The notes under the pieces are model-generated. The model was not told the origin of the DNA, did not search any database, and saw only the letters and a list, made by a program, of their open reading frames with translations. This document shows positions 1 to 64,000 of a DNA stretch of 64,000 bases, in pieces (position 1 is the first letter of the stretch; every line of letters starts with the position of its first letter). Source of the stretch: a virus; the IMG/VR virus record IMGVR_UViG_3300045988_081432, positions 1 to 64,000 of that record. One strand, 5' to 3'. A program made the translations under genes and the position numbers.

Positions 1-140
1 AGAGTAGATTTCAGGGAGACGTTGGAGAAAAGTATAGGGGACTGATGCAGATAAGATTATTGTTCGCTATTAAACATCGACTACCAAGTTTTAATATCAT
101 CGACATACTATTATAATATTAAAATGATATCACTTATTAA

Positions 141-177
141 AACATAAAAATAAGACCGTAGAATTAACTACGGTCTT
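141..177 (-). terminator. Rho-independent terminator closing the minus-strand operon
   Basis: Perfect 10-bp stem AAGACCGTAG/CTACGGTCTT (152-161/168-177) with a 6-nt loop. On the minus strand it is followed by ATTTTTAT. Confidence 0.6.
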
Positions 178-201
178 TAATTATACCTATGAGTTACTAT
201 A

Positions 202-615
202 TTATGATTCAATACTGTATGCGATTACTTCTTGACACATCAAAAAGACAAAAGCATCTCTAATAAATTTATTAATATTTAGAATAACTACTGGTTCCTG
301 CATGAAATAACTAAAAGAATTTTTTGGTTCAGCAAGTGTCTTCGCATACCAAATACGCGGTGTGTATGGGAACCGTTCGCCTTCTATTTCTATGCAAACA
401 TATCCACCGTAATACGCATTGCCTTTATCTATGGCTTCTATATATTTATATTTACCGTTCGACTTATCACAAATTTCTTTTAGAATCTTAAAACATACTC
501 GAACATCTTTTTCAGATGGGACATAAATATTACACTTATGTTCGATTGCATATTCGCATAAGTCATAATCGCTGCGCTCAGAACAAAACTCAATTAATTC
601 TTTTGCATTCTCCAT
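202..615 (-). CDS. hypothetical protein
   Basis: 137-aa ORF packed 3 nt from the next gene. No motif recognised. Confidence 0.55.
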   Translation of the reverse strand: MENAKELIEFCSERSDYDLCEYAIEHKCNIYVPSEKDVRVCFKILKEICDKSNGKYKYIEAIDKGNAYYGGYVCIEIEGERFPYTPRIWYAKTLAEPKNSFSYFMQEPVVILNINKFIRDAFVFLMCQEVIAYSIES

Positions 616-617
616 AA

Positions 618-1316
618 TTACTTCTTTCTAAAATCCTTATAAAATATATCACAAGCGATATCTCTTAAATATTGCTTGTTAATCACTATATTAATTGGCT
701 TCTCTGGTCTGATACACTCGCTATATACTAATTTCATATATTGATTGATAACAAAGTATCTTCGTCCTTTATAACTTGATTGATTTAACATAAATTCTTC
801 TATATTATCGAAATGTATTTTGTGTTTTTGTATCTCTGGAAAAACTGCCTCTTGCAATTCTTTTGAGTTTAACAGAAATGCTTCTATGCTATCTAAATTA
901 TAAATATCATTAGTAAAAGATTTCGGGTAAATTATATTATAATATGTCGTCAATTTATTCTTATCAACAAACCATCCGACGCTATTACGATACCCGGCTT
1001 TATATAATTCAAAACTAAACGTATTCAAATCTCTTGTTAAATATTTTATAGCCGCCTTTTCATCAACAAGATATTCTTTGTTATATCTATTTAATATAAC
1101 ATCAATACCAGAGATATCTTGTTCTTTTGTTGGTTGTTTAACAGAGAAACCATGCTCATCATAGAGCATGGTCATATATTGATGAATTACGTTTTCTTGT
1201 TTTAAATCAAGTTGTCTGTTGGAATAAATTATATCACTTTTTGACGAACCTTCCACAGTGACATTCACCACTTTCTTGCTCTCTAAATTCCTTACACATA
1301 CACTTCGTGTCTTCAT
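618..1316 (-). CDS. hypothetical protein, possible PD-(D/E)xK nuclease; start uncertain
   Basis: 232-aa ORF with GIDVIL...VDEKA, which resembles a D...(D/E)xK nuclease signature. The first 83 nt overlap the upstream ORF and no RBS is seen at 1316, so the true start may be internal. Confidence 0.45.
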   Translation of the reverse strand: MKTRSVCVRNLESKKVVNVTVEGSSKSDIIYSNRQLDLKQENVIHQYMTMLYDEHGFSVKQPTKEQDISGIDVILNRYNKEYLVDEKAAIKYLTRDLNTFSFELYKAGYRNSVGWFVDKNKLTTYYNIIYPKSFTNDIYNLDSIEAFLLNSKELQEAVFPEIQKHKIHFDNIEEFMLNQSSYKGRRYFVINQYMKLVYSECIRPEKPINIVINKQYLRDIACDIFYKDFRKK

Positions 1317-1419
1317 TCTTAATCAGAGAACATGGACAATAGCCACCATTTGACTTAATAATATTGGCAAACTCAATATGTTCCTCATCTGTCCAAGTTG
1401 GATTTTTAATAATGCTCAT
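1234..1419 (-). CDS. ferredoxin-thioredoxin-reductase catalytic-subunit-like small Cys protein
   Basis: CPC-x10-CMC-x10-CHC spacing (GGYCPCSLIKNEDTKCMCKEFREQESGECHCGRF) resembles the FTR beta (FeThRed_B) cluster motif. ATG at 1419 avoids overlap with the upstream ORF. Confidence 0.5.
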   Translation of the reverse strand: MSIIKNPTWTDEEHIEFANIIKSNGGYCPCSLIKNEDTKCMCKEFREQESGECHCGRFVKK

Positions 1420-1420
1420 T

Positions 1421-1798
1421 TTATTCCCCAACCTCCATAGTAATTCCTTTTAGATTATAAGCGTTAAATATCTGCTTTAATGCAAAATCTACGTCATCAA
1501 TTACAATATTTTCTCCCTCTGCATATCCCCTGCGTTGTAGAGCATCATGGATGGTGTAAATTCTAACAATCTTAGTATCAGACTCATACCTACGTCTAAA
1601 ATAACAACAATATCCAGTGCTAGACTGGGATTCATCAATAATAATAAAACCGTCAGTTGAGAGAATATCTTTGAGAATAGTTCTCATGTGATTAATTTGA
1701 CGATAAGAATTAACAAGAATATTGCAATTGTTAGAGATTGCATATCTCGCTATTTGATAACTGCGTCCTGTGCCACGAGAAGAAAGAATTTTAATCAT
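1421..1798 (-). CDS. hypothetical protein
   Basis: 125-aa ORF with RBS AGAGG upstream of the ATG. Degenerate P-loop-like SSRGTGRS and FIIIDES, not diagnostic. Confidence 0.5.
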   Translation of the reverse strand: MIKILSSRGTGRSYQIARYAISNNCNILVNSYRQINHMRTILKDILSTDGFIIIDESQSSTGYCCYFRRRYESDTKIVRIYTIHDALQRRGYAEGENIVIDDVDFALKQIFNAYNLKGITMEVGE

Positions 1799-1808
1799 AT
1801 TTAACCTC

Positions 1809-2138
1809 TTAAAATTCTAAATATAAATCGTCGCTCGATTGTTTTAATAAATCACCAAGCCATTCCATTCTATCACAGACCAAATCATTATATGCGACTG
1901 TGGCTTCTTGAATAGTATCAGCATACTTAAAAATATATGCAGGGGTACTATCTGGCTCTGAACTATAAAATTGATTATCTGGGTCAAAGCCACCTTTGTC
2001 AGAATAAAATTTATGATTCTTTACAATACCCTTTGTTGGAACTGCCGTAAATAATCTATTAGTATCATGATTAAAAAATTTATATGCAAAACCATAAACG
2101 GTTATATTTTCTGGAACTGTATCAAAGTTATAAATCAC
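1809..2138 (-). CDS. hypothetical protein
   Basis: 109-aa ORF, GTG start preceded by GAGGTGA. Confidence 0.5.
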   Translation of the reverse strand: MIYNFDTVPENITVYGFAYKFFNHDTNRLFTAVPTKGIVKNHKFYSDKGGFDPDNQFYSSEPDSTPAYIFKYADTIQEATVAYNDLVCDRMEWLGDLLKQSSDDLYLEF

Positions 2139-2153
2139 ATATCTTCACCTCAA

Positions 2154-2786
2154 TTAAATATATCCATCAAAATAATCATCAACAAATTGTTGTAACGTAT
2201 CATAAGCTGCGCCATCTTGATGTGAATACAACTCATCAAGAGCATCAGTTAAGTCTTGCTTATCATAAGAATTATCTTTACGCTGATTGAATTTGTCATT
2301 TATTTGATTGTAATAAGCATTGATTAATCTTTCTATAAGAGCTTCTTTAAGTTGCTTCTCGCTCTTATGGCTGTAATCTGGAATAGTATATTCAAGAGAA
2401 TAAATATCGTCCATTTGTTCTTCTGTTAAGAAAAATGTGTACGGAGTACGCTCTGGTGTAGCATCAAAAATAAATTTAACAAGAAACTCTGAACCGCTAT
2501 GATTATCCCTAACGCAGAAATCATCTGACCAATCAGAGTTAATAGCTTTCTTTAGGTCTTCTCGAATAAAATCAAAGTAGCTACCACTAGTTACGTTGTC
2601 ATAAAACCCTTGAAGAATAGTTTTAAAATTATTAATCGTATTATTTATGCTTCTTTGGTCATAACAATCTATCTTTTGTTCAAAACTATAATTACCGCAC
2701 CCATCTACTTTTGTTCCTAGTGGTGCAATAACCCATACACCACAATAATCAGATTTAAATGAAAATTCAAGGCTCAGTGTCTTCAT
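2154..2786 (-). CDS. hypothetical protein, tandem paralog A
   Basis: Shares MKTL.L, GTK, F.DNVT, W.(D/E).F.VR, KF, P(Y/F)T..(L/V)T.EQ blocks with the upstream ORF. RBS GGAG. Confidence 0.6.
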   Translation of the reverse strand: MKTLSLEFSFKSDYCGVWVIAPLGTKVDGCGNYSFEQKIDCYDQRSINNTINNFKTILQGFYDNVTSGSYFDFIREDLKKAINSDWSDDFCVRDNHSGSEFLVKFIFDATPERTPYTFFLTEEQMDDIYSLEYTIPDYSHKSEKQLKEALIERLINAYYNQINDKFNQRKDNSYDKQDLTDALDELYSHQDGAAYDTLQQFVDDYFDGYI

Positions 2787-3310
2787 AAAGAACTAATCTC
2801 CTTCTCATATTCATCATTAAGATATTTCTTACAAAGGGATACAATAATATCAGTTACCCCATCTTTAATTTCTTCGTCTTTTTTGTTCTCAAAATCGTCT
2901 ACTTGGTAGAGCATAATGTCAAGAACATTTTTTTGTTCAGGCGTTACATAAAGAGTAAAAGGCTGTTTTTCAAGGTGATTGTCGATGTAAAATTTAATAT
3001 GAATATCTCCATGACCATCGTAGTTTCTTACATCAAAACTCTCATTCCAGTTTTTATTTAAAACATTATTAAGCACATCTTGGACAATATTTGCTTCTGC
3101 CCCTGTAACATTATCCATAAACAACTCAATAACTTTTTTGTACCAATCAATAATCCAAGAAGTGTCGTCTTTTAGTTTGCCAGTAGTATAAGTCTCTTCG
3201 CAACCATGCCACTCAAACTTTTCGTATGAACATTTTGTTCCAGCAGGAACAAGACTCCAATCATAATGCTCATCCGTATTAAATTCGACATCAAGATAAA
3301 GTGTCTTCAT
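2783..3310 (-). CDS. hypothetical protein, tandem paralog B
   Basis: Paralog of 2154-2786. ATG at 3310 (MKTLYL) preceded by GGAGG. 4-nt overlap with the downstream paralog. Confidence 0.6.
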   Translation of the reverse strand: MKTLYLDVEFNTDEHYDWSLVPAGTKCSYEKFEWHGCEETYTTGKLKDDTSWIIDWYKKVIELFMDNVTGAEANIVQDVLNNVLNKNWNESFDVRNYDGHGDIHIKFYIDNHLEKQPFTLYVTPEQKNVLDIMLYQVDDFENKKDEEIKDGVTDIIVSLCKKYLNDEYEKEISSL

Positions 3311-3312
3311 AT

Positions 3313-3756
3313 TTAACCTCCATAACGGCAATAGTAATCTACGATTGACTTATGACTAATTTCATGGTCTATATTCCAAGTGCTATGATAAGCGTTTTTC
3401 CAAGGGTCTTGTTTGGTGACAATTTGTGCTAAAGCACTTGTAGAATATTTGGACAAATAATCAAGCATATCATTCATAAGTTGTTCGTCTTTCCGATTAT
3501 TAATCTTATTTTTGAATTTATCTGGTGGAATCACCCCACAGCCATAATAGAAATATTCGTGATAAACCTCTTCAACGACTGGGCCAAAATCCCAAGCAAG
3601 CAACTTTTCATTATAGCATGGTTTTTTCTTGTTTGCAAGAAATGTCACCTGTAAAAAATACATTTGTTTTGCAAGACGAAGATTGTTGGTTAAACGTCCT
3701 TGGGTATTCTCGTACCAAATAATATATTCTGCGACATCAAGTGCTTTGTAAGCCAT
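3313..3756 (-). CDS. Panacea / DUF4065 (SocA/GepA-like) domain protein
   Basis: N-terminal pattern ALDVAEYII...LTNLRLAKQMYF...LLAWDFGPVVEEVYHEY matches the DUF4065 consensus (KLQKLLYF...AW.yGPV..evY) as I recall it. ATG at 3756 with GGAG RBS. Confidence 0.65.
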   Translation of the reverse strand: MAYKALDVAEYIIWYENTQGRLTNNLRLAKQMYFLQVTFLANKKKPCYNEKLLAWDFGPVVEEVYHEYFYYGCGVIPPDKFKNKINNRKDEQLMNDMLDYLSKYSTSALAQIVTKQDPWKNAYHSTWNIDHEISHKSIVDYYCRYGG

Positions 3757-3764
3757 ATTATTCT

Positions 3765-4022
3765 TTACTCCGTAATGCAACGATTGCTTAGTTTCTTATA
3801 AACATCCTCGTATAGCTCACCTTTATCTCCGTTAAATGTGTATTCTGCGAGAGTATTATCTACTTTATTGCTAACGATACACTTCCAGTTTTGGAGAGTT
3901 TTACAAGACCATACAACAAAAGTGTCATTAAACGCAATCTTTACATCGCCAAATTTATAATTCCAAAGAATATATTCTACACGGCACTTATCCTGAAACT
4001 CACTCATGCTACTAATTTTCAT
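3765..4022 (-). CDS. hypothetical small phage protein
   Basis: 85-aa ORF with RBS GGTGA. The VWSCKTLQNWK...YTFNGDKGELYEDVYKK block resembles a small conserved Firmicutes-phage family (recollection only). Confidence 0.5.
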   Translation of the reverse strand: MKISSMSEFQDKCRVEYILWNYKFGDVKIAFNDTFVVWSCKTLQNWKCIVSNKVDNTLAEYTFNGDKGELYEDVYKKLSNRCITE

Positions 4023-4067
4023 ATATCACCATAATGCCGACCCACCCAATCCCTTACTTGAAATTAA

Positions 4068-4571
4068 TTATTCACAATATAACTTAACTAAACCGTCTCT
4101 TAGTGTCTCTTTTAAATCAATTACTCTTTGATTTCTACTCCCACGCCATTTTAGAGTAATATCATGCTGAGATTTAATATATTCCCCATCTACTAAGACA
4201 TCAATATATTTAACAATCTCTTGAGTATCACTTCTATTCATTACTTCCTCATACTCATATCCAGTCCAACACCAAATATCTTTTTGAGGGAACTTTTCTT
4301 TTACTAATTTAACAAGGCGAGTAAGTTCTGGAATATTCTCTTTCTTTAGTGGGTCTCCACCACTAAGAGTAAGACCAGAAATATAATCGTGGTTTAGATA
4401 ACTGAGAATTTCATTTACTGTGTCGTCAGTAAACTTGCTCCCGTAATTGCTGTCCCAAGTTTCAGGATTTTGACATTCATCACAACAATGGTCACAACCA
4501 CTTACCCAGAGAACAACTCTTACTCCCTCTCCATTTGCAATGTCGTATTTTGTTATCTTAGCATAATTCAT
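4068..4571 (-). CDS. nrdG: anaerobic ribonucleotide reductase activating protein (radical SAM)
   Basis: GCDHCCDECQNPETW Cys cluster near the N-terminus and LSGGDPL motif. TAATG overlap with the nrdD stop; RBS AGGAG. Confidence 0.8.
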   Translation of the reverse strand: MNYAKITKYDIANGEGVRVVLWVSGCDHCCDECQNPETWDSNYGSKFTDDTVNEILSYLNHDYISGLTLSGGDPLKKENIPELTRLVKLVKEKFPQKDIWCWTGYEYEEVMNRSDTQEIVKYIDVLVDGEYIKSQHDITLKWRGSRNQRVIDLKETLRDGLVKLYCE

Positions 4572-7500
4572 TACTGGACTCCTAGATGAACAACTCGCTC
4601 TTTAATCTCTTGTGTGCGACCTTGATTCCAGTCATTAGTACCAAGATAACCACAAGTTCTACGCACGATGTTCATTTTTGATTTATCACGATTTTTACAA
4701 TTTGGACATTCCCAAACTAGCTTACCATCATCATCTTTTACGATTTGGATTTCTCCGTCATAACCACAGACCTGACAGTAATCACATTTGGTATTTAGTT
4801 CTGCATACATAATGTTGTCATAAATAAACTTGATTACAGAGAGAACAGCCTCGACATTATTATTCAAGTTAGGTATTTCTATATAACTTATGGCACCACC
4901 CGGAGATAGTTTCTGAAATTCGCTTTCAAATTTCAATTTTGTAAAGGCATCAATCTTTTCGGTTACAACAACATGATAAGAGTTTGTAATATAATTTCTA
5001 TCTGTAATACCCGGAATAACACCGAAACGCCTCTTTAGGCACTTGGCAAACTTGTATGTAGTGGATTCGATTGGGGAGCCATACAAACTATAATCAATGT
5101 TTTCAGAGGCTTTCCATTCATTACACTTATCATTCATGTATTGCATGATTTCAAGTGCGAACGGTTTTGCTTCATCACTTGTATGACTCTTGCCAGTCAT
5201 AGCAAGAACGCATTCGTAGAGACCAGCATATCCTAGACTAATGGTTGAATAACCGTCATACAGGAGCTTATCAATCTTCTCTCCTTTCTTTAGACGAGCA
5301 AGACCTCCATGTTGCCAATGAATTGGAGATACATCTGATAGAGTACCAAGAAGTCTATTATGGCGAATCTGTAGCGCCCTGTGACACAACTCAAGACGTT
5401 CGTCAAAAATCTTCCAGAACTTATTAAAATCTTTGTTTGCACTTAAACCGACATCTGCAAGATTAATAGTAACAACGCCTTGATTAAAACGTCCGTAATA
5501 CTTCTTTCCCTTAACCCAGTTATTAGCATTCGCTAAATTCTCTGTCGTGCGGTCAGGAGTTAGGAACGAGCGACACCCCATACAGGGGAAGCAATCACCC
5601 TTATATTCCAGCATTTTCTTTTCTGAAATATAATCTGGAACCATACGCTTTGCTGTACATTTAGCGGCAAGCTCTGTTAGATAATAATACTTATCTCCCT
5701 CATGGATATTATCTTCTTCTAGTACATAAAGAATCTTTGGGAATGCAGGAGTAATCCATACCCCCTGTTCATTTTTAGTTCCTTCAATTCTTTGCTTTAG
5801 AACCTCTTCAATGAGCATTGCGAAGTCGTCTTTTTCTCTGCCATCATTTACTTCATTTAGATAAAGGAAAATAGATACAAATGGTGTCTGCCCATTAGTC
5901 GTCATCAAAGTATTAATTTGATACTGAATTGTCTGGACTCCGCGTTTAATTTCTTCTTTTAGACGACCTTCTGTAATCTCATTAATCTGTTCATCCGTAG
6001 CATTTGAATTTAACAGAGCAACTTCTTCCATTACTTGCTTTCTGATTTTCTTTCTGCTAACGTCAATAAACGGAACAAGATGAGCTAATGATTCGCTCTG
6101 GCCTCCATACTGATTGCTCGCAACCTGTGCCATCACCTGAGTCGCAATATTGCAAGCAGTTGCAAAACTATGAGGCTTCTCAATTAGAGTACCGTTAATC
6201 ACAGTACCATTTTGGAGCATATCTTCCAGATTAATTAGGCAACAGTTTCCAGTTATAACGCCGCCGTCAAGAGTAAAGGAATGTGTTTCTGGCTCTTCGA
6301 CGCACCAAGCATCATATTCAATCTCTGGACGATAAGGCGTAATTTTCTTTACGACCCATAAATTGTTTGTATTTTGATATTTTCTGAACCGGAAGTTAAT
6401 TAGTCTAGCGTTTTTCTTAAAGTTTGTGTCATGGACAGTTTCGGATTCGCTTGCAATATAAAATCCCGCGATAGAGGAAATATCACGAATCATTTCTGCA
6501 ACTCGGTCATCAACGGTAGAGACTCTATTGGTATCAACAGCTCCATCTGCCGCATAAAAACCATCAAAAAGAAATTGCTTTCTTTTTCCATTTAGGAAGC
6601 GCCATGCTTTGGCGTTCAAGAAGTCTTGCTTAAAAGCGTTCTTACACAAAGCGTAGGCATCTCCATGATAAGATTCTGGATATGTGACAGTGTAACCAGC
6701 CCTTACAAAGTAATCTACATATACTGATTTTTCTCCACATAAGCGAACTGTTGTATACCCGGATTTCTTATCAACGCCGTCTCCAATCGCAAAACCAATA
6801 GCCCATGCTTGGTAGTCTTCTTTTGACTTCATTTCATATTTAGACAATTCAGGTAGAGACGCGAGAACCATTCCTTCTTTTAAATTCGTCGTTACACTTC
6901 CGTCATTTAATAACCATCTGTGATTGGAGGTACAGAGGACGTGCTTAATTGAACGACCGGACTGAATCATAACATCTTGCATTTTTTGTTTTCCGTACTT
7001 TTTTACGGTAGCAATATGCCATTCGCCATCAGAGCCAATAACCTTAACAGTTTCACCATCATTAAAATCTCTAAATTCTTTTACGCCATCATCCGTTACA
7101 AAACGCGTGTTGCCCTTAAAACAGTTGTGCATCCGTTGAATCGCATAGTCAGAGTCATGAAAATGAATCAAGCCTTGCTCATGTGCTTCACGAATGTCTT
7201 TTGGAAGAATCAGACGATTTACAATATCACGGCTTACTTCACCAGCAATATAATCACGTTGCGTAGCTGCAATTTTAGGATTCTTGTTACTGTTTTCTTG
7301 AATTACATCTTCATTTACGCCATCAACAATAGACAAAATTTTACCATCAGTCGTATTACCGTTTCTAGCAAGCTGGCGCTCATAACGATAACGAATATAC
7401 GTTTTTGCGACATCATAATAACCGCGTTGCATCAGAAGTGATTCAATTGCATCTTGAATATTTTCGACAGATACGGCGCAATCTTGTGCTTTAAAATTAT

Positions 7501-7651
7501 TATATACTTCTGTGGCGATTGTCTGAATTGCAATCTGCGGCATCGCTTCCCCACCGCTTTTTTCTACCTCGTCGCTTGCTTTTTGAATTGCAAGCGTTAT
7601 CTTTCCTTTTTGGAACTTGTCTTCACGACCATCACGCTTAATTACATTCAT
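4571..7651 (-). CDS. nrdD: anaerobic ribonucleoside-triphosphate reductase (class III), intein-containing precursor
   Basis: ATP-cone-like N-terminus (VIKRDGREDKF), C-terminal Zn ribbon CDYCQVCG...CPNC and glycyl-radical motif RRTCGYLG. 1026 aa, of which 293 aa are an insertion. Confidence 0.9.
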   Translation of the reverse strand: MNVIKRDGREDKFQKGKITLAIQKASDEVEKSGGEAMPQIAIQTIATEVYNNFKAQDCAVSVENIQDAIESLLMQRGYYDVAKTYIRYRYERQLARNGNTTDGKILSIVDGVNEDVIQENSNKNPKIAATQRDYIAGEVSRDIVNRLILPKDIREAHEQGLIHFHDSDYAIQRMHNCFKGNTRFVTDDGVKEFRDFNDGETVKVIGSDGEWHIATVKKYGKQKMQDVMIQSGRSIKHVLCTSNHRWLLNDGSVTTNLKEGMVLASLPELSKYEMKSKEDYQAWAIGFAIGDGVDKKSGYTTVRLCGEKSVYVDYFVRAGYTVTYPESYHGDAYALCKNAFKQDFLNAKAWRFLNGKRKQFLFDGFYAADGAVDTNRVSTVDDRVAEMIRDISSIAGFYIASESETVHDTNFKKNARLINFRFRKYQNTNNLWVVKKITPYRPEIEYDAWCVEEPETHSFTLDGGVITGNCCLINLEDMLQNGTVINGTLIEKPHSFATACNIATQVMAQVASNQYGGQSESLAHLVPFIDVSRKKIRKQVMEEVALLNSNATDEQINEITEGRLKEEIKRGVQTIQYQINTLMTTNGQTPFVSIFLYLNEVNDGREKDDFAMLIEEVLKQRIEGTKNEQGVWITPAFPKILYVLEEDNIHEGDKYYYLTELAAKCTAKRMVPDYISEKKMLEYKGDCFPCMGCRSFLTPDRTTENLANANNWVKGKKYYGRFNQGVVTINLADVGLSANKDFNKFWKIFDERLELCHRALQIRHNRLLGTLSDVSPIHWQHGGLARLKKGEKIDKLLYDGYSTISLGYAGLYECVLAMTGKSHTSDEAKPFALEIMQYMNDKCNEWKASENIDYSLYGSPIESTTYKFAKCLKRRFGVIPGITDRNYITNSYHVVVTEKIDAFTKLKFESEFQKLSPGGAISYIEIPNLNNNVEAVLSVIKFIYDNIMYAELNTKCDYCQVCGYDGEIQIVKDDDGKLVWECPNCKNRDKSKMNIVRRTCGYLGTNDWNQGRTQEIKERVVHLGVQ
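6245..7123 (-). mobile_element. intein with LAGLIDADG homing-endonuclease domain inside NrdD (aa 177-469)
   Basis: Host sequence MHN|C...GN|CCLINL. Block A CFKGNTRFVTDDG, block B TSNH, LAGLIDADG motifs AIGFAIGDG and LFDGFYAADG, C-terminal ...HSFTLDGGVITGN followed by Cys+1. Confidence 0.85.
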
Positions 7652-7682
7652 GCAACCAGCCTTTCTAAAATTTAACAGATAA

Positions 7683-7901
7683 TTAATCTTCTTTTAATTC
7701 TTGTTGAGCTAGTGCAACATTCGCCCACATAGTACATTCTTTGAGCTTTTCAAATGCAAGTTGCTTACTCTTACCCTTTGGAAGCTCACTTAGAATTTTA
7801 CTTAGCCGATACGCTTCCTGAGAAATATCTTCATTCAGTTCACGGCCCTTGTCTGAAAATTCTACTGAGTAAAACAAACGACTATCAAACGACAATAGCA
7901 C
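7683..7901 (-). CDS. hypothetical protein
   Basis: 72-aa ORF, first gene downstream of the minus-strand promoters. AGGAG RBS; start is GTG 7901 or TTG 7895. Confidence 0.5.
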   Translation of the reverse strand: MLLSFDSRLFYSVEFSDKGRELNEDISQEAYRLSKILSELPKGKSKQLAFEKLKECTMWANVALAQQELKED

Positions 7902-7983
7902 CAGCTCCTTTCAATTTAACAAGAAATAAATACTCGAAGAAAATCAGTTAGGCTCCCGACTTCCTTTCTGACCTTCTACAAGT

Positions 7984-8012
7984 ATTATATCAAAACAGAA
8001 TGATTTTGTCAA
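7984..8012 (-). promoter_or_regulatory. consensus sigma-70/sigma-A type promoter P1 (minus strand)
   Basis: Minus strand reads TTGACA (8012-8007), 17 nt, TATAAT (7989-7984). Confidence 0.7.
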
Positions 8013-8084
8013 TATGTAAATTACACTTGTAATAGTTTTGTAACTATTGTATATACTTACCCATCATCTGTTATTCTATATAAT

Positions 8085-8112
8085 ATTATACTCAAGAAAA
8101 AATATTTGTCAA
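8085..8112 (-). promoter_or_regulatory. consensus sigma-70/sigma-A type promoter P2 (minus strand)
   Basis: Minus strand reads TTGACA (8112-8107), 16 nt, TATAAT (8090-8085), exactly 100 bp upstream of P1. Confidence 0.65.
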
Positions 8113-8160
8113 TATACTTTATGTGAGTGTAATAATTTTGTAATCTTTATACGTTTCTAC

Positions 8161-8442
<282 letters not shown>

Positions 8443-8518
8443 GTTCGGTTGATTTAAGAATGAATCCGCCCATTCTATAGTATTATATCATAATTCTTGT
8501 TAAATTGCAAGACTATAA

Positions 8519-8539
8519 TTGATTACAATTTGATTACAA
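8519..8539 (+). promoter_or_regulatory. tandem TTGATTACAA boxes upstream of the plus-strand promoter
   Basis: TTGATTACAA at 8519-8528 and 8530-8539 (11-bp period). Related boxes lie upstream of both minus-strand promoters (8138-8145, 8038-8045). Confidence 0.45.
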
Positions 8540-8552
8540 AGTAACAAAAACC

Positions 8553-8581
8553 TTGACTTTTTCTGTTAAATTTGATAAAAT
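8553..8581 (+). promoter_or_regulatory. sigma-70/sigma-A type promoter for the plus-strand gene block
   Basis: TTGACT (8553-8558), 17 nt, TAAAAT (8576-8581), 25 nt upstream of the 8606 ATG. Confidence 0.65.
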
Positions 8582-8605
8582 ACTTAAAAGAAAGGGGGCC
8601 TGCGA

Positions 8606-8797
8606 ATGAGTAAGTGCCATCGTTGCGATGCTACTTGTAGGTATTTCCCAGCAGAAGCCAGTAAGATTTTAGATGAATATTTTGATGCTTATGGTGTCAA
8701 ACATAGGGAGTCTATTTTCTCGTGCTGGTATGATGGGCATCGTATTACAAAATATGAAGACTGCGTTAATTACAAACCAAGAAAGGGTAAGGTGTAA
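8606..8797 (+). CDS. small Cys-containing hypothetical protein
   Basis: 63-aa ORF with RBS AAAGGGGG. Stop lies 2 nt before the next start. Confidence 0.5.
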   Translation: MSKCHRCDATCRYFPAEASKILDEYFDAYGVKHRESIFSCWYDGHRITKYEDCVNYKPRKGKV

Positions 8798-8799
8798 GT

Positions 8800-11625
8800 T
8801 TGTCAAAAATTGACCTATTCTATACTTTGAAATTAAACACGTCTGATATTTATGAACAAATTGCAAAAAATGGTTGCGTTGAAACAGACTTTAAAACAGC
8901 GAAGAATGCTGGCTGGGTGGTTGCTCTTGGTGATAATCAACTACTAAGATTTATTCGTCAGATTAAGGATAAACCTTTTGATAAAGAAAAGGTTCAAACT
9001 CTTTATGATAGGCGCAATATTTTAAAGCAAGACAAGAGTTCTAAGAAGAACGTAAGAGAAATTACAAAGATTCAGAATGAAATCAACGAACTACTATTTG
9101 TTCCAGACCTTGTGACAGTTAGAACTGATACTACGCAGAAGGATTATAAGCAGCTATGCAAGACTGGATTCTCTGTTAAATTTAAAGTGAATGATACAGA
9201 GTATGTAACAAAATATAAGCGTTTATGTGCTGGTGCTGGTCAGTTAAGAAAGAACTCTGCTAACTTTGTAAATGCAGAAATTTATGACCAGTTACTCAAT
9301 ATTATGCTTTGTGGTCTTGACGCAAAAAGTATAGGCAAGATTAATCTTGCTAAATTTGGAGCTTATCTTGCGCTGTCTACTTCTGCTACTAAAGTTGTTA
9401 AAACACCAAGAATCTGTGTTATTGACGATTATGAATATCCTTTAAAAGACCAAGTTGTTGATTGGATTTTCAAAAATGAAAAAGGTGAAGACGATATCAG
9501 AGCCGAGAAAATTGATTTTACGATGAACGCTTTTGACGGAGCTGGTATGGTTTGTCCCGAAATGGCTGAGAGATGGCAACAAGACTTAGGTCTGGATTAT
9601 TTACCATCAAGCTTTATTGTTCGAGCCGCATGGTTTAAAGGCGTTGCAAATTGCTTTGACTTTAGACGTTTTGCTCATGAGGTTGCCCATAAAGACACAA
9701 TTGTAGACATCTATGGAGTAACATATAATATTGACGACATTGATGTTATAGCAACAAAAAGTCAATTTAAACTGTGGAATAGATACCCTAATTTTCAGAT
9801 GTATCTAAGTTACTTCAAGAGATACGGTCATGTTTTTGGTATTGCGCGAGTAAACAAGCCAGAAAGTCAATTTGTGACAACTCTTAATTATCAGTATTTG
9901 CAAAGTAACAATTTCACAAAGGATTCTATTCAGAAGATTGCGGAACCTACTGTTAATTGGTTAAATAAAACAATGACTTGTGACCCCTTATACACTTATC
10001 TTATGATGATTGGTTATCATGAAGGGAATACAGTAGAACAACTTGAAAGAAAGGTGGATTCTTCTTTTGCAAAATGCCTTCTTTACAATATTGATATATT
10101 GAATGATGATTATGTTAGCAAAAAAGTAAAGAAACTAATTCAAACAAAGGTTGACCAAGCAAAAATCGGAAAGATTTATGTCGAGGGGTCTTATGACTTT
10201 TTGATTCCAGATTTATATGCTATGTGTGAACACGCATTCGGAATGGAAGTTCGTGGTTTACTTCCTGCCAAATGTATGTATTCAAAGCGTTGGGTAGATA
10301 AAGAAGCGAAAGTCATAAGTACACAACGTAGTCCTCTTGTTGCTCCTGCTGAGAATCAATTGCTCAATGTTTACTGTGATGATAAATGTAGGGATTGGTT
10401 TAGATATATTCAGTGTGGTAACATTTACAGTATTTGGGATTTAACGATTATTAGCCAATCCGATGCGGATTTTGACGGAGATATTGCAATGACCTCAGAT
10501 AATAAATATCTGGTAGATTCGATTGACCCAACTCTCCCAATTATTACTTATGAAAAACAAAAAGTTAAATCACAAAAAATTAATTTTGATAACTTAGGCT
10601 CTTTTGATGTAAAGAGTTTTGATAGTCCAATTGGAGGGATTACAAATCTCGCAAGTAATCTTTATGCTCTAAAAGAATTATTTGATAAAAATTCCAAAGA
10701 ATATGCAGAGATAGAAAAACGTATTAGAATGCTGCGTTTTTATCAGGGAACGGCAATTGACCATGCCAAGGGCTGCGTGTACAGCCCGCCCAACAAAAAT
10801 TGGTCTCATCGTCAGAAATACATTTCAATTACTGATAATATGACCGAAGAACAGAAACAAGAAGCTCAAAAACAAAACGAAAAAATCAAGTTCGAGAATA
10901 GTATTTGCTGTGATAAGAAGACTTATTTCTTTGGATACGTTTACCCACAGAAAATGAGAGAATTAAAATCTTATAAGAAAAGATATAAAAATCTTTGTAG
11001 GATGAAGTTTGGAATGAAGCTTCCAGAACTTCAAGGTAAAGAAGATAAAACAGAACAAGAAAAGAAATTTATCCGTGATTATTATAAATATATGCCACTA
11101 TTTAATTCTAATTGTGCGATGAACAATCTTGCCAAATATATTGAAGATTTTGAATTTAGTAAGAACAAGACGGAAAAATATTTTGATTATTCTTGTCTAA
11201 TGTCAGATAGAAACAGAGAGTTTAAGCCAGCCATTTGCAAGAAAATTAAAACTATCATTACAGATTTCAAAACAAGTTATGCAGTTTACACAAAGTCTTA
11301 TTGTTACGACAGGGATTATAATTTCTTTTCTGACGCAGCCAAAGAAAATAGAAGTTCATATTTTGATGAGCTGTTTAACAATTTCAAAGAAATTCTTGAA
11401 GAAGTTTTATCTAACGAAGAAGAGCTTGTTGATTATATGATTTATGTGTATTACAATCAACTCCCTTCTGTAGATAGGGTTTTGCTCTGGCAGGTTTATC
11501 CAGATGTAATTCTAAATAACGTAAAGAAAAACTCCAAATGCCATTATGAACTTGAAGAATCGGATGATGGTCAAGATTTTTTTGGAAAGAAGTTTGTTTT
11601 GAAGGAGGTTCAGAATGACGTTTAA
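8800..11625 (+). CDS. single-subunit two-barrel RNA polymerase, RDR/QDE-1/YonO-like
   Basis: Three blocks in the order seen in eukaryote-type RdRPs and SPbeta YonO: AFDGAGMVCPEMA (about 9529), PSSFIVRAAWFKGVA (about 9610-9650), and TQRSPLVAPAE followed by SDADFDGD (DADFDGD at 10462-10482; compare NADFDGD of beta-prime). TTG start. Confidence 0.7.
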   Translation: MSKIDLFYTLKLNTSDIYEQIAKNGCVETDFKTAKNAGWVVALGDNQLLRFIRQIKDKPFDKEKVQTLYDRRNILKQDKSSKKNVREITKIQNEINELLFVPDLVTVRTDTTQKDYKQLCKTGFSVKFKVNDTEYVTKYKRLCAGAGQLRKNSANFVNAEIYDQLLNIMLCGLDAKSIGKINLAKFGAYLALSTSATKVVKTPRICVIDDYEYPLKDQVVDWIFKNEKGEDDIRAEKIDFTMNAFDGAGMVCPEMAERWQQDLGLDYLPSSFIVRAAWFKGVANCFDFRRFAHEVAHKDTIVDIYGVTYNIDDIDVIATKSQFKLWNRYPNFQMYLSYFKRYGHVFGIARVNKPESQFVTTLNYQYLQSNNFTKDSIQKIAEPTVNWLNKTMTCDPLYTYLMMIGYHEGNTVEQLERKVDSSFAKCLLYNIDILNDDYVSKKVKKLIQTKVDQAKIGKIYVEGSYDFLIPDLYAMCEHAFGMEVRGLLPAKCMYSKRWVDKEAKVISTQRSPLVAPAENQLLNVYCDDKCRDWFRYIQCGNIYSIWDLTIISQSDADFDGDIAMTSDNKYLVDSIDPTLPIITYEKQKVKSQKINFDNLGSFDVKSFDSPIGGITNLASNLYALKELFDKNSKEYAEIEKRIRMLRFYQGTAIDHAKGCVYSPPNKNWSHRQKYISITDNMTEEQKQEAQKQNEKIKFENSICCDKKTYFFGYVYPQKMRELKSYKKRYKNLCRMKFGMKLPELQGKEDKTEQEKKFIRDYYKYMPLFNSNCAMNNLAKYIEDFEFSKNKTEKYFDYSCLMSDRNREFKPAICKKIKTIITDFKTSYAVYTKSYCYDRDYNFFSDAAKENRSSYFDELFNNFKEILEEVLSNEEELVDYMIYVYYNQLPSVDRVLLWQVYPDVILNNVKKNSKCHYELEESDDGQDFFGKKFVLKEVQNDV

Positions 11626-12370
11626 TGAATATGAACGTGCAGAAGAGCTTGAGGAAAAACAAAAGTTTTCAGATAACATCTATCAGGATGGGACTCTTCT
11701 TCTAAGATATTATAAAACAAACGGTTTTACAAAAGAAGAAGCAGAGCAAAAACTCTTTGTATTTTTCAAAAACATAAATGGTAAGATTAACGAAGAATTT
11801 AAGAAGCAATTTCTGTCTGATATTATGAATATATGGGATTCTGCTCAGATTATTGAAAACAATCCTGTATATTTTTATAAAGAAGAGATGGATGTTATAA
11901 GAACGATTAAAAGAAAAATTGAACGTAAAATTTTGTTTGCCCTTATGTATATTCAAAAAGCCTCTGGTCAAGAATTATTTGAAGCATCCGTAACGGACAT
12001 TAATAGGCTTTGTATTAAGAGGGTAGATTCTAATACAATGTACGATTGCTTGCATGAGTTGGAAGAAAATGGATTTACTAAGTATTCTAATTTTAAAGGC
12101 GAAAACAAGATACAGATTGTACATCCTTTGTTAAATTGTCACCATACATCCGAACCAGTTATTACAATTATTGATAAGCACAATATAATGAATTATTATT
12201 GGAACTATGTCGGAGAGGGAAAATTTGCTATTTGCAAGAACTGCGGTAAATTAGTCCCAGTCACTTCATTTCATGTTGATTATTGTGAAAAGTGTGCAAA
12301 AGAAAAGTACCTAGAGAAGAATGTAAAATACAATAAGAAACGCAATAATCTCAAAACAACGACCGAGTAA
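11615..12370 (+). CDS. hypothetical protein with C-terminal zinc ribbon
   Basis: 251-aa ORF, RBS GAAGGAGG, CKNCGK...CEKCAKEK at the C-terminus. Confidence 0.55.
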   Translation: MTFNEYERAEELEEKQKFSDNIYQDGTLLLRYYKTNGFTKEEAEQKLFVFFKNINGKINEEFKKQFLSDIMNIWDSAQIIENNPVYFYKEEMDVIRTIKRKIERKILFALMYIQKASGQELFEASVTDINRLCIKRVDSNTMYDCLHELEENGFTKYSNFKGENKIQIVHPLLNCHHTSEPVITIIDKHNIMNYYWNYVGEGKFAICKNCGKLVPVTSFHVDYCEKCAKEKYLEKNVKYNKKRNNLKTTTE

Positions 12371-12459
12371 TTTTCAAAAAATCTAGGAATGAAGCCACTT
12401 TTCAGACTTTTTATGCAAATTCTTATAATGAATAGGGAAACATAGAAAGTTACTATTTG

Positions 12460-12490
12460 CAGACCAGTATTTCGCTGGTCTGTTTTTTAT
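12460..12490 (+). terminator. Rho-independent terminator
   Basis: CAGACCAG / TATTTCG loop / CTGGTCTG followed by TTTTTTAT. Confidence 0.75.
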
Positions 12491-12541
12491 TTATGAGCAA
12501 GCGGAATTAAACAACCGCCCAAGTGAATTAAAAGGAAAATA

Positions 12542-12718
12542 ATGATTAAGATTTCTCGCTCTGATATGGAAGCGCTACGCAAAGTTGGTCTAATCAAAGA
12601 AGGTAGTGAGCGTAATTATACTGTCACTAACCGTAAGAAGCATAGTTCACAGAAAGACTATTATATTGTTGAAGACCGTAAGATTCTTGCATTTCTAAAT
12701 CGCAAAAAGGAATACTAA
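12542..12718 (+). CDS. small hypothetical protein (58 aa, below the ORF-track cutoff)
   Basis: ATG preceded by AAAGGAAAATA. Translation MIKISRSDMEALRKVGLIKEGSERNYTVTNRKKHSSQKDYYIVEDRKILAFLNRKKEY. Fills an otherwise empty gap. Confidence 0.45.
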   Translation: MIKISRSDMEALRKVGLIKEGSERNYTVTNRKKHSSQKDYYIVEDRKILAFLNRKKEY

Positions 12719-12739
12719 TACGATTGGAGGAATTGTAGA

Positions 12740-13363
12740 ATGAATTATAAAACTCCAATTCGTAATGATGGAGAAATGGTAGAGCAGCAGATTCTACTAT
12801 CTGGCAATAACTCCATCAAGAAAAATCTAGCAATTTATCAGCGTAAGATTCTGATTAATCAAGAAATTACGAATGAGTCTATCACAGAAGCTATCTATTA
12901 TCTATATACACTTATGGACTTGGATAGAGAAGAGGGAGTAGAGAAGAATCCAAAACCTATTGATATCCTTCTAAATACTCCGGGCGGGTCTGTATGGGAT
13001 GGTCTCATTCTAGTTTCTCTTATTGAACAGATGAAAGACATGGGATACACTATCAACACAACTGCTATTGGTACTGCCGCTAGTATGGGTTTTATTATCT
13101 TTATCACTGGTTCTAATCGTTATTCTTATCGTCATGCACAATTTATGTTGCATGACATTTCCACGATGATGGGCGGCAAGGTAAAAGACCTAGAGGAATC
13201 TATGGAAGACCTAAGAAAGTGTCAAAAACAAGTGTTTGATATTATTAAGAAATATACCCATGTTCCTGATGAAAAGTTAAAAGAGTGGATAGACCATAAA
13301 CGGGATATGTTCTTTTATCCTGATGAAGCTGTCGAATTAGGAATCGTAGATAAGGTGCTTTGA
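12740..13363 (+). CDS. clpP: ClpP-family serine protease
   Basis: TPGGSVWDGL, GTAASMGFIIFITG (Ser), FMLHD (His), RDMFFYPDEAVELGIVDKV (Asp) match the ClpP catalytic-triad context. RBS GGAGG. Confidence 0.8.
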   Translation: MNYKTPIRNDGEMVEQQILLSGNNSIKKNLAIYQRKILINQEITNESITEAIYYLYTLMDLDREEGVEKNPKPIDILLNTPGGSVWDGLILVSLIEQMKDMGYTINTTAIGTAASMGFIIFITGSNRYSYRHAQFMLHDISTMMGGKVKDLEESMEDLRKCQKQVFDIIKKYTHVPDEKLKEWIDHKRDMFFYPDEAVELGIVDKVL

Positions 13364-13410
13364 GCAAGCGAGGATAAACTCTCGCCCAAGGGATTGAAAG
13401 GGATAAGTAT

Positions 13411-13878
13411 TTGAATAATACTAAGAATACTAAAGATATTGAAATGACCGAAACCATTGCCGTGGAAGATATGTCTAAGGAACAACTAGTTCAACTATTC
13501 TATAAGCTGGCTGATGAGGGTCGTTTCGACGACGAAGATATTGATGATTGTGATGGTTGTCACTGTTGCGAAGATGACGATGACATGGGTGATATTGTAG
13601 ACCCTGTTATTGGATTCAACCTAGAGAATGTTATTGATTCTGAATTTGATGCAGAAGAATTTAACAAAGGTATTAAGTCGATGAGTTTTGTGGCTGGTCA
13701 ACTGATGGCGCTACAAAACGCTGGTATTAAACCTCAGAATGCTCTTGAGTATCTACACGCCACTCATTCTCAGGACAGTGATTGCGAATGTGCAAAGCAC
13801 GTTGCAGAACTACAAGCCGCTGTTAATGAAAAGGCTGAGAAGAAGAATCTAATTGAAAGTAAGAAAAATATAGCTTAA
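13411..13878 (+). CDS. highly acidic hypothetical protein
   Basis: 155-aa ORF (TTG 13411, or ATG 13443) with the D/E-rich stretch FDDEDIDDCDGCHCCEDDDDMGDIVD. Confidence 0.5.
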   Translation: MNNTKNTKDIEMTETIAVEDMSKEQLVQLFYKLADEGRFDDEDIDDCDGCHCCEDDDDMGDIVDPVIGFNLENVIDSEFDAEEFNKGIKSMSFVAGQLMALQNAGIKPQNALEYLHATHSQDSDCECAKHVAELQAAVNEKAEKKNLIESKKNIA

Positions 13879-13943
13879 ATGCTATATTAAATTTATATTA
13901 TATAAGTGGCTATAAGCCACAGGAATTTAAAGGAGTAAATATT

Positions 13944-14213
13944 ATGACTAGTTCTACTATTGTTAAGATGATTGCTGACAATACCGATTATACTCAGAAG
14001 GATATTAAGGCATTTCTAGCCGCTGCCGAACCTGTTCTGCTAGAAGCACTAAAGGATGGTGAGTCCTTTAAGATTATGGATGTCACTGTTTCTCTGACTG
14101 ATGTTGCAGAACGCACCGCTCGTAATCTACAGACTGGCGAGATGATGACCGTCCCTGCTCACAAGAAAGTTTCCTTTAAGCCCTCCAAGGCTCTCAAGGA
14201 AGCCGTAAAGTGA
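13944..14213 (+). CDS. hup: HU/IHF-family DNA-binding protein
   Basis: 89 aa. ERTARNLQTGEMMTVPAHKKVSFKPSKALKEAV is the typical HU arm and C-terminus. RBS AAAGGAG. Confidence 0.85.
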   Translation: MTSSTIVKMIADNTDYTQKDIKAFLAAAEPVLLEALKDGESFKIMDVTVSLTDVAERTARNLQTGEMMTVPAHKKVSFKPSKALKEAVK

Positions 14214-14568
14214 TTTAACCAAAGATTGATACACTGGTGTTTCGCCACCAATATTAAGTGCGAACCGTTATAAGCGGGTAATCCACCACCTAGAAACAGA
14301 AGAGTGGAGTTTTATGTTTAGTCGGTATGGAGACTTTAAACTCATGTAAAAAGTCACGGAATCGACTTAAAATTATCCAATGGTGAGCCACTACCAATAA
14401 GTGGGGAATTAAAAAAGCGGTAACTCTGCCGTGCAAACTATTTCTTAAATTATTAGCGGGTGCAACGCTTAGAATATTGCACACTTGTATGTATTCTACC
14501 GGATACTGCTGGACATGGTTTGCTAAAATGAATATCGCTGGCATACCGATTAAAGTATGCTTATATGT

Positions 14569-14645
14569 CGCAGAATAGCCCAATCAGGTACGGCGCTTGG
14601 CTCATACCCAAGAGATTCTTCGTTCAAATCGAAGTTCTGCACCCA
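14569..14645 (+). tRNA. tRNA-Met (anticodon CAU) with encoded CCA and a C1:A72 mismatch
   Basis: Cloverleaf folded by hand. Acceptor CGCAGAA/TTCTGCA (6 bp plus C:A). D arm GCC/GGC with a GG loop. Anticodon stem CTTGG/CCAAG with loop CTCATAC. 5-nt variable loop. T arm CTTCG-TTCAAAT-CGAAG, then C-CCA. Confidence 0.8.
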
Positions 14646-14701
14646 ACAACAGAGAAATAGGATTCTCTGTTAAATTTAAAAGAAAAAGAGGATTTTCTAT
14701 T

Positions 14702-14995
14702 ATGCGTTTTTATTCTGATGTATGTCATAAGCTATTTGAATCACAGGAAGAGCTAGAAAAAGCTGAAAAGGCTCTAGTTCAAAAGAATGATGAAGAAGCT
14801 AAGAAGAAGGCTGAGCGCAAGGCTGATGCCGACAAGGTTCAAAAGGCTTACGACGAAGTGTTTAAAAAGTACGACGAGTATTGCAAGCTAGTTGATGAGT
14901 TTGTAAAGAAGTACGGTTCTTATCATACTACGATTGACAAGCCAATTCATCTTAATGATGTACTACGGTCTTTTGCGGATGTATTTTGGTTTTAA
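14702..14995 (+). CDS. hypothetical coiled-coil protein
   Basis: ATG at 14702 with RBS AGAGGA. The longer track ORF (14597) would start inside the tRNA. Confidence 0.5.
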   Translation: MRFYSDVCHKLFESQEELEKAEKALVQKNDEEAKKKAERKADADKVQKAYDEVFKKYDEYCKLVDEFVKKYGSYHTTIDKPIHLNDVLRSFADVFWF

Positions 14996-15023
14996 CTATT
15001 AAAATTATAGAATTGGAGGTAAT

Positions 15024-15551
15024 GTGATGTCTGAGAAAGTCGAGATTTTTCACTTTGATGATATCGCTAATAGTTATCACGGCGAATCTCTATATTGTGG
15101 GCTAAGTTCTTCACTAAGCCTCCAAGTTGATAAAGATTGTACAATAACAGTTTTTGGACAAATTAATCCTCGCTCTGGTGAATATTTTCAGTTACAGGTA
15201 TTAAATGAAGAGACAATGAAAGCTTCTCCAAATATTACTTCTGCTGGAAATTATTTTGTTCATATTGCCGGATGTTATCGTGTTAAATTTCAAGTAGAAA
15301 ACGCTACTGATGTAAAAGTCGCTGGTGTATTCGGGAAATACCATTATCCGTCTGCGGAAGTAGACTTGGACGATTATGCTTCTATTGAATATGTAGACAG
15401 CAAGTTGGGTGTTGCAACGGAAGAAGAATTTAGAGAAATGCTTGAAGAAGTTCTAAATACTCCATCTACAAGTGCTGTATTTAAAGATGGAAATCTAACT
15501 ATTAATAATTTTTCTTATGATGATGGCACAAAGAATTTTAATATTGAATAA
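15024..15551 (+). CDS. hypothetical protein
   Basis: 175-aa ORF. GGAGGT RBS, then GTG-ATG (15024/15027). Confidence 0.55.
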   Translation: MMSEKVEIFHFDDIANSYHGESLYCGLSSSLSLQVDKDCTITVFGQINPRSGEYFQLQVLNEETMKASPNITSAGNYFVHIAGCYRVKFQVENATDVKVAGVFGKYHYPSAEVDLDDYASIEYVDSKLGVATEEEFREMLEEVLNTPSTSAVFKDGNLTINNFSYDDGTKNFNIE

Positions 15552-15687
15552 TTTAAAATAATACATTTAAACAAATAGCGGTTTTCCGAAAGGTCGTAAT
15601 TAACGCCTATATTGCGTTCCCGCATTTTATATAAATATTAAACATAATCTACATCATAACAAGATATACTATCTTGGTGGTGTTTTT

Positions 15688-16350
15688 ATGGAAATTGATG
15701 GTAAAAAGGTTGCTTCTACTGGGACTACTGCTTTAGGAATTATTGGTACTGTACTCGGAGGCACAGCATTGGCTGGTCAACTAGGTGCTAATGGTGGTAG
15801 TGGTGGCTCTCCCAACGGTGGTGGACTTCTAGGTGGTCTATTTGGCGGTGGCAATAACAATACCTGTTATGTTACCGAAAAAGAGTTCTATCAGAATCAA
15901 CTAGCCGATACTAATATTATGTATCAGAATCTAATGAATACAAATAGCGCTCTGTGCGAACTAAGCCAACGTGTTGCAAGCGACGAGGTTTCTATCGCTA
16001 AGAACTTTGAAATTGCTGCACTAAATAGTGAATGGCAGCAGAAGATGAACGACAAGCAGTTTACTTGTGTTGATGAGAAGATGCAGTGGATGGATAAGTT
16101 TATGAAGGCTTATGTTGATTCTGCCACTTGCGACTTTATCAAGGCAAAGCATTATCTCTCTCCTTCTGACCTTGCTGACCCTTACACTAATACTTCTCAG
16201 GCAATTGTATCTGTTCCTACCTATCAGTTTACAACTACTGCTTGTGCAGCGAATTACTGCAATCCTTATTTTGTAAGCGGCACTGCTTATGCAAATGGCC
16301 CTGCTTACACTAATACTGGTTGTGGTTGCAACGGTGGACTTACTTTCTGA
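15688..16350 (+). CDS. hypothetical Gly-rich membrane or secreted protein
   Basis: Hydrophobic and Gly-rich N-terminus (ALGIIGTVLGGTALAGQLGANGGSGG...) and a Cys-containing C-terminus. Confidence 0.5.
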   Translation: MEIDGKKVASTGTTALGIIGTVLGGTALAGQLGANGGSGGSPNGGGLLGGLFGGGNNNTCYVTEKEFYQNQLADTNIMYQNLMNTNSALCELSQRVASDEVSIAKNFEIAALNSEWQQKMNDKQFTCVDEKMQWMDKFMKAYVDSATCDFIKAKHYLSPSDLADPYTNTSQAIVSVPTYQFTTTACAANYCNPYFVSGTAYANGPAYTNTGCGCNGGLTF

Positions 16351-16444
16351 TTAAGTTCTAATTAATCTTTATTGTGGGACAAGTATTCCACAGAATAACA
16401 TTATATACATTTTTACTTATTTTTTTACAAGCGGGTGAAGATTT

Positions 16445-16978
16445 ATGAACTTCACAAATCCAAGTCCTCTTATTGGAGGTATGCGTTCTCCACAGAATGT
16501 TATGCCAGTAGATGTAGGAGGAACACAAAATCAATATCAGAATCAATATCAAAGAAATATGTCGCCAGAACAGTGGGAGTATGTACAACAGGTTCGTAGA
16601 ACTGGTTATGACCCAAATATGATGCCTCAAGTACAGCAACCACAACAGCCAGAACAGTCTGACCCTTATAATGATTTTATTACAGAGTTTAATCAGTGTT
16701 CTAACGTAGTTCAGGCAAGTATATTAGAAAATCCTGAATTTAAACAGTGCATGGCTGAATGTGACAAAAAGATTCAGGCAACTATGGAGGCTCTAGTACG
16801 TCCACAGGTTATGCAGACACAAGATGGTCGTGTAGCTTTCGAGAGGTTGTTAGCGTCTTTCCGTGGTGTCAGAGACCAAGCAAAGCAGCAAGAAGCTCAG
16901 AATATGCAAAGAATACAAGCGTTAATGAATGATGACGTTGTTCGTAAGCGTATTGAAGAGTTAGAGAAGAATAAGTGA
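16445..16978 (+). CDS. hypothetical Gln-rich protein
   Basis: 177-aa ORF with a Q-rich N-terminal half. Confidence 0.5.
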   Translation: MNFTNPSPLIGGMRSPQNVMPVDVGGTQNQYQNQYQRNMSPEQWEYVQQVRRTGYDPNMMPQVQQPQQPEQSDPYNDFITEFNQCSNVVQASILENPEFKQCMAECDKKIQATMEALVRPQVMQTQDGRVAFERLLASFRGVRDQAKQQEAQNMQRIQALMNDDVVRKRIEELEKNK

Positions 16979-16988
16979 GGTGCTTGCT

Positions 16989-17288
16989 ATGATTTCTGAT
17001 AAAGAACTTTTTAAACAGATGGCCGACCGTGATGTTGTAAATCTATACCGTTATCTTATTTACAATCTTGCTGGTGGTACGAGTATTGCTACTTATGCAA
17101 GTTTGTTTGAAGATAAGATTTTGGGATATGCTAATATTGGTGTGGATAAAGCCTGTGATTGGCTGTTTGGTAAAGATGTCGGTTGTGACATTGACGAGGC
17201 GGCTGATATCGCACAAGCTGTTGTTTCTGATAAGATTGAAGAATACCGCAAACGTGTTAAAGAACAACGTGCGGCTAAAAATGCGTAA
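16989..17288 (+). CDS. hypothetical protein
   Basis: ATG 16989 lies 8 nt after AGTGAGG. The track start GTG 16980 is an alternative. Confidence 0.5.
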   Translation: MISDKELFKQMADRDVVNLYRYLIYNLAGGTSIATYASLFEDKILGYANIGVDKACDWLFGKDVGCDIDEAADIAQAVVSDKIEEYRKRVKEQRAAKNA

Positions 17289-17333
17289 TAACATTGTAAC
17301 ATAATTGATAGTCCTAATAAATAGGTGATTATT

Positions 17334-17702
17334 ATGAGATGGCCTATCGTGACCGTTACATCACTTGATAGCTCTGCTGCTGGTGTGGACGTATTAAAGG
17401 CAAATCCTATATATACTATAGAAAGTTTGCCCTATCCAAGACGCTATTATTATTTTGCCTTACTCATTAAGGTTGGTTTTGAATTTAATGATAATAAGTC
17501 TCTCTTGCTGACAGACAATGATGAAGTCAACAAGTATCACCTTGTTGACCGTCTTGGCAATGCAGTCCTTGCTTCTCAGGCTATTGGGTACTCTCAGAGC
17601 CAGAGATTAATGTACTGTATGTATGACGATGTAAAGAAAATTGTCCGCGTTCTAAGTCCTCTAGCTCCTACTGATTATTATATTGAGGGTTGGCTTACTT
17701 AA
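17334..17702 (+). CDS. hypothetical protein
   Basis: ATG 17334 preceded by TAGGTGA. This initiation region is repeated at 22007-22025. Confidence 0.5.
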   Translation: MRWPIVTVTSLDSSAAGVDVLKANPIYTIESLPYPRRYYYFALLIKVGFEFNDNKSLLLTDNDEVNKYHLVDRLGNAVLASQAIGYSQSQRLMYCMYDDVKKIVRVLSPLAPTDYYIEGWLT

Positions 17703-17725
17703 TAATATAATAAGGAGTGGAAGGA

Positions 17726-18262
17726 ATGGTATTAAACAACGGTATTGCCCCATGCGGTACGATGTCAAGATGTTGTTGCTGTAATATGCGGCTTATTTGT
17801 GCTAAATCCCCTTACTGTGTTATAAATTCAGGGAGTGGTTCTTCTGATAAGAAACTGGAAGAGATTGAGAATCTTATCCAGCAATTAATCCAGTCGCAAG
17901 CACAAGCACTTGCTGACCTTGAAACAAAAGCTACTGCCGCTCAAGCTAGTTTAAATACAATTACTGCTAATATAGCAACATTGCAAACGACTAGTGATAA
18001 TTTAACGACAGCATTTGGTGAATTTGCACAAGATACAAAAACTAAGCTAGACGAAATCTATGCTAAAGTAGAAAATATACCAGCGACCAGTACAACTTCT
18101 GTCAATGATTTAGATACACCGATTGATGTAGATTCTTCTGATGTATCAGAGGATGATTCAAAATCACTTACTGTATTAAAACCAAAAGAAACAGAAGATA
18201 CTATTCTGGTTGAAAAGAAAGGCTTATTTGGTAAATCCAAATGGGTAGAACAAAAGAAATAA
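17726..18262 (+). CDS. hypothetical protein, Cys-rich N-terminus plus coiled coil
   Basis: ATG 17726 lies 8 nt after AAGGAG. N-terminus CGTMSRCCCCNMRLICAKSPYC. Confidence 0.5.
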   Translation: MVLNNGIAPCGTMSRCCCCNMRLICAKSPYCVINSGSGSSDKKLEEIENLIQQLIQSQAQALADLETKATAAQASLNTITANIATLQTTSDNLTTAFGEFAQDTKTKLDEIYAKVENIPATSTTSVNDLDTPIDVDSSDVSEDDSKSLTVLKPKETEDTILVEKKGLFGKSKWVEQKK

Positions 18263-18469
18263 TTTTGAGTTAAATTTTAGAAATTATAGACCCTTTAGTG
18301 AGTATAAGTTATTGTACTTAGTAAAGTGTCTATAATATTTTGTTATAGACATAATTTGAAATTTAACTTATAGGTGTGCGCCCGTATGTGCATGAAAGGA
18401 AAACATTATGACATTTGGTAAAAATGCGAAGAATAATCACCTTTATATTTATAAGGAAGGTGATGTAGT

Positions 18470-18655
18470 ATGAAGTATGAGAAAGAAAAATATTTCTCTT
18501 GTTATTCTCCTAATCTTAAAGAATATCTGGAAAGAAATGGATTTGAACCTATTACTTCGTTTGTACACATCAGAGAGAATAAGACTTGTTGGGTATTTGA
18601 GAAAGTGCCTGAGCTATCTATATATCTTGAACAGTGGACTCGCAATCGCAAGTAA
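18470..18655 (+). CDS. small hypothetical protein
   Basis: 61-aa ORF with RBS AAGGAAGGTGA. Preferred over the overlapping 18477 frame. Confidence 0.5.
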   Translation: MKYEKEKYFSCYSPNLKEYLERNGFEPITSFVHIRENKTCWVFEKVPELSIYLEQWTRNRK

Positions 18656-19047
18656 AGGGTAAATTATATGAAAAATATTGTAAGAAATTTTCTGTTGCTA
18701 TCGTAGTATTTGTGACTACATTTATCACAGTTTATTATTCTGTTGTGTATGCAACAAAGAAACAGATTGTATTTGATGGTTCTGATATTCTAATAATTAT
18801 TTTCTTTGGCTTACTATCTTTGATGGTCGTGTTTATGCTACTTTATATCAATTCTAAATTAAACTCATTCTCTAATGCTCTATCTGATATTTCTAATAAG
18901 ATTGATATATCAGAAGAAAACATGATAAATTTAGAAAAGAGTACGCAGAGAATTATATTAAAGGAAGTAAAAGAGAATAGGGAATTTAAGGGAAAAATTT
19001 TAGAAAGGATTGAGCATGAAGAGAAATCCGAACAGCAATCGGAGTAA
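18634..19047 (+). CDS. hypothetical membrane protein; start uncertain
   Basis: Two hydrophobic segments followed by a charged coiled tail. No convincing RBS at GTG 18634. Contains copy 1 of the 76-bp repeat. Confidence 0.45.
   Translation: MDSQSQVKGKLYEKYCKKFSVAIVVFVTTFITVYYSVVYATKKQIVFDGSDILIIIFFGLLSLMVVFMLLYINSKLNSFSNALSDISNKIDISEENMINLEKSTQRIILKEVKENREFKGKILERIEHEEKSEQQSE
18867..18942 (+). repeat. 76-bp perfect direct repeat, copy 1
   Basis: ATTCTCTAATGCTCTATCTGATATTTCTAATAAGATTGATATATCAGAAGAAAACATGATAAATTTAGAAAAGAGT, identical to 19289-19364. Confidence 0.9.
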
Positions 19048-19297
19048 AAGATGGGTAGAAAGAAATTGCCTATCCTCTGATAGATGCGTGTCTTATGTAA
19101 AGGATTTATGTGAAGCTTATGGCATTAAATATAAAATTTCTGGCGATAAGCTTTTTGTGGATTCTGATGGGATTTCCTATCGGGTTTATCCTGACTATGA
19201 AAATATATGTATAATTGCAGTAAATAAAATAACTGGTGAGAAAAAATGGTATGACGGAGATTCATGTTGGGTTGACTTCATATTAGATATTCTCTAA
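19016..19297 (+). CDS. hypothetical protein
   Basis: ATG 19016 with RBS AAAGGA. The gene lies between the two repeat copies. Confidence 0.5.
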   Translation: MKRNPNSNRSKRWVERNCLSSDRCVSYVKDLCEAYGIKYKISGDKLFVDSDGISYRVYPDYENICIIAVNKITGEKKWYDGDSCWVDFILDIL

Positions 19298-19364
19298 TGC
19301 TCTATCTGATATTTCTAATAAGATTGATATATCAGAAGAAAACATGATAAATTTAGAAAAGAGT
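19289..19364 (+). repeat. 76-bp perfect direct repeat, copy 2
   Basis: Identical to 18867-18942. Overlaps the stop of 19016-19297 and abuts the promoter at 19366. Confidence 0.9.
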
Positions 19365-19365
19365 C

Positions 19366-19394
19366 TTGACAACTTCTGTATGTTGTGCTATATT
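19366..19394 (+). promoter_or_regulatory. sigma-A type promoter with extended -10
   Basis: TTGACA (19366-19371), 17 nt, TGC-TATATT (-10 at 19389-19394). Confidence 0.65.
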
Positions 19395-19442
19395 AACAAT
19401 GGAAGCAAATAATTCCATAAAATAGTACAAGGAGAAGTCGTT

Positions 19443-19940
19443 ATGAGTGTTCCACTAAGTTTGTTAATTTATAATCCAATTGAAGCATATATCTTGATTT
19501 TGTTATGTGATGTTATTGCCGAGAATGACACAAAGTTTACCATTAAAAGAGCATTACTTTTGTGGGATTTTGGTGCGACAAATTTGTTTATCCAGCTAGT
19601 TCCGTATATTTGGTATGGGAAATGGTTCTTTGCAATTTTTAATGTTTCTGTGAATTATATAATAATACCATTTTCTATCATGTATTATTACAGAATTGTG
19701 TCTTGCCGCATAGGTTATTTTAGATGTTTTATTTCCGAATTAATCAATTGTTTGTTTATAATAATCATATCTAATATATTTGATTTGTTAATAGATAAAT
19801 ATGATATGTTCTTTTCAAGAAGTATATTTCACGAATTTATATCAAATATGACTATATTTTTCGTGCAAATTATACTATATTCTATTATAAAACATAGGAG
19901 ATTTTTATATGAAAAACATTTTCAAAACTTTCGCAAGTAA
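19443..19940 (+). CDS. polytopic membrane protein (unknown function) in the agr-like module
   Basis: 165-aa ORF with about 5 hydrophobic segments. RBS AAGGAG. Confidence 0.55.
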   Translation: MSVPLSLLIYNPIEAYILILLCDVIAENDTKFTIKRALLLWDFGATNLFIQLVPYIWYGKWFFAIFNVSVNYIIIPFSIMYYYRIVSCRIGYFRCFISELINCLFIIIISNIFDLLIDKYDMFFSRSIFHEFISNMTIFFVQIILYSIIKHRRFLYEKHFQNFRK

Positions 19941-20037
19941 CTGTGTTGAAAAAGCCTTTACTTCTCTCGGTCACTACCAGCCTAAGATGCCAAATTCTCT
20001 GATGGAAAAGGCTCAGAAGGAAAATAAGGAAGACTAA
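19909..20037 (+). CDS. agrD: AgrD-like autoinducing-peptide precursor candidate (42 aa)
   Basis: AGGAG RBS 8 nt upstream of the ATG. Translation MKNIFKTFASNCVEKAFTSLGHYQPKMPNSLMEKAQKENKED: amphipathic N-terminus, YQPKMPNSL resembling the clostridial AgrD recognition motif (H)QP(E/K)xPxxL, and a charged tail. Confidence 0.5.
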   Translation: MKNIFKTFASNCVEKAFTSLGHYQPKMPNSLMEKAQKENKED

Positions 20038-20080
20038 TCTTCCCTTATCCTTATATTATAGACATTGTAGACTTTAATAT

Positions 20081-20116
20081 AGGGAGTCAGTCTTTTGGCT
20101 GGCTCCCTTATTTTTG
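20081..20116 (+). terminator. Rho-independent terminator
   Basis: 12-bp stem AGGGAGTCAGTC / TTTT loop / GGCTGGCTCCCT (two G:T pairs) followed by TATTTTTG. Confidence 0.65.
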
Positions 20117-20138
20117 TGTAATAAAGGAATATTCTGTT

Positions 20139-20744
20139 ATGGATATTTTTAGATATATTGAAGACGTATCTTATAAACTCGGTTTAAAAGTTGCAAATTA
20201 TTTCCATGAAGACAAGGATGGGATTGAAGAGACACAATATGGGATGTTCGCTATTTTGAGTTTCTTGTTTGAGTTTGGAACTGGACTTATTATATCTCTT
20301 ATTTTTGGATATGTCAAGTATTTTCTTGTATTTCAAATTACCTATTGTTTTCTACGTTCTGTTTGTGGTGGAGAACATTGCAAAACATTTGCATCTTGTT
20401 GGGCAGTAACAAACATTATCTCATTTGTTGGAAGTATGATAGCTATTTTATTATCCGTAAACAGTATGTTTGTAATGATTGGAGTTATTATTACATCTCT
20501 GGCATCTGTTGATATGTTTTATATTATTCCGAAACCAAGCGAAAATTCTCCTAGTAGAGGGAGTAGAGATATCGAGTTTAAAAGACGCTATATTGAGGGG
20601 ACTTGTGTGTTAATTTTCTTAGCTTGTATTTTGGCGTTTTTTGATATAAAGTTTGTTTCTGCTTCTATTTGCTCTGCTTATATTATGTGTTATATTATGC
20701 TATCTAAATATGGCGAAAAATTTATGACTCTATTTAAGTTTTGA
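20139..20744 (+). CDS. agrB: AgrB-family membrane peptidase (cyclic-peptide maturation)
   Basis: 201 aa, polytopic. LRSVCGGEHCKTFASC gives the R..GG.H-x6-C pattern (His80/Cys87), equivalent to AgrB His77/Cys84. Later IIPKPSENSP...FKRRY loop. Confidence 0.7.
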   Translation: MDIFRYIEDVSYKLGLKVANYFHEDKDGIEETQYGMFAILSFLFEFGTGLIISLIFGYVKYFLVFQITYCFLRSVCGGEHCKTFASCWAVTNIISFVGSMIAILLSVNSMFVMIGVIITSLASVDMFYIIPKPSENSPSRGSRDIEFKRRYIEGTCVLIFLACILAFFDIKFVSASICSAYIMCYIMLSKYGEKFMTLFKF

Positions 20745-20874
20745 TTAATTAAAGACCAGAGGATAGGGATATTAAGCTGCTATCGCCCGTTGTTAGGAGA
20801 TACAGGTTCTTTGGCTTGCCTGTCTGGTCTTTATTATTTATAATTGTAGAACCAGCTTTAAAGAGGTGCGTTCT

Positions 20875-21141
20875 ATGATTATAAATGATTTAGCAACAAT
20901 AGCAAATTCTGATTTAATATCAGGAGCTGCAAACATTAGTCAATTTATAAATGTTTATCAAGCGACTAAAGGTGCGACATCATCTCAGTTAAATACAGAG
21001 CTTATTAAGCAAAACCAACATATTGAAAATAAACTTGACGAACAAACGAATATGTTGCTTGAAAAACTATTGTCTGAATTAAAGATTATAGAAGAACAAA
21101 ATATTGAAATAATTAAACTGTTGGGTGGCGGCGTCAAATGA
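20875..21141 (+). CDS. hypothetical protein
   Basis: ATG 20875 with RBS AGAGG. Confidence 0.5.
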   Translation: MIINDLATIANSDLISGAANISQFINVYQATKGATSSQLNTELIKQNQHIENKLDEQTNMLLEKLLSELKIIEEQNIEIIKLLGGGVK

Positions 21142-21362
21142 TTCTTAATACTAATGCAGAATTAGGTGGATTAGATGCCCTTGGTGTTGCAGATACAATT
21201 ATTGCTTCATTATTATTAAATTATTCTGAGAAATCTTATAGGTTAAATCTCGATAATACCTCAGAAAATAAAAAAGTTATTTCTCTATTAAACGAAATAA
21301 ATGAAAATGAAAAAACTATTATTTCTTTATTACAAAGAATAATAGAAGATGATAAGCATTAG
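21138..21362 (+). CDS. hypothetical protein
   Basis: ATGA overlap with the upstream gene. Similar C-terminal E.N..II.LL pattern to its neighbour. Confidence 0.5.
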   Translation: MILNTNAELGGLDALGVADTIIASLLLNYSEKSYRLNLDNTSENKKVISLLNEINENEKTIISLLQRIIEDDKH

Positions 21363-21503
21363 TCTTGTCTTATCGGTAAAATAATCCAGACTAAATAAAC
21401 GAGTGACGGTTCTGACTCGTCGTAAAAATAAAAATTGACCGAGCGATGATTCACGACAGGGAATAAAAGGGGTCAAAAATATTATAGAAAGTAGTGGATA
21501 TCA

Positions 21504-21974
21504 ATGGGTGTATTGCAAATTATTATTAATATTTGCTCTACTTTTGGTGTGTCTGGACTCCTTTTGTTCTTTGTGAAAAGGCACTATGAAAAGAAAGACG
21601 AAGCTTTAAAAGAGGGAAAGCGGGAGAGAAGAGAAATCAAGGATGCGATTGATAAAATTGCTAAACAAAACGAAGAGCAGTATGCAATGATTGCATTTCA
21701 AAAGGATAAGATAAGTTCTCTTTCTGATGATGTTAAGGTTTTAAGAGAGCAAGGAAATCAAAATTCACAAGCGGATAGAGATATACTTCGGGATGCGATG
21801 TTAAGGACATATCATAATTGTTATGAAGTCAAAGGTTGGATTTCTGTTAATGACTTAGAAAGTTTTCAACACATGTTTGAGAGCTACACAGCGTTGCACG
21901 GTAACGGAATGATGCCGTCTGTTCATGAAAAAATTTTAAGTCTACCAACTATTCCACCTGAGAATAAATCTTGA
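21504..21974 (+). CDS. hypothetical membrane-anchored protein
   Basis: N-terminal TM segment (ICSTFGVSGLLLFFV) followed by a charged coiled region. Confidence 0.5.
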   Translation: MGVLQIIINICSTFGVSGLLLFFVKRHYEKKDEALKEGKRERREIKDAIDKIAKQNEEQYAMIAFQKDKISSLSDDVKVLREQGNQNSQADRDILRDAMLRTYHNCYEVKGWISVNDLESFQHMFESYTALHGNGMMPSVHEKILSLPTIPPENKS

Positions 21975-22021
21975 ACATTTCATTAAATTATAAAATCACT
22001 TTTAACAAATAGGTGATTATT

Positions 22022-22351
22022 ATGACAGTAAATGAATCTAAAAATATTATCCAAAAACTAATTAAGTATTCTATTTGTGAACTTGAAACGGCAGAGTGTT
22101 ACCAAGAACTAATGGGCTGTGTTGAAGACTCTTCTATGTTTTCCAAATTCAAAGAGTTTGCAAATGAAGAACTAACTCATTACGAGTATGATTTGTCAAC
22201 CGCAATGGTTATGGCTCAAAAATTGAAAGACAATGGTGATATTGCGGATGTTGATGAAATGATTAGTAATATCTATAAAGAGAATGAGACAGACTGGAAG
22301 AATAAGATTGTCTGGAAAATTGCTAACACTAAGTTAAAAACTTCTCGCTAA
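22022..22351 (+). CDS. hypothetical protein
   Basis: ATG 22022 preceded by TAGGTGA. Confidence 0.5.
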   Translation: MTVNESKNIIQKLIKYSICELETAECYQELMGCVEDSSMFSKFKEFANEELTHYEYDLSTAMVMAQKLKDNGDIADVDEMISNIYKENETDWKNKIVWKIANTKLKTSR

Positions 22352-22654
22352 ATGATGCTAGATGCGTGGCTAGAGGTCGTTAAACAGCGACGATAAATGT
22401 TGAGAAAACCAGTACATTACTACGGTATTGTATGGTTTCAAAACTAATTATGATTTATACAGCTGTATGTTAGTACGAGGCGCTGATGAATTTTAGTAAC
22501 CGTTTTTAAGTATTAAAGAATACGACCGTATAAACCATATAGAAATGTTTGTTGCTATGGCAACTATCCATAAGTAAAGATGCTTGTGGATAGTAACGAT
22601 GGCAATAAGTCATCGGCTGAATTAAAGGGGTATTTGGTACAGAAAGGAGTACAC

Positions 22655-23830
22655 ATGGAAGATAGTCTACTAAAGCGTAAGGACGAGACCGATAAGGAAT
22701 ATGGTTTACGTCTAGCTATCAATAAAGACGTATACGATATTAGCTGGTCTAAAATTTGTGACCTTATGTTTGAAGCAACTGGCGTAAGAAAAGACGAAAG
22801 TGCTTATCGTAAATATTATATGGCATTCCTTGATGGAGTTGATTATCAAAAGAATAAAGACCCGTCTGAACAAATGGACGAGTTAATGAATAAAGAGCTA
22901 GATATTAAATTAAAAACTGTCAAGATGCGGGATTATAAAGCAGCGCTTAACCGTGATGTTAATAAGATTGCTCGTTTTGATATGCTTAAACAAGACATTT
23001 CAGACTATGTTATTAAAAATCATTTGGAGTTTAATGATAATAAAAGCAACTTTTCATCAACCGAGAAGAGTGCTATTTTATGCCTATCTGATTTCCATTA
23101 TGGTATGGTGACTGATAATTATCTTAATAAATATAATCCTGAAATCTTCCATGAGCGCATGACCAAACTTTTTGACACAGTTGTTAAGAAGATTTATTCT
23201 GAAAAGATTGGTGCTCTGTACGTTATTAATTTAAACGATGCTATTTCTGGATATATTCATAATACTGTTCGGATTGAGAATCGTAAGAATGTTATTGAAC
23301 AGGTAATGGAAGTTTCTAATGCTTTGGCAGAGTTTCTAAATGGGCTTTCTCAACATTGTAATATTGAATATTATTCTGTTATTGATAATCATTCTCGTTG
23401 TATGGCTAATAAGTATGATAGCTTGCAAAATGAAAATTTTTCTCTACTTGTTGACTGGTATTTGAAAGCAGCTTTACATTATGTCCATAATATTCATATT
23501 AATGAGAACGAATTTGATAATGATATTTTAACATTTAGTATTTATAACTGGAATTATCTAGGCTCTCATGGAGACAAAGACAGTATTCATGATATAGTTC
23601 AGAATATGACGCTTTTAACCCATAAGTTCTATGATGCGATGTTTATTGCACATAAACACCATGTAGAGTCTAAAGAAGTTGATGGAACTATGGTTTTTAT
23701 GAATGGTTCTCTTTGTGGTACAGATAACTATGCAAAGTCTTTGCGTATCACTTCTCACCCTTCCCAGACTATGTATATTGTCACCCCTGATAATCCCTAT
23801 GAATCTATAAATATTATCCGTTTGGATTAA
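22655..23830 (+). CDS. calcineurin-like metallophosphoesterase
   Basis: Ordered motifs LSDFHYG, NLNDAISG, VIDNHS, GSHGDKD, AHKHH. ATG 22655 with RBS AAAGGAG. Confidence 0.6.
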   Translation: MEDSLLKRKDETDKEYGLRLAINKDVYDISWSKICDLMFEATGVRKDESAYRKYYMAFLDGVDYQKNKDPSEQMDELMNKELDIKLKTVKMRDYKAALNRDVNKIARFDMLKQDISDYVIKNHLEFNDNKSNFSSTEKSAILCLSDFHYGMVTDNYLNKYNPEIFHERMTKLFDTVVKKIYSEKIGALYVINLNDAISGYIHNTVRIENRKNVIEQVMEVSNALAEFLNGLSQHCNIEYYSVIDNHSRCMANKYDSLQNENFSLLVDWYLKAALHYVHNIHINENEFDNDILTFSIYNWNYLGSHGDKDSIHDIVQNMTLLTHKFYDAMFIAHKHHVESKEVDGTMVFMNGSLCGTDNYAKSLRITSHPSQTMYIVTPDNPYESINIIRLD

Positions 23831-23842
23831 GGCGGTGGTTAC

Positions 23843-24898
23843 ATGGCTATTGCTAAAAAAGGAAAACAAATCGGAGAAGAGACGAAGAAGAAACTGATTT
23901 GCATTAGTTGTGGCTGTGGAGTTCAAAATAATTTCAATGCCACAAAAGACGAATATCATAAGTTCTTTAATAAGATACCATATTGTAAGGATTGTGTCAA
24001 GTCTATTTATAAAGGATACTTGGTAAAATACAATGGTAATACAAACCTTGCTATTTATTTTACTTGTAGAAAAATTGATATTCCGTACATTCATCAAGCG
24101 TATTTGGCGGCTATGAAAGAATCTCAGAATGAAAACTCTGTGTTAAATGGAGAAGAGAACCTATTGCCAATTTACCTAAAGAATCTTGCATTCGCAGATA
24201 AAAATGGTTGGGGTTCGAGCTTTGATGATTCTCAGGGCGAAAACAATATTGAAGGTCTTAGTAACTACGATGTTTATACAAAAATTAAACGTCCTAAGAA
24301 AGTTACTAGCGAGCTTGACGATGACGATAATTATGAAGATATTGAATTTAGTACAGCATATTTGCAAAGTGTATGGGGAAGATTTGATAATGATGACCTA
24401 GCATATCTTCAAAATGAATATATGGATTGGGAATCCAAACTAGGCCAAATTGATACCAAAGATATTGATATTATTGTTAGACAGATTTGTTATCAAACCC
24501 TTGACATTAATAAAGCTCGTGAAAATGGTGAAGATGTTACAAAGAAACTAAACGCTCTAACTTCACTTATGAATAATGGTGGCTTGCTTGAAAAACAGAA
24601 TAGGGCCGTCCAAAATTCTAAGGTTGTTGGTCAGCGCATTGAAGATATTGAAACATTTAGACCTGTTAAGAAAGCCGACCCTGAATTAGCAGATGTAGAT
24701 AATGTTAATTTGTTATTTGATGCGTTTGCTGGTTGTACTGCAAGGGCTTTGGGTAAAAATAATAAATATGTTGAAAAATTTGAAAAGGAGTTTGAACCTT
24801 GGAGTATTGATATAATTGAAAAGGGTAAAGCTCAACTTCTTGGAACGGAGAGTGATGGAGAATGTCAGAGTCAGACAAAATTACAATCCGAAGACTAA
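23843..24898 (+). CDS. hypothetical protein, possible small terminase subunit
   Basis: Position directly upstream of and overlapping terL. N-terminal Cys4 ribbon (CISCGC...CKDC). Positional inference only. Confidence 0.35.
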   Translation: MAIAKKGKQIGEETKKKLICISCGCGVQNNFNATKDEYHKFFNKIPYCKDCVKSIYKGYLVKYNGNTNLAIYFTCRKIDIPYIHQAYLAAMKESQNENSVLNGEENLLPIYLKNLAFADKNGWGSSFDDSQGENNIEGLSNYDVYTKIKRPKKVTSELDDDDNYEDIEFSTAYLQSVWGRFDNDDLAYLQNEYMDWESKLGQIDTKDIDIIVRQICYQTLDINKARENGEDVTKKLNALTSLMNNGGLLEKQNRAVQNSKVVGQRIEDIETFRPVKKADPELADVDNVNLLFDAFAGCTARALGKNNKYVEKFEKEFEPWSIDIIEKGKAQLLGTESDGECQSQTKLQSED

Positions 24899-26105
24899 AG
24901 AAAAAACGTGCCACACTTCAAGAGCAATACAATGAAAATTTTGAGGCATGGGTTGGGTATTGGAGAGCGAACCCTCAAAGATTTATTACTGAATATCTAG
25001 GTTTACCATTGTATGATTTTCAAAAAGTTTTAATTTGGGAAATGAATAATACTGCAAACTATATATTTATAGGGAGCAGAGGCATAGCGAAGTCTTCTCT
25101 AACATTAGATTTCTGTTGTCAAATGGCTATTCTTTATCCGGGTCTCAAAATTCTTGTTGTTTGTCCTGTTAAATCGCAGAGTAAACAATTCGTTAAGAAG
25201 ATTTATGAATATATGCGAATGAGTAAGAACCTAGAACAGGAAATCAAAGTTGATGAGATTAAGATTGGCGTTAATGAATGTCAGGTTCCGTTCAAAAATG
25301 GTTCTACAATTTTTACTGCGACGTACAGTGAAAATGCCCTCGGATTGAGAGCTAATATATTAATTGTTGATGAATTTGTCCGTACAGAGAAAGAAGTTAT
25401 TACTCGTGTTTTTGACCCTATGCTTTCCGACCCAAGAAAACCAAGATATCTTGATTTAACAAGAGAGCAAAGAGCAGAAGAATACAAACACGAAGAATTA
25501 AGAAAGATTTACCTATCTTCAATTAGACGTGCGGATGAGTGGTCTTATAAGACCTTTGAGGATTATATAAACTGGATGACAGACGGCAATAGAGATTATT
25601 GCGCAACAGTTGTTAGTTATGCTCTTGGTGTTAAAAATGGGTTTATTAGCAAAAAGAAAGTAGAGGACACTTTTAAATCCAATCTGGAAAATATTAACAT
25701 TTTACAGGCAGAATATAACTGTATTGCAGAACGTGGTACTGGCAACTCTTATTTCACATATAAAATGATGGATAGAGTTAGAACTAACTCCAAAGCATTC
25801 TGTTGTATGTCTGATGAGGAATATATTCAGTATAAAGATTGTAGAGAAAAATACCCTTACTATCAAGAAAAACTACCCAATGAAATTAGGTTGCTGTGTA
25901 TGGACGTTGCTGTTATTGAATCTAGCAAAAACGACAATACTGCATTTTTTATTATTAGGTTAATTCCTGATAGTGGAAGATATACAATTATTGTACCATA
26001 CGCAGATAGTATGCATGGTCTAAACTCAATCGCTCAAACTAAGAGAATGAAACAATTATTTTATGAGTTTGAATGCGATTATATGATACTTGATACACAA
26101 GGCGT
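24862..26105 (+). CDS. terL: terminase large subunit, exon 1 of 2
   Basis: Walker A GSRGIAKS, Walker B ILIVDEF, nuclease-domain start LLCMDVAV. The frame ends in junk (KCLRQLYSNI*) right after ...ILDTQGV. Confidence 0.8.
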
Positions 26106-26365
26106 GAAATGCTTGCGCCAATTATATAGTAATATATAATTAAGTATTGCGGAAAAAACTGGAAGGCTGAAACGCTAATCAGAGTGGAAGTTATATAATA
26201 ATATATATAACACACGCAACGCATAGAGATTGAAACTATTTATAGAATATAACATCTCCAAGAGTCCGCAACTCCTATTTAAATTTAGGATGAAAAGATA
26301 TGCTGAACTAATACGAATGGTAAGTATTAGAATTTAGAGATAAAAAGCTCTAAAGATAACAAATG
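26106..26365 (+). mobile_element. ORF-less group I intron in terL (260 nt)
   Basis: P1: exon GGCGU (26101-26105) pairs with intron GCGCC (26115-26119), with U:G at the splice site. The intron ends in G (26365). Splicing restores ...DTQGV|GISIFDYATTE. Confidence 0.7.
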
Positions 26366-26897
26366 AGGTATTTCTATTTTTGACTATGCTACCACGGAAA
26401 CCTATGATGAAAACCGTGGTGTTACTTACCCTGCATGGACGGTAGTTAACCCAGAAGATATCAAGATGGTCAACCGTACTATTGATAGAAATGCAGTACC
26501 CGTAATTTATTCTGTTAAAACTCCAATCCAGTTGAAGTCTGCTATGTTTAGTAATATGCGTGATTTGATTACCGATGGGCGAGTTAATCTACTTGTTGAT
26601 AGCCAAGAGGGTCTTGATTATATGATGAAGAACTATCAGTATTACAAGATTGAAGATGAGGATTTAAAGAAACGTCTTATGAATCCTTATGTACAAACTA
26701 ATCGGCTTGTTGATGAGGCAATCAGTTTGGAACAGGTGGTTACTCAGGGCTATATTAACCTAAAGGAAAAAGCTGGAAATCGTAAAGACCGTGTTATGTC
26801 TTTGGCTTACGGTCTTTGGTACGCCAAATTGTTGGAAGACCAATACATCAATAAACAAGAAACTAATAGTCTATTAGACTGGACATTCTTTGGATAA
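26366..26897 (+). CDS. terL: terminase large subunit, exon 2 of 2
   Basis: The frame is open from 26366 and continuous with the track ORF 26466-26897. The joined product is 591 aa. Confidence 0.75.
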
Positions 26898-26915
26898 TTA
26901 TTTTAAGAAAGTGAG

Positions 26916-28598
26916 GTGAGATGTTTGCCAAGAAAAAAGAAAGTTGAACAAGAAACGCTGTCTGAGAAACAGGTTAATGATGTTCTAAATGCGTATGATT
27001 ATTTTATGAATTTCTCTGATTCTTATAATCGCAGTTATTATAGTGGTGGCGCTGATTATAATACGCCAGATACTATTAATAGAAGGCTAAAAGATATTAA
27101 CTTAACACAAGTTGATACTACCGTAGCAGATATTGAAAAGGCTTTAAAGAACGCGAAGGATTCAGAGGAAATTCTTTCTAATTATGCACAGACGCTTGAG
27201 ATTACAAATATGTCCTTTAAGCGTCTAACGCAATATTTGCCAAATCTGGCGGCATTTAACTTAACTTTTGACCCAATCAATGTCACAAAAGAATCTGAAC
27301 TAAAGTCTAAAGAATTTAAGAAAGATTTGGCTAAAGTAGATGAGTTTTGTAACAAGTTCGATTATCGCACAGAATTTGCGACTGCTATGCGTCAGTGTTT
27401 TAGACAAGGTGCAATGTTTAGTGTTCTCCGTGATGAAGGAGACAAATATACTCTTCAAGAGCTTCCAAAACAATTTTGCAAGATTACTGGGCGTTTTGAC
27501 TATGGTTATTTGTATGACTTTGATATGACATGGTTTTTAAATATGGATGGTGTTGATATTGATATGTACCCCACTATCTTCAAACGTATGCTAAATCGGA
27601 TTCAAAAGAACCATAACAAACCTTATGACCCTGCAAGACGTTTGCAATCAAGAAATACTGGCTTTAATTATTGGCAACAGACTTCTCCTGAAAATGGGTT
27701 CTGGTGTTTTAAGCTCGACCCAGAACTAGCAACTATTTTGCCTTATTATTCGGGCATTCTTGGTAATGCTAGTTTCCAGCCTGTTGTTAGAGGTCTACAA
27801 CAGGATAAATACTTTATTGATGCTTCTAAGATTCTGGTTGGTATCCTTGGGTTCAATAAAGAACAGAAGAGTGGTCAGGTCGCCAACTCTATTAATATGA
27901 CACCTGAGATGATTGGTAAATTCTTAGGTGTTGCTCGTAAAGGACTAAATAGCCAGATTGGTTTAGCTGTGCTGCCCACTGACGATGTTAAAGCTGTAGA
28001 TTTTAGTGTTTCAAATACCAATTCCGATGTTGACTATGCAAGCTCTGTTGTTAAACAAAGTGTTGCTTCTAGTGAAGCCCTGTTTGGAACTGAAAAGCTA
28101 AATAGTCATCAGTCTAAACTAGCTTCTCAGATTGATAATAATACTATTGAAGCGCTTTATCCTATGTTTGCTAATTTTATGGAATTTTTTATTAATAGAA
28201 TGACCGAGAAATATAAATTCAAAGTTCGTTTCCATGATGAAAATGTCCCTGACCAAAAGGCAGAGCGCAAAGCGCTATTCAATGATTTTTCTAAGATAGG
28301 ATTTGTAGATATGCAGCTTGCCGCCCGTTGCAATGATATGAATGTATTCGAGTATACAAGACACTTACAAATTTCCAAGAATTGTTTTGATGTTAAGGGG
28401 ATGGTCATTCCTCTAAATCAATATCTAACTCCCCCTGTACAAACTAGAACTGGTACTAGCACAACAACAAAACCACCAGAGAATCCTCTTACTAAAGGTA
28501 GCGTTGGTAGACCACCAAAACCTGAGAGTGATTCTGAGTCTACGGAAGCAAGTTGGGCGAGAGGTTCTAATGAACTCAAACAGGAATTTAACGATTAA
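26916..28598 (+). CDS. portal protein (positional call)
   Basis: 560-aa ORF immediately after terL. Start is GTG 26916 or TTG 26925. Confidence 0.55.
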   Translation: MRCLPRKKKVEQETLSEKQVNDVLNAYDYFMNFSDSYNRSYYSGGADYNTPDTINRRLKDINLTQVDTTVADIEKALKNAKDSEEILSNYAQTLEITNMSFKRLTQYLPNLAAFNLTFDPINVTKESELKSKEFKKDLAKVDEFCNKFDYRTEFATAMRQCFRQGAMFSVLRDEGDKYTLQELPKQFCKITGRFDYGYLYDFDMTWFLNMDGVDIDMYPTIFKRMLNRIQKNHNKPYDPARRLQSRNTGFNYWQQTSPENGFWCFKLDPELATILPYYSGILGNASFQPVVRGLQQDKYFIDASKILVGILGFNKEQKSGQVANSINMTPEMIGKFLGVARKGLNSQIGLAVLPTDDVKAVDFSVSNTNSDVDYASSVVKQSVASSEALFGTEKLNSHQSKLASQIDNNTIEALYPMFANFMEFFINRMTEKYKFKVRFHDENVPDQKAERKALFNDFSKIGFVDMQLAARCNDMNVFEYTRHLQISKNCFDVKGMVIPLNQYLTPPVQTRTGTSTTTKPPENPLTKGSVGRPPKPESDSESTEASWARGSNELKQEFND

Positions 28599-28612
28599 TT
28601 GAGGTGATATAA

Positions 28613-28873
28613 TTGGCACTATCTAAAGAAGTGATTAAGGCTCTAAATAGCTCTAATGGTCTAACTCAGTCTCTAAATGTCGGGCAGGCTATTTCTGACG
28701 CTATTGATGAATGTGGTGGTTCTACTACCAATGTGCAAAATGTTACTAATGTAATTGATGCACCTAAGATTGCACACCACGATAAGCTAGATGGTAATGT
28801 TACAATTGCTACTCTAAAAACTGCCTACAATTCTCTTATAGACGACCTAATTAAGGTCGGTCTAATGGAGTAA
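28613..28873 (+). CDS. hypothetical head-module protein
   Basis: 86-aa ORF, TTG start after GAGGTGA. Confidence 0.45.
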   Translation: MALSKEVIKALNSSNGLTQSLNVGQAISDAIDECGGSTTNVQNVTNVIDAPKIAHHDKLDGNVTIATLKTAYNSLIDDLIKVGLME

Positions 28874-28904
28874 TTATATGTTAAATTTAATGAAAGGAGG
28901 TGAC

Positions 28905-30569
28905 ATGAGATTGGAGAATAAAAGTTTATATTTCACATTTGGTATTGACGACGTAAATGTTATTGAAGACGATGATAGATTTGCTATCACTAAGATTCGT
29001 GCATTTGCAGAAAAAGAGAATAGTCATACTCAGCCAATTTCTTTTGATTCTCTTAAAACGACTGCTAATACTATTTATAATGTTCCTGTTGTAGTTGAGT
29101 TTACTGATTGGAATGATGACGGTATTGGTACTCACTCTAAGGCAGAAATCCCGGTTGGGTTTGTTTACTCTGAAAACAATCCTGTCACCTTTGAATATGA
29201 TGAAGAGCGAGACAAGAATTTCTTGACTATTAAAGCTCTTATTTGGAAAAACTATTCTAAAAATATTGTTGATATTATTCATAGTTCCAATGACAGAAAG
29301 AAAGTATCTGTTGAAATGACCACTACTGATTATCAAGATAATGGCCCATTTGATAAACCAGACGTTTATAGTTGGAAATATCAAGCTATTACTATTTTGT
29401 CAGACCAAGTTGCAGAGGCTTGTAAGGGAAGCAATGTTCAGCTTATGAAATTCTCTAAGGATAAAGAAAATTATATTAAAGAAAATTTTGCTGACAAAAT
29501 TTCTATTGATAATTCTAAAGAAGCCGCTACAAGTGGCGAGTGGTCTAATCCCGGTCAGAAGCTATTCAAGCCAATTACAGAAGCGTCTAACGCAAAGTCT
29601 TTGCTAAAAGAGGCATATTTAATTGGTGATTTCTCCGACAATGAGTATGAAATTACGAAATTCAAGTATCCACATCACGTTGTTCGTGATGGTAAACTTA
29701 TTGTTCATAAAGATGGCTTGCAGTCCGCATTCTCTAGGGCTGCACAGCAGGGAATTGTTAAAGGAGACGTGAAGTCCCACTTGCTGAAACACTATCGTGA
29801 GCTTGGTTTGGATACACAAAATTTTGCAGAATTTGGTTTCTCGCAAGATGAGTTCAACCAGTATTTTGCAGAAGATTATAAACAGGACGAGGGTGAAAAC
29901 GTGGAAGAAGAGAAGAAAGTAACAGAAGCCGAAGTCACTGAGACCAAGAAGGAAGATGAGACTAAGGTGGAGGAAGCGGAAGCAGCCGAAGAAAAGACCG
30001 AGAAAAAGGTTGAAGAGGCTTGTGAAACCGAGACCATCACAGAATCTTGCGAAACTAAAATGGGTAGTGACAAGAAAATGGCTGACGATGAAGACGGTAA
30101 AGATGATGATTCCGATGAGCGTCATGATGAGCCTGACAATGACGATGATGACAATAAGGAAAATATGTCTCTTGAAGAAGCTATGTCTGAAATTTCTAAT
30201 CTAACTGCTGAAAATGAAAAACTAAAAAAGGACAATGAAGCATATATGGCTAAATTTGAAGCCATGTCTGATTATGATGAACTAAAGGCTTTTAAGTTTG
30301 CAGCAGAAGAAAAAGAAAAGCAAGAAGCTAATATGGTTAAGATGTGTGAAGTCCTAGACGAAATCTCTGAAAAGGGCGTTGAAATGTCTGAGGATGAACG
30401 TAATGCTTATATCGCTAAATTTAGCGAATATGATAGTGTAGCCGCATGGAGTAACATGGTAAAAGCCGCAGAGTTTGACCGAGTTGGTGCTCCCTCTGGC
30501 AACATTCACAAGATTGGTCTACCTTATGGAGAGAAGAAGAAATCTACTGGTTCCATTTGGGACAATTAA
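28905..30569 (+). CDS. scaffolding-like protein with acidic coiled-coil C-terminal half
   Basis: ATG 28905 after AAAGGAGG. Long E/D/K-rich helical region (EEEKKVTEAEVTETKKEDETKVEEAEAAEEK...). Lies between the portal and capsid genes. Confidence 0.45.
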   Translation: MRLENKSLYFTFGIDDVNVIEDDDRFAITKIRAFAEKENSHTQPISFDSLKTTANTIYNVPVVVEFTDWNDDGIGTHSKAEIPVGFVYSENNPVTFEYDEERDKNFLTIKALIWKNYSKNIVDIIHSSNDRKKVSVEMTTTDYQDNGPFDKPDVYSWKYQAITILSDQVAEACKGSNVQLMKFSKDKENYIKENFADKISIDNSKEAATSGEWSNPGQKLFKPITEASNAKSLLKEAYLIGDFSDNEYEITKFKYPHHVVRDGKLIVHKDGLQSAFSRAAQQGIVKGDVKSHLLKHYRELGLDTQNFAEFGFSQDEFNQYFAEDYKQDEGENVEEEKKVTEAEVTETKKEDETKVEEAEAAEEKTEKKVEEACETETITESCETKMGSDKKMADDEDGKDDDSDERHDEPDNDDDDNKENMSLEEAMSEISNLTAENEKLKKDNEAYMAKFEAMSDYDELKAFKFAAEEKEKQEANMVKMCEVLDEISEKGVEMSEDERNAYIAKFSEYDSVAAWSNMVKAAEFDRVGAPSGNIHKIGLPYGEKKKSTGSIWDN

Positions 30570-30599
30570 AAATTATTAATTTTAGGAGGAAATTTTACT

Positions 30600-31145
30600 A
30601 TGTATGATGTTCTAATTAAGAACGGCTATGCGGCTCTAAATGTTGATAACTGGAACCGTACTGTCGTATGCGAAGAGGACGTACCCAACGGTGCAGTTTT
30701 TGCTCTAAGTGAGTATTCTACCGATGCTGATAGCAAGATTGTTTGGAAGGCTGGCAAGCCTGCCGCAGACGCAAAGAATCTATGGATGGCATCTAGCCCC
30801 GAAGTCGTTATTACTACTCTACCTGACGGCACTGAGCTAAAGGGTATTGATAACAATATCCGCGATTTCGTAAATATCAAGGGGCATCCTATTGATGCTT
30901 TCAAGCTAATCGAAGACGATGTTCTTACTATCGTTCCTAGTGAGACTAATGCAACTGAAATGGCTACTGCAAAGTTCCTAATTCCTGATACTACTAAGTT
31001 CACCCTAAAGGCACAGGCTACGGCTACCGCTCCTACTGCTGGTATGTATCTAAAGGCATTGGGTGCCACTACCGCTCATATTGGCGATGGCAACCTAGTT
31101 AAGAAGGCAGTTACCGCTTACAAGTTCGTTGTATGTGTAGCTTGA
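30600..31145 (+). CDS. hypothetical head protein
   Basis: 181-aa ORF with RBS AGGAGG, directly upstream of the capsid gene. Confidence 0.45.
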   Translation: MYDVLIKNGYAALNVDNWNRTVVCEEDVPNGAVFALSEYSTDADSKIVWKAGKPAADAKNLWMASSPEVVITTLPDGTELKGIDNNIRDFVNIKGHPIDAFKLIEDDVLTIVPSETNATEMATAKFLIPDTTKFTLKAQATATAPTAGMYLKALGATTAHIGDGNLVKKAVTAYKFVVCVA

Positions 31146-31174
31146 TGATATTTTAAGAAAAGGAGAATAATACT

Positions 31175-32266
31175 ATGAATGAGAAGACTCTAGCTTTCTC
31201 CGGCGATATGACTGCCGAAGTAAAGATTAAGGATTATTTTAATGACTATGCAAAGCAGCGTGGTCAGTACGACGGCCCTGTTGACACTTCTATCTCTTTT
31301 GCCGAGAAGGAGAAGAAGATTAATGACCTACTGATGGCAGAAGTTAAGAAGCTATCTGGTCTGGATTTCAATAATTCTTTTGCCTCCATTGAGATGATGG
31401 CTAAGAATCCCACTTTCCAGTGGGCATACATGGCTGTTATTGATGCCGCCATTGATATGGTTCTACCTGATTTTGTAGACCGTACTACCAGTGTCTATAC
31501 CGAAATGCGTAATGGCGCTATTGGTGATAGCTTTAAGTTTGATGTTGAGTCTAACGACCTGTTTATTGTCTCCAAGGCTGGTCGGAATCAGCGTAATACT
31601 GAGTTCCAGCGTGAAGATATTGGGCAGCGTTCTATCATCCCCTTCAACCACAATATTTCTGTTGCTTCCAATAAGTACAAGGCTCTGTGTGGCAAGGAAT
31701 CCATGGCTCGTTTCCTGATGAAGGCTGTTCTATCTATGGAAGCAGAACTAACCAAGGAAATTGCTCTAGCATTTGCTACCGCCATGGATGATGTTAAGGA
31801 CAATGGCGCAGAGGCTCTACACGTTGCTGGTCTAGCGGACAAGAGCGTTATTAAGCTAATTCAAACTGTTTCTGCTTATAACCGTGCTCCCGCTATTCTG
31901 ATGGGTACTATGAGCGCTGTTCATGACCTACTTCCTCAGTCTGCTAATCTGCGTATGATGGTTGATTCCGATTACGTTCGTGTTGGCTATATCTCTAACA
32001 TTTATGGTACTGATGTAATGGTTATGCCTCAGTATGCCGATTATGCCGCTGCTGACCAGTACAAGCTGGCTCTGCCTGATGATAAGATTTATGTCATCAG
32101 CCCCTCTGCTCAGAAGCCTGTCAAGCTGTGCCTAGAGGGTGCTACTACCTCTAACACTGTTGATAGCAATGCAGATGCAGACCTGACCACCAATACTACT
32201 ATCAATAAGAGCTGGGGTATCGGTGTCATCACCAACGCTATTGCTGGTGTCATCACTGTCAGCTGA
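31175..32266 (+). CDS. major capsid protein (positional call)
   Basis: 363 aa, RBS AAAGGAG, followed by a strong terminator. Position is typical for a capsid gene. Confidence 0.5.
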   Translation: MNEKTLAFSGDMTAEVKIKDYFNDYAKQRGQYDGPVDTSISFAEKEKKINDLLMAEVKKLSGLDFNNSFASIEMMAKNPTFQWAYMAVIDAAIDMVLPDFVDRTTSVYTEMRNGAIGDSFKFDVESNDLFIVSKAGRNQRNTEFQREDIGQRSIIPFNHNISVASNKYKALCGKESMARFLMKAVLSMEAELTKEIALAFATAMDDVKDNGAEALHVAGLADKSVIKLIQTVSAYNRAPAILMGTMSAVHDLLPQSANLRMMVDSDYVRVGYISNIYGTDVMVMPQYADYAAADQYKLALPDDKIYVISPSAQKPVKLCLEGATTSNTVDSNADADLTTNTTINKSWGIGVITNAIAGVITVS

Positions 32267-32293
32267 TTGCTTGTTAAATTTTAAATAATTGCT

Positions 32294-32330
32294 CTACTCC
32301 TTCGGGAGTAGGGTTTATATTATTTTTGGA
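32294..32330 (+). terminator. Rho-independent terminator after the capsid gene
   Basis: CTACTCC / TTCG / GGAGTAG followed by a T-rich run. Confidence 0.7.
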
Positions 32331-32346
32331 TTAAAAGGGGTATAAA

Positions 32347-32976
32347 ATGGCGACTAATACACAGAGAATTGAAAACCTTGAAAAGGGTATGTCAGAAATG
32401 CAGGGTACGCTTGGTGAGATTCTTGCTGCACTACGCGGTTTTTCTACTTCCTCTGCTCAAAATGAATCTGTTGCAGTTGTACACGAGGATAACCCATCCG
32501 AAGAAGATTATACAGAACCAGAGGACGGAAAGAGCATTCGTGTTCGCAGTCTGTTTAATGGGACTCTTAATCTTACTTATGGGGATAGACGCTTTGTTAC
32601 TTTTAATAAGTACGGCGACGAAAATCGTGTGCTATACCGTGACTTGATTCAAATTGTGAATATGAATCACAAGTTTGCGGAAGAAGGATACTTTGAAATT
32701 GAGGATGCAAGTGCCGTTTATTTTCTTGGTATGACTTATGCTTATAATAATATTATTAAGTATAAAGACATCGAAAATATTTGCAGTTATTCCGATGACA
32801 AAGTGAAGACTCTAATTGAGAACGCAAGTGACTATCAGAAAAGCCTAGTAGCAAATCGCGTTGCTCATCAAATTGTTGATGGTAAGAACGTAGACTACAA
32901 CAAGGTCAATTTGATTAATAAGTTGTGTTCCGTAGATATTAGTAAGCGCGCAGAGTCTATTCGCTCACTTGCTTAA
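32347..32976 (+). CDS. hypothetical head or neck protein
   Basis: 209-aa ORF with an RBS. Confidence 0.45.
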   Translation: MATNTQRIENLEKGMSEMQGTLGEILAALRGFSTSSAQNESVAVVHEDNPSEEDYTEPEDGKSIRVRSLFNGTLNLTYGDRRFVTFNKYGDENRVLYRDLIQIVNMNHKFAEEGYFEIEDASAVYFLGMTYAYNNIIKYKDIENICSYSDDKVKTLIENASDYQKSLVANRVAHQIVDGKNVDYNKVNLINKLCSVDISKRAESIRSLA

Positions 32977-33002
32977 ATTATTTTAAATAAGAAAGGCGGT
33001 GA

Positions 33003-33554
33003 ATGGGATTGAACAATATTAGTTTATTTAATAATGAAATAGAAGACAAACCTGTTGAAGAACCAGACGCTCCACCAGAGCAAACACAACTTTCTGGTAC
33101 AAATTTTAACGAGATTTATAAATTATTTTTAATTTCATTACAAGATTATGAGCTAAAACGGCTATTTAATGATAACCCAGAAGCAGCCGATGATTTGCTT
33201 ATGTACTTCTTACTAAGAGCGATTCCGCTTTTTATAAATTGTCAGAAAGATATTGAACAATATCATCAAAATGAATCAGGGGAGTATGAATTTAACGACA
33301 CACTGACATTAACAGAAAAGACTATTCTTTCAGATTTAATGGTTCAATGCTGGCTTGACTTTATAATTTCTGATACTACTCAGCTTGGTGGTTTGCAAGA
33401 TACTGACTTTAAGCGTGAATCTGCTTCTAATAATTTGAAGGAGAAAGCAAATTATGCTGATAGATGGCGAGAAAAAGTAAATCAGAAAATTATAAACTAT
33501 GGTCTAAAGAACACCCCATTTGCTGAATGGGCGGTGGGAAACTATGGACTTTAA
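33003..33554 (+). CDS. hypothetical head-tail joining protein
   Basis: 183-aa ORF; positional call only. Confidence 0.4.
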   Translation: MGLNNISLFNNEIEDKPVEEPDAPPEQTQLSGTNFNEIYKLFLISLQDYELKRLFNDNPEAADDLLMYFLLRAIPLFINCQKDIEQYHQNESGEYEFNDTLTLTEKTILSDLMVQCWLDFIISDTTQLGGLQDTDFKRESASNNLKEKANYADRWREKVNQKIINYGLKNTPFAEWAVGNYGL

Positions 33555-33846
33555 TGGAATCAATTTTTCTGACAAAGAAATTCAAGAGTATAAACAATCT
33601 GTAATTAATAAACTATTTGCAATTCTTGGAATTTTTGAGGATTGCGAAGCTATAAATGATTATTCTGGGTATACTGCTTACATCAAGAGGTTAACAAGGG
33701 AATTTAATGGGCTGTACAATATGTTCGGTATTGTAAATTTCCTTTCTGTTGTTAGTATTCTTGAGGGTTCGCAAGTACCCATTGAACATTCAGAGGTTAA
33801 AAGACTAGTGTTCCATTGTATCTCTTTGGTCAAAAAGGCTAGGTGA
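33544..33846 (+). CDS. hypothetical protein
   Basis: ATG 33544 after GGTGGGA. 11-nt overlap with the upstream gene. Confidence 0.45.
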   Translation: MDFNGINFSDKEIQEYKQSVINKLFAILGIFEDCEAINDYSGYTAYIKRLTREFNGLYNMFGIVNFLSVVSILEGSQVPIEHSEVKRLVFHCISLVKKAR

Positions 33847-33850
33847 TACC

Positions 33851-34843
33851 ATGCCATATTATGATACTTTCATGAATGTTAATAAACACCCTGCTCAAAG
33901 ATGGAGAAATCAACTTCAAGACACGGTTGATAAAGTCTTTGAGAATGCGTCTACATGGTGGGATGACGTGTGGGAAGAGAAAGAATTTGGCTCTGATGCT
34001 CTTGAGACAATTACAACTAATGAAGAAAAAAGAAAAGAATTATTTAATAAAATAGATATCCGTATTACATCACTTGTTGATGCTAAAACCGGACAGCGTG
34101 TAAACGATGACTATAAGAAATTAATTTATAAAGACTTGGATTATAGACCAAAGTTAGGACAAAGGTATTTCTTTGACGATAATATCTGGATTATATATTC
34201 GCGTGATAATATTCGCAAGAGTTCATCTAGTGCTTATGTTAGACGTTGTAACAATACAATCAATACTCTAGCAGAGGACGAGAAAACAATCCATCGTGAA
34301 CCATGTTATATTGAGTATAAAATTGTTGAAGACCAAATTTCTACATCGGAAGTTATTGATGTAGCCAAAGATAAAATTGAGGTTGTTTGCCAGTATAATG
34401 ATTGGACAAGTCGGTACAGAATTAATACTCGTTTTATGTTAAATGGTGTAACATATAAGATTAGACAGTTTGTTAATTTCTTAAATATGAATACATTCCA
34501 AGATAATCCGGGACTATTAAAATTCTATGCAGACTTTGAAAATTATAATGCGGCAGACAATCCGAAGAATGATTTGGCTAATGACGATAAAGAACCAAAG
34601 CAGCCGGAAGAATTTACTATTCTTTTAAACGGCTCGAAAACATTTGTTCTTGATGGAGATAACTATACGTTTGAATGCAACAAGGACAAAACAGTGTCTA
34701 AAGATTATTATTCTTTTACATCCACAAATAACAGTTTTAGAATAAAAAACTATCATCAAAGCACCAATCCGCTTATTGTGAATTGCTACCAAGATGATAT
34801 ACTAATAAAAACATTTAATATTAAATTAGGAGGTGTTGTATAA
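33851..34843 (+). CDS. hypothetical virion protein
   Basis: 330-aa ORF with RBS AGGTGA. Confidence 0.45.
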   Translation: MPYYDTFMNVNKHPAQRWRNQLQDTVDKVFENASTWWDDVWEEKEFGSDALETITTNEEKRKELFNKIDIRITSLVDAKTGQRVNDDYKKLIYKDLDYRPKLGQRYFFDDNIWIIYSRDNIRKSSSSAYVRRCNNTINTLAEDEKTIHREPCYIEYKIVEDQISTSEVIDVAKDKIEVVCQYNDWTSRYRINTRFMLNGVTYKIRQFVNFLNMNTFQDNPGLLKFYADFENYNAADNPKNDLANDDKEPKQPEEFTILLNGSKTFVLDGDNYTFECNKDKTVSKDYYSFTSTNNSFRIKNYHQSTNPLIVNCYQDDILIKTFNIKLGGVV

Positions 34844-35458
34844 TTGTATTACGAAGAGCTTAGTTCTATCGTTTTCGCAGTTATTTATAACAGACTTCTA
34901 AGAAGTGAGCGTTTGGTTAGGTTGTTGACTTGTTACGAGCGAAATACCTCCCCTTATTTTGATAAATCTTTTGACGAAAAGATTAAGAAAATTGGTGGGT
35001 TGAATAATCTTGTTTATATGGGGCAAGACCTAGATAAATGCACAGACGTTCATATTTATCCACTAGAGCATATTCCTGACGCAAAATTAGACCAAAAAAC
35101 ATATTTAACTGTAACACTCAATGGTGGTTACACCACAGAGGTTGCACAGTATAAAAAGGTTATTATATGTGTCGATGTGGTAGTTCACGATGAACAAAGT
35201 GTTATTCTGTCTGATAATCCCGACTATCCGATAGCTTATCGTCTTTACGATATCGTGCATGAAATTGACGCAATCATTAATGACAAAAGGTTGGAGGACT
35301 TTTCTGCCGGACGTGTGAACCTGATAGGATTTCAACGTCGTTATTATAATGGTTATTTTAATGGTTTGCAGCTTCAATATCAACTAACACTAAATAGCAC
35401 AATTGGTTGTGATGGTGGTTCTACAAATCTATTACCTAAATTTACACTGAAAAATTGA
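34844..35458 (+). CDS. hypothetical virion protein
   Basis: TTG start directly after the upstream stop, with AGGAGG 9 nt upstream. Confidence 0.45.
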   Translation: MYYEELSSIVFAVIYNRLLRSERLVRLLTCYERNTSPYFDKSFDEKIKKIGGLNNLVYMGQDLDKCTDVHIYPLEHIPDAKLDQKTYLTVTLNGGYTTEVAQYKKVIICVDVVVHDEQSVILSDNPDYPIAYRLYDIVHEIDAIINDKRLEDFSAGRVNLIGFQRRYYNGYFNGLQLQYQLTLNSTIGCDGGSTNLLPKFTLKN

Positions 35459-36336
35459 ACGCTTTACAACTGTATTGCGGGAGACCGCTAAAATTAGCAG
35501 AAAACGTATATGTAGAACACCCAAAACTTGATAAACTACTTAACGACGTTGGTGAAAAAGACGCTTATAGTGAATACATGAAAAACCTAGCCCTTATCAC
35601 AACTCAGTCTAAAGATATCGCTGATATCCTGTGGGTGGAAAATAAGATATGGTATGAAGATATCAAAAGCGAATACGAGTTTTTCATTCAAGAATGTTTG
35701 GCAGATAGCACATCAAATAATGTTTTTATTAGAGATGGAGAAGTCGTTTCAGAAATGGACGAAGAATGTATTGTTATCAATAATGATATGTCTAATGCGC
35801 TTAACTATTTTCTGGATTTAAATGGTAAATGGATTGTATTAGGCAGAACTGTTGGAGAAAATACACAAATTTTTCTTTTGAGTGTTAAATGTGAAGATGA
35901 AAAGTTATATATAGAGTCTGATTCTATTAAGTTCAATGAACAGACTTATCATATATTGGTGGAGTATTTAAGAGAAGTAAACTGGATTCATCCAGAATAC
36001 AAGTTTCTTAAAGGTGCTACTAAAAAAGCAAAGAAAATAATCTTACAAAGAAGTTATGAAGAAAGAGAATATGAGGCAAAAAAGAGCAAAGAGAGAGACA
36101 AAGAGGAAGTTAATTTCCAAAGTATCTTATCCTGTCTCGTAACCTTTAAAATATTTTCTTATGATGAATTGCCTAATATACCTGTGTATGTAATTTATGA
36201 TTCATATTTTAGATATGTTAAGGCTGATAATTATAGAAACACAATGGAGGCTTTACATTCTGGGTGTATCGACACAAAGAAAAACCCGATTGATATAAAT
36301 AAGATTCATTGGTCTTCTATTCTTGAAAATAATTGA
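35455..36336 (+). CDS. hypothetical virion protein
   Basis: 293-aa ORF; TTG overlaps the upstream stop. Confidence 0.45.
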   Translation: MNALQLYCGRPLKLAENVYVEHPKLDKLLNDVGEKDAYSEYMKNLALITTQSKDIADILWVENKIWYEDIKSEYEFFIQECLADSTSNNVFIRDGEVVSEMDEECIVINNDMSNALNYFLDLNGKWIVLGRTVGENTQIFLLSVKCEDEKLYIESDSIKFNEQTYHILVEYLREVNWIHPEYKFLKGATKKAKKIILQRSYEEREYEAKKSKERDKEEVNFQSILSCLVTFKIFSYDELPNIPVYVIYDSYFRYVKADNYRNTMEALHSGCIDTKKNPIDINKIHWSSILENN

Positions 36337-36362
36337 TGATTATTATTTAAGGAGGAAAAAAT

Positions 36363-37220
36363 ATGGCAACTGCTGGAACCCCTCGAAACTTTGTTGTACA
36401 GCAAATCTTCGAGTTCCTACTACAAGATACTACCGATAAGTCTATTATCGGTTATCTAAAGCATTGTAAAACTTCTACCCTAGAAAATACCGTTGAAATG
36501 GTGTATCCTAGCGGAGGCAGAGGTAATGTATATATTGGACGTGGCTTTTCTCACAGCCGCCGTGCGAATCTGAATGTGGAGAGCGCTACTTGGAACACCG
36601 AAATTATTGCAGCTCAGAACGGCACTGATGTCGTTACTGGTGAAACCACTTATACCAAGTATATTCAGATTGACCTAAAGGACGCAACTTATAGTTACAA
36701 CCTTCCTGTTCCCGCCGTAAAGGAACCCGGTCAGACTCTATATATTGGCACTATTTATGGTACTCAATCCGATGGTGACTACGTTAAGGTTATTACCGAG
36801 GACGAGAGCGCAAGCGAAGGTAAATTTACTTATACTAAAGAAGTTACCGAAACTTCCCCTGCACCGGCAAAAATTACCCTCGCTGAAAAAGATGTTAAGG
36901 ATATGATTGAGACCATGGGTTGCACTAAGCTATCTATGGCGTATACTGTCAAGTCTACCGCAAACGCCCAACGTATCGAGATTAAGACTGGTACTATGCC
37001 TGACACTGTTCTTGTTACCGCTTATGGCCTAGTTGCAGATATTTGTGATGGCAAGCTATATCCTTGCGTTATTCACGGCATGGCACAAATTGATGGTAAC
37101 TGGAATTGGGAGCTAACAGCAGATGGCGACCCTGCCGTTCAGAACATCTCTATGCAGTTTGTTTCTGGTTGTGCTTCTGATGACCTGTATACTATCACCA
37201 TTGATACTGACGAAGAATAA
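36363..37220 (+). CDS. major tail protein (positional call)
   Basis: 285 aa, strong RBS AAGGAGG, strong terminator downstream. Confidence 0.45.
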   Translation: MATAGTPRNFVVQQIFEFLLQDTTDKSIIGYLKHCKTSTLENTVEMVYPSGGRGNVYIGRGFSHSRRANLNVESATWNTEIIAAQNGTDVVTGETTYTKYIQIDLKDATYSYNLPVPAVKEPGQTLYIGTIYGTQSDGDYVKVITEDESASEGKFTYTKEVTETSPAPAKITLAEKDVKDMIETMGCTKLSMAYTVKSTANAQRIEIKTGTMPDTVLVTAYGLVADICDGKLYPCVIHGMAQIDGNWNWELTADGDPAVQNISMQFVSGCASDDLYTITIDTDEE

Positions 37221-37238
37221 TTTGTTTTGTTAAATTAA

Positions 37239-37275
37239 ATGTAGGTAACGCTTTGACGTTGCCTACATTTTTTAT
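37239..37275 (+). terminator. Rho-independent terminator
   Basis: 12-bp stem ATGTAGGTAACG/CGTTGCCTACAT, loop CTTTGA, then TTTTTAT. Confidence 0.75.
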
Positions 37276-37303
37276 ATTTGAAATTTTATGAAAGGAGGAT
37301 TTT

Positions 37304-38926
37304 ATGGCTTATGATGTAAGTAAGAAAATAAACGTAGGTTTGGCAAAAATATATGTTCAGCTTGCCGATTCTCTATACCTCCGAAAAATTGATGCACAAA
37401 AAGAGTATCTTTCTTTATCTGGTGGTACTCTGACAGGTGATATAACATTAGATGATAGTTCATTGTATCTCAAGAAAAATTCCAATGTATCTAAATTTAG
37501 TCAAAACTCAAATAATAACCTAGATATTTATAGTGATAAAAATATACAGTTCAGTACAAATGGCTCTACCTATTTCGTTGCAAATCCAAGCTATATATCT
37601 TTAGAAAATAAGCACAATAATGTGTCTGTCGAACTTGTAAACGAAGACGGTTCTGGTTCTCCTTATGGTGGACTTACAATTTACAGTACCAAAAACGGAG
37701 TCCCTGAGATGACAAGCGCCATTAGCTCTGGCTATATGAATGGAACTCCGTACCAAGATTTTACAGTTGAAGATGGAGGTCTTTTTTCTTGGAATGTTGT
37801 TGACGGAGACGATATAAACGGCGTTACAAAGATTGATAAAAACGGACTGACGCTATCAAATCCAGATTCAACATCTGGGAAGTTCTCTATGCTTAAATTT
37901 GAAAGCGGGAATAATGGGTTTGTGTCTATATTTAGCCCAGAAGAAAACACATTAACTCTATCCGCTTCTGACTGTATTATGCTAAATAATAATTTTGGCG
38001 TTTCTGATACGGCAATTATGCTATATCAGGAAAATAAAATCCATTTTGATGGTGGTCACGATAATGGCGTAGTTATGTATAGTAAAACAGGTTCACACGA
38101 ATTGAGTATTGACTTAGATAACAAACATTTTGTGATTAACAAAGATGGTTTTAGTGGAAACGCTAATACGGCAACATCGGCATTAAAATTGTCACAAGAA
38201 AGAACTGTAAGTGGCGGCACTGACATCATGTTAAATTACAAATATGATGGTTCTAACGACTCGGAGGCCGAAGTAGGTTTTTATGCCTGTAATGCAAAGG
38301 TTGGAAATCAGAATAATTATCCATATCATCGTATTGCAAGAATAGACTTAACGTCAGAAAATTATAAAGACTGGTCAACAACACTATATATTTCTCAGGG
38401 TTATCTTGGTGGCGGTTTTGGCATTTGTAGAATTGCTATGAGAACTAATGGCACTGGCGCTAGGTCTGGTGTAGAAGTAAAATGGCTTGCCAGAAATAAT
38501 CTGTCAACAGACTTTGTTCAGATTGCAGTTGATGACACAATTAATGCAACTTATGCCGATGTATTTGTGAAGATTGAGTCTTCTTACGCCTCCACCACAA
38601 TCAGAGCATTTGCCTCTGAGTCTCGTGGATTCATTAAGAGAACATGGGTTCTTGTTGACTCAGAAGAAGTTGATAATACTACAGAAGAAGCAAAGGAAAA
38701 TTCTGTGGAGTGCTACAAATCAATATCTGAGGCTGGTAACGAGCTTCATAATGCTCAGTACACAGCCATCATCACTGGCAGTGATACAATAGCGGAAAGA
38801 GCAAACAGAGATTCTAATGGACAAACCATTGCATCTACTTATATTGCAAATATTGAAGCATCTGGTGCTAATACTATTAAAATCACTTATGGAGACGGTC
38901 ATAGTTCAACCGTGTCGATTCAATAA
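37304..38926 (+). CDS. fibre-like structural protein
   Basis: 540 aa. The N-terminal LSLSGGTLTGDITL motif is common in phage tail fibres. RBS AAAGGAGG. Confidence 0.4.
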   Translation: MAYDVSKKINVGLAKIYVQLADSLYLRKIDAQKEYLSLSGGTLTGDITLDDSSLYLKKNSNVSKFSQNSNNNLDIYSDKNIQFSTNGSTYFVANPSYISLENKHNNVSVELVNEDGSGSPYGGLTIYSTKNGVPEMTSAISSGYMNGTPYQDFTVEDGGLFSWNVVDGDDINGVTKIDKNGLTLSNPDSTSGKFSMLKFESGNNGFVSIFSPEENTLTLSASDCIMLNNNFGVSDTAIMLYQENKIHFDGGHDNGVVMYSKTGSHELSIDLDNKHFVINKDGFSGNANTATSALKLSQERTVSGGTDIMLNYKYDGSNDSEAEVGFYACNAKVGNQNNYPYHRIARIDLTSENYKDWSTTLYISQGYLGGGFGICRIAMRTNGTGARSGVEVKWLARNNLSTDFVQIAVDDTINATYADVFVKIESSYASTTIRAFASESRGFIKRTWVLVDSEEVDNTTEEAKENSVECYKSISEAGNELHNAQYTAIITGSDTIAERANRDSNGQTIASTYIANIEASGANTIKITYGDGHSSTVSIQ

Positions 38927-38949
38927 CGTAATGGAAGGAGAGATTTGTT

Positions 38950-39279
38950 ATGATGGAATTTTTAACCCCCATTATTATTAATCTAACTAGAGTTGTTATC
39001 TCTGCGTTTGTTACCTATCTATGTGTTGCAATTATTCCTCGATTTGTAACTATTTTAAAGCAAATCGGTTTATATCGGGTTGTGAAATTTTTTGTAGCTG
39101 CGGCTGAAAAAATGGCAGATACAAAAAGGATTCCCAAAGAAACAAAAAAACAATGGGTAAAAGATATACTCGCAAAAGTTGGTATTCAAGACAATGAAAT
39201 TATTGACGCTTTGATTGAGGGTGCTGTTGAAGAACTTGACAATCAGAAGGGCAAAATAGGGGATGCTTTTAATAAGTAA
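38950..39279 (+). CDS. LL-H-family holin-like protein
   Basis: N-terminal TM segment, then FFVAAAEKMADTKRIPKETKKQWVKDILAKVGIQDNEIIDALIEGAVEEL, which resembles the Holin_LLH pattern (recollection). Confidence 0.5.
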   Translation: MMEFLTPIIINLTRVVISAFVTYLCVAIIPRFVTILKQIGLYRVVKFFVAAAEKMADTKRIPKETKKQWVKDILAKVGIQDNEIIDALIEGAVEELDNQKGKIGDAFNK

Positions 39280-39304
39280 TTCCATGTTAAATTGGGTGTA
39301 AGAA

Positions 39305-39739
39305 ATGAAACATAATAGAATATGTGCTTATTGTGGACGCTCCTATTATGTTTGTTCATCTTGCATTTCTGCTGGGTCATATAAGAACTCTTATTGTTCA
39401 CAAGAATGTTTTCGCAGAAGTGTAATGAACAATGGGAGTTTCCAACCAATAATTATAGAAGGAGAAGAAATGAAAACTTTATTGAGAGGAAAGTTAGCAG
39501 GAACAGATATCTTTGTAGATATTATTGGTTATGACCTAGAACTTGGAAAATTTGACTGCCATGATGGCGTAACTCGTACACCAGATGATTTCAGATATTT
39601 TGTTATTCCTTGTGACGAAATGAAGACAATTAATAAATACGTATCTGAATTAAACGAGAAAAAAGTCAAAACTTCTGGCCGTACCTCTATTACAAAGAAG
39701 ACTGAAACAGAAAGGCCAAAGCATGAAATTAAGCCTTAA
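39305..39739 (+). CDS. hypothetical protein with N-terminal Cys-rich zinc-binding motif
   Basis: CAYCGRSYYVCSSCIS...YCSQEC. Confidence 0.5.
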   Translation: MKHNRICAYCGRSYYVCSSCISAGSYKNSYCSQECFRRSVMNNGSFQPIIIEGEEMKTLLRGKLAGTDIFVDIIGYDLELGKFDCHDGVTRTPDDFRYFVIPCDEMKTINKYVSELNEKKVKTSGRTSITKKTETERPKHEIKP

Positions 39740-39922
39740 ATTGTAAAATACTCGAAAATGGGTTATTTATCCGTATATTTATGGATTTTTAGCTCATTTT
39801 CATTTTTAGATGTATGACAATGAAAGTGAAATTTTATTGCTAAATAAAGTGCTGTAAACACGGGGATTTTTAAGGGTGGGTTGTGGCTGTTTACAGGATT
39901 TTAGATTGAAAGGGATAAAAAT

Positions 39923-40345
39923 ATGGATAAATGTTTCAAAATGTATATCAAAGATGTTACACACGAACAGCTAATTGGCGTATATGACTCTAAAAATTTA
40001 AACGTGAAGAGTTTATATACATCTGTAACAAATGATGAAAATAGTTTTACTCTAACTTTTTCAGACGACCAACTTGTTGAATATCTACAATTTAACAAGA
40101 ATATTATGCTACGGTTTATTATCATTTATGAGCAGTATTGTTTTAATCTGCCCGACCCGATGTATCGTCTTGAAAAGTATAGCACAATCAATTATTATCT
40201 GTCAAGAGATGATAACCCAGCAGATGAAAAATATTGGGAATTGATGCTAAATAATGTCGTAAAAAGTAATCGCAACGAATATTTCTTTACTGAAAATGGC
40301 AGGAAGCCGGAGATTAACATTGATGAATGTTGGAAAGATTTTTGA
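39923..40345 (+). CDS. hypothetical protein
   Basis: 140-aa ORF with RBS AAAGGGA. Confidence 0.5.
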   Translation: MDKCFKMYIKDVTHEQLIGVYDSKNLNVKSLYTSVTNDENSFTLTFSDDQLVEYLQFNKNIMLRFIIIYEQYCFNLPDPMYRLEKYSTINYYLSRDDNPADEKYWELMLNNVVKSNRNEYFFTENGRKPEINIDECWKDF

Positions 40346-40865
40346 ACAAAAGTTCAAAGAGAGTATTCCTAAAGATGTGGCAGTAATTAGACTGCATGAC
40401 AGCGCAAGTGGTTTTGGGCAAGATAGCAAGTCAACAAGATTTTCTATGAAATCTCCATTTGATTTTATCTTGTTCAAAACTCCTTGTATGTATTGTCTGG
40501 AATTAAAATCAACAGACAAGAAAAGTTTTTCTTTTGAACGTGAGAAACCAACGAAAGAAAACCCTACTAAACGAGAAATCCATTGGCATCAAATTCAAGC
40601 TCTTACTGAGTATAATAAGTATTGTAATTGTATATGTGGTTTTGTGTTAGACTTTAGAAATGATGGAACTTATTTCTTGAGTATCAAAGATTTCAATAAA
40701 TTTAAAGAAAAATCAACTAAAGTTTCAATAAATATTCAGGACTGTATTGCGTATGGTGCTGTTCAAATAGATAGAGAATTAAAGAAAAAATATTATAGCT
40801 ACGATGTAGCAAAGTTATTAGATAAGATTGGAAGTGACGAAATTGGGAAGAAGAACTGTATATAA
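40323..40865 (+). CDS. recU: RecU-like Holliday junction resolvase
   Basis: FEQKFKESI...VIRLHDS...SPFDFILFK...YCLELKST...IHWHQIQAL...GFVLDF follows the RecU order (D...E.K...Q). ATG 40323 with GGAG RBS. Confidence 0.55.
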   Translation: MNVGKIFEQKFKESIPKDVAVIRLHDSASGFGQDSKSTRFSMKSPFDFILFKTPCMYCLELKSTDKKSFSFEREKPTKENPTKREIHWHQIQALTEYNKYCNCICGFVLDFRNDGTYFLSIKDFNKFKEKSTKVSINIQDCIAYGAVQIDRELKKKYYSYDVAKLLDKIGSDEIGKKNCI

Positions 40866-41883
40866 TAGAATTTATACAGAAGAAATCTGGGCAAAGGTTA
40901 ATGAAGACAATAAGAACTTGTTGAAAGATTATCTTGCATATAAGACTACTGGCGGTCGTTCTCCACAGACGATTTATCAATATGAACAAATGATTCGTCT
41001 GTTCTTCTGTTGGAATTATTTGCATAATAAAGATACGTTCTTTGTGGATTTGAAGAAGCGGCAACTTGTTAGTTTCTTTAATTATGCAATTACAGAAATG
41101 GGATGGTCTAGTAATAGAATCTCTACTATTAAATCATCTCTATCTTCTATGTCAGATTATATTGAAAATGTTCTTGATGATGAGTTTCCTGATTTTAGAA
41201 ATATTGTTGTTAAACTGGAAACTCCTGTAAAGCAGACTGTTCGTGAAAAGACTGTTATGAGCGAAGAGCAGATTCAAGATTGTCTTGATAAATTGGTTGT
41301 CGCCAAACGGTATCAGGCGGCTTGCTATCTTGCTCTTGCTGTCAGCTCTGGTGCAAGAAAAGCAGAACTGATTCAATTTAAAGCAGATTGGTTCACTGAC
41401 GAAAATATTGTTTACGGCTGTATGTGGAAGACCCCTGAACAAATCAGAACCAAGGGAAAGGGTAAGCAAGGCAAGTTGCTTCATAAATTTACATTTATTA
41501 AGTCTTTCAAACCATACTATGAACTTTGGATGAAATATCGCAAAGAAAATAATATTGAGAGTGAATGGCTATTTATTGTAAAGAACGATGACGGCACTTA
41601 TCGTCAAGCAAGTATTTCAACAGCAGATAGCATTTGTAGAACAATTTCGGCTGTTTCTGGCCTAGATTTTTATAGCCACTGCTGTAGGCATCGTTATGTT
41701 ACAATGATGAAGGAAGCGAAGTTACCTGATGATGTTATTGTTGCGTTGGTAGGATGGCAGAGGGAAAGTGGTTCGGTTTTAGTGAACTTATATTCAGACA
41801 TTGACGTTGCAGACACGCTTGATGAATACTTTGATGAAAACGGTATCAAAGAAGTAAAGACTGGCACTGTAAGCGATATTTAA
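40828..41883 (+). CDS. tyrosine recombinase / phage integrase family; start uncertain
   Basis: SAM-like N-terminal domain. Catalytic residues in order: SSGARKAEL (Arg), HCCRHRY (His-x-x-Arg), VGWQ (Trp/His position), LVNLY (Tyr). Confidence 0.75.
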   Translation: MEVTKLGRRTVYNRIYTEEIWAKVNEDNKNLLKDYLAYKTTGGRSPQTIYQYEQMIRLFFCWNYLHNKDTFFVDLKKRQLVSFFNYAITEMGWSSNRISTIKSSLSSMSDYIENVLDDEFPDFRNIVVKLETPVKQTVREKTVMSEEQIQDCLDKLVVAKRYQAACYLALAVSSGARKAELIQFKADWFTDENIVYGCMWKTPEQIRTKGKGKQGKLLHKFTFIKSFKPYYELWMKYRKENNIESEWLFIVKNDDGTYRQASISTADSICRTISAVSGLDFYSHCCRHRYVTMMKEAKLPDDVIVALVGWQRESGSVLVNLYSDIDVADTLDEYFDENGIKEVKTGTVSDI

Positions 41884-41894
41884 CAAGGAGATAT

Positions 41895-43019
41895 ATGACA
41901 CTTCAAGAATTATTAGACCACTATAGTCTTACAATTGTAAATGAGTCGAGCGAGATTAGAAATTATACTAAACTTGAGCTAGAAAGTTCTGAGGGGTATA
42001 AATATTATCTTAACAAAAGCAATCTGAGCTGTGCTTATAGGCGAAATGCTGAATTATGTAAATATTTCAAAAATCCGTATACGGAGCATAACTTATCTAA
42101 TTTCCTTAAAATAGAAACAAACGGAGACGTTGTAATCAAGGATTTTCAAGATGCTCAAAATGCACACAGTCCGATTCTTTTACACTGTAATTCTATTGAC
42201 TTAGATTATACTAAAAGTGCTAATGAAATTACATCTGGGAGATATTATATAAAAAGTAAAATGCCAGATTATAAGAATCCTGAAAGGCTTGGGATAGAAT
42301 ATGTTAAAACAGAGGCCGTAAAATATGGTATTGAAATAGTAGATTCAGAGTACATTAATAATATGACCCCACTTAAATTCGTATGTTTAAGACATAAAGA
42401 TAAGGGCGTTCAGGAAAGAACATGGTCTAACATAAGAAAGAAAAAATTTCCATGTAAATATTGTTATTACGAAAATACACTTGGTAACAACTGGAAATCC
42501 TCTGTTGATGCCAAAGAGAGATTTGAGATAGTCTCAAAAGAATTAAAAAATCCATTTATAGATATAATTGGGGAATATAAATCTGCTCATAACAAAATCG
42601 AATGCAAATGTTTAAAATGCGGAGAAACTTTTTATCTCAGGCCAGACCATATTAGGCGTGGTATTGGACATAGTGGTTGTAACAAATCTCTTGGAGAGGA
42701 ACGTCTTGAGAAATATCTCAAAGAACATAACATAAATTATATCGGTCAGTACCGTTTTGGAGACTGTGTTCGCAAAGAAAGAGATATGCCGTTTGACTTT
42801 TATCTTCCTGACCTAAATATTGCAATAGAATACGATGGCATACAACACTATAAACCTGTTGTTAAATTCGGTGGAGAAGAAGGCTTTGCAGAGCTAAAAT
42901 TGAATGATTACTTCAAGACAAATTATTGCATTGAACACAATATAAAACTAATTAGAGTTCCGTATACTGAGTACGATAGCATGGAAGAGTTTCTAAATAA
43001 CTATTTTAACAAGGATTAA
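41895..43019 (+). CDS. free-standing nuclease: zinc ribbons plus C-terminal Vsr/DUF559-like PD-(D/E)xK fold (homing-endonuclease-like)
   Basis: CLRH...CKYC and CKCLKCG...GHSGC ribbons. C-terminus PFDFYLPDLNIAIEYDGIQHY...IKLIRVPY. Confidence 0.5.
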   Translation: MTLQELLDHYSLTIVNESSEIRNYTKLELESSEGYKYYLNKSNLSCAYRRNAELCKYFKNPYTEHNLSNFLKIETNGDVVIKDFQDAQNAHSPILLHCNSIDLDYTKSANEITSGRYYIKSKMPDYKNPERLGIEYVKTEAVKYGIEIVDSEYINNMTPLKFVCLRHKDKGVQERTWSNIRKKKFPCKYCYYENTLGNNWKSSVDAKERFEIVSKELKNPFIDIIGEYKSAHNKIECKCLKCGETFYLRPDHIRRGIGHSGCNKSLGEERLEKYLKEHNINYIGQYRFGDCVRKERDMPFDFYLPDLNIAIEYDGIQHYKPVVKFGGEEGFAELKLNDYFKTNYCIEHNIKLIRVPYTEYDSMEEFLNNYFNKD

Positions 43020-43032
43020 AGGAGCTGAAATT

Positions 43033-43701
43033 ATGACACTAAAGACTGTTATTGATAAACTAAACCAATATAAAAACAAGCTGATTGACAAAGAGGCTCT
43101 TGACAGTTGGCTCTTTGAGAATATCAATATTACTAATTATATCTCTATTGGTAATAAGTACGCTTATATCCACAAGATTAATGAAACTTTCTCAGAAGAA
43201 ATTGCTGAGAATCTAAACAATAAACTAGATATCGAACTTGTATTTATGCGTTATGATATGCACGTCTTGTTTGATATTCTTCTTAAATATACCGATATTG
43301 AAGTAGTAAAGGATGATAAGTCTCCTGAGTATTATGATATTATGGTCGAAACCGAATTTGACCGTTATCTAAAACTAGCTATTGGTAATGATTGTGTTAA
43401 ATTTATGAATGCTTTTGAAAAGGCTTCTGGCATCAATGAAATTAACACTATGAATATTATTAAGGGGGCTATTGATAGTAATATTACTCAGGATAAGATT
43501 GATGCTCTTGATAAGGTATTTAAGAAACTAAACACTAAGAAGAATAGAACCTTCCTAGAAGATGTAATGGCATATTCCAACCCTGCCGTTAAGGAACTAA
43601 TGGACGGTATGCGTAAGTCTGCTACGGAAGAAGCAGATAAGAAATTAAAGGAGAAGTATTCTAAGCCGGAAGGTGATACAAATGGCGAAGCCGTCAGTTG
43701 A
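43033..43701 (+). CDS. hypothetical protein, possible tail assembly chaperone
   Basis: Acidic 222-aa ORF two genes upstream of the tape measure gene. Positional call only. Confidence 0.35.
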   Translation: MTLKTVIDKLNQYKNKLIDKEALDSWLFENINITNYISIGNKYAYIHKINETFSEEIAENLNNKLDIELVFMRYDMHVLFDILLKYTDIEVVKDDKSPEYYDIMVETEFDRYLKLAIGNDCVKFMNAFEKASGINEINTMNIIKGAIDSNITQDKIDALDKVFKKLNTKKNRTFLEDVMAYSNPAVKELMDGMRKSATEEADKKLKEKYSKPEGDTNGEAVS

Positions 43702-44302
43702 CAACAGAAAACTCCAAGTGGCAATTTGGAATAAAATTGATAAAATTAATGACAATTTTGTTGATGATTATGAAAAAGCTGCTAAGAATATCCTGATGAC
43801 GATTGCCCAAGAAGGGGTCAAAAAAATTAAGGAATATATAAAAAAGTATTTTTACGATGATATTTCTGAATCTCCTTATTATGAAAGATTAGCAGAACAA
43901 GGCGGTTTTTTAGCAACTATTAGTTATACTATTATTGACAAACATGGTATGCCAAATCAAATTAGAATTTACTGTGATTGGGACAAGCTCAAACGTGTCA
44001 TTCGTCCGTATAGTCCCGGTCAAACTCCACAATTTGACGCTCACAACGGTTTCGATAATAAGAAATTTACAGAAGGATTGTACGACTACATTATGGATGG
44101 CACATGGAACTCGCCTTATGGCAATCCTAAAACAAATGGTATCGGAGAAGGAGTAAACGAAGAACTTTCTCAACTTCTTACTGGTAGAGCAAGACAAGAG
44201 ATTGCGGCTTATATGAAGAAATACTTCAAAGATACTACTATCAAACACCGTGTTGTTGGTGGTCTTTCTGTTAGCAAAGATACAAAGAGACATAAGAAAT
44301 AA
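43682..44302 (+). CDS. hypothetical tail-module protein
   Basis: ATG 43682 with its own RBS GGAAGGTGA. Confidence 0.45.
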   Translation: MAKPSVDNRKLQVAIWNKIDKINDNFVDDYEKAAKNILMTIAQEGVKKIKEYIKKYFYDDISESPYYERLAEQGGFLATISYTIIDKHGMPNQIRIYCDWDKLKRVIRPYSPGQTPQFDAHNGFDNKKFTEGLYDYIMDGTWNSPYGNPKTNGIGEGVNEELSQLLTGRARQEIAAYMKKYFKDTTIKHRVVGGLSVSKDTKRHKK

Positions 44303-44314
44303 GGAGGTGGGTAA

Positions 44315-45552
44315 ATGGCGCAATCTCAAAGTGATATTTTTAGTTTTCTAATTACACCTGAATTTGATACCAAAGGTGTCACTGACAGCGGAAAATATCT
44401 TGAAGAAGAAGTCAAGCAGATAGCAGAAAAGATATCAAATCAGATTAGCGAAGTCATGGGGAGGGGCTTTTCTTTCCCGAAAAATTTCAAAAAAGATGAT
44501 ATCAACGAAGTCACAAAACTAGTTGAAAGTTTAGGTGGCAGTGTAAAAAGAACTGGCGAATATATTACATCGTCTTTTAAGGATGCAAGCGGAACAACTG
44601 TAACGCTAAAGCAAAATTTAAAAGACGCAATAGATGTAGCAGAAGCAGAAAGCCTAAAGGCTGCCAAAAATATTCAAGAAGTAATCAACATAAGAAAAGA
44701 GTTTGAACAACTAAGAACTTCTACCGCTACATATTCTGGCGCAGAGCAAACCAAAGAGCAAAATCAACTTGAACAAAATATTATAAAAAGTATCGAAGAA
44801 CAATATAATTACCGACTAAAAATTATTGATGCTCAGAATAGTGGCAACAAAATTCAAGAGAACTATTATACAGAGCTTTTAAATATTGCAAAAGGCGAAG
44901 AACAGGTATACACAATTCAATATAACGGTTCTCAGAATAATATAAAATTTAAAAAACAAGAACTTGCACAAGAAGAACGACTCTATCAAAAAAAATCTGA
45001 TTCTGTAAAACAAGAAAATGAACTCGTTAATGCTATTAAACAGTATGCAAAACAATATCAGACTGTCAAGCAATTAGAGAGCAAAGGTCAACAAAACACT
45101 CAGGCTTATACTGATGCTAAAAATGCTTTACAGCAGCTAACAAATACTTTAACAACGTATGGTGTTAAAGTTGTAACAAGCTCCGACGGTACAACAAAAC
45201 TTGTAGCACAACAAAATTCAATGGCTGACAGCTCCAATAAGGTCAAAACAGCGTTGGACAATGCCAATGGCAGTTTAGCAAAAGCTGATACTGCACAAAA
45301 TTCCATATCGAAATCTATTCAGTCTAGTGTAGAGAATTTTATTAAATATCAGGTGGTTATGGAAGCCATCAACAAAATCACTAGCGAATTTACATCTGCA
45401 ATTTATGATATGAACCAAGCCATGACACAAGTTCGTATGGTTACAATGGGTAGCTATGAAGATACTGTAGCATTGGCTGATAGTTATACTAAATTGGCAA
45501 AGCAACTTGGTACTACTACGACCACGGTTGCAGAAGGCGCAGATGCTTGGCT
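44315..45552 (+). CDS. tape measure protein, exon 1 of 3
   Basis: Coiled-coil-rich ORF with RBS AAGGAGG. The frame runs into junk plus a stop right after ...GADAWL. Confidence 0.7.
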
Positions 45553-45920
45553 TAAATGTCTAGGTCAAGTAAAATCTCTCTAATTGCTGGAAAGTCCTTA
45601 GAGCTTTGATAACCAAGTTATTATAGTGATATAATAATGGCTGAACTAATCATTCAGGCATGGTAAAATAATCGAAGATTGGATAATCAGCAGCCAAGAT
45701 TCTTAAATATTTATAATAAAGCTATTAAAATATTTCAATAGATATGATATAATATTTAAGAATAAGGTTCATCGACTAATTGTAAGGGCAAGTGCTCTGA
45801 AACGGGAGATACCTTGTTAAATTTAACAGATAAAGATATAGTCAGAACTTATGTAGAAATACATAGAAAATCCTATATGGAATCTTTTGATAAGTGGCGA
45901 TTATTAAGAGTAACAAATTG
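45553..45920 (+). mobile_element. ORF-less group I intron 1 in the tape measure gene (368 nt)
   Basis: P1: exon CUUGGCU (45546-45552) pairs with intron GGUCAAG (45563-45569), with a terminal U:G. The intron ends in G (45920). Splicing gives ...ADAWL|RQGYNAQEAMEML. Confidence 0.65.
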
Positions 45921-46496
45921 AAGACAGGGTTATAATGCTCAAGAAGCAATGGAGATGCTAAAGCAGTCAACTACGTTGGCTGTTGTTGGTCAATTGGACG
46001 CAGCTTCTAGCACTGACCAACTTACGGCAATCACAAAATCCTATAATGTAGCTGTAGAAGATACAAGCAAAATCGTAGATAAACTTGTTGCGGTTGACTT
46101 AAATTATGCCGCTAGTACAGGTGAAATCTCTACAGCATTACAAAAAGTCGCTAGTTCTGCTGGACAGGCAGGGTTAGGGCTTGATAAACTAATCGGTCTA
46201 ATTACAATTTCCGAGGAAAAGACTCGACAAGCGCCAGAAGTTATTGGTTCCGCTTGGCAGAGTATTATCGCGCGTATAGGTAAAATCACAGCAAAAGTAG
46301 ATTTAGATGACCTTGTTGATGAAAATGGCAAGGTTGTGGCTACAATTAACGATGCTGATAAAGTTTTATCTAAATATGGTATCAATTTAGTTGACACTAG
46401 TGGTAAAATGAGAGACATGGGAACCATTATGGACGAAATCGGTGCTAAATGGGGTCAAATGTCTACTCTTGAACAAAACCAGTTGGCTTATGTGGT
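45921..46496 (+). CDS. tape measure protein, exon 2 of 3
   Basis: The frame is open from 45922 through the track ORF 45949-46521. The junction keeps the reading frame. Confidence 0.65.
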
Positions 46497-47532
46497 TTTA
46501 AGTAGCCACAATACGAAGTAATTCGTAGGTGTTTATAACACTACAACATTCCTATATCGGTGAACCCTAAGTTTGTACAAATAAGGGAATACCGAGATAA
46601 TTTTATTATGAAGGATGGTGGAAAAGGAATGGATTTTTATTCCTTGTCACAAGATGAAGTTTCAGTTATTTTAGGTGGGTTGCTTGGCGATTCATGTTAT
46701 AAAAAACGAGATAACGTCATCGTATTTTCTCACTCAGCAAAACAAAAAGAATATTTGTCTTGGAAACATGATATATTATCAGATATCTCGTCTGATATTC
46801 GCACAAGAGTAGTAGGAAAATCTATTATTACAGATGAAGAATTGGTTAATGTGTCATTTTCTACAAAAACAAATAAAAAATATCACTCCGATTATAACTC
46901 TATAAGAACCCTAATATTTTCCAACGGTAAAAAAACAGTCAATAGAAAATGGCTTAATATGCTCACACCTTTATCATTGGCCGTTTGGTGGATGGACGAT
47001 GGGTGCTTGTCCGTTCATAAGAAAAAAGATGGCGCTATTTCAAGATTTGGTAAATTAAGTACAAATGGATTCTCATACGAAGAGCAAAAAATTATGAAGG
47101 ATTATTTCAAGACGGTTTGGGATATTGATGTAAAAATAACCCCAGAAAAGGGAAATTATTTCTTGAGATTTACAGTCCCGAACTTAAAAAAACTATTCTT
47201 AATTATATATCCATTTGTAATGCAAGTGCCAGACATGATTTATAAGATAAATATGAAATATAAACTAGAAAAACTGAGTGATGACGACGAGTATAAAGTA
47301 ATACAAACTATTATATACGATACTCTCGATAATAAAAAATCGTAACGACTAAACGAGGAATGCTCCTTATATCAAACACATCTCTTATTGTTGGGATGTG
47401 TTTTGTTGTATAAGGATGAAAATATAGTCTGAACTATAAGGAAACTTATAGAAGAGCGGTCAAGTGTAAAGACACTTTTAAGGAGAACCGTTCTCGCCTA
47501 TTTTAATAATAGGTCACAAAAGTAACAGATTG
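46497..47532 (+). mobile_element. group I intron 2 in the tape measure gene, carrying a homing endonuclease ORF (1036 nt)
   Basis: P1: exon UGUGGU (46491-46496) pairs with intron GCCACA (46505-46510), with a terminal U:G. The intron ends in G (47532). Splicing gives ...QLAYVV|AGVRQRNVFIAAMEDY. Confidence 0.65.
46560..47345 (+). CDS. LAGLIDADG homing endonuclease (intron-encoded); start uncertain
   Basis: Two LAGLIDADG motifs: VILGGLLGDSCY and LAVWWMDDGCL. Confidence 0.75.
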   Translation: MNPKFVQIREYRDNFIMKDGGKGMDFYSLSQDEVSVILGGLLGDSCYKKRDNVIVFSHSAKQKEYLSWKHDILSDISSDIRTRVVGKSIITDEELVNVSFSTKTNKKYHSDYNSIRTLIFSNGKKTVNRKWLNMLTPLSLAVWWMDDGCLSVHKKKDGAISRFGKLSTNGFSYEEQKIMKDYFKTVWDIDVKITPEKGNYFLRFTVPNLKKLFLIIYPFVMQVPDMIYKINMKYKLEKLSDDDEYKVIQTIIYDTLDNKKS

Positions 47533-50500
47533 GGCAGGCGTAAGACAGAGAAACGTATTTATTGCAGCTATGGAAGATTACAATAAAGTCTTGGAAGCAA
47601 CTAGTGTTGCAGAAAATGCAAACGGTGTTGCTGCTGAAAAAATGACGGTTTACAATGAATCTCTTGAAGCTGCACAAAATAGATTAACCGCAAGTGTTCA
47701 ACAATTTGCACAGGATTCTAACCTTGATAGAACCCTTGCATTAGCATACGACGGTTTGTCAAAAGTCGTAGAAATTCTAAATATTCTACTAAATAAAATT
47801 CCAGTTCTATCACCAATGATTAAAGCACTAGGGGCTGCTCTAGCAACAGCTTTCGTAGGTAATATGCTTAAAAATATATGGGAGACTTCCAATTTAATTG
47901 GGCAACTTCCAAGTCTTGCGGCAACTGCCACAAGTGCGATTGGGGCGCTAAATACAACATTATTTACAATGGGTTCTGTTGCAGTACCAATATGGGGTGT
48001 GGTAGCGGCCATTACCGCCATTGGAGCTGTTGCGAAAGTAGCATGGAACGCTTGGAAAGATGCTCAACCAGAGGCGCAAGTCAAAAAAGCAAACGAAGCC
48101 CTGCAAGAGAGCCAACAGAGTCTTGATGAGACAAATAATAAAATAACTGAAATTAACAAACAAATCTCAGAAATCAACTCTAAAGGTACTTTAACCTTAG
48201 CAGATGAGCAACAAAAAGAGAACCTTCAAGGGCAACTTGATGTTCTAAAAGAAATTCAGAAAACGCAAAATGATGTTAATGAGGCGAATAAAGCCGTATC
48301 AAAAGAAAAAACTCAGGAAGAGATTAAATCAAGATATGGTGATAATAAGTCTGTTGAAGAATATCAGTCTTCTTTTGTAGGTATTGCACCGAAACTTTAT
48401 GACACAGAATCAGCAAGCGTCAATCAACTCCTTGCAAATATTGCCCAGCTAAACAAAGAAAAACAAAATCTCGATAAAACAGATGAGAATTATGCGACTA
48501 GGTTACAACAACTTAATTCTCAGATGGACGCTCAAACACTTGCTTTACAAAATCAGAAATTAACAATTCTTCAAGATATGCAAACTTTACAAAATCTTGG
48601 GGATACAAGTTCTGATGTGTATAAGATACTTCAAGAGCAACTTGACACGGTTAACCTAGCGCTTGACCCGTCTAATTTTGAAACGATTAAAGTCCAAAAT
48701 TTAATTGACACTTCTGGTATTTCTGATAAGTTACAAGAAGCTGTTCAAGACGGTGGAGAAGCTGGGCAAAAAACAGCAAAAGAGTATGCAAATAAATTTG
48801 CACAACAAATTCTAAATTCTGATGATTCTATAAAAGCAGCTTGGGCGCAAGCTATGAATATTGATGTCAATGACTTAAACATTGACAATTTAACGCAAGA
48901 ACTCCTTACGAAGTTCCAGCAAATGTATGGGCAAGTTAATCAAGCAATATTTGAATTAACTTCCGAACAGGTTGCAGACTGGACTACCGAGGCAACAAAT
49001 GCTCTCGTTACTCAAGACGAGGCAATGAAGGATTACATTTCTACCGTTGCAAATGTCACAGAGAAACAAGAGATTCTAAATACGGCGTATAGCGAAATGA
49101 AAGAAAAGGGCGAACTTAGTGTCGCCACAGTTCAGAAGCTAATTAAGCAAGAACCGTCTCTTGTTAGTGCGCTTACTGTAGAAAACGGGCATATCAGAAT
49201 AAATATTGATTCTCTTCAAGATTTATCAAATGGTTATTTTGATACAGCTATTGAAACAAAAAAACAACAAATAACACAAACGCAGTCTGTGATTGATGAA
49301 ACAAAAAAAAGAATAGAAGCAATAAACCAAGAAATGATTGCTCTTGGTAAGCTTATCAAAAAAAGAATAGAAGCAGGAGAAAAGGTCTCTGCGACAGATT
49401 TAGACACATATCGTGGACAGCAAAAAACAAAATACTATCTTGAACAACAAGGAAAGCAAGCGCAAGAGACTCAGGACGATTTACAAGAACAATTAGATGC
49501 TTTAACAAAATTACAAGAAGCTGGACTAACTTATACACCTTCAAAAGGCAAGTCTTCTGGGAAATCTGCCGCTGACAAAGCTGCAAAAGACTTTGAGAAC
49601 GCAATCAAAGAAAAAATCAAAAACCTAAAGAGCATCGTAGAACTATATTCTGAACGAACTGATTGGGACGACCCCACTGTTATTCAGGAATTTACGAATG
49701 ATTACAACAACCTCTTTGACGAAGTAATAAACAATCCAAAAGCAAGGAAAATCTTAGCCGATTCTTTCAATTTGGATATTAGTGAAATGTCCGACGAAAA
49801 AGCAATTGAGGCTTTAACTGCTCTTTGGAAGAAACAAGCTGGAACTATAGATGAGGCAAGACAGAAACTTCAAGACAATTACTTAAAAGGCATTCAAGAT
49901 GCCGCTAAAGCCGAGAAAGAGCAGTTTGATGAAGCTAAAAAGCAGATTGAAGAACTAAATAAGATGACCACCAACATGATTAAGACTTATGTTGGTCTGC
50001 TTGAAAAGGCTGGTAATCTTGTTTTTAGTATTCTTGAAAAGGTCTCTGACAGATATGATAAACAGATAGATAATCTTGATAAAATCATGGATGGTCTTGA
50101 TGACCAGAAAGATGCTTTTGATGACAAGATTGATGCTCAAAAAGAATATCTACAGCTTCAAAAAGAAGAGATGGATAATGAGGACAAGCTTGCCGAAAAG
50201 ACAAAATCTATCGCTGATATTGATGCACGTCTAATTGAGTTACAATACGACGACTCTGCCGCTGCGCAAGCTGAACGTCTAAAACTTCTTGACCAGAGAG
50301 CAGAAGCAGAGAAAGACCTTAAAGACCTACAGGCTGAACAAGCCTACGATTCTCAGATAAACGCTCTAGACGCTCAGAAGAAGCAGTTCGACAAAGATAT
50401 TGAAGCTCAAAAGAAAGCCCTAGAAGAGCAGAAAAAGGCACTAGAAGAGTCTCAGACAAAATTTGAGAATACTCTGAACAAAATAAAATCTGGATTTGAT

Positions 50501-52021
50501 GGTTTTATCAAAGTTCTGAATAGTGATATATTCCAAAATCTCGCTGCTAACTTGTTAAATAGCATAGATGGCGACACTCTAAAACAAGCTCTTTATTCTT
50601 GGAATAGACTATTTGGTTCTGGTATTGATGCCGATGTTACAAATACATTACAGGCATACGGTACTGCTGGGAAATATGGGTGGACTCCCGGTAAAAATAT
50701 GCAAGATTTCTTGAATATGTTTACTCAAGGCTCTAACACCCAACAACAAATCCTTGACCAAGTAGAACAGGCCATTTCTTCTAATAAGGCTGGCAATCTT
50801 GATATTTCTGGATATAAAAATAACATAGATTTCTTGAACAAGTCTTGGGACTCTTTTAAGCAAAATGCTATTGATAGCGTTACTCAAGTTGGTGAGAGTT
50901 CTCAATCCATTGTTAAGAACCTCTGGGATTTCGGCAACAAAATGCTTAATCAAGAATCTGCTTCTGGCAGTGGTGTTGTACGAACTATCGCAAAGGGTAT
51001 TTCCACCACTATAAAAAGTGGTAAAAAGGGAATATCTACATTTCTGCAACAAGGCATTCAGGCTAACCAAGCTCTAGGCATTAGCGGGCAGGGTATACTA
51101 TCTCAAGTTGGTAACTTTGCACAAAATATCATGAAGCTTGTCGGAGGTTCTGGCGGTGGCATCTTAAAAACTACAATACAGTTCGGCAGTACACTATTAG
51201 GCAAAATTAGTGGAACCTCTTTGAGCTTAGCAAAGGGAATTACAACGGTTGGTGGAAATGGTATTGCTACTATCGGCAATTTAGGAGTACAAGTTCTTAA
51301 ATCTCTGTCTGGTGTGGCAACTAGCATTTTTGGAAGTAGCGCTACCGCAGGGATTACTAGCATGATACCAACACTAGGTTCTGCCGCAGGAGGTCTTGGT
51401 AGTGCCGCTGGGTTACTCGGTCTTGGGGCAAAAGGTGGCCTTATCGGATTAGCTGTGGCTGGTGGAGCTATTCTTTCAAGTGGTATCAAATCTAATCTTA
51501 AAAATCTTTGGGGGTCTAACTTACCAACATGGAAGAAAGTTACTGGAACCGCACTTAATTTCCTCACTCCGGCGGGCTGGTTCTCAGGTTTTAAAAACCT
51601 CCTTTTTGGTCGTCACCACTCTGGTGCTGATTACGTCAAAAAACAAAACCCCACATTGGATAAGATGCTTGGGTTAGGGAGTGACGAAACTGTTTCTATC
51701 CTAAAAGTCGGTGAAGCAGTTGTACCTACATGGGCAAATAACGCTAGTAGTTCAGCTTCTAACAGTAACTACACTGGCGCTGCAACTCAAGCTGTAAGAG
51801 CCGCCCAGCAAGCTTCCAGAATATCTTCTTCCGTTAACAATAGTAACAGCTCTGTGGTGAATACAATATCTATTCCTATTAATATTCAGGGCAACGCAGA
51901 TGAATCTACTGTTAAATTGTTGAGAGAAGAGTCGGATAAAATTGCTAAAATGGTTTTCAAACAAATAAATAAACAAACAAATATGAGTGGATACAGAAAT
52001 ATACGAGCCGCAACAATTTGA
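47533..52021 (+). CDS. tape measure protein, exon 3 of 3
   Basis: Hydrophobic segments, very long coiled coils and Gly-rich TM-like repeats near the C-terminus. The spliced product is about 2100 aa. Confidence 0.7.
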
Positions 52022-52080
52022 TAATATGCCGATACTATTAAATATTATTTAACAAGTCGGCAATGAAGAGAGGTGAGTTT

Positions 52081-53016
52081 ATGATTGGTGGTTATCAATT
52101 TATGTTCAACGGAAGGAGAAGCGAAGATTACCATGTTTCTATGGTCATGATAGATAATTCTTATACGAACAGGGTGTCAGGTGGAGACAAACAGGTTGTA
52201 ACAGCTTCCATCCGTAGAAATCCGCAAAAGCAGTATTTAGATACCGAATACTCAGATGTATTGCAATTTAACATAGAAATTATTTTCAACGAAGATAAAG
52301 CAGTAGATATTTACCGACTAACAGACTTAAAAAATTGGTTATCCTCTCCTGTCGGATACGAAGAGCTTCAAATTTGTGCAGAAAATTTTGATAGGTTTTA
52401 TTACAACTGCGTTATCCACCTCAAAGAAGACCTGATTTACGCTGACGGGTATCGAGGGGTGTCTGCCACCGTAGAATGCGATGCCCCGTATGCCTATGAA
52501 TTTGAAACCGTATTAAAATATAGTTTGAACCCAGATGTTTCTAAATCAGACACTTTTGTATTTAGTAATTACTCTGATGATTTTGAATTGATGAGTCCAA
52601 AACTACAATTTCACATGGCAGAAGATGGGAATTTTAGTATAAATGTAAAACACTACAGCGAAAATAAATATATGATAAATTATAAGAATAATATTATACT
52701 AAATAATGTTTCTTATAACAAATGTATTGTTTACTGTAGGATGAACCAGATTCCCGTAAGTGCTATCGAAAAAGCGTTAGACTATGATGTTACAACCAAT
52801 TTTTCTCATTTGAATAAAAACGATATTGTGTATTTAGATAATAAAAATTATATTATAATATTAAATGAAGACCCGTCATCTGATATTTTTTCTAAATTCA
52901 ATAAAAAGTTTTTTAAGCTACCACGAGGTATGAATACAATAACCGTATATGGTAAGGCTGATTATATGTATATGGCATACCAAAATGCCAAGCGGTTAGG
53001 AGGGAGTTACTATTAA
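52081..53016 (+). CDS. distal tail protein-like (positional call)
   Basis: ATG 52081 after GAGGTGA. First gene after the tape measure gene. Confidence 0.45.
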   Translation: MIGGYQFMFNGRRSEDYHVSMVMIDNSYTNRVSGGDKQVVTASIRRNPQKQYLDTEYSDVLQFNIEIIFNEDKAVDIYRLTDLKNWLSSPVGYEELQICAENFDRFYYNCVIHLKEDLIYADGYRGVSATVECDAPYAYEFETVLKYSLNPDVSKSDTFVFSNYSDDFELMSPKLQFHMAEDGNFSINVKHYSENKYMINYKNNIILNNVSYNKCIVYCRMNQIPVSAIEKALDYDVTTNFSHLNKNDIVYLDNKNYIIILNEDPSSDIFSKFNKKFFKLPRGMNTITVYGKADYMYMAYQNAKRLGGSYY

Positions 53017-56000
53017 ATTTGATTTTGATTTAAATAACAGATATAAGTATCCATATATTGAATTATGCAATCCAGATAAAACCGTAATCGGAATAGTTTC
53101 TGGAATTACCGATTTGGTAATCTCTCCAAAATGGGGGTCTTGCTCAGAGGTATCATTTACTGCATACGAAAAATATAATGACGTTGAAAATAATAGTTAT
53201 GGACTTCTATGCAAGAGTAGGCTCCTTCATATAGATGGCTTTGGATATTTCGTAATTAAAGATTATAGTGAGTCTTGTGAGAACAAGGTTCATAACAAAT
53301 CAATTACTGCATATTCTGCGGAGTACTTGTTGAACAATAAAAGCGTCAATCTTACGTTTGTCACAACTGCTGGCGACATTAACAATACAGATAGCACAAC
53401 AATTACAACAAGCAATTATTTCTTTTATAGAGAAGAACAGCCTGAAAAGTCTTTGCTTCATCAGCTAATTTCAGTGGCTCCGCAATGGACAATCGGTTAT
53501 GTAAGTGACTCTTTGAAAAATAAATCGCGGTCTTTTAGCGAAACAGATAACGGCCTATATGGGTTTCTTACAAACGATGTGGCTCAATCTTACGAAGCCT
53601 TATTTGTATTTGACAATGAAGAGTATACTATAAATGCATACGACCCATCAGAAGTAATTAAGCAAACCAATATCGTATTATCTTTTGATAACCTGTTAAA
53701 AAACGCGACCATTACCGAAATGTCGGATGATATTTATACTGTACTAAATGTAACCGGAGCAGAAGATTTAAGCATTCGGAAGGTTAACCCGAATGGTACA
53801 AAAAAAATATATTGTCTAGATTATTACACTGGTACTCTTGATAAAAACGCAGACAACTATTATGAAAATTATAATAGTTGGATTAAAGATAATGCCTTAA
53901 AGAAAAAAATTCTTGACTGGGAAAAGAGTTGCAAAGAGGCAATTCATGATACCAGTGAAGGTTCTTATGCCTATTGGACAGAACTGCATAAGAAATTTAA
54001 TGCCTCTTTAATAAATGAGCAAGCAAAATTAAAAGAAATGCAAACTTATTGTGACATTGCGAAACAGAATATGTCTGCTTATTCAGATTACAGTGATATT
54101 TATAGCGAGTATGTAACCATACAAAGAGTTACAATTCTAGGAAATGTAAGGACAAAAACTGTAACCTATCAGAAATGGGTAGACGTTTATTCCCATAGTA
54201 GCAAAAATTGGGAAATTGTTGATTACGGCAATGTTAGCGCTATGTGTATTCCAAATACTAATGTTACGTGGTATTCTTATTGGAAAAATTATGCAAAAGG
54301 GTTGGAGTACAATATCAAAGCCGAAGAAGAGTCTCATATCTTAAATGGCTCCCCAATTAATGTAACATTCCATTCATTTAACAAAACAGATTTTGAACTG
54401 GGCGAAAACGGCTCTTATCCGGTTAATAAAGAATATTCGCAAACCAGTAATTTTGACTATATATCTTCTCATCCTAAAGGTGATATATACAGTGCCGCCG
54501 TAAAAAATCATAGTATTACCCCAGAAAGCCCTGCAATAAAATATACGATATTGGCTCTAAAAGACGAGCTTAAATTAATTCAAAACGAACGTGATAAAAT
54601 TGTGTCTCAGTTTTCTTTTGAATCAAATTTTACCGAAGAAGAAAAAATTGCTATTGAGCCATATTTAATCGAAGGGACATTTAGCGACGAAACTTTTATA
54701 GTTACAGATAGCATGGAAGTCAAAGACTATTCCGATACATCAACAAAGGTACAGGTAATTGATGCAAATGGAAACATCTCCGTTAAAACTATTGGAGAGT
54801 TAAAAGACACAGATACTATTATGGATGACATTTATGTAGCCAATCAACTTGTTGATGCAGGATATAAAAAACTGGAAATCGTTAGCCAACCAAGTTTCTC
54901 TTTTTCTCTTGAAAGTGCGAACTTTTTATTTATAGAAAAATTCAAACCATTTATTGACCAACTTCTCTCCCTTGAAAAAGAAAAAGGAAGTTTGTTTGGA
55001 GCGATTATAAATGTAGAATTAGATAATGGTAATTGGGTTTATCCATATCTACAAGAAATGGAAATTCAATATGATGACCCCGATAATTTTACAATGAGTT
55101 TTGGTAACAGATTTAGGCTGTCCACAGAAACTTATACTTTTAGCGAATTACACAACGCAACTACAAATGCCGTGTCGAATGTTTCTTCGCTATTATCTTC
55201 TGTATCTCAACCTGTAACAAATGGTACAATTGATGCCATTTCTGCTTATACCAATACCAATCTTAATTTAACCAAGCAGACCATTGTTGCTACGGACGAG
55301 AATGACTTTACTATTGGCTCATACGGTATTATGGGTAAAAAGAAATCTACCGCTGAAAACAATGTAGATGGCTTCGACCCTGAACAACTATGGATAACAA
55401 ATAATAAGATTTGTTTTACTACAGACGGATGGGAAACTACAGAGTCGGTATTTGGCAAAATAACTAACGAGGACGGTAGTACAACCTATGGATTAATTGC
55501 CGATACTCTTATTGGAAATTTGATTATGGGTAAAAACCTAATTATTCAAAATAGTGGAGAGACTATGACCGTGGACGAGGATGGCCTTACTGTTAAAAAT
55601 GATAGCACTGGTGTCAGTATTGACCCAAATGCAGAAAGTGTATTTAATATCTATAAAAGAAAGGTCATAGAAAGCCCCGATGAAGAAGATGAAGATGTAC
55701 TAGAAGAAAGAAGCTCCGTTTTGACTGTGGATGAAAATGGAAACCTAACTATTTATGGTGGTGTTTTACAAGTTGGTGACGGTAAAAGTTTAGGTTACAT
55801 AATCGACGGAACTACTGGTACTATTAAATCTATCAAAACCGTAGAAAATTCTGACACTCCGTTATTTGAACTTACACCAGACGGATATCTATTTACTTCT
55901 GGCACGACTATTAACGGAGAAGAAACCGTAGACCCTCCCTCAGTTGTCACCCCGAGTGGTACAAACGGCATTGTGAATCGTCAAGATATTACAATGCCAA

Positions 56001-56335
56001 GCGGTCTGATGGATAGATTAAGAGTTATTGCAAGGGCCGAATATCATGGCCCATATAACTATATTCTTGACCAAGTTGGACAAACCGATAGTGAGGGTTG
56101 GAGAAAAATTTGGGGGTACTACTCATCTCGCAATCTAAATCAAATGCTTGTTGATTTCCAGAACCAAGGGAATCCACTAATTCAAAAAAATAGCAGAGAC
56201 TTAACATATTATAAAACGTGGGATGACACACAGTCTTACATCAATACACAATTTGGAATCTCATCGTCTGATAAATTTAAAAAACAAACTGTAACAATTA
56301 ATGGTACAACTTACACTATTTTGGTATCTGCTTAA
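53012..56335 (+). CDS. tail-associated / baseplate hub protein (Tal-like), probable ATT start
   Basis: The frame is open from 53000. AGGAGGG at 52998-53004 lies 7 nt upstream of ATT 53012. The extra 34 aa (IKFDFDLNNRYKYPYIELCNPDKTVIGIVSGITD) read like genuine N-terminal sequence. Confidence 0.5.
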   Translation: MKFDFDLNNRYKYPYIELCNPDKTVIGIVSGITDLVISPKWGSCSEVSFTAYEKYNDVENNSYGLLCKSRLLHIDGFGYFVIKDYSESCENKVHNKSITAYSAEYLLNNKSVNLTFVTTAGDINNTDSTTITTSNYFFYREEQPEKSLLHQLISVAPQWTIGYVSDSLKNKSRSFSETDNGLYGFLTNDVAQSYEALFVFDNEEYTINAYDPSEVIKQTNIVLSFDNLLKNATITEMSDDIYTVLNVTGAEDLSIRKVNPNGTKKIYCLDYYTGTLDKNADNYYENYNSWIKDNALKKKILDWEKSCKEAIHDTSEGSYAYWTELHKKFNASLINEQAKLKEMQTYCDIAKQNMSAYSDYSDIYSEYVTIQRVTILGNVRTKTVTYQKWVDVYSHSSKNWEIVDYGNVSAMCIPNTNVTWYSYWKNYAKGLEYNIKAEEESHILNGSPINVTFHSFNKTDFELGENGSYPVNKEYSQTSNFDYISSHPKGDIYSAAVKNHSITPESPAIKYTILALKDELKLIQNERDKIVSQFSFESNFTEEEKIAIEPYLIEGTFSDETFIVTDSMEVKDYSDTSTKVQVIDANGNISVKTIGELKDTDTIMDDIYVANQLVDAGYKKLEIVSQPSFSFSLESANFLFIEKFKPFIDQLLSLEKEKGSLFGAIINVELDNGNWVYPYLQEMEIQYDDPDNFTMSFGNRFRLSTETYTFSELHNATTNAVSNVSSLLSSVSQPVTNGTIDAISAYTNTNLNLTKQTIVATDENDFTIGSYGIMGKKKSTAENNVDGFDPEQLWITNNKICFTTDGWETTESVFGKITNEDGSTTYGLIADTLIGNLIMGKNLIIQNSGETMTVDEDGLTVKNDSTGVSIDPNAESVFNIYKRKVIESPDEEDEDVLEERSSVLTVDENGNLTIYGGVLQVGDGKSLGYIIDGTTGTIKSIKTVENSDTPLFELTPDGYLFTSGTTINGEETVDPPSVVTPSGTNGIVNRQDITMPSGLMDRLRVIARAEYHGPYNYILDQVGQTDSEGWRKIWGYYSSRNLNQMLVDFQNQGNPLIQKNSRDLTYYKTWDDTQSYINTQFGISSSDKFKKQTVTINGTTYTILVSA

Positions 56336-56355
56336 TAAGGACGAAAGGAGCCTTT

Positions 56356-56595
56356 ATGAATAAAGAAAATCTGATTACTCTGGTTGGGCAAATTTACAGG
56401 GGACTTGACACAATTAGCGTCTCAGGGTATAACAACATAAAAGTGCTTTCTAACTGTATGGAGGCGCTACAGCAGTTGGCAAATGACATTAATGATGCTG
56501 AACCAAATTTGCAACGCACTGCAAATAAGGATAATATCAAACCAGTAAATCCCGGAAAGCCGAGACCAGAGCCATCAAAGAAAGATGGTGATTAA
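56356..56595 (+). CDS. hypothetical protein
   Basis: 79-aa ORF with RBS AAAGGAG. Confidence 0.5.
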   Translation: MNKENLITLVGQIYRGLDTISVSGYNNIKVLSNCMEALQQLANDINDAEPNLQRTANKDNIKPVNPGKPRPEPSKKDGD

Positions 56596-57031
56596 ATTGA
56601 AAAGAATCGAGTCTGAACAATTTAGTGACTTCTATCAACAAATTGACGATATTGAACTTTTTCAGGGAGACACAGTAACTCTTCCGTTTCAATTTACAGA
56701 CTATAATGAGGACGTAATTCCACTGATTGTTTCTGACAAGAGCAAGACATCTGTTGAGTGGAGGTTATGTCCTTACGGACAGCCGCAAAACCCAATCCTT
56801 CAACTGAAATCTACACAAGAAAATAATAAGACTGACGATGTGTATATAGATACGGACACTAATGTCGCCTATGTAAATCTCGATGCAGCAAGGACTAGAA
56901 ATTTAATTTACGGGAAATACACGCAACAGATTATTCTTCATTATGATTTTCAGGATGGAACTGAGCCAAAAGACTTTTTGAGGGCGCAGGGATTTATGAA
57001 CTTTAAAAATAAAATTCAAGATTTTTTCTAA
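56585..57031 (+). CDS. hypothetical tail protein
   Basis: 148-aa ORF overlapping the upstream gene by 11 nt. Confidence 0.5.
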   Translation: MVIKLKRIESEQFSDFYQQIDDIELFQGDTVTLPFQFTDYNEDVIPLIVSDKSKTSVEWRLCPYGQPQNPILQLKSTQENNKTDDVYIDTDTNVAYVNLDAARTRNLIYGKYTQQIILHYDFQDGTEPKDFLRAQGFMNFKNKIQDFF

Positions 57032-57046
57032 GGAGGAGCTTACAGT

Positions 57047-57475
57047 ATGGTTTCTAAAGATTTTGCAAATAAAATCAATGCGGAGATTTTTGGTGGTCAA
57101 AATTATACCCCACCTACCACATGGTATTTTGGGCTTTCTACTCAAGCCATTACCGATGGTATTATCCCTGTTGGAGCAGAACCTACAAATCCGGGATATT
57201 CTCGTACACAAATTGCTAATAACCAAACAAACTTTACTGCACCAACATATAACGCCACCTATACGCTAAGTTTCGTTAGTAATAAAACACCGATTACTAT
57301 GAGCGAAATTACTGGTGGTTCTCAGATTACGGTTCCCTATTTCTTTCTTTCCAGCTCTAATACCGGGAATACTTGTGAGATTTGGGGTAGTTTTGCTAAC
57401 GCAAGAATTTTGACTGTAGACTCACAGCTTATTATCAAAGCTGGTGGCGCAATTTTCTCTCTTGAGAATATTTGA
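57047..57475 (+). CDS. hypothetical tail protein
   Basis: 142-aa ORF with RBS AAGGAGG. Confidence 0.5.
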   Translation: MVSKDFANKINAEIFGGQNYTPPTTWYFGLSTQAITDGIIPVGAEPTNPGYSRTQIANNQTNFTAPTYNATYTLSFVSNKTPITMSEITGGSQITVPYFFLSSSNTGNTCEIWGSFANARILTVDSQLIIKAGGAIFSLENI

Positions 57476-57497
57476 CCTATAAATGAGGTGAAACTAA

Positions 57498-58154
57498 ATG
57501 TTACCACCTATTAAAGTAAAAATTTGTGATAGAAATAAAAGTATGCAACAAGCGTTTGGTGATAAAAGCGCAAAAGTAGAAACACAAGACGGAAAGATTC
57601 TGATTAAAAAAAGTGAAGATATTTTACCTACGGATAGAATTATCACTTATATCCCAAACGACTATATTAAGCCAATCAAAATAAGGATTATAGACCTAAA
57701 TATTATTTTCGCATTTCTATATGGCGAACTTGCCAAACTGGCGTTCTTTTGTAAAATAAATATAGACGGAGTTCTAATTCTGAGATTTGGCAAATTTAAT
57801 ATTAAACTAAACTTTTTCCACGAAATAGAAAAGACATTGAGTACATCATTCGGGAAGTTTTATGAAAAAATATTGGTCTCTGCTATCTCTGAAAAAGCCA
57901 CCAGTACGTTTTGGATGGCGACAAAAGCCACCTCGTATATACTTACACAAAGCATTAAATTAACTACTGTAATAAATGAGAAGTATGTTCTCCCACAGCC
58001 TATAAAAATTAATATCCCACCGATAGTTAATGCGATTGTCTATACGTTATACTACAAAAAAATAGGGGATATTACTACTGGTACGCTTGAAGAACAATTT
58101 CTCAATAATGAAATGACTATTGGAAATATATTCACTAGAAAAGAAGAGACCTAA
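57498..58154 (+). CDS. hypothetical tail protein
   Basis: 218-aa ORF with RBS GAGGTGA. Confidence 0.5.
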   Translation: MLPPIKVKICDRNKSMQQAFGDKSAKVETQDGKILIKKSEDILPTDRIITYIPNDYIKPIKIRIIDLNIIFAFLYGELAKLAFFCKINIDGVLILRFGKFNIKLNFFHEIEKTLSTSFGKFYEKILVSAISEKATSTFWMATKATSYILTQSIKLTTVINEKYVLPQPIKINIPPIVNAIVYTLYYKKIGDITTGTLEEQFLNNEMTIGNIFTRKEET

Positions 58155-58203
58155 TACGCTTGTTACTATTTCGTTGTTAAATTATTTATAAGGAGTGGAT
58201 TTA

Positions 58204-60369
58204 ATGCCTAAATATTCTGAAAATTTGAATCTAAGACTAGATGACCCTGTTGCCGACGTATCACAGTTGTCAAGAAACTGGTTTGAGGCTAACTTCGGAT
58301 ATACCGATAGTAACATGACCAAAATTGATTCTGCCTATAAAGCAATGAAAGATGATATAGCTGATACTCCAACAAAATCTGGCGTTGGAGCTACTGGTGA
58401 CTGGGATATCAATGTTACTGGCTCTGCCAATAGCGCTGTTCATGATGGAGTAGGAAACGACATCTCTTCTTCTTATATAACTGGTATATCAGTCGGAAAC
58501 ACCTCTATTACTTATACAAAAGGAGACGGAACCGACCAAGAAGAGACTATTAAAACAGATAAAACTTTGAGTATTAAAGGAATGGCTGCGGACGCAAAGG
58601 CAACGGGAGACTTGATTAAGAAATCTATCTATCCTACACTTGTGGTAAGTGTTACTGCTGGTTCATCTGTTACCGTTACGAAGGACTCTTATTCGTTCTC
58701 TGGTACTACTGACGACAAAGGCAAAGTAGAGTTTAACCTCCCCGCATTGGGACGATGGGATATTTCTGCAAGTCATAATGGTAGAACCGTAACCGACTTC
58801 ATTGATATTGATGTTCTTGCTAAAAGGTATACTATCAGTTTGGTATATTTTAACGCAAACTTAGTTGTTAGTGCTCCAACTAATGCCGTTGTGACTGCTA
58901 TTTCTGGACACTATCAGTATACTAAGACCTCTGGTTCTGAAGGAAACGCTACTTTTGACATTAATCACGCTGGCAATTATACTGTTACAGCCACAATGAA
59001 TACCGCCACTTCCAATCCTGTGCCTGTAGATATTACAGAAGATGGTGGCAATTATAGCGCCGAGGCAGTATTCCGCACTATTACAGTAACTTGTAACTCC
59101 GGTAGCTCTATTACAGTCCAAAAAGATGAAGAGGTCTTAACCGGTAATAGTACAGGCGTCCCTGTTAAATTTTATATTCCATCTACCGGCTCTTGGACTG
59201 TAACAGCAACGCTGGGTGAAAATGTCGCCCAAGAAGAAATTAACGTAGTAGACTTTACCGACTATCCTATTACACTAAATTATGCTAGAATTTTTGGTGT
59301 AGTATGGGCTTATTCTAATTCTTCTACCGCGCTTGCTCGTGTTACAAAAGCTAATGACCCGAATAACTATGTAAATACAGATATTACTACCAGTCCCTCT
59401 CCCGCTGTAGGTACTGGTTCTGGTAGTAGTCCATTTGACGATTATATGCCGTGGAAGGGTATGGACGAATATAACATCGTTAACGGTGTTGTTGGGGCAA
59501 AATATGGCGAAGCTGGATTCTCTCGTAGTTCTAACGATGTAATGGTATATATTCCTGAATTTTGGTATAAGGTCGTAGACAATGGTAGCGCAAGCAAGCG
59601 TTACTTTTACATTGCAAATAAGGCAACAGATGGATTCGAGAAACATCCTGGTTCTGGGCGCTATGTAGGTCGTTATAATACGTCTAACAATCGTTCCGTA
59701 TCTCCTTCGACGCCTTACATTAATATGAGTCGTGCATCTGCTCGTAATGGGGCAAGAGGCAAGGGAAACAAGTGGGCGCTATACGATTACGCTTCTTGGT
59801 GTGCTGTATGGTTACTTTATATAATAGAATATGCGGACTGGAACAGCCAGAGCAAAATTGGTAGAGGGTATGTAGATAACAACATCAATCTAATTGCTTC
59901 TGGCTATACTGACAGCATGACTTATCATACTGGACGTGTCTCTGGTTCTGATGGCTCTACCTCAGTGCAATATCGCCATATTGAGAACCCTTGGGGAAAC
60001 GTCTACGAGTGGATTGATGGCATAAACTTTAGTGGTAATGGAGTATATATTTGTACTGATATTTCTAAATACGCCGATGATACCGTCACAAACTATACTT
60101 ATGCCGGCGCTAAAACTCAATCTAGCGGATACATCTCTATGACTGGATATTCTTCCACATATCCATGGAGTTTTTATCCAACTAGTACCAGTGGCAGCGA
60201 AACAACATATATCCCTGACTACTTTTACTCTGGCGGCGGTTGGCGTGTTTTGTGTGTTGGTGGTGATTGGGACGGTGGGTCGAGGGCCGGTCTGTTCTAT
60301 TTCTATGCGGACGTTGGTTCTAGCAGCTCGAGCTCGAGCATCGGGGCGCGGCTCCTTTTCGTCCCCTAA
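58204..60369 (+). CDS. tail fibre / receptor-binding protein, DGR target with C-terminal C-type-lectin/FGE-like fold
   Basis: ATG 58204 lies 9 nt after AGGAG. Three Ig-like repeats (...GKVEFNLPALGRWDISASHNG; ...GNATFDINHAGNYTVTATMN; ...VPVKFYIPSTGSWTVTATLG). C-terminus NPWGNVYEWIDG...GGGWRVLCVGGDWDGG...IGARLLFVP carries the VR. Confidence 0.75.
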   Translation: MPKYSENLNLRLDDPVADVSQLSRNWFEANFGYTDSNMTKIDSAYKAMKDDIADTPTKSGVGATGDWDINVTGSANSAVHDGVGNDISSSYITGISVGNTSITYTKGDGTDQEETIKTDKTLSIKGMAADAKATGDLIKKSIYPTLVVSVTAGSSVTVTKDSYSFSGTTDDKGKVEFNLPALGRWDISASHNGRTVTDFIDIDVLAKRYTISLVYFNANLVVSAPTNAVVTAISGHYQYTKTSGSEGNATFDINHAGNYTVTATMNTATSNPVPVDITEDGGNYSAEAVFRTITVTCNSGSSITVQKDEEVLTGNSTGVPVKFYIPSTGSWTVTATLGENVAQEEINVVDFTDYPITLNYARIFGVVWAYSNSSTALARVTKANDPNNYVNTDITTSPSPAVGTGSGSSPFDDYMPWKGMDEYNIVNGVVGAKYGEAGFSRSSNDVMVYIPEFWYKVVDNGSASKRYFYIANKATDGFEKHPGSGRYVGRYNTSNNRSVSPSTPYINMSRASARNGARGKGNKWALYDYASWCAVWLLYIIEYADWNSQSKIGRGYVDNNINLIASGYTDSMTYHTGRVSGSDGSTSVQYRHIENPWGNVYEWIDGINFSGNGVYICTDISKYADDTVTNYTYAGAKTQSSGYISMTGYSSTYPWSFYPTSTSGSETTYIPDYFYSGGGWRVLCVGGDWDGGSRAGLFYFYADVGSSSSSSSIGARLLFVP
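60227..60357 (+). repeat. DGR variable region (VR)
   Basis: 131-bp copy of TR. 13 of the 14 mismatches are at TR adenines. Confidence 0.85.
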
Positions 60370-60394
60370 TGGGGGACTGGGGGTCGCAACCCCC
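60361..60394 (+). promoter_or_regulatory. two GC-rich hairpins immediately 3' of VR (candidate DGR target-recognition element and terminator)
   Basis: GTCCCC-TAATG-GGGGAC (60361-60377, spans the stop codon) and GGGGG-TCGCAA-CCCCC (60379-60394) followed by ATTTTT. No equivalent follows TR. Confidence 0.55.
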
Positions 60395-60530
60395 ATTTTT
60401 AATGATTATTTAGACGCTTTCGCTTGTTTTATCTAAATGGCTCCAAGATAAAACAGACTTTTTATATTTTGGGATTGTTTGTGCTGCGCCCGATGTTCTA
60501 CTAGGCATTCGACGCTAGTGGAAAACGCTG

Positions 60531-60661
60531 ACTCTGGCAGCGGTTGGCGTGTTTTGTATGTTGGTGGTGATTGGAACGGTGGGTCGAATGCCGGTCTGTT
60601 CTATTTCAATGCGAACAATGATTCTAGCAACTCGAACTCGAACATCGGGGCGCGGCTACTT
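60531..60661 (+). repeat. DGR template region (TR)
   Basis: Invariant, adenine-bearing copy with AAC/AAT codons in the VR frame. Lies directly upstream of the RT. Confidence 0.85.
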
Positions 60662-60784
60662 GTTTATTCTCCGTTTATTATCGCACAAACTCTCCCGCAC
60701 CACTTGGTGAAAATATTGCCAATTAGGAAGCGAATTAGTAGGTTTATTCTCGAAAATTTGCGCGGCAAACAAGGAGATGTTTTT

Positions 60785-61945
60785 ATTCCTAAAAGAAAAG
60801 GTTATTTATATGAAAAAATGCTAAATAAAGAGCAAATTCGCTTTATCATTCAAGAAGCGGCAAGAGGGAAAACAAATAGAAGAGAAGTTCGCCGTGTATT
60901 GAAAAATTTAGATTTATATGTAGACAAAACATACGAGATGCTGGTTACGGAGTCGTTTAAGCCATCTGTCCCGCATGAAAAAGAAATCTATGACGTAAGC
61001 AGTCAAAAGGTCAGAATTATCAAAACAGTACCATTTTGGCCTGATGGAATTATGCATTGGCTTATTGTTGATGCTCTAAAACCTATCTTTATGAAAGGTA
61101 TGTATGATTGGTCTTGTGCTTCTATTCCCGGAAGAGGCGGGGTAAAAGTCCAAAAGAAACTGCAAAAATTTATTAGAACAAGCAAAAAGGCTAAATATGC
61201 CGCCGAATTAGATGTCTCGAAATACTATCCGTCAATATCTACTGATACCCTAATAGAATTATTAAGAAGAAAAGTAAAAGATAAGAAAATGATTAAAATA
61301 GTTCAGGATATAGCGGAATCTTGCGGTGGAGGTCTAGCGATAGGATACTATATTTGTCAATGGCTGGCGAACTTTTATCTGGAATCACTAGACCATTATA
61401 TTGCATCTCTGCCCGGTGTAGATTGTTACACCAGATATATGGATAATATAACATTGATAGGGGCAAACAAAAAACTGTTACATGAAGCAAGAAGAAAAAT
61501 AGAAATGTTTTTAAAAGATAAATTGTCATTAAAACTAAAGGGAAATTGGCAAGTATATAGATTATCTTTTACAAGAAAAGTTTCCCAAAAACACCTTCTT
61601 CTAGACAAAAAACAACAAAGACTAAGAAAACCTAGGTTAGTATCTGCTGTTGGATGTAGATTCGCTAAGACATATACTATTGTAAGAAAGAGAAATTTTC
61701 TACGTTTAACCAGACAAAGCAGAAAAATTCAAAAGAAGCAAAACAAACATTTAAAAATATCTTTTAACATGGCGACGGGTTTTATAAGCAGAATCGCACA
61801 ATTAACAAGGTGCGACAGTCAATATGCCAAAGAAAAATACGTTTATTCAATAAACATGAAGCAATTAAAGGAGGTTATCAGAAATGAAAGTAAACGCAAG
61901 CTGTGCTCCAAACAAAAGCTTTCGTGTAGAGGAAATCCCGAATAA
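60785..61945 (+). CDS. DGR-type reverse transcriptase; start uncertain (ATT 60785 after AGGAG, or ATG 60818)
   Basis: RT motifs in order: AARGKTNRREV, IPGRGG, ELDVSKYYPSI, GLAIGYYICQWLANFYL (DGR-like IGxxx[S/C]Q), YTRYMDNITLIG (YxDD position). The track ORF from 60479 simply reads through TR. Confidence 0.8.
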   Translation: MPKRKGYLYEKMLNKEQIRFIIQEAARGKTNRREVRRVLKNLDLYVDKTYEMLVTESFKPSVPHEKEIYDVSSQKVRIIKTVPFWPDGIMHWLIVDALKPIFMKGMYDWSCASIPGRGGVKVQKKLQKFIRTSKKAKYAAELDVSKYYPSISTDTLIELLRRKVKDKKMIKIVQDIAESCGGGLAIGYYICQWLANFYLESLDHYIASLPGVDCYTRYMDNITLIGANKKLLHEARRKIEMFLKDKLSLKLKGNWQVYRLSFTRKVSQKHLLLDKKQQRLRKPRLVSAVGCRFAKTYTIVRKRNFLRLTRQSRKIQKKQNKHLKISFNMATGFISRIAQLTRCDSQYAKEKYVYSINMKQLKEVIRNESKRKLCSKQKLSCRGNPE

Positions 61946-62282
61946 GCCCGGGTTTGCTCTTGCGCGGTTTTTTGAAAATGTAGTGGAAAATGAAAAAAAG
62001 ATTGATGACAAAACTATTAAGGAATATAACTATGATGAATATCATTTAATTATGCCTTATTATGACAATATAGAAAAAGATGTTTCTGCAAACATTGAGA
62101 ATTTAATGACTCAAGCAAAATACGAAGAGGAAGAGAAAAATACAATTCCTAATCTCAAAGGCCAAATTAGTGAGCTAGAAAAACAAAAATCTAAACTTGA
62201 AGAGCAGACAACGGATATGCAACTTGCTCTATGTGATGTATATGAGCAAATGTTATCTGTTACTTCTACCACAAAGGAGTGA
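61884..62282 (+). CDS. hypothetical acidic coiled-coil protein overlapping the RT 3' end
   Basis: Strong RBS AAAGGAGG 9 nt upstream of ATG 61884. 62-nt overlap with the RT ORF. Confidence 0.55.
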   Translation: MKVNASCAPNKSFRVEEIPNKPGFALARFFENVVENEKKIDDKTIKEYNYDEYHLIMPYYDNIEKDVSANIENLMTQAKYEEEEKNTIPNLKGQISELEKQKSKLEEQTTDMQLALCDVYEQMLSVTSTTKE

Positions 62283-62288
62283 TTTGTA

Positions 62289-62411
62289 ATGCCTAAAATT
62301 TATGCAGAACTCATTCGTAAAGGATTCAAAACTATTGACGATGTTCCTGTTTCTATCAGGGAAGAAGTAGAAAAGATTCTCGCAGAGAGCACTCATTGTG
62401 CGCTCTCTTGA
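62289..62411 (+). CDS. small conserved phage protein, paralog 1 (40 aa)
   Basis: MPKIYAELIRKGFKTIDDVPVSIREEVEKILAESTHCALS. RBS AGGAG. Paralogous to 62453-62545. Confidence 0.5.
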   Translation: MPKIYAELIRKGFKTIDDVPVSIREEVEKILAESTHCALS

Positions 62412-62452
62412 ATTTATTTGTTAAATTATTTATAAGAAAAGGAGATAATATT

Positions 62453-62545
62453 ATGGCTATTATTTATGCTACTCTAATTGTTAAAGGTAAAAAGACTATT
62501 AACCAAGTCCCCGCAATCATTCGTGAACAGGTAAAGAAATCCTAA
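62453..62545 (+). pseudogene. small conserved phage protein, paralog 2, apparently frameshifted at an A-run
   Basis: MAIIYATLIVKGKKTINQVPAIIREQVKKS* as written. The -1 frame from 62539 continues ILKDLEVEI and stops at TGA 62566-62568, overlapping the lysin ATG. Confidence 0.4.
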
Positions 62546-62567
62546 AGGACTTGGAAGTTGAGATTTG

Positions 62568-63509
62568 ATGAAAAATATTATAGATATTTCTTATGCTCAA
62601 GGTAAAATTTCTGATGCGCAATGGAAATATTTCAAAGAGAATCTAACTGGAATTATTATTCGCTTTGGTTATCGCGGGTATTCTAATGGGAATATAAAAC
62701 TTGATAAATGCTTAGATTATAACGTATTTAAGTGCCAAGAATATAATATCCCGTATGGGTTATATATATTTTCTCAAGCCATGGACAAGCAAGAAGGTAT
62801 TGAAGAGGCCAACGCAATAATCTCATCTGAATACTTCAATAATGCAACTCTCGGTATTTGGTTTGATTCAGAATTAGCCGATGATGGGAATGGTAGAGCA
62901 GATAACATTTCCGTTGAATCTCGCACAGAGGCAACAAAAGGATTCTGTGATACTATTATTCTTGCAAACAAGAAAACCGGAATTTATGCTTCTTCCAGTT
63001 GGTTCATTTCCAGACTAGATATGAGTAAACTGCAATACCCAATTTGGGTGGCACACTACGGGAATGATTATTCTTATAAAAAAAATGTTGTATTGTGGCA
63101 ATACTCTAGCTCTAACCCTATGCTTATTCCGGGGTTTGCAAAACTTGACTGTAATAAGATTGTTGATGAATCTTTCTTTAATAATTCGAGTCCCGTTCTT
63201 GCTAAATCAAAGAAATATTTTATCCAACAAATTCAAAAAGCTCTCGGTGTTAAAGCGGACGGTATTTTCGGCCCAAAAACATTAGCAGCTACAATTACAG
63301 TCAGCAAAACTAAGAATAGAAAGCATCCTGTTGTAAAAACATTGCAGGAATACTTGAATTATTTAGGGTATAACTGCGGTGCGGCAGACGGGATTGCTGG
63401 TGTTAAATTTGATAACGCCGTGAAACAATTTCAGAAAGAGCATGGATGTATTGTCGATGGAGAGCTAACAGCACAAAAAACTACTTGGAAAAGAATTTTA
63501 ACAATTTAA
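62568..63509 (+). CDS. endolysin: GH25 muramidase plus two PG_binding_1-like repeats
   Basis: N-terminus IIDISYAQGKI...GIIIRFGYRG...YGLYIFS (GH25 pattern). C-terminus KALGVKADGIFGPKT and LGYNCGAADGIAGVKFDNAVKQFQ. Confidence 0.8.
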   Translation: MKNIIDISYAQGKISDAQWKYFKENLTGIIIRFGYRGYSNGNIKLDKCLDYNVFKCQEYNIPYGLYIFSQAMDKQEGIEEANAIISSEYFNNATLGIWFDSELADDGNGRADNISVESRTEATKGFCDTIILANKKTGIYASSSWFISRLDMSKLQYPIWVAHYGNDYSYKKNVVLWQYSSSNPMLIPGFAKLDCNKIVDESFFNNSSPVLAKSKKYFIQQIQKALGVKADGIFGPKTLAATITVSKTKNRKHPVVKTLQEYLNYLGYNCGAADGIAGVKFDNAVKQFQKEHGCIVDGELTAQKTTWKRILTI

Positions 63510-63520
63510 TCCAAATATTA

Positions 63521-63562
63521 AGAGAGACGTGTCGAATGACATGTCTCTCTTTTTTTTTTTTT
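63521..63562 (+). terminator. Rho-independent terminator ending the late operon
   Basis: 13-bp stem AGAGAGACGTGTC/GACATGTCTCTCT, loop GAAT, then T12. Confidence 0.85.
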
Positions 63563-63568
63563 GGCGTT

Positions 63569-63835
63569 TTAAATTTCTATAGCAATAGATTTAGCAACAC
63601 ATTCTGGCTGACTATATTCATAGTCACAAGCAAGCAATTCTGATTTACCTGTTTCCAAATTAACACCAAGATAAGAAGAATAGTCCCTGTTAGAACAATA
63701 GCCGTAGTTTTCTCTAAAGCCTCTATGGTTTATAGATTTAATATACCATTTATCATTAAACTTAAAAACGGTTCCACATTCTAAGTCTCTAATTCTGATT
63801 TCATCTAAAGATGACTTTTCCATTATATTTGCCAT
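63569..63835 (-). CDS. hypothetical protein
   Basis: 88-aa ORF convergent with the late operon. Confidence 0.5.
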   Translation of the reverse strand: MANIMEKSSLDEIRIRDLECGTVFKFNDKWYIKSINHRGFRENYGYCSNRDYSSYLGVNLETGKSELLACDYEYSQPECVAKSIAIEI

Positions 63836-63845
63836 AAATTTAATC

Positions 63846-64000
63846 TCAAGTGCATGGATACCAAGCCTTGTTCAGTTCAAGTGTGGGAATGTTGTAATCT
63901 TTTGCGGCATCATGTTCAATACGACACCCACGAGCATTCTCCCATCCATCCATAAACACAGCAAGGTCTGCTTTGGCAAGAACTTCAAGAGAACGCCCAA
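63846..64000 (-). CDS. partial CDS (5' end outside the window), DUF4406 / nucleoside-deoxyribosyltransferase-like C-terminus
   Basis: Minus-strand translation ..GRSLEVLAKADLAVFMDGWENARGCRIEHDAAKDYNIPTLELNKAWYPCT*. The GWE.(S/A)RG...E motif resembles DUF4406 (recollection). Confidence 0.4.
   Translation of the reverse strand, partial: GRSLEVLAKADLAVFMDGWENARGCRIEHDAAKDYNIPTLELNKAWYPCT

Follow-up and report, generated by a model that had tools for sequence, protein, structure and literature searches.

The locus described here is likely a phage DGR of a simple type, in which a target gene is followed by TR, a structured RNA and the reverse transcriptase (RT), with no Avd gene. In the same reading, the 488-codon frame that runs through TR into the RT is a product of ORF calling, and the 132-aa gene that overlaps the RT end is a partner of the tail fibre and not a substitute for Avd. 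The locus lies on a 64,000-nucleotide stretch of viral DNA, which is referred to below as the window. An earlier account made from the letters alone (the sequence-only reading) had listed VR, TR, the gap between them, a long ORF and a small gene, and all of these are present where it had placed them.

Target gene, VR and TR

The target gene (58204-60369, + strand) encodes a tail fibre or tail protein of ~721 aa that matches phrog_5302 'tail protein' at 1.5e-78. The ORF list starts it at GTG 58195; the start is instead ATG 58204, with AAGGAG 8 nt before it, and the homologues among cluster members begin MPKYSEN. The C-terminal 379 aa have no sequence match in Pfam or the PDB. VR (60227-60357, + strand) sits at the 3' end of this gene and is paired as a 131-nt repeat with TR (60531-60661, + strand), which contains 25 adenines. 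There are 14 mismatches over the 131 nt, and 13 of them fall at TR adenines. The last ~15 nt of VR (60339-60353, CATCGGGGCGCGGCT) are GC-rich and the same as the TR end, so this segment is IMH-like.

Directly 3' of the target stop codon is a GC-rich hairpin with a T-run (60378-60400, + strand, TGGGGGTCGCAACCCCCA TTTTT). In form it is like an intrinsic terminator, and its position suggests that it may be the counterpart of the post-IMH hairpin of BPP-1. The gap between VR and TR measures 173 nt (60358-60530). It had been described as free of ORFs, and the ORF list of the window agrees, with none inside the gap and none of Avd size. Just two spurious ORFs enter it, both overlapping the target gene in other frames.

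Downstream of the RT and the 132-aa ORF are two tandem small CD1375-like/phrog_1382 genes (62289-62411 and 62453-62545, + strand), which match phrog_1382 at 1.2e-12 and 7.5e-15 and PF23792 weakly. They are followed by an endolysin (62565-63509, + strand) consisting of a GH25 muramidase domain (PF01183, 4.4e-17) and PG_binding_1 repeats (PF01471, 3e-18), where the lysis module starts.

The RT-18 RNA and the start of the RT

The spacer between TR and the RT contains the structured RNA RT-18 (Rfam RF03021; 60698-60776, + strand), which scores 68.7 bits (gathering score, 41.3). Its 3' end is the Shine-Dalgarno sequence of the RT, AAGGAG (60771-60776), which is conserved among relatives. RT-18 was found in all 16 related loci scanned, and it stands directly 5' of the RT start at 59-75 bits in 13 of 13 representative loci, in the related locus L149 and in phage LBR48. 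Compensatory changes are seen in 10 of the 18 consensus pairs. In BPP-1 the corresponding place, after TR and before brt, is taken by RT-10, a sister motif (Weinberg et al. 2017, PMC5737381).

The frame is unbroken from TTG 60479 to 61945 (488 aa) and includes TR in the frame in which VR is translated. The sequence-only reading was thus right that TR lies in one 488-codon frame with the RT, but the fusion it raised is not supported, given the RT-18 spacer and a conserved start downstream. The RT begins with ATG-CCN-AAR (MPKR/K), 8 nt past AAGGAG, in 14 of 16 RT clusters, and the conserved N terminus MPKRxG[FY]LY starts exactly at codon 60785. Here this codon is ATT, a change seen among the 16 clusters only in the window and the related locus L002, and in all members read of the window's own cluster. 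From this alignment we infer that RT translation begins at ATT 60785. ATT is a weak initiator. Because ATT replaces ATG, ORF finders extend the gene back to TTG 60479; the 488-codon ORF results from the open frame of VR that TR inherited, a stop-free RNA spacer and the missing canonical ATG. Gene callers give products of 488, 475 and 395 aa on this lineage (TTG 60479, GTG 60518 and TTG 60758), and database homologues are mostly called at 365 or 386 aa. The in-frame TTG 60758 and GTG 60518 remain candidates for the real RT start.

An N-terminally extended RT that carries a TR-encoded peptide, made from TTG 60479 or GTG 60518, is very unlikely. The loss of the canonical ATG, the frame open from 60479 and the annotated 488- and 475-aa products would all agree with such a protein, but neither 60479 nor 60518 is preceded by a Shine-Dalgarno sequence, whereas a perfect AAGGAG lies 8 nt before ATT 60785, precisely where the conserved N terminus begins. 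A ribosome coming from upstream would also have to cross RT-18, which is kept as an RNA with compensatory pairs. Moreover, of the 14 related RT lineages in which TR was mapped, 5 have it in the frame of the RT (~1/3, the chance rate), and in 4 of them the ORF runs through TR without a stop. Frame agreement at the chance level argues that there is no selection for coding there. The upstream extension (60479-60784, + strand), which spans TR and RT-18 and holds all three alternative starts, is most likely not translated.

The RT and recent activity of the DGR

Counted from ATT, the RT has 386 aa (60785-61945, + strand) and matches RVT_1 and phrog_1423 (1.5e-82). It is 26% identical to the bRT of BPP-1 (E 7e-17). 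The AF2 model has a pLDDT of 84, and its top Foldseek match is the BPP-1 DGR RT (8UB7_A, TM 0.86). The net charge is +50 versus +13 for bRT. The C-terminal region, which is extended relative to bRT, carries +29 versus +6, and its 125 C-terminal aa are very basic. The catalytic box reads YMDN (61436-61447). In some polymerases YMDN in place of YMDD lowers activity. The asparagine, Asn-221, is invariant in 33 homologues at >=52% identity, which argues for a trait of the clade and not a lesion.

A comparison of the VRs of the window and L002 gives 17 differing positions, of which 11 are at TR adenine positions and 4 follow differences between the TRs. The TRs themselves are conserved except at the 5' edge and at three G/A sites, which the VRs follow. 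Since each VR follows its own TR, TR-to-VR transfer has occurred after the split of the two, and both genomes have ATT and YMDN. The DGR thus appears from these comparisons to be active in the absence of Avd. That it is a decaying relic whose RT no longer functions is extremely improbable. ATT at the conserved start, YMDN and the outright deletion of TR-RT in close relatives could each be signs of decay; against this stand the VRs that track their own TRs, the invariant Asn-221 and an intact RT ORF that is 97% conserved over a 156-member cluster.

The search for Avd

The absence of a recognizable Avd, proposed from the letters, was borne out. No match to the Pfam Avd family (PF05635) was found at E<0.006 among 80 window ORFs of 75-220 aa (0/80), and there was no Avd among the called genes in the 8-10 kb past the window (10 kb past its right end), ~5-10 kb of the genome being outside the scan. 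The called genes of the related loci L002 and L003 likewise include no Avd family. At ~60 related loci there is no room for Avd between the target gene and TR; only ~160-230 nt separate the target stop from TR. Avd proteins are poorly conserved, and a divergent Avd could therefore evade a Pfam search.

The sequence-only reading had also offered an Avd encoded elsewhere in the genome, for which the scan of the window and its flanks gives no support. An Avd homologue elsewhere in the phage or host genome, acting in trans, is highly improbable. The avd-TR-brt components of BPP-1 do function in trans (Wu et al. 2018, PMC5758913, citing earlier work), and related contigs of 79-86 kb indicate that the window is part of a genome. 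The negative searches described above count against it, however, and the left end of the window is just ~0.3-0.7 kb from the contig end. A profile search of genomes with avd-less DGRs found no distant avd (Wu et al. 2018, PMC5758913). In addition, the Avd-less cassette moves between siphovirus-like and P2-like myovirus backbones, a transfer that a distant partner gene would hinder.

Avd-less DGRs occur in phages of gut Firmicutes (Cornuault et al. 2018, PMC5883640), and Avd-independent retrohoming has been proposed for genomes in which no avd is found elsewhere (Wu et al. 2018, PMC5758913). Our literature search found no experiment in which an Avd-less DGR works with RT and RNA alone. An RT that works without Avd, which was another of the options raised earlier, is supported by the failure to find Avd, by the lack of room for it at ~60 loci and by a VR that has tracked TR since the split from L002.

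The 132-aa acidic protein

The 132-aa ORF (61884-62282, + strand) overlaps the RT end (RT stop codon at 61943-61945) by 62 nt and has its own ribosome-binding site, AAGGAGG, 9 nt upstream (61868-61874). The protein has a pI of 4.75 and a net charge of -9. The AF2 model (pLDDT 88.8) places a beta domain at the N terminus and a single long helix after it (residues 63-130); no fold match was found in the PDB and no family match in Pfam or PHROG. The protein is, as had been suggested, acidic and unlike Avd (hhalign probability of 0.9% against BPP-1 Avd). Its homologues number 40 in a protein search and 218 confirmed stretches in IMG/VR, and in a tblastn search of a phage collection the only match was MT835573, with no homologue in the records of Faecalibacterium prausnitzii phages.

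The earlier account had called for a survey of related RT loci for this neighbour, and in 15 of 16 RT clusters the ORF comes after the RT and overlaps its end, in loci collected both with the ORF and with the RT as query. It also occurs where the DGR does not. In the close relatives L005 and L006, a 1.35-kb deletion (window 60470-61816) has removed TR and RT residues 1-344, and the 132-aa ORF is kept at 94% identity with its ribosome-binding site (dN/dS ~0.17; 0.17-0.19 against DGR-less relatives). In L001/L004 and L080-L084, where an RT is undetectable by HMM, the fibre gene is directly followed by the 132-aa ORF, which in L001 lies within a cluster of fibre genes. Conversely, the ORF is missing from RT lineage L148-L150, which does have RT-18 and TR but a different target. 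Judged by this pattern, the protein is a conserved downstream partner of the tail-fibre family, apparently independent of the RT. The fibre gene lies on one side of the TR-RT cassette and its partner on the other.

It had been considered that the ORF might be an unrelated accessory factor; on the terms which that account had itself set, its retention in a fibre gene cluster from which TR-RT is absent refutes this, and it is also lacking in a lineage of the same RT clade with another target. The corresponding model, in which the acidic coiled-coil protein replaces Avd as the accessory factor of the clade, for instance with the RT or with cDNA at the target, and is co-expressed through the 62-nt overlap, is unlikely. 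In its favour are the overlap with the RT by either query, an overlap length of 59-62 nt that is conserved across different phage backbones, and a divergence that tracks that of the RT (Spearman 0.57, versus 0.54 with the target). The protein also recalls the CH1 proteins, which are small, acidic (pI 4.7) and motif-less and limited to avd-less DGRs (Wu et al. 2018, PMC5758913); CH1 proteins, compared here by description alone, are 160-169 aa long and confined to Bacteroides Lineage 3a, whereas the 132-aa ORF is also found without any DGR. Besides the presence and absence pattern, the model is opposed by phage LBR48, which has an unrelated ORF at that position, and by L002, where identity to the window is 97% for the RT and 93% for the target but only 55% for the 132-aa ORF. 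The protein does not have the character of a nucleic-acid binder, and the fold predicted for it differs from that of Avd. Given the RT overlap in 15 of 16 clusters and the correlated divergence, it may also have a second, DGR-related role.

From its gene position, the 132-aa partner is most likely a coiled-coil protein that acts in fibre assembly or associates with the fibre. Tail-fibre chaperones of the T4 gp57A type are small, acidic, largely coiled-coil and functionally tied to tail-fibre genes. The 132-aa protein shares these features, which gives a lead to a candidate chaperone likeness; unlike gp57A, it has an extra N-terminal beta domain, and it matches no solved structure.

Comparison with known DGRs and a model

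As in the BPP-1 DGR (mtd-avd-TR-brt), the 3' end of a tail-fibre gene carries VR, TR follows downstream, and the two repeats differ specifically at adenines. The two systems also have in common a GC-rich 3' end that is identical in VR and TR and precedes a hairpin, a structured RNA after TR and ahead of the RT, and the fold of the RT. Unlike BPP-1, the locus has no avd between its repeats, its spacer RNA comes from another Rfam family, and its RT is 58 aa longer, is far more basic and has YMDN for YMDD and an ATT start. The closest isolated phage to this RT locus is Lactobacillus phage LBR48 (GU967410), where RT-18 (702-777) lies immediately 5' of the RT (822-1886, 34% identity). There, the end of the RT is overlapped by an acidic ORF of ~136 aa, with small ORFs, holin and lysozyme coming next, and no avd is annotated. 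However, that ORF has no detectable homology to the 132-aa family (hhalign probability 0.3%), and the target, which is unannotated, lies at the opposite end of the linear record. Among F. prausnitzii phages, Avd homologues are found in only two DGR-bearing types, and another small protein has been suggested to act for Avd (Cornuault et al. 2018, PMC5883640). The RT of one of them, FP_Epona, is 30% identical to that of the window.

By analogy with BPP-1, a transcript over TR and RT-18 (60531-60776) would serve as template and scaffold RNA. The RT would be translated from codon 60785, 8 nt past the AAGGAG at the 3' end of RT-18; with ATT where relatives have ATG, its synthesis is probably weak. 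The RT would then copy TR into a cDNA mutagenized at adenines, which would replace VR at the 3' end of the tail-fibre gene. The bRT of BPP-1 relies on a basic Avd pentamer. In the present locus, the very basic RT and RT-18 presumably cover the role of that pentamer, and the basic C terminus of the RT may compensate for the missing Avd.

As judged from the published description and not from placement in a tree, the locus is like Architecture A1 and the avd-less Lineage 3 of Wu et al. 2018, with a TR-RT core, the target next to it on the upstream side, and none of the genes avd, HRDC and MSL. Sub-lineage 3a is found in Bacteroides only, whereas the present clade occurs in low-GC and high-GC Firmicutes-type phages; one RT homologue is attributed by name to Anaerotruncus. 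To regard a missing Avd as unusual is out of date, since 26% of catalogued DGRs are without avd and 74% have it, and a TR-RT architecture free of accessory genes has been described, as has a lineage that lacks avd (Wu et al. 2018, PMC5758913). Avd-less TR-RT cassettes are thus already known, and the present locus is one more such cassette.

VR/TR Pair and Target Gene

The template repeat (TR, 60531–60661) and the variable repeat (VR, 60227–60357) align over 131 nt with 14 mismatches, 13 of which fall at TR adenines. Of the 25 adenines in TR, 13 are changed in VR, and the differences are almost confined to these positions, as in other diversity-generating retroelements (DGRs). VR lies at the 3' end of a 724-codon ORF (58195–60369) of the tail-protein family phrog_5302, and the stop codon of this target gene is situated 12 nt past the VR end. 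The true start of the target is likely ATG 58204, which is located 8 nt 3' of an AAGGAG. A C-type-lectin or Ig fold was sought in the C-terminal 379 residues of the target, and neither the Pfam search nor the PDB sequence search gave a match. A further contig, L160, is identical to the window over both VR and TR. The gap between VR and TR is 173 nt long; the listing of ORFs confirmed that it contains no ORF of its own, as had been noticed earlier, and a GC-rich hairpin with a T-run is present at 60378–60400.

The target gene is preceded by one copy of a 38-nt direct repeat (58168–58205; ATTT..TTGTTAAATTATTTATAAG..GGAG). The other copy (62412–62449, 82% identical) precedes the second of two tandem paralogous small genes, phrog_1382/CD1375-like (62289–62411 and 62453–62545), which are found between a 132-aa ORF and the GH25 endolysin gene. 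The two copies may provide a late promoter and RBS common to both genes. Between 62282 and 62565, no gene resembling a holin was noticed.

The Reverse Transcriptase and Evidence for Activity

The reverse transcriptase (RT) adjoining TR belongs to the DGR clade. It matches RVT_1 and is 26% identical to bRT, the RT of the Bordetella phage BPP-1 DGR (E 7e-17), and the top fold match of its model (pLDDT 84) is the BPP-1 DGR RT (8UB7_A, E 1.9e-17, TM 0.86). When the contigs were searched with the single RT protein and no profile, only two distant matches were obtained (25–31% identity). At the catalytic box (61436–61447, RT residues 218–221) the RT has YMDN, where YMDD is usual. Asn-221 is invariant in 33 homologues at at least 52% identity, and DD is kept in the more distant clade members L029, L037, L070, L076, and L148–L150.

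Activity of the DGR is revealed by comparison with L002, a close relative of the window. The 3' 100 nt of the two TRs are identical but for three G/A sites. The two VRs differ at 17 sites; at 11 of these both TRs have an adenine, and at 4 the TRs differ and each VR matches its own TR. The VR differences at TR adenines, together with the four sites that track the cognate TR, indicate that information was transferred from TR to VR after the window and L002 diverged.

Search for Avd

The cassette does not have the BPP-1-type arrangement (Architecture B, avd-TR-RT), in which avd encodes a basic four-helix bundle of ~110–130 aa (PF05635). A Pfam scan of all 80 ORFs of 75–220 aa on both strands of the window yielded no match to PF05635 at E<0.006, and an NCBIfam scan of all small ORFs, which returned the best 25 families only, adds little to this result. 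Across roughly 60 related loci the distance from the target stop codon to TR is only about 160–230 nt, so none of them carries an Avd gene at the BPP-1 position. The window is shorter than the whole genome: its left end is 0.3–0.7 kb from the end of 79–84 kb contigs, and the genome continues past the right end. No Avd family is recorded among the called genes in the 10 kb past the right end or in the L002 flank; together, window and right flank cover all but ~5–10 kb of the genome. The 10 kb past the right end encodes small early genes, a dUTPase, RtcB, and DNA polymerase III alpha.

Elsewhere in the window, positions 1–27000 encode the anaerobic ribonucleotide reductase NrdD and its activase NrdG (e.g. 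4571–7651 and 4068–4571, minus strand), as well as ORFs matching AgrB, the SocA/Panacea antitoxin, HU, RecU, and a ClpP-type prohead protease. There is one tRNA-Met in the window (tRNA at 14569–14645). A weak Acb2/Tad1-hairpin match was seen in the relative L159.

The window and L002 share ATT at the conserved RT start position, the YMDN box, and the lack of Avd. With no Avd in the window and the flanks scanned, and with TR-to-VR transfer since the two split, the earlier suggestion that this RT works without Avd is supported.

The lack of Avd in DGRs is already known and common. Wu et al. (2018; PMC5758913) found avd in 74% of 372 DGRs and described a TR-RT architecture free of accessory genes as well as Lineage 3, which lacks avd; no distant avd was found in the avd-less genomes, and Avd-independent retrohoming was proposed. 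Among DGR-bearing Faecalibacterium phages, Avd was reported in only two phage types (Cornuault et al. 2018; PMC5883640). Avd is not mentioned by Roux et al. (2021) or in a 2024 survey, and our literature search revealed no report of an experimental test of an Avd-less DGR.

A Structured RNA Between TR and RT

The spacer between TR and the RT gene contains the RNA motif RT-18 (Rfam RF03021). The match at 60698–60776 is end-to-end (model positions 1–84), scores 68.7 bits against a gathering score of 41.3, and stops 8 nt short of the RT start, in keeping with the placement of this Rfam family ahead of RT genes. RT-18 is present at 59–75 bits just before the RT start in all 13 representative loci, in L149, and in the isolated Lactobacillus phage LBR48. 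An RNAalifold consensus of 16 sequences contains 18 pairs, 10 of which show compensatory double changes that keep the pair, so the secondary structure is backed by covariation. The 3' end of the RNA is the conserved sequence GCAAACAAGGAG.

RT-18 is one of the motifs RT-1 to RT-19 of Weinberg et al. (2017; PMC5737381), who placed RT-10 between TR and brt in BPP-1 and offered as speculation that other RT motifs serve other DGRs. RT-18 is situated here at the spot equivalent to the TR-brt spacer that RT-10 fills in the BPP-1 DGR. Other structured RNAs were detected within a few kb of the DGR in related contigs, namely a twister-sister ribozyme (L073:6678–6760, minus strand, 80 bits), a type-P5 twister ribozyme (L070:10891–10948, minus strand, 54 bits), and a cluster of five tRNA genes (L029:13418–13873, minus strand).

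The RT Start Codon and the 488-codon Frame

Beginning at TTG 60479, an uninterrupted 488-codon frame spans TR and ends only at the RT stop (61945), exactly as the sequence-only reading had described, and a fusion of a TR-encoded peptide to the RT had been considered on that basis. The conservation of the RT N terminus argues otherwise. After clustering at 90% nucleotide identity (n = 16), 14 of the 16 RT clusters have ATG-CCN-AAR 8 nt past the AAGGAG at the RNA 3' end, opening the conserved N terminus MPK[RK]xG[FY]LY[ED]KM; in one other cluster the start lies 10 codons farther upstream. The called length is 365 or 386 aa in most of the 438 RT homologues in the database.

In the window and in L002, which is 97% identical, the codon at this position is ATT (60785). 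The context of this codon is ...GDVFIPKRKGYLYEKM in all members read from a 156-member 90% cluster. The starts chosen by gene callers in the ATT lineage vary between TTG 60479 (488 aa), GTG 60518 (475 aa), and TTG 60758 (395 aa). Judged from the sequence, ATT 60785 is most likely the RT start, because of its positional homology to the ATG of the other clusters and its ideal Shine-Dalgarno spacing. TTG 60758 or another upstream codon could still serve instead, and a start at ATG 60818 would cost the RT 11 conserved residues. A programmed frameshift from the out-of-frame ATG 60777 was also considered and rejected, since this ATG abuts the Shine-Dalgarno sequence without spacing and the homologues show a plain ATG at the position of 60785. 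The ATT may act as a built-in attenuator of the RT level.

The 488-codon ORF exists because TR keeps the open frame of VR, the RNA spacer has no stop in frame, and the ATG is absent. TR could be mapped in 14 lineages; in 5 of them it is in frame with the RT, and in 4 no stop codon interrupts the ORF within TR. The first fraction is close to the one-third expected by chance, and thus nothing points to selection for a TR-RT fusion. With RT-18 RNA in the spacer, a conserved RT start downstream, and a shared frame at chance level, the fusion protein was not upheld. The 725-aa tail-fibre (target) proteins share a 90% protein cluster (the cluster of P0041) with the 488-aa read-through "RT" ORF, presumably through the common TR/VR-encoded peptide; this co-clustering is a database artefact of the mis-called start.

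The 132-aa ORF Is a Conserved Gene Unlike Avd

The ORF that follows the RT (61884–62282, plus strand) encodes 132 aa, is preceded by AAGGAGG at 9 nt, and shares 62 nt with the 3' end of the RT gene. The gene is genuine and conserved: 40 homologues were found by protein search and 218 confirmed stretches in IMG/VR, and the motifs YDEYHL, AKxxE, and ALCDVYE are invariant in the family. The product has a pI of 4.75 and a net charge of -9, and its AF2 model (pLDDT 88.8) consists of four β strands followed by a single long helix (residues 63–130). The protein as modelled is thus neither a four-helix bundle nor basic, as Avd is (pI about 9.5). Aligned by hhalign, the family profile and BPP-1 Avd gave a probability of 0.9%. 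These results agree with the first description of this neighbour as an acidic, coiled-coil protein with a strong RBS and unlike Avd.

No Avd match was found for the protein in Pfam, among the best 25 NCBIfam families, or in PHROG, and no Pfam family matched at all. The model had no PDB fold match at E<0.3, and the fold, PDB sequence, Pfam, and NCBIfam searches returned coiled-coil noise only. The only real matches are uncharacterised phage proteins (BFVD) and a weak match to phrog_18126. Small acidic CH1 proteins have been described in avd-less Bacteroides DGRs (Wu et al. 2018; PMC5758913), where they flank Lineage 3a elements. Compared by description, the 132-aa protein is also acidic, but CH1 is longer (160–169 aa) and comes from a different host group.

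The 132-aa ORF Goes with the Fibre Family

The sequence-only reading had raised the 132-aa protein as a possible accessory factor, to be abandoned if the ORF turned up in the fibre cassette of phages that lack DGRs. Such phages were looked for and found. In MT835573 (L001/L004) and L080–L084, a homologous fibre gene is followed within 0–14 nt by a homologue of the 132-aa ORF. These loci gave no hit to an RT HMM, even at E≤10, and contain no second copy resembling TR. The homologue in L001 is situated among several fibre-like genes, not beside lysis genes, and its C-terminal coiled-coil module is seen again there as a small ORF of its own, downstream of another fibre-like gene.

Two further IMG/VR contigs, L005 and L006, are collinear with the window (flanks 91–96% identical) and lack window positions 60470–61816, which comprise TR, RT-18, and RT residues 1–344. 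The deletion is clean and 1.35 kb long (compare L005:6925–6934), and it has left VR frozen. What remains of the RT is its final ~42 codons; the RBS is retained, as is the 132-aa ORF at 94% identity and with a dN/dS of 0.17–0.19. Because an RT remnant is present, these loci once had a DGR, which a deletion disrupted.

Conversely, the RT lineage L148–L150 has RT-18, TR, and the conserved MPKK start with a different target protein. It contains no 132-aa-type ORF; a 63-aa ORF, a holin-like gene, and an endolysin gene come next. LBR48 (L155, GU967410; 702–2250) has the same layout as the window, with RT-18 RNA, RT, and an acidic 136-aa ORF at the equivalent RT-overlapping position, but this ORF has no detectable relation to the 132-aa family. 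In the LBR48 record the target is expected within the final 2.3 kb, a stretch that is unannotated. Between the window and L002, identity reaches 97% in the RT and 93% in the target but only 55% in the 132-aa ORF; the contrast indicates a recombination junction between the RT and the 132-aa ORF.

The 132-aa ORF is therefore not obligatorily tied to the RT and goes with the fibre family. Kept next to the fibre gene in phages without a DGR and absent from L148–L150, it did not hold up as an accessory factor. We propose, from its position only, that it encodes a fibre-assembly or fibre-associated coiled-coil protein.

An overlap of 59–62 nt between the 132-aa ORF and the RT is conserved in 15 of the 16 RT clusters. 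Co-divergence does not discriminate between the two partners, with Spearman coefficients of 0.57 (RT) and 0.54 (target) and partial coefficients of 0.34 and 0.27. In view of these two observations, a further role linked to the DGR keeps a small probability. Where an RT is present, a tail-fibre partner that contributes to retrohoming as well could, for example, link the RT/cDNA complex, or the newly diversified fibre, to assembly. We regard such a dual role as very improbable; if true, the 132-aa protein would represent a novel type of DGR accessory protein with no relation to Avd, HRDC, MSL, or CH1.

Implications for Avd-less DGRs

The RT is 58 aa longer than bRT and far more basic (net charge +50 versus +13; pI 10.1). 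Residues 262–386 (61568–61945) carry +29 over 125 aa, compared with +6 in the corresponding part of bRT. We infer that this basic C-terminal region is a candidate in-cis replacement for the basic surface of Avd. The extension and the RT-18 RNA would together supply the nucleic acid-binding surface that the Avd pentamer gives bRT.

From the original set of proposals, the observation itself and an RT that works without Avd stand, and use of the 132-aa ORF and a TR-RT fusion fall. Three points extend what is known of Avd-less DGRs. RT-18, until now an orphan motif in Rfam, is placed between TR and RT in one such clade; ATT is fixed at the RT start codon; and the neighbouring ORF, attractive but mistaken as a stand-in for Avd, drops out as the missing factor. 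For annotation, the RT gene of this widespread gut-phage DGR clade should begin downstream of the RT-18 RNA, at the conserved codon that opens MPKR; where ATT takes the place of ATG, automatic callers yield "RT" proteins of 395–488 aa with a TR-encoded N terminus. Engineered DGR systems at present need bRT plus Avd. If the RT and the RNA alone suffice, the clade would represent a compact two-part DGR.
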